Assembly: GCA_977017645.1 (NCBI GenBank)
Contig: OZ360242.1
Location: 46,252,001-46,316,000, forward strand
Length of the DNA stretch: 64,000 bases
Source of the DNA: Torpedo marmorata
Taxonomy: Eukaryota
Direction: 5' to 3'
Shown: positions 1 through 64,000 of the stretch, one piece after another
Position numbering within the stretch: the first letter of the stretch is position 1
How the letters are laid out: the number at the start of each line of letters is the position of its first letter
Made by a program: the position numbers and the translations under genes
The notes under the pieces: generated by a model
Database searches by the model: none
What the model saw: only the letters and a program-made list of their open reading frames with translations
What the model was told of the DNA's origin: nothing

Positions 1-830
1 AAGTTCCACAGACTCACGGCCCTCTGGCTAAATAAATTTTTCCGCATCTGCTTTAAATTGATGCCCTTTTATCCTGAAGTTGTGCCCTCTTGTCCTAGAC
101 TCCCCTACCATTGGAAACAACCTTGCCACATCTACTCTGTCCAGGCCTTTCAACATTCAAAATGTCTCTATGAGGTCCCCCTCATCCTTCTGTACTCCAA
201 CGTGTACAGTCCAAGAACCGGCATATGCTAATGATAACCCTTTCATTCCTGGTATCATTTTAGTAAATCTTCTCTGAACCCTCTCCAATGCCAGCACATC
301 TTTTTTCAAATAAGGTGCCTAAAACTGTACACAGTACTCCAAGTGAGGTCTCACCAGTGCCCTATAGAGTCTCAAAATTACATACCCTGCTCTTATATGC
401 TATTCCTCTAGAAATGAATGCCAACATTGCATTCACCTTCTTCACCACCGACTCAACCTTTAGGGTATCCTGCACGAGGACTCCCAAGTACTCAAAGTAC
501 TACCTCCTCAAAATCCTCCAAACTCACCAGCAGGATCAGTGCAGAATCATCAGTGTCCTCTCCCAGGGCAACGGCTCCAATATCAAGGCCCTAATTTTAT
601 CATCATTTCGACCACATTTTAGCCCCAACAAATCCATGTCATACCAGATGAAAAGTTGCACTCTTTTAATTTGGGGTTCAATGAAAATGGAGGGCTGTTT
701 GGGAATGAGCATTCATGGAACCTCGATTTTTCAGAATGCACTGACCCCAGAACACAAGTGGACTTCACTTGCAGACCTAACCAGTACTATGACCAGCTCC
801 CCCCAGTGGTTATATCAATGTGTTTCTGGG
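1..830 (-). mobile_element. Degraded CR1-type LINE 3' fragments, with a short RTE-like piece at about 500-600 on +
   Basis: Reverse strand resembles the 3' region of the CR1 at 48900-49600. Confidence 0.6.
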
Positions 831-1114
831 GCATAAGCTTATTTAGTATTTACAAAAACATTCTGATATGACAAAATAATTATAGTTTCCAGTTAATGTA
901 GTATAATATTAATTCAATATCATTATCAATGGATCCTCTCAAAAATAAAAGTTTTCTTATTACACATTTTTTATTTTTTTCATAATCTCTCCACATATGA
1001 TAATGCTCCTCTGGATCGAAAACTATTTGTGTTGCACTGCAATTTAATGTTAAACGATCACTTTGCGGCCTGTTCGTACTCCTGACGTTATAATGAGATT
1101 TCTGCACGTGACAG

Positions 1115-1286
1115 TGCGGCTGAAGAAGGAAGAGAAGACCAGGCAGGAGCTGGAGAAGCTGAAGAGGAAGTTAGAGGGAGAAGGTTCAGACCTGCACGAA
1201 CAGCTGGCAGAACTTCAGCAGCAGATTGCGGAACTGAAGATGCAGCTTGCAAAGAAAGAGGAGGAATTACAAGCTGCAATGAATAG
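1115..1286 (+). CDS. MYH11: Myosin-11 rod exon ([15 protein letters not shown]...LQAAMNR)
   Basis: acag| acceptor and |gtgggg donor, 172 nt. Peptide resembles the smooth-muscle myosin rod. Confidence 0.93.
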
Positions 1287-2590
1287 GTGGGGGAGAAAGA
1301 CAAAATTCCAACCAGTTGCTCCATTGTTTCATTTTAAACATTTAAATCCTCCTTTCCACAAACAAATTGATACTCTGGTTATGAAGTTGGCTCCTTTTAT
1401 TGGACAGTTGAAAATGTGTTCTAATCAGTGATCAATATCCACCAGGATCTGGAGGGCACAAATCTATTTCCTTTTTACTGTTATTTCACGCTATGAATTT
1501 AGTTGTGTTTGATTGAAAATTGAATGTCAGTAACTTTATCAAAGCCATGCTCAATCAAAAATTAAACAATTAAATTCATTATGTTCTGATCACGTCAAAC
1601 TGCATTGGAGTTCACCTGATTTTCGAATGCTGATCTATTTCAAAGACATTATAAACTAACAGCTTTCAGCAATATTGAACTGCACTTTGTGATGACTTTG
1701 AATAGTATGTGATGGTAACTTCACAGCATTAGAAATTTCAGTACAGCCTGATTCAGTAATACAGTATCAATGTCAGCTCTGCATCAGAGTTAGCAACGTC
1801 CATATACTGTAATAACAGTTCCATGACCCATACAGAATTATTCGAAAATATTCACAAAGCATCACATAATTCACTAGTGGACAAAACTCTGTACTGTATA
1901 GAATCATCAGCACTTGTTTGTCTTCAGGTCATTCCCAATGTATATCAGATTCTGAATCTTTTGTTTCCCCCCACCCCCCCCCTCCCCCAAATGTTACAGC
2001 ACAAATCCCTGCGAACACCAGTGCTCTCATCCTTCATTTATTCAGCGTGGTTGTCCCATTTAATTCATCCATTTTACCCTTAATACCGCAGATCCCAATC
2101 TTGCCAAAGAATAATTTGAGTAGCTTTTTATCAAATGCATTTTGAAAACTCAAGCATACCAGATCCACCATATTCTCTTAATCAGGGTGAATAAAGACAC
2201 CAACACCAGGGCAGTATCTGTATCCACGTGAAGTTGCTCAGCTGCACAACCTAAGTATTGAATTTACACTTTGCTTTTCAACACAGTGCTGTCAATCTAC
2301 ATCCTGACTGCAGCAAGTTAATTAATTGCAACAACCACATAACTAACGGGAACCAGCTACACCCAGTGGGTTGTTCACCTTCTGTCCAGAAGATGTGGGA
2401 AGGACGGGGTTATAATTATAAACCCATTGAATTGGAAAAGCCGGGTCCATTGGAGTCTCATCTCATTATGTAAACTGAACTCTTTTTTTTTTCCAGGCAA
2501 ATTGTTCATCTTTTGTTGTGCTTGTTCTTCCAAGCCATGCTGCAAACTATGTTCAATATTCTGACTGGTATCACCCCAGGCAGTCTTTAA

Positions 2591-2953
<363 letters not shown>

Positions 2954-3226
2954 TGATGACAATACAAAAAACAAGTCTAAACATTTATCAAAGCAGAAGA
3001 ATAATGAGCTGAATATCAAATGATAGAGAGACATTCTACATAATGTTTAGACTATTAAATCTGTATGTTTAGCTATCATACAAAGTCCGAAAACTTAATA
3101 CAAAAATACATTTCATATGCAATATATTATTGATTAAATCTCTATGACAAAATAGAAAAAAAAAAGAAATGTCATTGTAATTTAGATGAGAAAATCCAGA
3201 TCATAACTTGCTTTTTACATTCATAG

Positions 3227-3371
3227 AGCTAAGAGAGAACATGAGGTCTCACAGATGAAACGAGCTTTGGAGGAAGAGACAAGGACACATGAGGCTCAAG
3301 TTCATGAAATGCGACAGAAGCATAGTCAAGCAATAGAAGAAGTTACAGAACAGTTGGAGCAAGCAAAACGG
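3227..3371 (+). CDS. MYH11: Myosin-11 rod exon ([12 protein letters not shown]...LEQAKR)
   Basis: atag|...|gtatgt, 145 nt. Translated by hand; not in the ORF track. Confidence 0.93.
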
Positions 3372-3426
3372 GTATGTGAGAAGCATAAGGCAAAAGGCAA
3401 CACTAAGTTTAAACACAACGTATAAG

Positions 3427-3777
3427 CAATGTTCCCTCTAATTTTTAGTAGTCAGTGTGCGCAAAAATCTTACGTTGTGCAAATTTTTTTCCTGTGACAA
3501 AAGTATGTGCGCACTGAATGCTTGTGCAAATGTAAACTTGAAATTGCTTCAAGATAATTTTGGCCCAGCCTATCTCTCATGGCAAATAAAACTGTATTGG
3601 CATGTTTTAATATAATACAAGTATGATTGCATTCTACGAAGTAACGTATTTAGTTAAGATTTTATTCTATACTTTGAACTAGGTAACTAACCTTTTGTGC
3701 GCACATTAATTTCCTTTGTGCGCTGGTTGCAAAACGTGTGTGCGCGCGCACACATGCACAGCTTAGAGGGAACAGTG
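3427..3777. mobile_element. Non-autonomous hAT element (MITE)
   Basis: TIRs caatgttccctctaa / ttagagggaacagtg; 8-bp TSD cgtataag / cgtataac (7/8 match). Confidence 0.8.
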
Positions 3778-4029
3778 CGTATAACAGTTAGCATCTCAAA
3801 TATCATCGGCAAAACACAGGTAGTATTTAAAGAGAACAGGAAGGAAAGAGTACATTAAAGTAATTGGGCAAGGATAATGAAATTGTGGCAGGAAAGAATA
3901 GAGTATATAAAGGGCACTAACAAGTAGGGTCAGTCCTGATAATGAAAAGAAAATTACAAAGACAAATCATACAAAATAGACATGGTACAAAAAAGCTTGA
4001 TTTCCAACACTGACAAATGTAAATGAGCA

Positions 4030-4590
4030 GTGTCTGAATGCACGTAAAATTCATAACAAGGCAGATGAATTAACAGCCAAAATAGATGTAAAAGAAAGTG
4101 ATATTATTGCCATGATGGACATACGTTTGCTGGATGACCAAGACTGGGCAATGAATATCCAAGGATGTTCAGTACTTAGGAAGGACAGGCAAAATGGAAA
4201 AAGAGATGGGCTGGTGTTGTTCATAAAGAATGAAATTAGAATAATAGTGAGAAAGGACATTGGCTACAAAATCAAGATGTCTGGCCAATCTGTAGAAAGA
4301 AAGCTTCCCCAGACTTGGGGTCGAGTCGGTGTCAAGATACAGGAGAAGACATTTAAGATTGAGCTGAGGAGAAATGTCTTCATGTGAACCCATGAAAAGC
4401 TCCACCACAGACTTTTGTTGAGGCCAAATCACTGAATACGATTGGAGAAATAGATTGATTTCCAGACACAAAAAGTACCAAAGGGAATGTGGAGAAAGTA
4501 GGAATGTGATACGAAGGAGAGGATTTGCCAATGATTGTATTGAATGGCAATCAGGCTCACAGGACCAAATGGACTACACCTGCTTCTGAT
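4030..4590 (+). mobile_element. Internally deleted CR1 (APE endonuclease N-terminus joined to a 3' end)
   Basis: NARKIHNKADEL...DWAMNIQG...RKDR..G.L peptide followed by a CR1-like 3' tail. Confidence 0.65.
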
Positions 4591-4646
4591 TTTCTAAACT
4601 ATTTTTAACTATTTATACATAAACGAATGTTCTCTACCTTCTGCAG

Positions 4647-4853
4647 GCTAAGGCCAACCTTGAGAAAAACAAACAGGCCCTCGAGAAGGAAAATAATGAG
4701 CTCTCAAATGAGGTCAGGGTGTTGTCCACAGGCAAAGCAGAACTGGACCACAAAAAGAAAAAGCTGGAGAACCAGGTTCAGGAGTTCCAAGTGAAGGTGG
4801 CTGACGGAGAACGTGCTCGAACTGAGCTCAATGATAGAGTGCACAAGTTACAG
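4647..4853 (+). CDS. MYH11: Myosin-11 rod exon ([10 protein letters not shown]...RVHKLQ)
   Basis: gcag|...|gtacta, 207 nt. Confidence 0.94.
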
Positions 4854-5139
4854 GTACTACTTGCACAACGTTTTTGTGTAATTGTTCAAATATTTGTGAC
4901 AGTAATTTTTTAAACTTATTTCAATGGAGTTTAACCCCTGTCAAACTATGCAAGTTAGCATTCTTTTTGTGAATTGGTGCCGAGGAGAAATTTTCTATCA
5001 CATACAGTCAAGTCACCTTTATTTGTCGTTCATTAGCATATACACAGTAAGACGAGATAGCGTTTCTCCAGGACCATGGGCAGATGTACATAAATATCAT
5101 AATACAATAAAAATAACTATAACATGCTAATACACATAT

Positions 5140-6090
5140 ATATCTAGGAATTGAGGAGCCTGATGGCTTGGGGGAAAAAACTGTTGCACAGTCTGGACGT
5201 ACGAGCCTGAGTGCTTCGGTACCTCCTTCCAGATGGCAAAAGGGAAAACAGTTTACCAAAGGGGTGTGAGAAGTCCTTCACAATGTTATTAGCCTTCCTC
5301 ATGCATCGTGTGTTGTAGATGTCCGTCATGGTGGGGAGAGCGACACCAATAATTTTCTCCGCTGACCCCACTATCCTCTGCAGGGTATTTCGATCCGAGA
5401 TGGTACAGTTTCCAAACCAAGCGGTGATGCAATTGCTCAGAATACTCTCAATACATCCCCTGTGGAATGTAGTAAGGATAGGGGGTGGAAGATGAACTTT
5501 CCTCAGCCTTCGCAGGAAGTAAAGAAGCTGCTGGGCTTTCTTGACTATGGAACTGGTGTTGAGGGACTACGTGAGACTCTCCGCCAAGTGCACTCCAAGA
5601 AACTTGGTACTCTTTACGACGTCAACGGTAGAGCCATCCATGGTCAATGGAGAATGATCCCCCCGGGCCCTTCTGAAGTCGACAACCAACTCTTTCATTT
5701 TGTTTACATTCAGATGCAGGTTGTTGGCTCTGCACCATTCCATTAGCGACTGCACCTCATCTCTGTATGCTGACTCATTGTTCTTGCTGATAAGGCCCAC
5801 CACGGTCGTATCATCAGCGAACTTGATGATGTGATTCGAGCTGTGTTTTGCTGCACAGTCATGAGTCAGCAGGGTGAACAGCAATGGACTAAGCACACAG
5901 CCCTGGGGAGCCCCCGTGCTGAATGTAATGACCTTAGATGTGCTGTTTCCAATCCGGACTGCCTGAGGTCTTCCCGTCAGGAAATCTAGAATCCAACTAC
6001 AGAGGGTGTTGTTTAGGCCCAGCCCGCTCAACTTCCCTATCAGGTACTGAGGTATGATCGTGTTGAATGCCGAGCTGAAATGTTCATAGA
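5140..6090 (-). mobile_element. Rex1/Babar-type LINE RT fragment
   Basis: [32 protein letters not shown] and LLPSGRRYRS motifs; interrupted by stops. Confidence 0.88.
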
Positions 6091-6894
6091 ACAGAACAGA
6101 GGATGTTTTATTTTGTCAAAAGATTTCAAAAATAAATCTGTGCACTCCGGCAAGCTCAGGATGTTTAGTGTTTTACCAAGCCACATAGATCAAGTTCAAT
6201 GCTTTGCTGGGTTAGATTACCACGTTTTCAATGCTTTGTTGTGTTAAGTTACCCCATTACCAGTTGAATGGAAAACAAAATCTGACAGCTTTCATAACCT
6301 ATTGACAGCTTGGTCATTAACCATTGACCTAATGGGAAGTCCATTCCACAGAGAGGATGTTATTAGCTCTGTTCATCACGTACCTTCCCTGCTTGCATCT
6401 ATTTGAATGTGTTGGATTGTTATTTATTTATTGTATGGCATAGGAGCATCACACTCTTCTAACGAACTCAAAAAGTAAAAACACATGTATTAACTTATCT
6501 AGTCATGCAGGAAGTCTTTCTGAAATCTGTCAGAGTTCCATTAGGTTGCCTTCAAACAGTATTCCAAGTATTCAGATGTAACAAGGCAAACTTCAAAGTT
6601 TGCCACGCACTCGCTATGGAGAATTTATAATCTTCCACCAATGCTGCAGCTTCCTTGTCTGTTTCAGATTCAACTGAGGGATGCCTTTTCTTTCCTGGGT
6701 CAGTTGAATTCAATAGGTTTAATTGCTGAATGTGTGATCATTGGTATTGTCTCATTCACACCTGTGAAAAATATTTGCAAGCATCTGTACTCAACGTGAA
6801 TCAATTCTTTGGGAAAAGGAGAAAATTAAATTGATACACAAGCAAAAATAAATGACATAATTAATTACATATTTTTATCTTCTCTTTCCAATAG

Positions 6895-6999
6895 AATGAG
6901 CTTGACAATGTTACCTCCATACTCAATGAAGCTGAAGGTAAATCAATTAAGCTTGCAAAGGATGTGTCAAGTCTTAGTTCCCAGCTTCAGGACACACAG
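6895..6999 (+). CDS. MYH11: Myosin-11 rod exon (NELDNVTS...QLQDTQ)
   Basis: Polypyrimidine tract + atag|...|gtaact, 105 nt. Confidence 0.93.
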
Positions 7000-7306
7000 G
7001 TAACTGAGATATTTTACAAGCCCATATGATTAGTATAAGGAATGTAGAATAAATAAACATATTTCTTCATCAATAACTTTAAAAATATAAACCAAATTAC
7101 TCAAGTTTTTCTCCTTTCAACCTACATAAATGTTTTAATCACAAAACAACCTCCCTAAAGAAATTTATAATCTCAAAAGTAAATTCCTGGAACCACGTGT
7201 TCTGTTTAATAATTAAACATATTGAATAAAGAATAGATTTTATTATATTGATCTGTTAAGCTATACTCCAGATTTCTCAAGAGGCATTTTCATTGTTGTT
7301 CTACAG

Positions 7307-7459
7307 GAACTACTCCAGGAAGAGACTCGGCAAAAATTGAATTTATCCACCCGTTTGCGGCAGTTAGACGATGACAGAAACAGCCTCCAAGAGCAGTTGG
7401 ATGAAGAGGGTGAAGCCAGGAGAAACCTGGAACGCCAGATATCCACTTTGACAATGCAG
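7307..7459 (+). CDS. MYH11: Myosin-11 rod exon ([12 protein letters not shown]...ISTLTMQ)
   Basis: acag|...|gtgcac, 153 nt. Confidence 0.93.
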
Positions 7460-7685
7460 GTGCACAGAGCCTTGTCAGTTTCATTTGTACCAGTCTACAA
7501 CATGGGGGCAGGACCCTTGCAGCCAGAAGATGCCATTTATTATCTGCAAGCTAAATTGCAAATTTGTTCATTTCAATGCACATTTTTAACCTGAGAAAGA
7601 AAATTACTTGCCATGCATCGATCCATTAAGTTGCTTTTAAATTTAAATTTTAAATTTTCAAACATTTTAAATGTAATTTTTTTTT

Positions 7686-7933
7686 AAATTTAAATTTAGA
7701 CATACAGCACGGTAACAGGCCCTTCCAGCCCATGAGCCCGTGCCGCCCAAATACACCAATTAACCTACAACCCCGGTACTTTTTGAAAGGTGGGAGAAAA
7801 GCGGAGCCCCCGGAGAAAACCCACGCAGACACGGGGAGAACGTACAAACTCCTTACAGACAGCACCGTATTCAAACCCAGGTCGCTGGCGCTGTAACAGC
7901 GTTGCTCCAACCCCTACGCTAACCGTGCCGCCC
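7686..7933 (-). mobile_element. tRNA-derived V-SINE copy
   Basis: tRNA-like head gggcggcacggttagcg and central gtttgtacgttctccccgtgtctgcgtgggt domain; seven related copies in the window. Confidence 0.8.
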
Positions 7934-8254
7934 TTTGATTGAAATTATAGAGATTTATTGGAATATTAATGAAAGAGCACTTATTTTCCACCCCAAAACA
8001 TGGTCCCTATATCATTTATGATAAAACTAGTGATTACACATAGAATAACTTTTTATCTATATTATTGACATTCTTCCATAAGTTAACACCAACTATTCTT
8101 TGAATATATTTAGAATTAATTTTTGTTACTTTCCAGTTTGTGGGATCCTGTTGAATGGACAATTGTCTGCAAAATGATGTGTTGTACTTTAGAAATAACT
8201 TGCATTACATGTTCAACAAGTTCCATAGTATTTTGTTCATTGATTTCCTTGTAG

Positions 8255-8503
8255 CTGTCAGATGCCAAGAAGAAATTAAATGATGATGCCGTCACATTAG
8301 AGGGTCTTGAGGAAGGAAAGAAGAAACTTCAGAGGGAAATTGAAGCAATCACTCAGAACTTTGAAGAAAAGGCAGCAGCTTATGACAAGCTGGAGAAGAC
8401 AAAGAACAGGCTGCAGCAGGAGCTTGACGACCTTCTGGTGGACCTAGACAACCAGAGACAACTAGTTTCCAATCTGGAGAAGAAACAAAAGAAATTTGAT
8501 CAG
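8255..8503 (+). CDS. MYH11: Myosin-11 rod exon (LSDAKKK...KQKKFDQ)
   Basis: gtag|...|gtcaaa, 249 nt. Contains [16 protein letters not shown]. Confidence 0.94.
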
Positions 8504-8835
8504 GTCAAACATCTTTGCAGAACAAATCATTTGTACTTGCCAATTCAAGATACTGGAAATATTCTTTGAAGAGTTTTTACAAACTTAATAAACCTTCCTT
8601 CATAATAGCTTTATTAAATAAAAATACAGTAAAGCTTGTTAACCATGCAATTTTTTCAATGTTATTCTTTTAATACATTGAGAACAAGTACAATCACTTA
8701 TTTTTCAGTATTAAATTTTAATCTTACATGTGTTATTCTATACATAAAATACAGTAAAATTAATACCCAAGATTGGTCTAAAATAACTTTAATTACGGTA
8801 TTTGCAGTTAAGACATGTTATCTTCATTCTTTCAG

Positions 8836-9048
8836 CTACTGGCAGAAGAGAAGAATATCTCTGCTAAATTTGCAGATGAAAGGGATAGGGCAGAAGCTGA
8901 TGCTCGAGAAAAGGAGACTAAAGTCCTGGCATTGACACGTGCTTTGGATGAGGCTCTGTCATCCAAGGAAGACCTGGAGAGGGTCAACAAGCAATTGCGA
9001 GCTGAGATGGAAGACATTGTGAGCTCCAAAGATGATGTAGGAAAGAAT
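8836..9048 (+). CDS. MYH11: Myosin-11 rod exon (LLAEEKNIS...DDVGKN)
   Basis: tcag|...|gtaagt, 213 nt. Confidence 0.95.
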
Positions 9049-9653
9049 GTAAGTGCAGCATAATCAACAACAATCATGCTTCTTTGTAGATCACCTTTTA
9101 ATGTAGCGATGTGCCCCAGGAAATTTCACAGGAGAATCATTCAATAAAAGTTCATACAGAGCTACATAAGGAGACAATAGAACAGATCACCAAAAGCTTC
9201 ATCAAGGAGGTAGTGTTCAAGTCGCAATATAGAGAGAAAGGGAAGTGGAGTGAATTCCAGAACTCATCAGTGAAGGTTCAATCATTAGTGATGGCCTTTT
9301 TAATTCAGGGATGGCCATAAGGCCACAACTGGAATTCCATGGATACCTTAGAGAGCTATGCAACTCAGGGCAATATACTGCAGAGTTAAGGAGAGATGAG
9401 GCAGGAAAAGTACTTGGAACTTAAAAGTAAATCTTGACGGGTGCTTGTATATTTTTCACAATCCTCACCCAATTATGAATGCCAAGAAAACATTTGTTCT
9501 TTGGTATGTTTAGGAAGGCATTTTCTAGTATCTCATAAATTGAAAGCACACTTTTGTTCTTAAAATGTGATGTGTGCATTTGGGAAACAAAACCATTTTT
9601 CCTTGAATATACTGGCTCAAATAATTCATTGCCTATCTCTCTCTGCAATTAAG

Positions 9654-9866
9654 GTCCATGATCTGGAGAAATCTAAACGTACCTTGGAACAACAAGTGGA
9701 GGAGATGAAGACCCAGTTGGAAGAGCTTGAGGATGAGCTCCAGGCTACAGAGGATGCCAAACTAAGATTAGAAGTCAATTTGCAAGCCCTGAAAGCACAG
9801 TTTGATCGTGATTTGCAGGCCCGCGATGAGCAGAATGAAGAAAAGAGGAGGCAGCTTGTTAAGCAG
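9654..9866 (+). CDS. MYH11: Myosin-11 rod exon (VHDLEKSKR...QLVKQ)
   Basis: taag|...|gtaaaa, 213 nt. Confidence 0.94.
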
Positions 9867-10109
9867 GTAAAATAATCAGCCAAAATTGAATTAACTTTCT
9901 CACCCAGAGAGTGATAAGTAACTAAAATGCACTGCCAGGGAAAATGATGGGAGCTGAGTCACCAACAAGATTTGTGTCGAGATGAGCAATGGAATTGCCT
10001 TAGCATAGAAGGCTATGGGCCAAGTGCTGGAAAATGGGTATCCACTGGTCAGTATGGAGGTGGAGGGCTGAATGGCCTGTATCCATGCTGTACGATTCCG
10101 AATTTATTT

Positions 10110-10326
10110 TATTTATTTACAGCATGGTAGAAGCCGATTCTGGCCATTTAAAACCGTGCCAGCCAATTTCACCCAAATTAACCTAAAACCCTGTAAGGTT
10201 TGGAGGAGAAAACCCACGCAGACATGGGGACAACATACATACTCCTTACAGACAGCACCAGATTCAAACCCGAGTCGCTGCCGCTATAATAGCGTCGCGC
10301 TAACCGCTATGCTAACCGTGCCACCC
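10110..10326 (-). mobile_element. V-SINE copy (partly deleted), next to a CR1 3' fragment at about 9890-10095
   Basis: Similar to 7686-7933. Confidence 0.75.
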
Positions 10327-10410
10327 AAATGTAAGGAACAAATAAATTTCTGAAATTAGGAACGGGGAACAAAAGTTAAAGTCATTACATCAAACTTTAT
10401 TTACATTTAG

Positions 10411-10572
10411 GTGCACGAGCTTGAAGGGGAACTGGAAGACGAACGCAAACAGCGCACAGTGGTGGCGGCTGCCAAGAAGAAGCTGGAAATCGACTTAAAT
10501 GACCTTGAAGGCCAGGTGGAAGTTGCCATTAAGGGCCGTGAGGAGGCCATAAAGCAGCTGAAAAAACTACAG
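10411..10572 (+). CDS. MYH11: Myosin-11 rod exon ([13 protein letters not shown]...LKKLQ)
   Basis: ttag|...|gtgaat, 162 nt. Confidence 0.94.
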
Positions 10573-10684
10573 GTGAATGATTGAAACATGGATAACATGA
10601 ATTGTTTCTAAAATAATTGATTGTACGCATAAAGGACTGATGGTTTGAATAGTTCAGTTAAACAGTTTTGGCTTCATTCAACAG

Positions 10685-10813
10685 GCCCAGACGAAAGATT
10701 ACCAGCGTGAACTTGAGGATGCCCGCAACGCCAGGGAAGAGGTCCTGGCCCAGGCCAAAGAGAATGAGAAGAAAAACAAGAGTCTGGAGGCAGAGCTCCT
10801 CCAACTCCAGGAG
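10685..10813 (+). CDS. MYH11: Myosin-11 rod exon (AQTKDYQRE...LLQLQE)
   Basis: acag|...|gtgagc, 129 nt. Confidence 0.94.
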
Positions 10814-11633
10814 GTGAGCATCATAAAGAGCATCGCCAAAGCATCTGCCCTTTTTCCTCTTTAATCTGAATACTCTTCTTCATCGGGTATTGCAGGACTC
10901 CAAACTAAGATAGCATGATCATATTTTCCGAAATCAAATCCAGGAGTTCAGTGAGACAGTACCACCAGGAAGGAAAGATTGTATTGCACAATGCAATTGC
11001 CTGTACCTGTATTTCAAATATTGCAAACTGTAAATGCAAAATAAAAAATGTGCATTTAATTTACCCAGACAGGAAATCACACTATCCGATTCAGACCCCT
11101 TTTAAAAATTATAAAATGATACTCTTCAGACTAATACCACTATCATGGGTCTTTATTTGCCAATAAATGATGTAGGGTGTGCTGGATACAGATTCCCATT
11201 AAGTATTAGTTGTGCAGTCTCCTGTCCTCTCTCCTCAACTGCAACCATGTCTACTGCAGATCTTCCCTTCACTTCATCCTACTTGCAAAATTTAACTTTG
11301 CTGTGCCTTTAATAAAAGTGACTGAGTGTGAATCTCCGCTGATAGTGTCTGTCATAACGGTCCCATTCTATCCATGCCAATCATTTTGTGCTATACAATG
11401 TGCCCTAATCTCCTGCTAATTCCCATGAGCCCTGCAATTTTTACTGCCTTCAAACATTTTATCCAAAACATAATATGTATAATATTTAATGCCTAATAAT
11501 TAAACCCGAGAAAGTAGTTAAAGCTTAAACGTTCAACCGGAGCAGTTCTATGTGATTATCACAATAATGCCTCCAATGTGTAATTGGAGTTCTTCCTTTG
11601 TTTCAATTAATTACTTCCCCCTTCTTCAACAAG

Positions 11634-11722
11634 GATTTGGCAGCTGCAGAACGGGCTCGCCGCCATGCTGAGCAGGAGAAAGAGGAATTTGCTGAGGAGT
11701 TAGCAGGCAACATCTCTGGAAA
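11634..11722 (+). CDS. MYH11: Myosin-11 rod exon (DLAAAERARR...ISGK)
   Basis: caag|...|gtatgt, 89 nt. Confidence 0.93.
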
Positions 11723-12033
11723 GTATGTATTGAGAAGATCCTCATTTCTCTATACTCCTGCTAAAAGGCATCTTGCTATTGATATTCTTTTAAAATAATT
11801 TGCTTTAAAACATCAATAACATACGTAAATTGTATGTTATGGACTTGTTTCCAAACCCTTTCTGACAACTTTATATTCTATTGAATAAATCGAATAGCAC
11901 AGACACTGGTCCTTGAGTCCATGACACATGCACCGAACATGACTGCAAAATTAACCTAAATTTCTCCTACCTGCACATGATTCATCTCCGTCTGTTCCTT
12001 CCATATTCACAGCCCTAACTAACAGCCTCTTGA

Positions 12034-12883
12034 CAGTGGCGTATTAACAATTAGGCTCACTAGGCTGAAGCCTAGGGGCCCGGAGGTTAAGGGGGCCCGT
12101 CAAACAACAATTAAAATGTTACTTTAACGATGCCAAAGGGAACCAAGCCACAATATTAAAAGTATTTTAAAATTGCAAAACTTGTAGCTTTCAACGCTCT
12201 TGTCGATTGGCTTTCACCTATTCACTGAAATCAAAAAACAACGGGCCCGCTCAGGGCGACGGCTCAATGCGGGATCAATGGCCATCTTCATTACCCATAA
12301 TCCCCCATGCAGCTGGAACTGCTCTGCGTTTCCCTGGCGCTGGCAATGGCAGAGCGGTTCCAGCTGCATGGGGGATTATAGGTAATGAAGACGGCCATTG
12401 ATCCCACATTGATGCCGCCACTGCAGTTCTTCCGCTCCTGGCCACTTCCAGCTGCACGGATGACGGCGGTATGGAAGAGTTTGTGGTTGTATTGAGGCTC
12501 CGGTACCGTCACGGCTTGACTTGGGTCCACCGTTTGGCCCCCCTCCCCGGCCCGGTCAGCCCCTCCCACTCAGCCCGGTCAGCAGCCCCTGCACTCAGCT
12601 GGCCTAGGGCGCAAAATAGTCTGGCACTGGCCCTGGCTGCAGCGGCCCCAAAGCGGCCCAATGAAGTGCCGGAGCAGCACTCCGGTGAGCTCCGGCAGCA
12701 CTGCACCCCTGATTGGAGACATTAAATTTGAGACAGGAATCGAAAACATAATAAAATGTGTAGTTGCTTCAGTGATGCTAGTGCTGTGGGTGGGCATGGC
12801 CCGCGAATGCCCCCTCATGACGCCGACCCTGGGGCCTTACTAAAGCTCAGCCAAGGGCCCAGGTGGTAGTTAATCTGCCACTG
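12034..12883. mobile_element. Non-autonomous hAT element inserted in a CR1 3' fragment
   Basis: TIRs cagtggcgtattaac / gttaatctgccactg; perfect 8-bp TSD cctcttga at 12026-12033 and 12884-12891. Confidence 0.88.
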
Positions 12884-13158
12884 CCTCTTGAACACTTATC
12901 GTATCTGCTTACACCACTACCACTGGCAGCCTGTTCCAGGCACCCACCACTTGGTGTAAAAAAAAACTGTTTTAAACTCCAACCCACCCCCCATCCCCTC
13001 ACCTTAATATACCTCCTTTAGTATTAGGCATTTTTACTCTGGGAATGGTAGCTTGTTTCATCGCATTATAAACATTTTTTGGACTCTCAATTTTCGGAAG
13101 TAGAAAATAATTTCAATTGTCTGGAATTCAGAATTATCACTAACTGTTATGAGAAGTA

Positions 13159-13830
13159 CAGTAAAGCCCTGGTGTCTGGAATTCAAGCAAACGGCAGCCT
13201 CAAGCAACCAGCAAAAAAAATATTGAGGAAAAGAAATTTTAAAAATTAAAATAAATAAGAATAAAATAATACGTAAAAAATATGCAACTTTAAAATTGTA
13301 AAAGTAAATGTTATCTGAAGTAACACAAACATTTGGTGAAGATGGGAGCAAATATTCAGCCAGCAGAGTTCCTTGGTCGTTCTTTGCTCGTAGCAGGTGT
13401 TTGAATAAAGTTGTGTGAAACAGCAATGGTGTCGCCCAGGATGAAGAGCTGGTTGAAGCCGCTCGCCGTTGGGGTGACTCTCTTAAAGTGTCTCCTTATC
13501 CCTGCTTAGTAAGAGTCACCCTGGTCAGAGGCTTTATCTGTAAATTTGAGGGAGGGAGTGGTTAATTATCGATAATGTTATGGATCGTCTTTCGGGCAGA
13601 GGAACCTGCAGATGCAGCGACGGTTAAATGTTTTCAAAGAATGTGACTGAAAATAAAGTAAAATGCTTTAAAGTTTATATATTCATGCAAGTGAAGTTTG
13701 TTCAGTCTTTTAAACTGTTTCTTCTTAATGCAGGTGTATTAGTTAGGCATTGTAAGAGTAAGTCTTAATAAAATACATTTATCCAGCATCTACCAATCCC
13801 CATAGGTGCCGGATACCAGGGGTTTTACTG
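13159..13830. mobile_element. Tc1/mariner (pogo/Tigger-like) MITE
   Basis: TA|cagtaaagccctggtgtctgg ... ccggataccaggggttttactg|TA. Confidence 0.85.
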
Positions 13831-13926
13831 TAAATAGTTAGCTGTCATAAAATGAGCGAACAAACAGATTTCTGAAACATTCGAGTTTGTGGCTCAAATT
13901 CACCAGGCATTTAAAAAACCTTACAG

Positions 13927-14050
13927 GTCCGCCCTACTGGATGAGAAGCGGCGTCTGGAGACAAGAATATCACAAATGGAGGAAGAGCTTGAAGAGGAGC
14001 AGAGTAACATGGAATCACTGAATGATCGTCTCAGGAAAGTGATACAGCAG
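13927..14050 (+). CDS. MYH11: Myosin-11 rod exon ([11 protein letters not shown]...KVIQQ)
   Basis: acag|...|gtaagg, 124 nt. Confidence 0.93.
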
Positions 14051-14165
14051 GTAAGGTGCTGGAGAAACATTGCCTCACCGAGTCTGTCATCCGATGGATG
14101 TGATCCCATAAATCAGGTCATTGCCCAGACAAGGAAGTTTTCAATATCAGTTACTTGCATCTAAA

Positions 14166-14392
14166 GGGCGGCACGATTAGCTCAACGCTGTTACAGCGCC
14201 AGCAACCAGGATTCGATTCCAGCGCTGTCTGTAAGGAGTTTGTACATTCTCCCCATGTCTGTGTAGGTTTCCTCCGGGTGCTCTGGTTTCCTCCCACTGT
14301 TCAAAACGTAACAGAGGTTGTAGGTCAATTGGGTGCAATTGAGTGTCACAGGCTCATGGGCCGAAAGGGTCTGATACTGTGCTGTATGTCTA
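14166..14392 (+). mobile_element. V-SINE copy
   Basis: Similar to the other copies. Confidence 0.8.
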
Positions 14393-14994
14393 AAAAAAAT
14401 TTTTTTTAATTCTATATAAAATCACACCACCATTGTAACTCAGAACTCGTAATCAAAACATTAAGATCCCACATTCAGTCTAACTATTTAAAAAGTGAGA
14501 TGATAATTACAAACCTCTCATCGGGTTAAAATGTCTGTATATTCTCATCTTAAGGGTGATTTGTACTCATTTATCAGTCACTTTTTATATAGACTTTCAG
14601 ACCACACATTGCCTCAGCACAGATCTTCAGAGCAATTGCCCAGAAATTGATGTGTGCAGTATGCATTTTATATTTGGTTAAACTGCATTGTGTTTTAGTA
14701 CTATTGTGCCCATTTCCAGTGAAACACCTGATCATTGGCACAAATTTGGACAGGGCACTTAGAGATGCTATTCACAATAGGACAGCTGATGTTTCTCCAA
14801 GCATCATTTGCCTATTGGATGTCACCATCAATGTGCCCTACCAGCAGAAATTGAAGCAATAATGTTGATTTTTTTTTAAAGTCCACTCTTAAATGCATAC
14901 AACCATCAAAAATATTGGCAGAACTCCTTTTGAGAACCTTCAAGATGTGTTACTTACTGTTGGGTTAATCCTTCCTCAGTAGGATTTTTATTTT

Positions 14995-15233
14995 AAATTT
15001 AGACATACAGCACAGTAATAGGCACTTCCAACCCATGAGCCCATGCCGCCCAAATACCCCAATTAACCTACAAACCCCGAACGTTTTGAACAGTGGGAGG
15101 AAACCCGAGCACCCGGAGGAAACCCATGCAGACACGGGGAGAACGTACAAACTCCTTACAGACAGCGCCGGATTTGAGCTCGGGTCGCTGGTGCTGTAAT
15201 AGCATTGCGCTAACCTCTACACTAACCGTGCCA
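14995..15233 (-). mobile_element. V-SINE copy
   Basis: Similar to the other copies. Confidence 0.8.
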
Positions 15234-15451
15234 CAGAGTAAATGCTGCACAAATTGAATTTTGTTTGTAAGATCTCAATTAGTTGTCCATTAAATTCCAT
15301 TTTAAAATACCATTTAAGGAAATGCCCTGAAACACCTAATTAACATACAAAATAGTAATTGCTGTACCAGTCAGGCAAACCATTTCGTCTCTGGTGCTAT
15401 CAACTATTAGTTCTGTACAGGATTACAAGATGATATAAAATGATGAGATAC

Positions 15452-15749
15452 AAGTGTATAAGTTGATGAGAGGCATTGATCATTTGGATGGTCAGAGGCT
15501 TTTTCCCAGGGCTGAAATGGCTAACACAAGGGGGCATAGATTTAAGGTGCTTGGGAGTAAGTACAGAGGAGATGTGAGAGGTAGGTTTTTCCCACACAGA
15601 GTGGTGGGTGCAAGGAATGCACTGCCGGCAACAGTGGTGGATGCAGGTACAATAGGATCTTTCAAGAGACGATTAGATAGGTACGTGGAACTGAGAAAAA
15701 TGGAGGGTTATGCAATAAGGAAATTCAAGGCAGTTGTTAGAGTAGGTGA
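15452..15749 (+). mobile_element. CR1 3' end; continues at 16363-16425 after the DNA-transposon insertion
   Basis: YKLMRGID...TRGHRFKV...FFPHRVV peptide. Tail ggaccgaagggcctgt..tgtgctgta resumes after 16362. Confidence 0.8.
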
Positions 15750-16362
15750 CACTGGACAACGATATTTTTCAGAAGGTTTGCTTCCTGACAAAAAATTGGG
15801 GATTATGATAAGACAACTTCAAGCTGAACACAAAGATAATTTCAGATTTTGTGTATCACGTAGGAAGTTGGAGAAACATTCAATTAACTTTTATTGAATT
15901 TAACATGTTTAATCACATAATGATGCTGACAAATTGCATTAGTTCAACTGACCGGAAAATGTTTTGCTGCTGATTTTCGTTTGTACTCAACATATGATGC
16001 CTCTCGTGTCAGTGTCCAACAATAGTTGGCCAGCATTGATGGATTCCAGTTGCCCTGATACCACTTTTCCATGGTCGCAATGCCCTGGTGAAACCTTTCA
16101 CATTTGTCACTGACTGCACCAGGATCAGAAGGGAAGAAATCCAAGTGCGAATGCAGAAAATGAATTTTCAATGACATGTTGCACTTCATGGTTTTGTATG
16201 CTTGAAGTAGACTTAAAATATGACAGGAAATCACAAAAATAGGTTACATCTTAAAAAACTGTACGTAATAGGAAACTTTAAAGGTATTTTTGTGATCAGC
16301 AGCCCAAAATCCATAAAATACACCCAAAAGTGTTCAAGAAGCAACATTTTCATTGTCCAGTG
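15750..16362 (-). mobile_element. Non-autonomous Chapaev3-like DNA transposon
   Basis: TIRs cactggacaa / ttgtccagtg, 3-bp flanks tga / tta. Retains the C-terminal peptide MSLKIHFLHSHLDFFP...ERFHQ.I..MEK.YQG.W.PSMLA.YCW. Family assignment is from recall. Confidence 0.7.
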
Positions 16363-16516
16363 TTATTAGGTCGGCACAATACTGTGGACCGAAGGGCCTG
16401 TAATGTGCTGTAGATTTCTATGTTCCATAATAACAGCTTTCTTGATAGAACCAATACTTTACTGTTATTCTTCTGTTATGTTTGCAAAATTTTACGAAGA
16501 TTCTTTTGAACTTCAG

Positions 16517-16725
16517 TCTGAACAGCTGTCTAATGAACTGGCTGCTGAGCGCAGTGCGAATCAGAAGAACGATGGTGCTCGGCAGCAACTTGAGAGGCAG
16601 AACAAAGAGCTGAAGGCCAAGCTCCAGGAAATGGAAGGCACTGTCAGGTCCAAGTTCAAAGCAACAATCACATCTTTGGAGGCAAAGGTTGCCCAGTTGG
16701 AAGACCAGCTGGAAGCAGAAGCAAA
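16517..16725 (+). CDS. MYH11: Myosin-11 rod exon ([12 protein letters not shown]...LEAEAK)
   Basis: tcag|...|gtaagg, 209 nt. Confidence 0.94.
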
Positions 16726-17035
16726 GTAAGGGGATTTGCTTGTCCTGATAAGTTATCTTCATTTGCAGGTCATCCATGGTATTTATCATCCACTTCTGTA
16801 GCCCAATGCATAATTTGCTGCAAACAGCAAACAACCCACGCTCACTTTGCCTTCTTGGGCCACCAGTGTTAGCTTGCTGCCAGAACCAATCAATTCAAAA
16901 TGCTGAGGCCCGATGTGGCAGCAAGGACCAGTATAAAGTTAATGCTATTACGTTATTGCCAGAACAAGCCCCACAAACAAAATGGTAGTAAAACTATGAA
17001 AGTCAGCCAAGCCAAATTCCTGCTGTAAAAACACA

Positions 17036-17240
17036 AAAATTCTGGAGGAACTCAACAGGTCTCGCAGCGTCCATAGGAGGTAAAGATATATAACCGTTTC
17101 AGACCTGAGCCCTTGACGCAGGGATCAGGCCCAAAACATTGGTTATATATCTTTACCTTCTATGGACGTTGCAAGACCTGCTGAGTTCCTCCAGTATTTT
17201 TTTACTACAATCACAGAGTCTGCAGACTTTCGTGTTTCAC
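17036..17240. mobile_element. Penelope-derived palindromic terminal remnant
   Basis: Inverted arms of about 70 bp (ctggaggaactcaacaggtc... / ...gacctgctgagttcctccag); same motif as the other Penelope ends in the window. Confidence 0.65.
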
Positions 17241-17325
17241 TCCAAATCACTGCAGTAGCCAGTTCTCAAACTCGAGATGTACCTGAAAATTAGAAACAGT
17301 CAAGGTACAGTATATATTGTTCCTT

Positions 17326-19740
17326 TGTAGTCGCGCTACGGCACGCTATCGATTAAAGACGCAGAGACTGTGGAGTTCAATCACTGGATTCAAAACACTG
17401 AACTATTCCCGGGGCGGAAGTGACGTCAGCGCCCTTTCTGGAAGCCCCGCCCCGAGCGCGTAGTTCTGGTCGCCCCGTTGTGTCCGATGGCGGTTCCAGA
17501 CCCGCGAGTGCGCGCCGCTACACCACCCCCCCCCCAGAAACATCCATCAGGGATCTGGAGCCCCCATCCTGTGCGTCTGGCTTGGGTGGCCGGCCTCGCC
17601 GTCGCAGTGCGGGCACACTTACCGGTTGGTCGATGTCCAAGTGTGCCAGTTTCAGGCGGTCTATTGTGAAAGTCTCTTGCCGGTCACCCACCTCCACAAT
17701 GCATGTGGTTCCATTCCTCTGGATCACCTTGAACGATTCCTCGTACGGTCGCTGTAGAGGGGACCTGTGTGTGCCCCTGCGAATAAAGACATACTCACAG
17801 TCTTGCAGGTCCTTGGGGGTGAAAGATGGTGTTGGACCGTGTTTGGAGGTCTGGACCGGTGCAAGGGTCCCTACCTTGTCCCTCAGTCTCGTCAGCACCG
17901 CAGCTGGAGTCTCTTCTGTACTGCTGGCCTCTGGAATGAATTCGCCTGGTACCATCAGGGGGGTGCCATAAACTAACTCTGCAGAGTAAGAACTCAAGTC
18001 CACTTTATGGGCGGTCCGAATGCCCAGCAGGACCCAGGGAAGCTCATCTGACCAGTTGGGGCCTTTCAGGCGAGCCATCAGTGCCGATTTGAGGTGGCGG
18101 TGGAAACGTTCTACCAGGCCATTGGACTGGGGGTGGTACGCCATGGTGTGATGCAGTTGTGTGGCCAGGAGTTGTGCCAATGCCGTCCACAAAGTCGAAG
18201 TGAACTGCACCCCTCTGTCCGAAGTGATGTCTGTGGGTAGACCGAACCAGTTGGCGATCAGTGCTCAGGCGCAAGCCTCCGTGGAGGCTTCTGTGAGCGG
18301 GACTGCCTCTGGCCACCTGGTGATCTGGTCCACCATGGTAAACAGGTAACTGTAGCCCCGGGAGACTGGCAGTGGACCGACGATGTCCACATGGACGTAT
18401 TGGAACCTCCTGTCTGGCAGCTGGAACTGCTGGAGTGGGGCCTTAACATGTCGATGTACCTTGGAGGCTTGGCAGTGAACGCAGGTTCTGGCCTAGTGGC
18501 CCACTTGCTTGTGCAATCCCTGCCAGACAAATCTGTCCGCCACGAGTTTAATGGACGCTCGGATGGATGGATGGGACAGGTTGTGCAGAGTATCGAACAC
18601 TCGGCGTCTCCACGCTGCCGGAACCACTGGTCTGGGCCTGTCTGTGGAAACGTCGCAAAGGAGCCGGTCTGCTGCTGGGCCGAAAGGGACGTCCTGCAGC
18701 TGGAGGCCTGAGATGGCGGTGCGATAGGCCGGCATTTCAGGGTCTGCCTGCTGTGCCGCCGCTAGTGCTGTGTGGTCAATGCCCGAGGACGAGGTGCCCA
18801 CTGAGAGGAGTGTGGGGCGAGACAGTGTGTCGGTGACGACGTTGTTCTTCCCTGCAATGTGGCGGACGTCGGAAGTGAACTCTGAGATGAACGACAGGTG
18901 CCTCTGTTGCCGGGCTGACCATGGGTCCGAGACTTTAGCCAGTGCGTAGGTGAGGGGCTTGTGGTCTGTGTAGGCGGTGAACTCTCTCCCCTCCAGGAAG
19001 TACCGGAAGTGTCGGACGGCCAGGTAGAGGGCCAGAAGCTCTCTGTCAAAAGCACTGTATTTTACCTCTGGCGGTCGCAGGTGCCAGCATAAAAAGGCAA
19101 GTGGTCGCCACTGACCCTTGACGAGCTGTTCGAGGACTCCCCCTATGGCCGTGTCGGATGCGTCAACCGTAAGCGCCGTAGGGGCTTCGGCCCTCGGGTG
19201 TGCTAAAAGGGTAGCGTTTGCCAGTGCCTCCTTGGCCTGCTCAAAAGCTTCGTTTGACGCCGAGTCCCAAGTGACGTCTTTGGACTTGCCTGCCATCAGG
19301 GTGAACAAAGGCCTCATTATGTGTGCTGCCACCGGAACAAATCGGTGATAGAAGTTGACCATACCCACGAATTCCTGCAGGCCTTTCAATGTGGTGGGGC
19401 TTCGGGCTGCTCGAACCATACATGGGGCTGAGTGGACCAGAAAGTCGGGAGCTTCAGTGAGACTGCGCTGGAACTCATGGTCGATGCTGCTTCTTTAACT
19501 CCAGATGCCGTCTGGAGCATCGGGGTCACCAATGTAGTCGCGCTACGGCGCGCTATCGATTAAAAACGCAGAGACTGTGGAGTTCAATCATGGAGTCTTT
19601 ACTGGATTCAAAACACTGAACTATTCCCGGGGTGGAAGTGACGTCAGCACCCTTTCCGGAAGTCATGCCCCGAGTGCGTAGTTCCGGACGCCCCGTTGTG
19701 TCCGATGGTGGTTCGAGACCCGCGAGTGTGCGCCGCTACA
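17326..19740 (-). mobile_element. Ty3/Gypsy LTR retrotransposon, internally deleted
   Basis: LTRs 17326-17522 and 19533-19740 (TG...CA); TSD cctt; PBS tggtgaccccga; G-rich PPT. RNase H motifs (DAS, YSAFDRELLA, TDHKPL) and integrase motifs (YHPQSNGLVERFH, RPYE). Confidence 0.95.
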
Positions 19741-20255
19741 CCTTTTGTATTCTGCATATTTTGGTATATTGACAATTCACCTATACCATTTTCAAAAAAA
19801 CAGGACACAAAATGAATACTGCATTTCAGATGAGCACATTGTAAATAAGTCATGACTGGCAGAAAGCTTGGAGCAATAATTATATTTTGGCCACTGCATT
19901 GGTGCCCATAAACCATTTAAGCTTCTCTTTTGTAGTTTGGTATTTAAAATATCATGGGATTAAGCCTTGGATCTCCTGTGTGTGCATTGGATGGATATTC
20001 TCCAGATTATATAGTTTATATATTAAAAGAATCCATGTATTTATTTTTAACAAGACAACCCAATTAATATCAAACTCTGAATACCAAATTACTCCTTGTT
20101 ATGTTAGGAAATCTTAATGGAATTAAATAGATGCAATTAGGTTATTAACAGGATGCATTGTTCAACTACAGCTGATATAGCAGTTAGTATTACTAAATTC
20201 TCTTATTGCAATCATGTGTCCTGGTTTGATTCACATTGAATATCTTGCTCTTCAG

Positions 20256-20364
20256 GGAGAAACAAGCATATAACAAGGCAGCTCGCCGTACAGAGAAGAA
20301 ACTGAAGGAGGTCATGATGCAGGTGGAAGATGAACGAAGACATGGAGAGCAGTATAAAGAACAG
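20256..20364 (+). CDS. MYH11: Myosin-11 rod exon (EKQAYNK...EQYKEQ)
   Basis: tcag|...|gtacag, 109 nt. Confidence 0.93.
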
Positions 20365-20415
20365 GTACAGTACCAACCTTCCCCCAAAAATGGGAATAAA
20401 CAGGCACTCCTGCAT

Positions 20416-20660
20416 GGCTAGCACAGTTAGCGTAGCGGTTAGCAGAACACTGTAACAGCACCAGCGATCGGGATTCGAATCTGGCGCTGTCTGTAAGGAG
20501 TTTGTACGTTCTCCCCATGTCTGCGTGGGGTTCCTCCGGGGGCTACGGTTTCCTCCCACCCTTCAAAACGAACCAGGGGTTGTAGGTCAATTGGGTGTAA
20601 TTAGGCGGCACAGGCTGGTGGGCCAAAAGGGCCTGTTACCGTGCTGCATGTCTAAATTTA
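20416..20660 (+). mobile_element. V-SINE copy
   Basis: Similar to the other copies. Confidence 0.8.
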
Positions 20661-21021
20661 AACATTTAAATTTAAAAAATTTTAATTTCCTGAACTATTT
20701 CCAAGAACATTTCCCTCTGACAAATTCAGATCGTAATCATTGCTCCCATTTTTTTTTCAGATATCAGAAGCTGTTAATGATTCTGAATTCAATAAATCCC
20801 TCTCACCTTCCATTTTACCACAAATCCCCATTGTTATTCTCCAACTGCCTAAAACCATGTGATTTTCCAATTCTGATGGAAGATCACATATCTAAAAATT
20901 AACTTGGTTTCCTTTTCCAGAAACACTGCCTGACATGCTGAGTACACCAAGCATTTTCTATTCATTTTTAAGATATTCTGGATTCACAATTAGTTGAAAT
21001 GTAGTATCAGTTGAGTAAAGA

Positions 21022-22125
21022 CATAAGAACATAAGAAATCGAGAAGTAGGTCACACTAACCCTCAGGTCTATCCTGATATTCAATAAAATCACAGCTGAT
21101 ATTTTAATTTAGAGCCAATTTCCTACACTAATCATATATCCCTTCGTTCCCATATTATCTAAATATCTATCAATCTCTCCCTTGAATATCCTCAGCAGTC
21201 CTCGGTAGAGAATTAAAGATTTACTCCTCTCAGGGTAAAGAGATTTCTTCTCATCTCTTTCCTGAAAAACTGGTCCCTTATTTTGCAACTGTGACCTCTT
21301 GTTCTTAAGATATCCCACCCAGAGAAAATGTAACTGTAACTACCATAAGAAATTTATACATTTCTCATTTTTCTAAGGTGAAGTATAGGCCCAGTTCACT
21401 TGCAATCCCAGGAATCAATCTAATTAATCCTCACTGTACTCCCTCCTTCGTTAGGCTGGAAGACCAGATCACACATTGAACTACTCCTTAATGATTCTTC
21501 TGTCTTTCTGTTTTATTATTGACACATATAACAAACTTTCCTGTTTACACGACAATCAAAAATCCCCTGCAAAGTATGCTGCACTCTAATACTTCTAACT
21601 GACAGCAAATCCCAGTACAAAGTCTCACTAAAAGTCTGTAGGAGAGTGCAAATAAAATGAATGTGTGGCATTGACACAAAATCTAATCCATACACTCTAG
21701 AACTAACTACATGGCATGAATATTTTTGCCTCTTGTAAATTGTGCTTTTTTTCCCCATAATACATTGGGGCATTTAAAACTGTACCATTGCTTCCGAAGT
21801 CCTACAAATAGTGTAGGAACAGGCCATTAGTCCATGCCAACCAAGCTGTATACCTGAGCTATTACCATTTGTTCATGTTTCTAAACATTTCCTATTCATG
21901 TATCTGTTTGAATCTCTTTTGAATATTTTAACTCTGCAACTTCCTCTGGCAGCTCGTTCCATATACCCACCACTCTATGTGGAAAAAGTTGCCCAATAGG
22001 TCCCTTTTAAATCTTTGTCCTCACCTTAAACATGCTCTATAGTTTTAGAGTCCCTTATCCTGAAAAAAAAAAGACTGTGACCATTCACTTGATCTATCCC
22101 CCTCATGATTTTATGGACCTCCATA
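21022..22125 (-). mobile_element. Degraded CR1 3' fragments (about 21022-21480 and 21810-22125)
   Basis: cataagaa tail repeat and reverse-strand CR1 C-terminal-like peptide. Confidence 0.55.
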
Positions 22126-22173
22126 ATTCTAGTGGTACTGATGTACAAACTTAAAATATTTCATCCACTGCAG

Positions 22174-22346
22174 GCAGAGAAAAGCAATACCCGTATGAAA
22201 CAGCTCAAACGGCAGCTGGAAGAGGCAGAGGAAGAATCCCAGCGGATCAATGCATCTCGGCGGAAGCTTCAACGAGAGCTTGAAGAAGCCACAGAACTGA
22301 ATGAAACCATGACCCGCGAATGTAACACGCTGAAGAACAAACTGAG
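22174..22346 (+). CDS. MYH11: Myosin-11 last rod exon ([14 protein letters not shown]...LKNKLR)
   Basis: gcag|...|gtaaat, 173 nt, ends in phase 2. Confidence 0.95.
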
Positions 22347-24998
22347 GTAAATTTAGCCAATCCACAGTGGAGTCGGAACTCCTTAAACAAGTGGAGTCAC
22401 AGTGTCATCTTTGCAGCACTGATGATTTCCCAGGGCTTCCCTCCAAGCTGATTCTCCATCACTAACCCTTTGCTAGGTGTGACTGGGATATCTTGGTTAA
22501 TGGATATAAACTGGGGTTTTCCTGAACTTCCATCAAAATTAGAGTGGGTGGACTTTGAACAGCTGCAGGGAAATTCCTAGCCCGTAACTTTTCCTCTGTT
22601 AAAGTGGCAAGATGAAAATATTGATACTTATAAAAAGTTACATGAAAACATCATTTGAACAAGACAGGTAGGAAATGTATTTCAGGCCAAAAGATGTTAT
22701 TGGAGGGAAATGTGCAAGGGAGATCAACATACTTTCCCATGGATAAGGCTTATCCATTTGCTTTATAGGATAATGTAGATTTGGTTTGAATTTTATTTTG
22801 CCAGGAACATGCACAGGAATTTAAATTATACTCTGAGGGACATTTAAACTCATACATTAGACACACGTGTATATGTCCTTCATGATTATCAGAGGGGTTG
22901 TGCCTCTGCTGGTCCCCACCACTGCATGTACTTCAGCCTTAAAGCCACATGTCAGCAAAGGGCAGCTAACTTTCCCACTTTGGGAATCTCCTAGAATTGT
23001 TTCCTGGTACCAAGAGAAAGTGCTTGCCATTCATTTCAATGTCAACCTCCACTGCCACCTCTGCTTTTTGTGATGAAGCTATAGTGGGAAATGGAAGGCA
23101 GCTGTCAAATTTCAGCTCGGCTCCCTCACTGACTGAACAGTGAGATTCATGATGAGGGTTCAGATCGACAGCTAAATCAGGAGCAAAGTAATGAAAGATG
23201 ATGGACAACATCTCTGTTATACGTGACCACAGTCTCCAGCGACTGAAGGTGTGGGTTAGGACACAAGAAGAACAAAATAGTTCTGTGAGAGGAGACCTGA
23301 GCAACTAAACAAAAGCAACAAGAAATAAACAAATCCAATCCAAACTGAGAAAGTGGGGTCTAATAAAATATTTTATGTCGTGCTCACCGGAAACAAAAGA
23401 CATATATATGATAGTATTTACCTGGGGTTCAAGGCAGTCAGAGAAATTCTACCAAACGAAAAAAGATACCGGTATATCTGCTTGTTCCACACCCGAAACA
23501 TCCGCTTCCTTAAAAAATGTATAAATATTTATAAATGATTAATCTTTTTTTTTTATTTGTGCTATGAAGCTTTAATTGCATATGTATGAAAAATAATGGA
23601 ATAATGTTAAAATGGGGAGGAGAATAGTTTTAAGTATTTTGATCGTGAAATGTCATTCTAAAATGTTACAAAAAAGTCACTTGAGGAATAAGAAATACAG
23701 GGGGTCTCATCGTAGCAATTCTTTCCAATTGTTTATTATCTCATGTCAAAGAGATATGGGTGAGTGCCCACAGATAACATATACAACCACATGGGATGAA
23801 TATTAGCAATCCAATCCATTGGGAAAATGAAAGAAAACAGCTTCACTATTTTAATTGATTAATTATTAATTAATTGATAATTAATAATAAAATTGAGTCA
23901 CTCACAGGAATTTTATATGGGGAAAAGAAGAAAGGCAAGCAAATGAATCCCAGTTGTTATTTTCAGTCTATGATTGCTTTTGAAACACTATGCCTATAAT
24001 CAGGATGATCATACCAGTAAAAAGAATAGACCCCAAACTTGGTAGGTCACTGAAGACTGGCATGTCGTGACGTGATTAATTGCCCATTCCTAGTTGGCCT
24101 TAAGTGATCGGGAGACACTTTGAATTCACACAAAATATTGGCACGTCAGGCTGCTGTAAGAGACACAAGATTTAACCACAAATCCCAAAGATTAAACTTT
24201 CAGGTAGTCCCAAATATCTAAAATGAAAATTCATATTCCTGAGGACATTTATGTTCCAGATGTTTTTATTCAGTGACATTTCAAGATTCAAGATTCAATT
24301 TATTGTCATAGTAATAAAACAGTGTTATATTCCATGAAATTTCTTTTTGCCTGCTGCAAGGCAGACAGATTCGCCACCGGCAGAAATTGCCTAAGCACCT
24401 CTAACATTCCTTACAGTCAGAGAAAGAGAAACAAAAGAGAGTCCCCCCAGAGTCACCGAGTGTCCGTAGATTCGCCTCCAGCACCTCCGCAGCCACACAG
24501 AGTCCAGTCCAAACCATCGGCAATCTGAGATCCAGATCCGAACCTCCAACACGGTCAGGGTGCCCTCGGCACCCCTTCGCATCCTGATTACAGTCATTCC
24601 TACTGGTGCTATCTCAGTTTTTAAAAATCATTGGATTTATAATTTATTAGTCTAACAATCCTATACTAATCTAGTTCCATAACCATACTACTAGATACTG
24701 TAAAATAAGTTGCCATATGAAAACCTCATGGCTCAGGAATGAGGCACACACATTTACTCTGTGATCTGTGTAAAAATTCTGATAGCTTGGTGGAGATTCC
24801 ATTTTTCAGTTATCAATGCAAAATAATGATTGTTAGATAACATCTCTAATATGGAATTGCATCAATGATAGTAATTGGTTTAGTCAAGTTGAAATGTTCT
24901 GCACAACAATAATGGGGTGCGATTACCGTATTTGCTTTAAGAATTGTTTATAATGGGAATTGTATGTAACCATGAGGGAAATCTTGTCTTTATTACAG

Positions 24999-25031
24999 AG
25001 GTGCACATGAGCCTGCTCAATGAACATCCAG
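24999..25031 (+). CDS. MYH11: SM2-type alternative cassette exon (R-GAHEPAQ*, stop at 25021-25023)
   Basis: tcttgtctttattacag|A GGT GCA CAT GAG CCT GCT CAA TGA ACATCCAG|gtacct. Phase, position and the TGA-N5-CAG ending parallel the mammalian SM2 exon. Confidence 0.8.
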
Positions 25032-37462: not shown

Positions 37463-40400
37463 CAACGATGGATACATGCCCATTCTTTAGCAGATTTTGA
37501 CAGCAGGAAAACTTAGCAGAATCCAGTCCAGACGTTTCCAGAAAAGCCACAGCATACATCAGGAAGTGGATCCCCAAATTCTCATCACTAGGTACCAGTG
37601 CCAATTCAAGAAAGGTTGCTAGTTCTACCATGACCAGAAGTGGAACCTGAACCCTTTCTAATTTTGCAAACTTACTGCATTTATTCACAGGGCCACAGTG
37701 TGCCAAGACTATTGGAGCGACTGAAAAATCCCAAATGTTTAAAACATTGAAAGAATGCAAAATAATTCAGAATGGGGAATGGTAGCAACTTTATTTCAGT
37801 TGACAGGTTAAGAAATGCAGTTAGGTTACATACATTGCAGGATTACAAATTGGAAATGTCTGTTTTGAAAAATATACAGTGACTCAAATCTTCAACAGTG
37901 TACTGTACACATTACTTGTGAACCTTTACAAGTGATTTTGCAATGATGAAATATTGCATTCAATGGGTGAAGACAGGCATGTCAGAATTTACAGGCATGA
38001 AATCATTGGTACTTCCCTTCTAATACAGCAGTACAACAGCATCCCACAACATCTGTCCATATTGGGAAACCATTATGTATTGGGAAACCATTATGTACTA
38101 CCACGACAATGTTTGTCAATAACCAAGCATCACACCACCAATAATCTACAGGTTGTTCGTGATCCATTTTTGTTAATAGTTCAAATGGAAGAGGCACCAA
38201 TCACCAATGTAGCAGTAAATTTGGTCTAACACAGGCCTGATGTGGAAAATAGAAACACATCACAGTCAGTGATGGCTGGAGATGATAATTAAGGCACCAA
38301 GTTGCAGAAATTAAACACAGGCACTAGGTGCAAAGGTCTGGAAATGTTCTTCTCCAAGGCCATCCATTAATGAGTGCAAGGATAATCATGGATCCAAAAC
38401 TTTATGCAGATACAGAAACAAAATATTGGTGCATTCAGCAGATAAAGCACATAGATGTCATTAATCTTCGTTTATTTGTTCAGAGGCATAGTCCTACCCT
38501 CAGAAGTCCCTACCCAAGACATATCTATGGATTTACAAAGACATGCTGTCCCCCACATAAACCATTTTGCATTAGGCAAAAATACAAATACCAGTTTTGG
38601 CTCATGACAATTTGTCCCTTGCTCACACTTTCTTGCTATGGAGGAAGATCCTGTTTAGGTTTTCTTCCATTTCAATTGAGCTTTGGAATTCTAATCCTGC
38701 TCACCCTGCATGCAGCCACAAGCTTTGGTTAGTCAATTTTTTTGACCAGACAAAAAAAAACTTTTTGCAAGGCAATGGGCTTAACCTGGAAATCAACGTA
38801 GACACTCAAGGACAATCATTTACTAACACAGCCTCGGAACGTGCTTCCGAGTGCTACTATCACAGCTTTGTGGGTCTTGGCACCAACTATAGGATCTCAA
38901 AATTTAACAATCATTGATGAAAAAAAATTCTTCACCAAGGTTCATTCCTTAGAATTTATTTGCTTTTCGGTGGTATACAATTCAACAACCAAACCACATT
39001 GAACCTCAACCAATACTTCCGCAAGATCAATAAGGCACTGATCTTTAAGGCACAATCCATTCTATGCTCTAATTCATCTACATAGCATTTCATTATCAAG
39101 AACTTCACTGCTAATCCTTTTCAGCTAAAATAATTAGGATTCAATCTGTTAACTAACCAATTTTCTTAGTACATTTTCTAATGCATCAATTTGAAAATTC
39201 AAAACAATATTCCCTTAGGAACTATACAATGTTCTTTATTTAATGCCGCTTCCATCAAGTCAATGTTTGAACCAATTATCCAGTTAGAAACAGTAATGGA
39301 TGCGTCAGAGGACTGCACCAGTAGTGTATTAAATGCCAGTACAATGCTAAAGTCCTTGAAACTTGCTCAACTTTTAGTATTTGCTAATCATGAGAATTCA
39401 TTCATCAAAATCTCATGATCCATGTCCTTTCTATTCCTGTGCCCTCTGAGTGAAACAAAATAATAATTTGTTCAGTTTACAATAAATGAACCACGCTGCT
39501 GCATTTCAATTTTGTACACATTTCAGACAAGTTCTGCACAAAGCATTTTTCCACAGGTTTCCATTTAAAGCAATTAGAACAAATTTGGATTGCCTCAAGA
39601 GCTTATAAAATAGCATCTTGATGTACAGGCAACAGATTAAATATTTACAAAAGGCAAGAACAGATAGGTTGACTGCTCACATCATCGTGCACAAATCCTC
39701 AAGTTGAGAAAGATTTTACAGTACACAAATTGACAAATGAAAGTTACATGGGAATTAAACAATTATAAACCGATTGCAATGTTGTCAACCTTAGTTGAAC
39801 AAGACCAAGAGAATATACAGAATAGGTATATTATAGACTGGTGCATCATTGAATACAATTTTCTTGAAATAATTAAGGTAATATGGCATCCCCAAGTAGC
39901 ACACATCAAGTTTTGGGGAGAAAATAATAAATGTTACAATGTTTATTAGCACGTTTGCATTGAGCCAATATCTTGAGCCAACATCTTCAAATAAGCCAGA
40001 AGTTATGCAATTAATACTGAATAACGAACTTAGGACCTAATAACTTAAACTTAGAAGGCCAAGGTTCAAGCTACCAGTTATTTTGATCAAAACAAACATA
40101 AAAATGACAAGTAAAAAAATTCCCTTAGTGGCATTTCACCAATTAGCCAATTCCCCAATGTGACTGACAAATGCTACAATTAGTATAATGTAGCTCCAAA
40201 ACCAAATGTTTAGGCCAAAAGACCTTCAAAATTTTAACTAGCATCTTCCAATTATTTGTTTATATTTCCCCCTTTTTTTTTTTTTAAGATGAAACAGGGC
40301 CTAAATATAATTGCAAAATATGGGTCACACACCTTCAATATGAAAGAAAAATCTACTTTTAGCTTTTGAAAACTAAACTTCAATTTGCACCAGCAGAAAA

Positions 40401-40494
40401 GAAACTTTCCCATCACTAACTTCTTCACTTAAAGCAATAAGAGCCTGGTTATAAAAATATTAATTTAACACATCAAATTTAAAAATTACCATAC

Positions 40495-40588
40495 TCAGAG
40501 CAAGATTTTGACAACACCTTGTGGTGACACAGTTGCCTGCATGCAGACTTTTGAGGCAATCGTTCCAAACTCGAGTCTTTTGGCTAAT
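40495..40588 (-). CDS. NDE1: NDE1 KMLL-type terminal coding exon (LAKRLEFGTIASKVCMQATVSPQGVVKILL*)
   Basis: ttttcag| acceptor in phase 2. KRLEFG...QGVVK.LL parallels the mammalian NDE1-KMLL C-terminus and distinguishes NDE1 from NDEL1. Confidence 0.9.
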
Positions 40589-40949
40589 CTGAAAATGCAA
40601 GCAGAAAAAAAAAAATCAAATAATAGTTTCAGGAAATAAAATGAACCATTTCAGAAAGACATACAAACTGTTGATGCTTCAAAGAACAGACTGATTTGGA
40701 TGTCCCCAAGCTTTTCAGAGAAAATTTCCACAATTTGTCTGGACTGTACATTATGACCATTGTTTAATTACAATTGCTTTTTATTCTGCAAGTTGCAGGA
40801 TAGAAGATAACAACCTACATGGTTCCAAAATAGTTATGCATCAGGTAATATGCAACTCTCAACAACAAAGAATCATTTATTTGTTTACATTCCAAATTTA
40901 AAGATGGTACTTGTTAGTGATATTCAAACTATATACAAAAAAATGCCCC

Positions 40950-41540
40950 AGTCACACCATTTAATTCTACTTCCCAGACAGACATGCCTGTCCATGGCCT
41001 ACTATACTGCCAGGTTGACTCCACATGCAACTTTGAGGAACACCTTGTATTCAGACTTGGCAGTCTTCAACAGGACAGCAACACCATAGACGACTCATTT
41101 CTAGTAACCTCCCCACCCCCTTGTTTTCTCAATCCCTCTCCCCTGCTCTCATCTTTCTGGCCCCATTCCTCCTCTTGTTCTCTGCTTTCCCCTCACACAC
41201 TCTCTCCACCTTCCTGTCACCCACACCCTCACTCCAGCTCCCCACCCCATTCCTATGAGAGTGCATTTACCTCAGCCCTCTGCCTCTTCCCCATCGCCTC
41301 CTAGATGCTCACTTTCCCCCCTTCCCCATTTCTTCTCCCTCCTACCTGTATTCACCCATCACCTGCCAGCCCTCCCCATATTTATTTTCAAGATTCTGCC
41401 AGTTTCTTGCTATTCCTGTTGAATGGTTTTAGCCAGAAACATTGACCATCTATTGCCTTCCACAGATGCTGCCTGACCTGCAGAGTTCCTCCACCAATTT
41501 GTTGCTCCAGCTTTTCCAGCACCTGCAGTCTCTTGTTTAC
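40950..41540 (+). mobile_element. Penelope-like 3' remnant
   Basis: LEEHLVFRLGSLQ-like peptide, pyrimidine-rich stretch, gatgctgcctgacctgcagagttcctcc terminus. Confidence 0.65.
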
Positions 41541-43019
41541 CTACAAGCTACAAAAAGAATCTCAGGGTTGTATGTGATGTCATGTATGTACTCTGACCAT
41601 AAATCTGAAATCTGAAGCTTACAAGCAAATGGATTAAACCATCACTGCAAATTTTCCCTACTTGGAGAGAGCTCTTTCAGCTGATATGCAAAGGTGATGC
41701 TCCAGGTCAAGGGAAACCATTTTTCTGGAGACAAATCATTCCAGCATGCAGACAATTATCTATGGCAGCAACATTTATTCAACAGATAATAGCATTCTAA
41801 AGAAAGACAGGCCACAAGTGTACGTATGGCTTGATGTCATTGTAAAGCACTCTGTAAACAAAAACATTTAATTATGGTCACCAATGTATTGTATGAAACA
41901 CATGCAGCAGGATCTACAAATAAACCATCTGGGTCACTATTTCCTGTAATGCAAAGCCATCTGTGTTCATCTATGTTTATGTCAAGCAATGAGCTGAAAA
42001 GGTGTCAAATTCTACGAGAGATTTTTTATTCTGCACATCAGACTTTTTTGGTTGCAATTTGCAAATTCCATTTGAGCAAATTTCCATCATCTGATCTGCT
42101 GTAACTTTGGGTGGACGTGGGAAGGGGGAAACAAATCTTTGCGATATTGACCAACAGATTATCCGGAACAAGTCCACTGCTCTTCATGAAGGGCTCAAGC
42201 CCGAAACATTGGTTTTGTATCTTTAGCTTTGATTTATAAAGTACATTGTTTGACCTGCTGAGTTTCTCCAGCATTATGTTTTTACTTTTGTGTTTTACTC
42301 CTTTTTCTAATGGAATTATTTTTGCATTCAAGATACCAGATACACAATTTAAAAAAACTTTCATTTAGTGCAATCCCCTTCAAGCAATCCCCGTCAAGAG
42401 TTCTGCAGCATGCACACAGTCCAACTCATCCATGCCAACCAAGTGGTTACCTGAGCTGGTCCCAGTTTGGTCAACATTCCCCTTTCCTATCCATGTACCC
42501 ATTCAGACATCTTAAGCACTAATTGTACACATCTCTAGACATTCCCTAGACCTTCTCAGCTGCTTTATATCCACTAAAATGGCAGAGTACACAAACTGGC
42601 TACATATTCTAATGACCAAGTACCGGTAATTTAAGTGAAACCGAAATTGAGAAACCATAGCAAAGAAACCAGTGATAATATCCTGACTCTTCCATTTCAA
42701 CCTTAGAGCACAGGCAGGATTCAGTTTGAAGTCTCATCTGAAAGATTCCACTACCAACCTTCCAATTTTGCTTTGAATTTTTTTAATCCAGTCTCTGCAG
42801 CAGGATCACAACATTCCAACTCCGATAAGAGCAACTAACAAACATAGCTGAAAATACAACCTTGCCTGCCCACAAAGAACTGGACTGAAGAAACTTGATT
42901 TAAAAATCTTGGAAACAAGACTCAATCTGGCTAAACTTCCATAACATTTTCAAAGTGTGCAGAAGCAATCATAACTTATCTCAAAATAATGTAGGTCCGT
43001 TAAAATAAGTTTTACTGAC

Positions 43020-43174
43020 CCTTTGTCATATTGGGGTAGATTAGCATTTGACATCCGGTTATCATTGTTGTCCTTGACTGCATGGTTTCTATTCTGAGCA
43101 GTTGACAGAGTTCCACGGTTTAGAGACTGATCCCAGGCAAAATTGCTATAGGATGCAAGCTTCGACTCCAAGGC
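43020..43174 (-). CDS. NDE1: NDE1 exon (ALESKLASYSNF...QYDKG)
   Basis: tacag|...|gtcagt, 155 nt, ends in phase 2. Confidence 0.9.
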
Positions 43175-43351
43175 CTGTATAAAAATAAAATCAAACTCCA
43201 CATTTAGAAATGAAATGCCCAGAGGAAATTAATAACAACCAAATTCCCAATTTGTTTCAGACTTTCTTTACATCATTGATTTTGTCAAGTGGTTACTCAA
43301 CCACCACCTTTCACGCATTACATCCTTCCCTTTTTATTTTTATTTTTTGAA

Positions 43352-43550
43352 AACAGCGCCAGCGAACCAGGTTCAAATCCAACGCTGTCTGTAAGGAGTT
43401 TGTACGGTCTCCCCGTGTCTGCATGAGATTCCTCTGGGTGCTCCAGTTTCCTCCCACATTCCAAAGACATATGTGGCTAGTAGGTGATTGGTCACATGGG
43501 TGTATTTGGGGAGCACAGGCTCATGGGCCAGAAGTGCTGTATCTCCAAAT
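43352..43550 (+). mobile_element. 5'-truncated V-SINE
   Basis: Similar to the other copies. Confidence 0.7.
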
Positions 43551-45219
43551 TAAAATGAACATTTTTCAAGGGTTCATTTATTTGTGTTTTTTTTTATTTT
43601 GGTTTTGCCTCCCCATGTCTTTTAAATAATGCATTGGCAATACAGTAATCTAGAAAATTAGTAGAATCCCACCAAAAGTTGTTTCCTGCAGCTTTCTCCA
43701 TACAACAAGTTATTCTAATCAACATAGTAACCCAAAACCAATGCCACTTCTATGCTCTGAAGACAAACATTGATTCTGCCTCTGCTTCAATTATTTCTCA
43801 ACTGCATTTAAATTTTCATCTCTGCCTTATTCCATATCCCAAAATATTTTCCATTGAACTCAGAGGACTGGAATTATTTAGAAGTTGATGCAATGAAGTC
43901 CAATATCAATGGAAGAACACTGACAAGAGAGTGACCATCAGTCCTTATCTATTTCTAATCAAAAACTTGATACAAGTAGAATTTAAATTGAAGCGCGACC
44001 AACTTCAAATGGGTAAAGGGAATCCAATCAGGGTAAAATAGAACCAAAGCCTGACAGGAAAAGCGTAACCAAGCAATGGAAGATCTTGAGGAGGAAATAG
44101 TAGAGGCTCGGCACATTTCCACAAGAGGAAAGGTGACAAACACCAGGTCTTTTTTTATTGCAAAGAAACTAAGCATCAGTGTGTAATGTACATCAGTTAA
44201 ATTCAAGAGACAGGTTAAACAGAAAAAGCCAAAGGAAAATATTTAGCAAAGAAAGAATGAGAGAATAAAAAAAAAGTTAAAAACAAAGTTAAAAGTTTTG
44301 GGCTTGCATGCAAGTTGAAAATGGGCAGCAACAGGCCTGTTACAATTGTACTTATTAGGGTCAATTAAGGAGGTTACATGCTAAATTGGAGGTGGGCAAG
44401 GCTAGATTATTTAAGTACCATGTGTCAGTGTTTACTAAGGAAAATAACGTTAATTGGCGTTCAAGACTTGTACATACTCCCTTTATATTTATAGCCCATC
44501 TGAACAGGCTGATTTTGCTGAGAGTGGATGTCACTCAGCCCAAATGGAGATTATATTCTCATAGCAATTGTCAAGTTTGCCAAGAATGTTTCAATGGTAT
44601 CTCATCAAGCTCCCATGCATGGGCCAATCTATAGTCAGAGAAATGTACAGAAACAAGCCAACAATCACCCATTTATACCAATCCCATTTTTGTTTTCTTC
44701 TCTCCACAAACTCCCCCAGATTCTACCATTCATCTACATACCAGGGGCAATTTATAGTACGTAGTCAATTAACATACCAGCCCATTTCTTTGGAACATAG
44801 AAGGAAATGAGAACTCTGGGGGAACGCATTCTGTCACAATTAGAAAGTAAAAATTCTATACAGACATCATCAGAACCAGAGAACACTACAGCACAAAAAA
44901 TAGGCCATTCGGCCTTTCTAGTCTGTGCCGAAACATCATACCACTAGTCCCACTGACCTGCACCCATTCCATAACCCTCCAGACCTTTCCCATCCATCAG
45001 GATTGAGTTTGGTCTCTGGCTTTGAAGCAGTGGATTTAGTAGCTGCATTATTGTGCTGCACTTTCCTACCACAACCACCAATAATAAGCCATGTGAACCT
45101 TCTCTGCATTGTCACCATGAATATTCTTTCTTGGTCAAGGAGACCAAACTGTACTCCATATTGGTAGTCACCAGAATCAATGTGGCAAAGATGACCTTTG
45201 GTATTCTATCAAACTTTGG

Positions 45220-46280
45220 TAAGATTGGTAAGAACTTCTCCTCCACAATCTCCATCAGTACCAGAGCACCACAGGGCTGTGTTCTTAGCCCCCTGCTCTA
45301 CTCACTTTACACCTACGACTGTGTAGCTTGGTATGACAATAACACCATCTACAAATTTGCCGACGATACCACAGTAGTGGGTTGTATGAAGGAAGGGGAT
45401 GAGTCAGCATACAGGATGGAGATTGAAAACTTGGCTGAATGGTGCACCAATAACAACCTTGCACTCAATGTCACCAAAACTAAGGAGCCGATTGTTGACT
45501 TCAGGAAAGGAAAGCCAGAGGTATACAATCCAGTGATCATTGGGGGATCAGAGGTGGAGAGGGTGAGCAAATTTAGGTTTTTGGGAGTCACTATCTCGGA
45601 GGATCTTTCCTGGACCCAACGCACCAATGTTATCGTGAAGAAAGCACGTCAGCGCCTCTACTTCCTCAGGAGTTTACGGAGGTTTGTTATGACATCAGAA
45701 ACCCTGGCAAATTTCTACCGATGTGTGGTGGAAAGTTTGCTGACCGGCTGCATCATGGTCTGGTATGGGAACACAAATACCCCTGAATGTAAAGCCCTCC
45801 AAAAGGTAGTGGACACAGCCCAGGACATCACAGGCAAAACCTTCCCCACTATTGAGTACATCTACAGGGAACGCTGCCGTCAGAGGGCAGCAGCAATCAT
45901 GAAAGACCCACACCACCCAGCACACGCTTTGTTCTCGCTGCTGCCATCAGGAAAGAGGTATAGGTGCCACAAGACCCGCACCACCAGGTTCAGGAACAGC
46001 AGCTACCCCTCCACCATCAGACTCCTCAACAACAAACTCAATCAGGGACTCATTTAAGGACTCTTACTTGTGCACTTTATTGATTTTCTTTGCTCTCCCT
46101 GTATTGCACAGTTTGTTTACATTCATTATCTGTTTACAGTTCTTTTGATTGTTTACATGTTTACGCTGTGTAGTTTTATTTACACTACGAATTAGTGGTA
46201 ATTCTGCCGCTCCCGCAGGAAAAAAGGAATCTCAGGGTTGTATGTGATGTCATGTATGTACTCTGACAATAAATCTGAAC
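45220..46280 (+). mobile_element. Rex1/Babar LINE, 5'-truncated, open RT C-terminal half
   Basis: [22 protein letters not shown] and RFLGV motifs; ORF runs to 46057; 3' UTR follows. Confidence 0.92.
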
Positions 46281-46589
46281 TTGCAATAAAAGGCAATGTA
46301 TCAGCATGTTTGCTTTCTGTATGTGGACACCTAAAACTCATCCGAACACCAGGACACATTAATTTCACCTATTAATAGACTGCTTTATCCAAAATGAGAA
46401 TTTCCCTGACTGGAGAGCGTTTCTAGATAGTGAAACCTATCCAATGGATCAAGGAGGAAAATCTGCCTTGCATCGAGGGAGCGGTCATCGTCAAAGTGGT
46501 TAGGCCAGAGTCGGCGTCAGAACAAATCTAATCGGGGGGCATTAGGGTGACCGCAGGGGAGAGGGAGCACAAACTGCCATTCGAGAACT

Positions 46590-49500
46590 CGAACGAGGAG
46601 TAGGGATGAGGTCCTGAAGAGGGAGTATAGGGAGTTAGGAAAGAGGTTAAAAAGCAGGACCTCAAGGGTGGTAATCTCAGGATTGCTGCCTGTGCCACGC
46701 GCCAGAGAGGGTAGGAACAGGAAGTTGTGGCAGATGAATGCGTGGCTGACGAGTTGGGGCAGGGGTTCAGATTTCTGGATCTGGGGAAGGTCTGACCTGT
46801 ACAAAAAGGACGGGCTGCACCTGAACTGGAAAGGGACCAATATCCTGGCGGGCAGCTTTGCTGGAGCTGTTGGGGAGGGTTTAAACTAGTTTGGCAGGGG
46901 GGTTGGAATCAGAATGTGAGTGCAGAGATTATGGTAGAAGGACAAAAGCATGATGCTATGTGTTCTGAGTTGGTGAGGAAGGACAGGCAGGGGACAAAAC
47001 ATAAATGCAACCAGTTAGAGGGGTTGAAATGTGTCTATTTCAACGTTAGGAGTATTAGGAATAAAGAGGATGAACTTAGTGCATGGATCAGTACGTGGAA
47101 CTACAATGTTGTGGCCGTTACTGAAACTTGGCTGGAGGAAGGGCAGGATTGGCTGATGCAGGTATCGGGGTTTAGGTGTTTTAAAAGGAATAGGATGGGA
47201 GGTAGGAGAGGAGGATGAGTAGAGCTATCACTGTGCTGGGAGTAATCTTTTGGCCCCCAAATAGCCCTCGGGACACCGAGGAGCAGATAAGGTGGCAGAT
47301 TTTGGAATGGTGCAGGAAATACAGTGTTGTAGTTATGGGTGATTTCAACTTCCCTAATATTGACTGGCACCTCCTGACTGCAAGAGGGATAGATGGGGCT
47401 GAATTTGTCAGGTGTGTTCAGGAAGGGTTCCTGACACAGTATGTGGACCGGCCAACGAGAGGAGAGGCCATACTCGATCTAGTTCTGGGTAATGAACCTG
47501 GTCAGGTGGCGGACCTCTCGGTGGGGGAGCATTTTGGTGAGAGCAACCACAACTCCCTTAGCTTCAGCATAGCTATGGAAAAGGATAAAGTGCTTAACTG
47601 GGGAAGGGCTAATTATGAAGGGATGAGGCAGGAATTAGCGAGAGTAAATTGGAAACAGATGTTCAAACGTGAAAGCACAGAAGTAATGTGGAGAAAGTTT
47701 AGGGACCACGTGTGCTGGGTTCAGGATAGGTTTGTCCCACTGGGACAAGGAAAAGATGATAGGAAAAGGGAACCGTGGCTGACGAAACAGGTGAGGCAAC
47801 TAGTCAAGAGGAAGAAGGAAGCATATGTTAGCTATAAGAAGCAGGAAGGGCTCATGAGAAATATATGGTAGCCAAGAAGGAGCTTAAGAAAGGACTAAGG
47901 AGAGCTTGAAGGAGGCATGAGAAGGCCTTGGCATGTAGGATTAAGGAGAACCCCAAGGTGTTCTATGTGTATGTGAAGAACAGAAGGATGACGAGAATGA
48001 AGGTGGGGCCGCTAAAGGTTAAAGGAGGCAACATGTGCCTGAAGGCAGAGGAGGTTGGGGCGGTGCTTGATCAGGGTGAGGTCAAAATAGAACAAGCCTG
48101 TGTGCTAGACAATGTGGAGATTAAGGAAGAGGAAGCGTTGGATCTTTTTAAAAACATCAAGACTGATAAGTCACCGGGGCTGGACGCGATATACCCCAGG
48201 TTGCTGTGGGAAGTGAGAGAAGAGATAAGATAGCTGGGGCAGTAGCTATGATCTTTGAATCCTCTTTGGCCGCAGGGGAGGTGCCGGAAGATTGGAGAAT
48301 GGCAAATGTAGTCCCCTTGTTTAAAAAAGGTAATAGGGAGAATCCTGGGAATTGTAGACCGGTGAGTCTTACGTCAGTGGTGTGCAAACTATTGGAGAGG
48401 ATTCTTAAGGATAGGATCTATGAGCATTTGGAGAAGTACAGTCTACTCAAGGATAGTCAGCATGGCTTTGTGAAGGGAAGGTCGTGCCTCACGAACCTAA
48501 TTGAGTTTTTTGAGGAGGTAACAAAAGAAATTGATGAGGGTAGGGCGGTAGATGTGGTCTACATGGATTTTAGCAAGGCATTTGACAAGGTCCCCCACGA
48601 GAGACTCATCCAGAAAGTCATGAGGCATGGGATCAGTGGAACCTTGGCTGGATGGATAAAAAATTGGCTTGCAGGAAGAAAGCAGAGAGGAGTAATGGAA
48701 GGAAAGTATTCTGCCTGGAGGTCAGTGACTAGTGGAGTGCCGCAAGGATCTGTTCTGGGACCCTTGCTCTTTGTGATTTTTATAAATGACCTGGATGAAG
48801 AGGCGGAAGGATGGGTCAGTAAGTTTGCGGATGACACGAAGGTTGGAGGAGTTGTGGATGGAGCTGAAGGTTGTCGAAGGTTACAAGAGAATATAAACAG
48901 GATGCAGAGTTAGGCAGAAAAGTGGCAGATGGTGTTCAATCCGGATAAGTATGAGGTGATGCATTTTGGAAGGACAAACCAGAAGGCTGAGTACAGGGTT
49001 AATGGTCGGTTACTTAAGAGTGCGGATGAACAGAGGGACCTTGGGGTTCAAATCCATACATCCCTCAAGGTCAACGCATGTGTTGATAGAATAGTTAAGA
49101 AGGCCTATGGGATGCTGGGCTTCATTAATAGGGGGATTGAGTTCAGGAGTAGAGAGGTCATGTTGCAACTCTACAAATCTCTGGTAAGACCACACAGAGT
49201 ATTGTGTTCAGTTCTGGTCACCTCATTATACGAAGGATGTGGAAGCTATGGAGAGGGTGCAGAGGAGATTTACCAGGATGTGGCCTGGATTGGAAAACAA
49301 ATCTTATGAGGCAAGGTTAGCAGAGCTGGGACCTTTCTCTTTGGAGTGTAGGAGGATGAGAGGAGACTTGATAGAGGTCTACAAGATTATGAGAGGCACC
49401 TGTTTCCCATGGCAGGAATAACAAATAGCAGAGGACATATGAACAAAGTTAAGGGAGGGAAGTTTAGGGGAGACATCAGGGGTAAGTTTTTTTTTTTTTG

Positions 49501-49748
49501 TTTTGTTTTTTTTTTTTTTTAATAACACAGTTGTGGGTGCCTGGAATGCGTTGCCAGGGATGGTGGTGGAGGCTGAAACATTAGGGGCATTTAAGAGACT
49601 CTTAGACAGGCACATGGATGAAAGAAAAATAGAGGGTTACGGGGTAGGGTGGGTTTAGTACTTTTTTCTCTTTTTAAAAAAAAAGGAATATATGGGTCAG
49701 CACAACATCAAGGGCCGAAGGGCCTGTACTGTGCTGTAGTGTTCTAAG
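46590..49748 (+). mobile_element. CR1 LINE, large degenerate copy (ORF1 esterase end, APE endonuclease, RT, 3' tail)
   Basis: DGLHLN (SGNH), VAVTETWL, MGDFNFP, SGVPQGSVLGP and KFADDTK motifs; frameshifts and stops. Confidence 0.93.
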
Positions 49749-52741
49749 TTTGGGAGCAATTTTCTGTAATTCTAAACCCAAGTCATCTTTCTGAATGAGA
49801 TGTGTCCTGATTTGTGGAAGGAAAAATATTGAAGTCCACAATCTTTCTATTCTCCATTGGTACAAGTATGATCCCAGAGAATTGGTAGATTGTAGAGAAT
49901 GGTTAAATGTAGCCAGTACACAGCCCACGAAAGGGTGTGGGATAATTTGTGTACATAATAAAAACTGGTCAACAGAAAGTTAATTCGAATTTTGGATCCC
50001 ATCACTACAAACGTCAAAATTTAAAAATGGTCAAATGTGACTATTCAGCCCATCTGATTTGCGATGAATTTTTGAAAGACTAATTGTGTATAGTTGCACA
50101 TCCTTATTTGCCTACAACCCACTCTTGCCTTGATCCATTCTATAGGCTTTTAAATTTATGAAAACCAGCTTCCCCGACCTTTTCAGACAACATTCTGACA
50201 ACTAATGGCCATTGATCTTTCTCCAATCATGTGAGGGTTACTGTTTTCAACATCTAAGCTAAAAAAAAACTTCAAGGAGGCCGACGAGAATGATATCAGG
50301 GATTATGAATTTTGGGTATACAAATAGTGTGAAACTGGCTTACTCACTTACAGCGGAATTTAATGGAAAATGTTTCCACTAGGGAGGATTAGTAAATTTA
50401 GAGAACAGGTTAAGATAACAGATGAGACTAGATTAACTTGAATGTATGCAATGGGTTGTGTTGATCTTAACTGAACTTCATAATTGATTGTGGCATCAGA
50501 TTGATTCTAACTTTCAAAAAGGGGACTGAATTAATTTGTAAGGGAAGAATTTACAATCCTGGGGATTATTTGGCTATCACTGTCAAAGGACATGCAGAGT
50601 CAGAGTTCCTCCTTCAAAAACCCACAATTCATTACTCCAACACAAGAATCAGCCCGACTACTATCCCTTTTAGAAAGCACTGCAATTAAGATGAACTGGG
50701 AAGAATGGGAAAGCAGGTGTCAATACTGATAAATGTGATCAGGCATTATTGTAGTTCCCTATGCTGGCTCCTCTAACCAACTGTGGGCAGTAAATGTTGC
50801 ATAGCTACTCCAATTCTTTTTTAAAGTATAGACATGTAATGTCTACAGCACACGAATAGAGTTAAAGTCTATTTTTGTGTCAAGACCTCACCAGTAAAAA
50901 TCCCAACTATAAAGTCAGTATAGATGAAGCTTCCCCCAAAGTTTCAAGATTTTTGTATGGAATCTTTCCTCCAAAAATCAGGCCCCAAATGCAAATTACT
51001 CCTTTGAGTCAACTACCCAAAATTCTCACTCTGCAGGAAAACCAAATTAGCATTTACAAATCCAAAACTAAAAGGAAATTATCCATCATATTAAAATGCT
51101 CTGTACTGCAGACTGTCCTAGTCCTTAAAAAAAACTAATTGAAGACTTGGTCAGCATACAGCTGAACGGTCAGTTCAAAGTCAGGTCACACTGACATTTA
51201 GATACCTGATTAGCATCAGAGTGAGAATGCAATTGCAGTAATTTTCCAATCAAGACAGTTTTACAGTTATGACATTTTTACCCACAACCCCCAAAACTGT
51301 GATACACAGGCAATTTTGAGATACTGTGTTCCAGGGAGAGTCTGGTAAATAGTACAAATCGAAACTCAATTTGAAGACTTGGTGGTTAAGGCAATTATGA
51401 AAACTAGCAGGAATTTGAGAGAATGAAAAACATGTATATATGCAAAAGGCATCGACTTTTGGCATACAATTGACTTAAAAATCAATGTCTGGAAAGTTTA
51501 AAAAGGTGTCTTGGGAAATGATTGACAGCACTAACTCTAGAGCCCAATAATTCAAGATGACCTCAAGTCTGTGGCTTAAAGAATTCAGCAATTGCCCTGG
51601 ATCAAGTTAATCTTGAGTGAGTAATGTCTGACTACAATTAATGGGTCTTGGAAGTTTAAAGCCAGCTAAAAATGAGAGTTAGAGTATAATTTGTACAACA
51701 TGGTGAATCTGAACTAATTGTGATTAATAAGAGCATTATTACGAGTATAGTGATTAAGCAAACTCATTGCCTTGCTGTGGTTTGTTACATGCTACATTAG
51801 CAATATACAATTGTTAGTGAGCAAATTAGTTCAGGATTTAGATTTTCCATACCAGTACAAGTAATCCAACATTTAAAATTCAGCTCCGAGAAACATCAAA
51901 TTACAGGATCAGAGCAATTCCATTACACACAAGCTTCTGTTAATCGCAGGAAAAAATTACTCCAACTATTCACAAAAATAAAGTACAGTATGTGCAAATT
52001 CTATTAATATTTGCTAGTTTAAAAAAGTGAAGAGGCATACCCAACTGGCTGCAAATTTTCTTTTGTTCTCACAAATATCCTGGGCATGGCTTATTATTGC
52101 AAACTCTCAATGCCATTAGGGTCAGTTGTCTGTATTGAACAGATCTATGGCAGGTTACCATTATCTACTGCAGTTTTACAGTTCATTCTGTACACACTAA
52201 TGAAATTTTAATTATCTTCAATAAGCAAATAGTATGTTTTGTGGGTTGGCAGAACATTTGCAAACAGTACATTAGTAAACTAATACTTTATTTTGTTTTT
52301 AAATTCTTGACACCACCAATATACTTCACAAGCTATTCTCAGTATTAAACTGTACTAACAATTCAACCCTGGAGACAAACTCTCATTCATACATCAAGTC
52401 TACACTACAAAAATTGATAGGGAAGCAAATGTACAATATGTACAATTCATTAATGCTCCCATATCCCTTCAGATAACCTCAAAGTATAGAGAAACTGTTT
52501 AAGAAATACTGTAATTGACCCAAATAGGAAAGGTTTTCAAAAGCCCAGTTAAACAGAATATTCCTCACTACCAGAACATTAATTACCTGAGTCAACTAGT
52601 AACATGTCCATAATAAACATGCCAAGATCCTTCATTGAATTGAAGTCCAGTGGCACACAATTCTATATCAGAACTAGCCTTTTAAATTGCATTGGCAAAA
52701 CACAGCATAAAATTAGCAAAGGATTCTTAACCAGCAACACA

Positions 52742-52980
52742 AGCACCAATAGCCTGAATACAACTGGGATTGTCTGATCTCAGAAGCTAAGCAGGCACAG
52801 GACTGGTCAGTACTTGGAGGGGAGACCGCCAAGGAACACCAGGTGCTGTAGGTTTCTGTGAGGGGCGCTGGACAAAATAGCGACCCTCTGTCTGTCTTAA
52901 GGTAGACAAAAATTAAAGAATTTCATGTATGTTACATTCTAAATGTAGTATTACGTGACAATAATAGAACCTTTACCTTT
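52742..52980 (+). mobile_element. 5S rRNA-derived SINE, copy 2
   Basis: Closely similar to 27829-28073; box A agctaagcag and box C-like ttggaggggagaccgcc. Confidence 0.82.
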
Positions 52981-53810
52981 ACATGTAGCAAGTGGTCTGA
53001 TAACAGTGCCACAATAGGTAAACTAATAAGCACATTATTACAGTTTTAATAATGTCACTTGCATACATATTTCAGTGTCAAATTTAGTAAATATACATGT
53101 AGACATTAATTTGCCAAGGGACCTTTGCTTAGCACTTCAATTGATATTGACCCCAACTCTCCTCCCCTACCCCCTCAACAAATGCCCCACAAGAATGGCT
53201 TAAAATTACAACTAGTTTTAAGGATCACAATGACCAGAAACAATACAAAATAAGAGTGTAACCAATAGAGCTTCCCAGAAAGAAACAACAGGGCCAATGA
53301 AGTTGGCAGCCAGTCCCACAATGTGCTGCAAACCAATTAATATAAAATTACCTACAATACAGACTTCAAGATCAGAATTAGAGCCTGGAAACATGGATTG
53401 AACACTAGAGCAAAGCCAAAACCTCAGCTCCTTTGTCAATGCCAATTTTACAGAACTACTTCAATTCTTACAAGAATTCTGGATAATTCAACCGTGAAGC
53501 TTTCTCTCCCCCATTTAATTCACCAAGGGGTAAATTAGTGAAATGCAATGCAAAAGTATTAGATTTTCTAACTTAAGAGTTACACAAGCTCAAAAAGTCT
53601 CTCCTATACACTTTGATGGGAATATAAACATGGAATAGAAGAATTGTTGAACTTCCAGTACTTCTAATTTCAAGAGAAGTGAACAGCCTGGAATATTTTC
53701 CCCAAGATCTAGTTCTTGCGTAATATAGTCATAAACTTACTGAGGCCAGGGATGACAGTTAGAGAACCAACATATTCAAGTGAACCTGCACTGAATGCTG
53801 CAATCCTTAC

Positions 53811-53893
53811 CCCAACTTTCCTTAGCAAGTCTCCCACTATGTTAAGTGCAGATATCCTGGCTGATGGAGTCAAAGGACTGCCCGTGTAACCAT
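53811..53893 (-). CDS. NDE1: NDE1 exon ([28 protein letters not shown])
   Basis: tccag|...|gtaagg, 83 nt; conserved C-terminal helix. Confidence 0.92.
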
Positions 53894-54079
53894 CTGGAAA
53901 AGTTTAAACAGAAAAGTACACAATGAATAATAAACTTGCAAATATAATAAATAATCAAATACAGTAGATAGGCATTAAGGAGGCCTTTTAACAAGACTTT
54001 GGTCAGCCCCATTCACCAGTTGATCATAAAGATCTTTTCAACCACCCCTCCCCCCAGAATCAATTCCCATATCCTTAAG

Positions 54080-54205
54080 TTTCAGATTTATTGTCAAGAG
54101 TACATTCATGACAACCCCGAGATTCTTTTTCCTGCGGGCGAGGCAGAATTACCACTTATTGGTAGTCCAAAAAACTGTACTCAATGTACAGATGTAAACA
54201 AATAA
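54080..54205 (-). mobile_element. Rex1-family 3' UTR fragment
   Basis: Reverse complement of the 34790-34890-type tail. Confidence 0.6.
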
Positions 54206-54341
54206 ATTCAAACAAGCTGACGTGCAATCCACGAACACCCTACATATTTAATTCTAGCTGGGGAAAGTAACATTTCTGTTGGCATATTTAATGACTGACA
54301 GAAGCAAACAAACATCAATCTTTTCAATGAAAGAACAGTAC

Positions 54342-54509
54342 CTTTTGCGACTAAGGCAGGTGTGGAGAACACACTGTTGGATCCTTTGCAGAGTAGTGGG
54401 GTTGATGGTATTGTGGATGCTTGTATTGTACTTTCAGATTCCAAGGAGGGATTTGAGGGTTTTCTGACTGTTTCAGGTTTTTGCTGTACTGCCAATTCTT
54501 GTCTTAGAT
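54342..54509 (-). CDS. NDE1: NDE1 exon (DLRQELAVQQK...STPALVAK)
   Basis: ttcag|...|gtactg, 168 nt; S/T-P-rich linker. Confidence 0.9.
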
Positions 54510-54569
54510 CTGAAAGATAATCATTTTTAGTGTAAAAGCCTCCAGTAATACTTTTTCTTGACAAAATTA

Positions 54570-54872
<303 letters not shown>

Positions 54873-54884
54873 TTATGGAATTGA

Positions 54885-56096
54885 GTTCTTCACGGACATC
54901 TTCAACACCTCACTGCAGCAGTCCATCGTCCCCACAGGTTTCAATTCAGCCAACATCATCCCAGTACCCAAGAGGGCAACAATAACAGGCCGTAATGACT
55001 ACCTGTGGCACTGACCTCCACCATTATGAAATGCTTCGAGCGTCTGGTGATGGAACGCATCAAAGCACACCTCCCAGAGATGCTGGACCCATTTCAATTC
55101 GCCTATAGAAGAAACCGTTCAACTGACAATGCTATAGCCTTGTCCCTTCACTCCGTCCTAACCCACCTGGAAAACGACGCCTCATACGCCAGGGTGCTGT
55201 TCATCGATTTCAGCTTGGCATTTAATACGATCATTTCCCAGAGGCAGTGGAGAAGCTCTCCTCAATGGGACTCAACACCCTTCTGTGTAATTGGATTCTG
55301 GACTTCCTAACAGAAAGACCACAGTCTGTCCGGGTTGGTAGCAGAACATCGAGTATTGTCACACTGAGCACAGGCACACCACAGGGCTGTGCTCAGCCCA
55401 GTCCTGTTCGTGCTACTGACCCACGACTACATCACCAAATCCAGTTCCAACAGTGTCATCAAATTTGCAAATGACACAACATTAGTTGGCCTTATCAGCA
55501 ACAACGATGAGTCGCACTACAGAGAAGCGGTGGAAAATCTCGTGATATGGTGCGAGAGTAACAACCCGAGTCTCAACGTGGACAAGACGAAGGAGATAAT
55601 CATGGACTTTAAGAGGACCAGGAATGACCCCCCCTCCCCCCCCACTCCATTAGACATCAATAACTCTGTAGTGGAGAGAGTGGCGAGCACCAAGTTCCTT
55701 GGAGTTCACTTAACTAGTGATCTATCGTGGACAAACATCTCACTTTTCAGGAAGGCACAACAGCAATTTCCTGAGAAGACTGAAGCAGGCAAGGTTACTG
55801 GCCAATATCATGTCAACCTTCCATAGAAGCTTTATCGAGAGCGTCCTGGCCGGCTGCATCACAGTGTGGCACAGGTGTACAGCGAAATGGATCGGAGGTC
55901 AATCCACAAGGCCATAAGAGTGGCAGAGAGGATCACTGGAGTCTCCCTCTCCCCCCACCCCACTCCCAATCGACGTGATCGAATGGGATCGTTGTCTGAA
56001 GAGGGCCCACAAAATCAATGAGGACCCTGAACACAGCATCTTTCAGCTGCTCCTGTCGGGAAAGAGATACAGGAGCATCAGAGCTAGCACCACCAG
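54885..56096 (+). mobile_element. Rex1/Babar LINE RT fragment, frameshifted
   Basis: [32 protein letters not shown] and GTPQGC motifs. Confidence 0.88.
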
Positions 56097-57569
56097 GCAA
56101 GTTGTACTTGTGCAATCAGATAAACTCAATTTTAGATTTAACCTGGTATCAAATGAAATGCAAGTGTAAGTTGCCAGCTACAAACACCATTCAGGATTAA
56201 AAGGATACTATATTACAAGTTAAATTTCCTGAACATCCGTAACATTTACTAAATCACTTTATTTAGTACTTTAAATCACCGTTAAACTACTATCATGGAA
56301 CCTTTTTTTCTTTACACAAAGTGCCATTTTCCATAATTCTCAGTTCCTTTTCTGATATTTAATTCTTCAATAATAACATTCCCAATCTTGGTGATTTTTT
56401 AAAATTTTATTTTTTTTAAATGCCATTGGTTGACTTTGACAGTGTTAATCAGCACATTTTTAAAAACCGTCACCATAACTGGCAAAACTTATTCTGTACA
56501 AATGTCACTAAATACAAAATGATTTACAATTTTGAAAAAAGTGAGAATACGAAAACAATCTTTATTTTTGTTAAAATAAATTTCAGTGCTTGATTGCTAA
56601 ACTTCACATTGTCATTGACCATCTTCCATCTGGCATTATATTAGGAAAGCCAAAAAGAGTTTTGTGTCTGGACACAAAGACACTAAAGCAACATACTTTA
56701 AGATGGCTCCCAAAATAAAGTTGTTTACAGCCAATCCCTGCATTACAACCTACTGGGTAACAGAAATTCAGAAATCTCTACCTAAAAATTTATAGAATAG
56801 TATTCACTCACAGAATTTTCTGGGGGTGGAGGAAATCAACAAACAGAATAAGAAAGAAACTTTTTTTAAAATATTTTCAGTCATTCAAGTGCAGGACTGC
56901 AGACATTTTCTCTTATGTGCCAAGCTTGTGGATTGGGAAAGGGTTTGGGAAGTGGGGATATCAGTGAAAGAGATGGGATTCGAGGAGGTTTCATTATGGA
57001 AAGGTAGTGTAGAAGGGAGTTCGGGAAGGGGGGGGGGATGAGTTAAAGTGTGGTAACTTAGTGGAAGCTGAGTACTTTAAGAGTCACAGCTCCCCACAAT
57101 GCAATGCTTCAGAGAAAATGTCTTGCAGATGAGGAGTGCTGCAAGCTGCACTGAGAGGTCTGTTCATGTCTTCAGAATGGAGTGGATGTGACAAAAAAAA
57201 AAAAAGGGACTCAGCAGTGACTTCATATCCAAATCTCACTGCCCCACAGTACTGAGTGACCAAAGATGAAAATGAAAATTTGTTTCTTTCGCACAAGCCT
57301 TGTCCATCCAGTCAAATGTTGGCCTCAGCTGTACAATGACAGCACTGGATTATTTTGTCCTCATGGATAAAACGGCCTACACAAAATGAAAATATCTCCA
57401 ATTATTTCAATGAGGAAAAGGGGTTTGTGTTACATGAAATTGCAATGTAGACGGTTTTCTAGAACTGTAATCCCTCAATAATGATGTGGAGGTCACCTGC
57501 ATAACTTTGAAAGAAAAGTGCTCAGTAGGTGCCAAAATTAGAAACAAGACTCAAAGTAAAAGCATTACA

Positions 57570-58010
57570 GAACCACAAGAGGCTGCAGATGGTAGAATCT
57601 GGAAAAAAGAAAAACAAACTCAGTGGATCAAGCAGCATCTGAGAAGTGGAAAGTATACTGAATGGTCAACTTCTTGGATTAAGTCCCTGCGTGAAGAGGA
57701 AAGGTGGCCATTATAAAACATGGGGGGGGGGGGGCGGTAAGACAGGGACCAGTAGGTGATAGATGGGCAGATGAAGCCAGGAGGAGAAAACTGCTGGAAT
57801 TACAAAGACCAAAATTACTTGAATCTGATATGGTAATTGTAGCCATTAAAGAAGCAATGAAGGGCAGATGGAGTACGCTATCCATTGAGTGAATTAATTA
57901 TATTGATGGCAGATGGATGGAACCAGATGGGGATGAGGTGGGGCCATTGGAAGGGGAAATGAGAGGACCAGAGGTGGATGGAAGGAGGCATGGTCAGTAG
58001 CGATTCAAGG
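57570..58010 (-). mobile_element. Penelope-like terminus, degraded
   Basis: ctgcagatggtagaatctgg...actcagtggatcaagcagcatc, similar to the 26820 terminus. Confidence 0.5.
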
Positions 58011-58343
58011 AAGAGAATCTGAAATAGCACGGAACTGGGAGCTCAGGATGCTCAAGATGGACATTGCATTGAATCTTTTCTTTCAACCTCCCATTCCTCA
58101 ATTCCCCAATATCCTTGGCATTTTTTTTTTTTTTTTTTTAAACCTGATCTCGTATATTCTGCATCTAAGAATTTGCAGCCCTTGGAGAAAATAAAATTGA
58201 AACAGTGAAAAGAAATCTCAAATATAACTGACCCTTATCTTCAGGATGTGGCCTAAATTCTAAACTCTCCAACCAGAGAAAACAGCATAATCTTGCAGCT
58301 GTTGCAAAGCTTCAATGTGGTAATAAGCTGAAAGAAATTATAC

Positions 58344-58492
58344 CTTTTTGCCCTTTCTAAGTCATCATTGGCTTGCTCCAATTCTCGGATGTACTTCTGC
58401 AGTTGATCTTTTATTGCCGTCGTTTCAGTAAGATCATCTTGCAGCACACTAATCTGCTTATAATTCTCTGTATGATGTTCTTCTAGTTTTTC
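58344..58492 (-). CDS. NDE1: NDE1 exon ([15 protein letters not shown]...LERAKR)
   Basis: tttcag|...|gtataa, 149 nt. NudE coiled coil [17 protein letters not shown]. Confidence 0.93.
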
Positions 58493-58971
58493 CTGAAACA
58501 AAAAAATGTGGTAACAAGAACTGATGAAACCCATATTACTCCAGTATGGGTAATAAAGGCAGTTCCTCCTTCACTCAGATTCAGTGCAAATTTCTCCTTT
58601 ATCCAAGATAAATCAACCAATATAACCAACATTTCAGGCCAACAATCCTTCATCAGAATTACTCCAGTACCTCTGATGTTTATTTCAGATTTCAAGCATC
58701 TGCATTATTGAACTATTCAACACTGATCATCTAGAATAGTTTACTAAGTGCTCCTACCATCCAAATGGAACCACATACCAACACCAAATCTTCTTTATTG
58801 GAGGATAGGAGAAGGGAGAAACATAACATTTCATACTCAACTTATTGATGCAAATAGATTACAATAACCTTTATGGAATAAAATCTATTGGATTGAATCT
58901 AAATGCAATTATAAACATACAAAATACCAGCCACTCCTCTGGTCCTTTTCATACCACAAAAATCTCTTTTT

Positions 58972-61900
58972 AAAATATTTTTTTATTGATTTTAATAAGT
59001 AACATACAGAAAAAGGTATAAACCAGTAAAATGATATGAACAGTTACAACAGAATAAATAAACCATTCTGTACACCATAACATATGTAAATCAAAACTAT
59101 AACTAATTATTTTCTTAATAAAATATCATAAATCTTATCTAAGGTCTTAGGGTTATGGTTAGGGTTAACAACTAAACATTTCACTAATATAATATTCCAG
59201 TTATATTAAGAATTTTCCTCAAATTGTGAACAAAATTCAAAACTCCAAACCACATTCTTCATAATATCAAAACATAAAATGAGAAAAAAAAAGGAAAAAA
59301 AGAAACCCCAATCTAGAAAAAAAAAGAGTAAAAACAGAAGAAGAAAATATAATTTCATTTCAGTTAAGTTACAAAAATTCCCTTATTTTAAATAAGGGGA
59401 ATTTACAATTCTCGAAGATTATCTTCACTTTCTATAATATATTCAAGATTTACAATTTACAATTAAACATAACATCTAATATAATATCCAAAAAGAAAAA
59501 AAAAACCCTTACAATCTAAACCCAACCCCTATACAAGGTTAACTAAATTACAGTAATAAAGTATACATGGGAATCAGGAGACGACAACCAGGAACCAGAC
59601 AGCACATCACTGGAGCATCCAAACACCTTAGTTCTTTACATTATGATAATAATCTATGAATGGGCCCCATGTCTTGTGGAAATTAAACTTTACACATTTA
59701 ACAGTAAATCTGATTTTTTCTAAACTTAGGTAAGACATGACATCCTGTAACCACTGTTACAAATTCAAACCAGCAACAACAGAAGACGCAATGCAAAAGA
59801 GTTAAAATTGAAATTTATATTTATTAAAGACAATTAAACATATAATTTCTTAACAATTAACCCCACTATAATCGTGTGTGTGCGCGCAAGCCCAGACCAC
59901 TACAGCCCATGCCCAACCCTCATGTAAAAATGGAAAACCTTCCCCAAAACCCCAGGTCAGTCAGAAGAATAAGCCAGTCCCAAAAATACAGTACACAAAA
60001 ATCACTCTATGTTCAGGGTCCAAATTCAGCTCTGTGCGCTGGCACGANNNNNNNNNNNNNNNNNNNNNNNNNNNNNNNNNNNNNNNNNNNNNNNNNNNNN
60101 NNNNNNNNNNNNNNNNNNNNNNNNNNNNNNNNNNNNNNNNNNNNNNNNNNNNNNNNNNNNNNNNNNNNNNNNNNNNNNNNNNNNNNNNNNNNNNNNNNNN
60201 NNNNNNNNNNNNNNNNNNNNNNNNNNCCCTGGGCAAGTTAACTTTTTCAGTAACTCTTCCCAGTGTGTACTCAAAAGACTTAATTCTTCCTGCTGACCGT
60301 CCACAGTCCAAATGGACAGTCATGGTCCATTACAATTGAATATGAGTAGGTGGAGTGCTGTCTTTCCATTTAATCAAAATTACCCGTCTAGCTATCAGAG
60401 GTAAAAGATAAAATTCGCTTTTTGAGTTCATGTCAATAAAATATCCTCTTCTTGAGAAAAAAACAAATTGAGCTATTAAGGGGCAAGGTTCTACTTTAAT
60501 CTTGAAAATCACCGAGAGTTTGAAAGATATTTTTCCAAAATTTTTCTAAACTAGGGCAAGCCCAGAACATTTGAATCAATGAAGCCTCAAAAATTTTACA
60601 TTTGTCACATAATGAATCAATATCCAAATAAAAGCAAGATAATTTAGCTTTATATACCGTAAATGTACCCTGTGCACCACCTTGAATTGCAACAAACAAT
60701 GTCGTGCACAGAAGGTCTCATTAATCAGATTAAGAATAGCATCCCAAGCCTCCTCCGAAAGTGATAAATTCAAGTCGAGTTCCCAATCATTCTTGATCTT
60801 AACTAGCGAGGCTATTTTTAAGTCCAACAAATTATTATAAATAATTGATATTGAACCTCTATGTGAGAGCTGTAAATCAAAAAGTATATCAAGAAGGTTT
60901 GCCTCAGGCATTTGTGGAAAATCCGAGAGCTTGGAATAAACAAAATGTCTAACTTGTAAGTACCGGTATCTAAAAAAATGATTGTTTGGAAGTTTAAATT
61001 TTGCCACCAATTGTTCAAAAGAAGCAAAATTACCTCGAATAAAAAGATCTTTAAAACATTTAATACCTAGTCTATGCCAATCCTTAAAGACTAAATCTAA
61101 TAAAGGAGGGTGAAAAAGATAGTTAGATATAATAGGGCTGGCAAGAGAAAAACTCTGAAATCCGAAAGATTTTCTAAATTGTGCCCCTATTCTCAGCCTT
61201 TGTCTCATTATCGGATTGACAGTCAATTTATAAAAAGAAAAAGGTAGAAATTACCCTAAGATTGCCAACATAGACGAATTTTTGGGAAAAATTCATTTCT
61301 ATTCTACCCAAGAAGGGTGGTCCGTTAATTTATCAAAATGTAACAAAAGGAGCAAATTACGTATATTGACCGCCCAATAATAAAATCTAAAATTTGGAAA
61401 TGCCAATCCACCATTCCTTTTAGTCTTTGGGAGATGAGCTTCATTTAGACGAGGGTGTTTCCCTTGCCGTATATAAGAAATAAACGAATCCAGTAAATCA
61501 AAAAAGGATTTAGGAATAAAAATTGGTAAAGATTGGAAAAGATACAAAAATTTAGGTAAAATGTTCATTTTAATCGAATTGATGCATCCAATCATAGCAA
61601 TAGATAAAGGTGACCATCCCGATAATAATAATTTAACCTGATTAAATAATACCGATAAAATTTCCTTAATTAAGTGTTTGTAACTCCTAGTAATTGTAAT
61701 TCCAAGATAGCTGAATTGATCTTTCACAATCTTAAAAGGAAAATTAGAATAACTTGATAAAGAACCCTTTAAGGGTAATAATTCACTTTTATGCAGATTT
61801 AATTTAAAGCCAGGGAACTGACTAATATTGGTAAATAAAGTTAATATGTTAGGTATAGAAACCTCAGGATTGGATATAAAAAGCAAAAGATCATCTGCAT

Positions 61901-62720
61901 ATAACGACACTTTACGTTCAACTCCATTCCTATATAACCCTGTAAAATCTCTACTCTCCCGAAGAGCAATAGCAAAGGGTTCTAATACCAGGTCAAAAAG
62001 TAAAGGGCTTAAAACACAACCTTGACAAGTACCCCGATAAAGCCTTAAAAGGTTTGATTGTTGTAAATTAGTACAAATTGAGGCAGTAGGACATGAATAT
62101 AATAATTTAATCCATTTAATAAAATCTGGTTCAAAATTAAATTTTTCTAAACTGACAAATAGATAGTCCCATTCTACCCGATCAAAAGCCTTCTCGGCAT
62201 CTAATGAAAGCACACATTCTGTGGCAGGAGTAGAGGGTAAATATAAGATATTTAATAATCGATGTATGTTAAAATATGAATAACGATTCTTAATAAAACC
62301 AGTTTGGTCCTCAGGAGACGATCAATGGTAAAATATTCTCTAATCTATGGGCCAAGATTTTAGACAAAATCTTCATGTCCACATTGAGTAAGGAAATAGG
62401 CCTATATGATGCACATTCCAGTAGGGTCCTTCCCTCTTTTCAAAATAAGAGATATACAAGCCTCATTAAAAGATAAATGAAGCTTCCCATTTTTAAATGA
62501 ATCACCAATCACTGAGCATAAATGAGGTACAAGCCATTTGGAGAAAGATTTATAAAATTCAGCAGAATATCCATCTGGTCCTGGAGATTTACCCGATTGT
62601 ATGGAAGAAATTGCTGGTAATATTTCCTCATGAGAAATAGGAGCCTCCAAACTTGTACGTCTATTCTGGGAAAGCGTATACCACAAAAATCTAATCCTAC
62701 TTTCAGCTCAGAGCAATGAA
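58972..62720 (-). mobile_element. L1/Tx1-clade LINE (RT to poly(A) end), split by an LTR-like insertion
   Basis: [41 protein letters not shown] and MFWACP motifs; polyA signal and T-run at about 58975. Confidence 0.9.
59755..60334. mobile_element. Solo-LTR-like repeat, copy 2 (contains N gap 60048-60226)
   Basis: tgttac...attaca termini; L1 coding sequence resumes on both sides; homologous to 32707-33456. Confidence 0.6.
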
Positions 62721-62734
62721 CCAAAAACATTTCA

Positions 62735-63103
62735 AAGGGGATGTCCTAAATGAATACTTTGCTTTAGTATTCACAAGAGAAAAGGAATTTGATCAGGGCA
62801 AGGTTGGAATAGAACAGGCTTGTGTGCTGGACAATGTGGAGATTAAGGAAGAGGAAGTGTTGGATCTCCTTAAAAACCAAGATTGATAAGTCCCCAGGGC
62901 CAGACACGATATACCCCAGGTTACTGTGGGAAGTGAGAGAAGAGAAAGCTGGGGCAGTAGCTATGATCTTTGAATCCTCTTTGGCCGCAGGGGAAGTGCC
63001 AGAGGATTGGAGAATGGCAAATGTAGTCCCCTTGTTTAAAAAAGGTAATAGGGAGAATCCTGGGAATTATGTCAGTGGTGTGCAAACTATTGGAGAGGAT
63101 TCT
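62735..63103 (+). mobile_element. CR1 fragment of the same family as 48060-48400
   Basis: DKSPGPD.IYPRLL...VPEDWRMANVVPLFKKG. Confidence 0.88.
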
Positions 63104-64000
63104 TTTTTTTATTTTTTTAAAAAAATATTTTATTTACATTTTTTAATCACAAAATACATAAAATAGAATATAAAATTATCAAATTATTTGTGATACATTT
63201 TCACCCCCCCTCCCTCCCTCCCCTCCCCTCCCCAACCCCCCCACCCTCACTAATCTAATAAAAATATAATAAAAAGTTTTTAAAAAAGAAAAAAAGAAAG
63301 AAAAAGATAAAGTAAGGGGAATGCCATCTATAAACTAATTCTATTATGGAGGTCAAGTGTGCCAGTAGATCCGATATCCAGAGATCTTCAAATCCTTAAA
63401 CCAACAGCTTTCATATATGGGCTCCAAATTTTTAAGAAAAAATGATATTTATTACGTAAATTATAAGTAATTTTTTCAAGTGGTATACACGAACGAAGTT
63501 CTGCATGCCATCTTTCTAATCCTAAATCTAAATCAGATTTCCAAGTAATAGCAATGCATTTTTTTGAAACAGCTAAAGCAATTTGCAAAAATTCTATTTG
63601 ATACATATTTAATTTCATCTTAATACTAAATTTTCTAATATCTCCAAACAAAAATATCATAGGATCCATTGGGAATGTAATTTTAAATACTTTATCTAAA
63701 AGTTTTTTAACTTTCAACCAAAAATCATAAACTTTTGGACAAAACCATGTAGAATGTACAAAAGAACCTTCTTCTTTATTACATCTAAAACATAAACCTG
63801 ATAGTGTCGGATTAAATTTCTTTAATTTTTTAGGTGTTAAATATAGTTGATGAAAAAATTATACTGTACTAATCTGTATCTAACATTAATAATCTTCGTC
63901 ATACTAAATTTACATAATTCTTTCCAATGATTTTCATCTATTCTTACATTCAAATCTAATTCCCATTTTAATCTTGATTTATGTAATCCTATTTTAGGCA
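63104..64000 (-). mobile_element. Second L1-clade LINE 3' end
   Basis: CFRC...H.TWFC zinc-knuckle-like region, AKKCIAITWK-like and EKITY peptides, G-rich 3' UTR, poly(A). Confidence 0.82.

What the first reader, a model, noticed from the sequence alone, without database searches (positions are those of the whole stretch)
8380..8500. Intact antisense NDE1 'SSSC'-type terminal exon inside a MYH11 coding exon
Seen: the minus strand reads ctgatcaaatttcttttgtttcttctccag|ATTGGAAACT..., a strong 3' splice site with AG at 8475-8474. Joined to the phase-2 donor of the NDE1 exon at 43020, it gives ...[33 protein letters not shown]. Recalled: the human NDE1-SSSC isoform ends LDTSCRWLSKSTTRSSSSC and is encoded antisense to the equivalent MYH11 exon. 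Inference: the sense/antisense dual-coding overlap, or a latent pre-adapted form of it, already exists in this lineage. One synonymous myosin codon (ctg cag rather than ctt cag) removes the stop and adds 11 residues. Caveat: the myosin LEKKQKKF codons generate the pyrimidine tract automatically, so its presence does not prove use.
Basis: partly seen in the sequence, partly recalled or inferred. Interest (0 to 1): 0.7.

Follow-up and report, generated by a model that had tools for sequence, protein, structure and literature searches.

The report
Latent NDE1 exon printed by myosin
In this ray genome a myosin exon, read backwards, holds a strong splice acceptor and a peptide like the tail of human NDE1, but the myosin's own amino acids produce both, and the ray's NDE1 RNA splices to the ordinary last exon, so the site is likely unused.

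Summary
The acceptor outscores all 1,933 minus-strand AGs between 40588 and 8473. None of this exceeds what myosin coding gives. The antisense frame shares wobble positions with the myosin frame. In 20,000 synonymous recodings the 17/20 pyrimidine tract appears every time, identity averages 14.2/19 (P=0.42), and an acceptor this strong appears in 14%. The MYH10 and MYH9-like paralogues carry the same site, slightly weaker. Contigs join 43020 to 40588 in 4 of 4 runs, and 0 of 59 cartilaginous-fish NDE1 sequences end in an SSSC-type tail. The 43020-8473 junction was not tested directly, so rare use is not excluded. Verdict: a latent by-product, as in mouse and chicken. Useful corollary: the 'human-linked' exon's signals and peptide likely predate mammals, so the mammalian novelty would be read-through and exon skipping.

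The parts
8255..8503 (+). MYH11 coding exon (83 codons, coiled-coil rod); the template of the antisense feature
   Evidence: AG/GT borders; best PDB matches are Myosin-11; joins in frame with 16 other exons
8474..8503 (-). Latent 3' splice signal: branch-point-like CTGAT (A at 8500; consensus recalled), 17/20 pyrimidine tract, CAG. It is the reverse complement of the myosin codons for [10 protein letters not shown]
8380..8473 (-). Latent SSSC-like open frame, 30 residues plus stop, 15/19 identical to the mammalian SSSC tail; shares wobble positions with the myosin frame
43020..43174 (-). NDE1 penultimate coding exon (human exon 8 equivalent) with phase-2 donor at 43020
   Evidence: covered by contigs in 4 of 4 runs
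40495..40588 (-). Coding part of the ancestral KMLL/8T-type NDE1 last exon (ends VVKILL); the exon seen spliced to 43020
   Evidence: joint 40588-43020 with GT..AG ends in 4 of 4 runs
37773..40494 (-). NDE1 3' UTR with AATAAA at 39947, 38960, 38476 and 37795
   Evidence: one X1 contig covers 37773-40588 joined to 43020; hexamers
29031..29971 (+). MYH11 last exon (SM1-type tail and 3' UTR), tail-to-tail with NDE1, about 7.8 kb from the covered NDE1 UTR
   Evidence: X1 contig record 1

Best explanation
The feature is a likely unused (latent) antisense acceptor and reading frame that the conserved MYH11 protein sequence produces on the opposite strand, while this ray's NDE1 splices from 43020 to its ancestral last exon at 40588. 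Mechanism. Shown: the antisense codons read bases 2 and 1 of one myosin codon plus the wobble base of the previous one, so the myosin residue fixes or nearly fixes the antisense residue (Asp/Glu give Ser, Val gives Thr). The purine-rich E-K-K-Q-K-K codons give the pyrimidine tract, a CTN Leu codon gives the AG, and D-Q gives the branch-point-like motif. Shown: contigs splice to 40588. Inferred: cleavage at poly(A) signals in the 40588 exon's UTR ends most transcripts about 29 kb before 8473, so the site is rarely if ever transcribed on that strand. Inferred: some placental mammals later gained use of the ready-made exon through read-through and skipping of 8T.
For: Synonymous null, 20,000 recodings per gene with gene-specific codon use: tract 17/20 in 100%, P(AG and score >= observed)=0.14, identity 14.2+-1.3 against 15 observed (P=0.42), P(frame >= 30 aa)=0.27. 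The same position is the best antisense acceptor among 16 tail exons in each of three paralogues (10.46, 8.40, 8.18; real median 3.7), and 22 of 48 tail exons hold an antisense AG at or above the real median. The MYH9-like gene gives a 30-residue open frame with the same stop. The KMLL-type exon is intact, 90% identical to Narcine. The joint 43020-40588 is in 4 of 4 runs from two studies, one contig each, depths 14.5, 1620, 179 and 118. 0 of 59 cartilaginous-fish NDE1 sequences (46 named, 23 species; 13 unnamed) have the tail: 39 KMLL-type, 7 KMLL exon with inner donor, 11 with another tail, 2 read-through. Papers: mouse never uses exon 9, yet its exon 9 sequence splices in a human minigene, and chicken cells behave like mouse (PMC5339911, parts 1-2 of 4 read). 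No non-mammal among 19 assessed uses it (PMC7775536, section 12 part 2). No overlap in mouse or chicken (PMC2528163, passage).
Against: The site is very strong: best of 1,933 AGs in the interval, and it scores above the leave-one-out score of the used 40588 acceptor (10.46 against 6.72). Of the three paralogues only MYH11, the NDE1 neighbour, has CAG and the top identity. The paralogue beside NDEL1 (MYH10) has AAG and a stop after 4 residues. The junction was not tested: 8473 lay outside the stretch laid, only 24 of 9,698 loose ends and 15 of 2,551 joints were shown, and contigs drop rare variants. Protein records are mostly predicted annotations and can miss minor isoforms. One platypus UniRef record carries an SSSC-like tail lacking one residue (P0218); I read it as a homology-projected model, which is inference.
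Confidence: 0.85

Rival explanations
1. Leaky minor isoform: rare read-through past the NDE1 poly(A) signals lets the strong 8473 acceptor capture the 43020 donor at low frequency, with no selected function.
For: The acceptor outranks every minus-strand AG between 40588 and 8473. The NDE1 3' end is loosely spliced in cartilaginous fishes: inner-donor and alternative tails in 20 of 59 sequences. Contigs drop rare variants.
Against: It needs 29 kb more transcription, past at least 14 AATAAA/ATTAAA hexamers between 37.7 and 29.9 kb and head-on through MYH11. No record among 59 has it, although annotation did capture other minor tails.
Confidence: 0.12
2. Ancient functional dual coding: the SSSC-type exon has been used and selected since the jawed-vertebrate ancestor, and was lost or is unannotated in most lineages.
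For: MYH11 alone has CAG, an open frame and 15/19 identity, while the paralogue beside NDEL1 does not. The three residues needed for proteasome binding in human (318-320, PMC6249811 passages) have near-equivalents here.
Against: No feature exceeds the synonymous null, and those three residues are fixed or nearly fixed by myosin S-V-L (table). The stop that makes the SSSC end is absent. 0 of 59 cartilaginous-fish sequences have the tail, and only 3 of 253 NDE1-search sequences overall: squirrel, an unnamed mammal-like one, and a platypus model. Papers call the isoform recent.
Confidence: 0.03

Closest known systems
Human NDE1 exon 9/10 (NDE1-SSSC isoform) antisense to MYH11 (PMC5339911, PMC7775536, PMC2631193, PMC6249811)
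   Same: Same gene pair, tail-to-tail; phase-2 donor after D-K-G; 15 of 19 residues identical to the tail. That the acceptor is at the equivalent myosin position is inferred from the peptide match; human DNA was not seen.
   Different: No use shown here; the frame runs 11 residues past SSSC; the KMLL-type exon is the one seen spliced; the covered NDE1 and MYH11 3' ends do not overlap.
Mouse and chicken 'exon 9' sequence, present but unused (PMC5339911)
   Same: The species uses 8T/KMLL as last exon, and the antisense sequence persists inside MYH11.
   Different: Mouse exon 9 was tested in a minigene; the ray site has not been tested. It extends the latent site to cartilaginous fish and to the MYH10 and MYH9-like paralogues.
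Antisense shadow frames and overprinting in the wobble-sharing frame; Alu antisense exonisation as a functional analogue (both recalled, not from a call)
   Same: Splice signals or a frame arise as a by-product of the other strand's sequence and can later be recruited.
   Different: The template is a conserved coding exon, not a repeat, so the latent signal is kept by selection on the myosin protein.

Membership tests
Used NDE1-SSSC terminal exon | NDE1 and MYH11 adjacent, tail-to-tail | tested here: met
Used NDE1-SSSC terminal exon | Intact in-phase acceptor antisense to the MYH11 rod exon | tested here: met
Used NDE1-SSSC terminal exon | Protein ends in SSSC (19-residue tail, stop after Cys) | tested here: not met
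   frame runs 30 residues; human tail as printed in PMC5339911
Used NDE1-SSSC terminal exon | Exon 8 spliced to this acceptor, skipping 8T | tested here: inconclusive
   only the 43020-40588 joint is listed, in 4 of 4 runs; 8473 was outside the stretch, tables were cut, and contigs drop rare forms; 0 of 59 protein records
Used NDE1-SSSC terminal exon | Extra sequence constraint from dual coding | tested here: inconclusive
   no excess over the synonymous null in one genome; no cross-species DNA was available for a synonymous-rate test
Used NDE1-SSSC terminal exon | Own 3' UTR and poly(A) site; proteasome binding by the tail | not testable with these tools
   AATAAA at 7959 is at background density, 1.1 per kb; binding needs an experiment
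KMLL/8T-type NDE1 (mouse, chicken and fish pattern) | Exon 8 spliced to a KRLEFG...VVK[MI]LL last exon | tested here: met

The most novel reading that the evidence does not exclude
Some ray tissue, such as brain, splices NDE1 across 34.5 kb into the MYH11 exon, so sense/antisense dual coding at this locus dates from the jawed-vertebrate ancestor instead of being a gyrencephalic-mammal novelty. A milder reading is much more likely (about 0.9, interest about 0.35): the whole 'human-linked' exon, including the residues tied to proteasome binding, was pre-printed by myosin II codons before the MYH9/10/11 duplications.
Probability: 0.1. Interest if true: 0.6.

Novelty: already known. Interest (0 to 1): 0.22.

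Why it matters
If the exon were used in a ray, the published link between this exon and folded mammalian cortex (PMC7775536) would need rethinking. The supported result is smaller. The SSSC tail and its splice signals are dictated by myosin, so their sequence conservation is no evidence of selection on NDE1, and patchy use among mammals could reflect repeated recruitment of one standing site through changes in poly(A) choice and 8T skipping (inference). It also warns that homology-based annotation can place this tail in any vertebrate. I did not find the codon-level account in print in three searches aimed at it or in the passages read; I read only parts of those papers and no figures or supplements.

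Tried and rejected
Sequencing runs: no holder on record as RNA was listed; 5 runs of Logan contigs marked 'RNA?', no raw reads. No reads were laid on the 8473 region, so the junction stays untested from that side. Where contigs stop (X1 at 37773, 17 bases past the AATAAA at 37795-37790; X4 at 37925; X5 at 37966) and the low cover at 30.5-32.4 kb are not counted as evidence, because contigs cannot show ends and no DNA run was laid. A search with the last 40 residues of a squirrel SSSC isoform found 2 proteins among 4 candidates, the query itself and one unnamed mammal-like sequence; it sees cluster representatives only and is weak. The 30-residue ray peptide could not be searched on its own. 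The shark-type alternative tail had no convincing match in the window (best ungapped score 31). The PDB search confirmed gene identity, but the relevant bird and human alignments were cut from the output. AATAAA at 7959 was rejected as support (background density). Earlier scan findings: none. Paper search NDE1+MYH11+shark gave 2 irrelevant listings. PMC5696523 passages did not cover the wobble-sharing frame. Rows dropped before the 253 count: 5 of 258 (the query peptide and 4 unrelated proteins under 140 aa). The protein sample is the best 120 of 1,390 hits plus members of 25 clusters (turtle cluster 15 of 34), and is biased toward KMLL-type ends because the query had one.

Full report
Setting. 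The window holds the 3' part of MYH11 on the plus strand (17 exons from 1115 to 29169 that join into an open 933-residue tail; best PDB matches Myosin-11) and the 3' part of NDE1 on the minus strand (six exons, 58492 to 40588). The closest named NDE1 is from the electric ray Narcine bancroftii, 90% over the exon queried, so the genome is likely a ray's (inference).

Observation. It matches the SSSC tail at 15 of 19 positions (the reference was a squirrel record whose tail equals the human tail printed in PMC5339911). The site is strong. With a matrix from 56 real acceptors of MYH11, its two paralogues and NDE1 it scores 10.46 against a real median of 3.7; 2 of 56 real sites score higher and 0 of 1,933 minus-strand AGs between 40588 and 8473 do. 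The matrix is small and my own.

A scan of 572 candidate acceptors downstream of the donor found, 2.4 kb away at 40588, the ancestral KMLL/8T-type last exon. It is 90% identical to Narcine's and is followed by a UTR with several AATAAA. Laying four runs of contigs on 24000-43400 showed the joint 43020-40588 with GT..AG ends in all four, from two studies. X1 differs at 23 letters (plus 47 gaps) over 2,811 in this exon, so it is the same or a very close species; X2, X4 and X5 are a relative. The runs are only guessed to be RNA, but an exact intron skip indicates spliced RNA, and the own-genome search with another NDE1 exon found only NDE1 and one paralogue, no processed copy. No joint or loose end at 43020 leading elsewhere was listed. 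However, 8473 lay outside the stretch, only 15 of 2,551 joints and 24 of 9,698 loose ends were shown, and contigs drop rare forms. So the main splice is shown and the absence of the SSSC splice is not.

Why the sequence looks like an exon. The antisense codons are built from bases 2 and 1 of one myosin codon plus base 3 of the one before. The two frames therefore share their wobble positions, and each myosin residue allows one to four antisense residues (table). Holding the myosin protein fixed and redrawing codons 20,000 times from the gene's own usage gave: the 17/20 tract every time, an AG in 72%, CAG in 33%, an acceptor at least as strong in 14%, identity to the SSSC tail of 14.2+-1.3 (15 observed, P=0.42) and an open frame of 30 or more in 27%. 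One of the four differences from the mammalian tail (T against R) cannot be reached by synonymous change and must reflect a myosin residue difference.

Paralogues. I recovered 16 of 16 tail exons from each of two paralogues. One lies tail-to-tail with an NDE1 paralogue, which fits MYH10 beside NDEL1 (names from recalled synteny); the other is MYH9-like (recalled; MYH14 not excluded). In both, the same position is the best antisense acceptor of all 16 exons (8.40 and 8.18, with AAG). The MYH9-like one reads 30 residues to the same stop, and the MYH10 one stops after 4. Across the three genes 22 of 48 exons hold an antisense AG at or above the real median.

Protein records. Of 59 cartilaginous-fish NDE1 sequences (46 named from 23 species, 13 unnamed), none has an SSSC-type tail, while other minor tails are recorded: 39 KMLL-type, 7 with an inner donor, 11 with a shark-type alternative tail, 2 read-through. 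Among all 253 sequences of 140 residues or more, 3 match: a squirrel, an unnamed mammal-like one, and a platypus UniRef model with one residue missing. The sample is biased toward KMLL ends and rests largely on predicted annotation.

Literature. PMC5339911 (parts 1-2 of 4 read): human mostly skips 8T and uses exon 9; mouse never uses exon 9, though its sequence works in a chimeric minigene; chicken cells resemble mouse (data not shown). PMC7775536 (passages and section 12 part 2): none of the non-mammals among 90 species uses the exon, 25.4% of 71 mammals do, and the authors note limits of transcript data; the species list in its figure was not visible. PMC6249811 (passages): the isoform is recent, and residues 318-320 are needed for proteasome binding. 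PMC2631193 (passages) names the isoforms. PMC2528163 (one passage): the overlap is recent and the MYH9 paralogous exon is complementary too. No supplements were read.

Verdict. The latent form is supported and explained by myosin coding. Use is unsupported, and untested at low levels. It would work like mouse or chicken exon 9, competent but silent, and should not be filed as an SSSC exon. Interest 0.22.

Noticed in passing
window 24999-25032 (+): A 34-nt exon with AG/GT borders between the last two MYH11 exons gives a short stop-ended tail, like the mammalian SM2 isoform (SM2 recalled). Contigs of two relative-species runs start at 25003 and run on to about 27 kb, which may be an intron-retaining SM2 end.
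   Followed up: partly
window 40517 donor to 39445 acceptor (-), approximate: An inner donor in the KMLL-type exon and an acceptor inside the 3' UTR match the alternative tail annotated in 6 Narcine isoforms. This joint was not among those listed.
   Followed up: partly
L003 631-2143 (G000:C41 near 21,385,578): Intronless copy of nine consecutive MYH10 exons, 93-98% identical, with truncations and stops (longest open stretch 301 residues): a processed pseudogene.
   Followed up: partly
P0037, P0038, P0151, P0154, P0156 and others: Eleven shark NDE1 sequences share a conserved alternative last exon starting xQHKARK, with no convincing match in this window; its position relative to MYH11 is unknown.
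   Followed up: partly
G000:C53:43,525,280 (L014): An NDE1 paralogue lies tail-to-tail with the MYH10-like gene, so the nudE/myosin pair predates the duplication.
   Followed up: partly
window 40495-40484 (-): Two GT donor-like sites lie at and 5 bases after the KMLL-type stop; in human a donor 32 bases after this stop joins 8T to exon 9 (PMC5339911). No use was listed.
   Followed up: no
window 47206-48230 and 62695-62883 (+): Long frames resembling endonuclease/reverse-transcriptase retroelement pieces (recalled resemblance) inside NDE1 introns or upstream.
   Followed up: no
L011 (G000:C68:48,829,136) and L012 (G000:C79:11,910,736): More distant myosin-tail exon matches (54% and 49%), perhaps MYH14-like or other myosins.
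   Followed up: no
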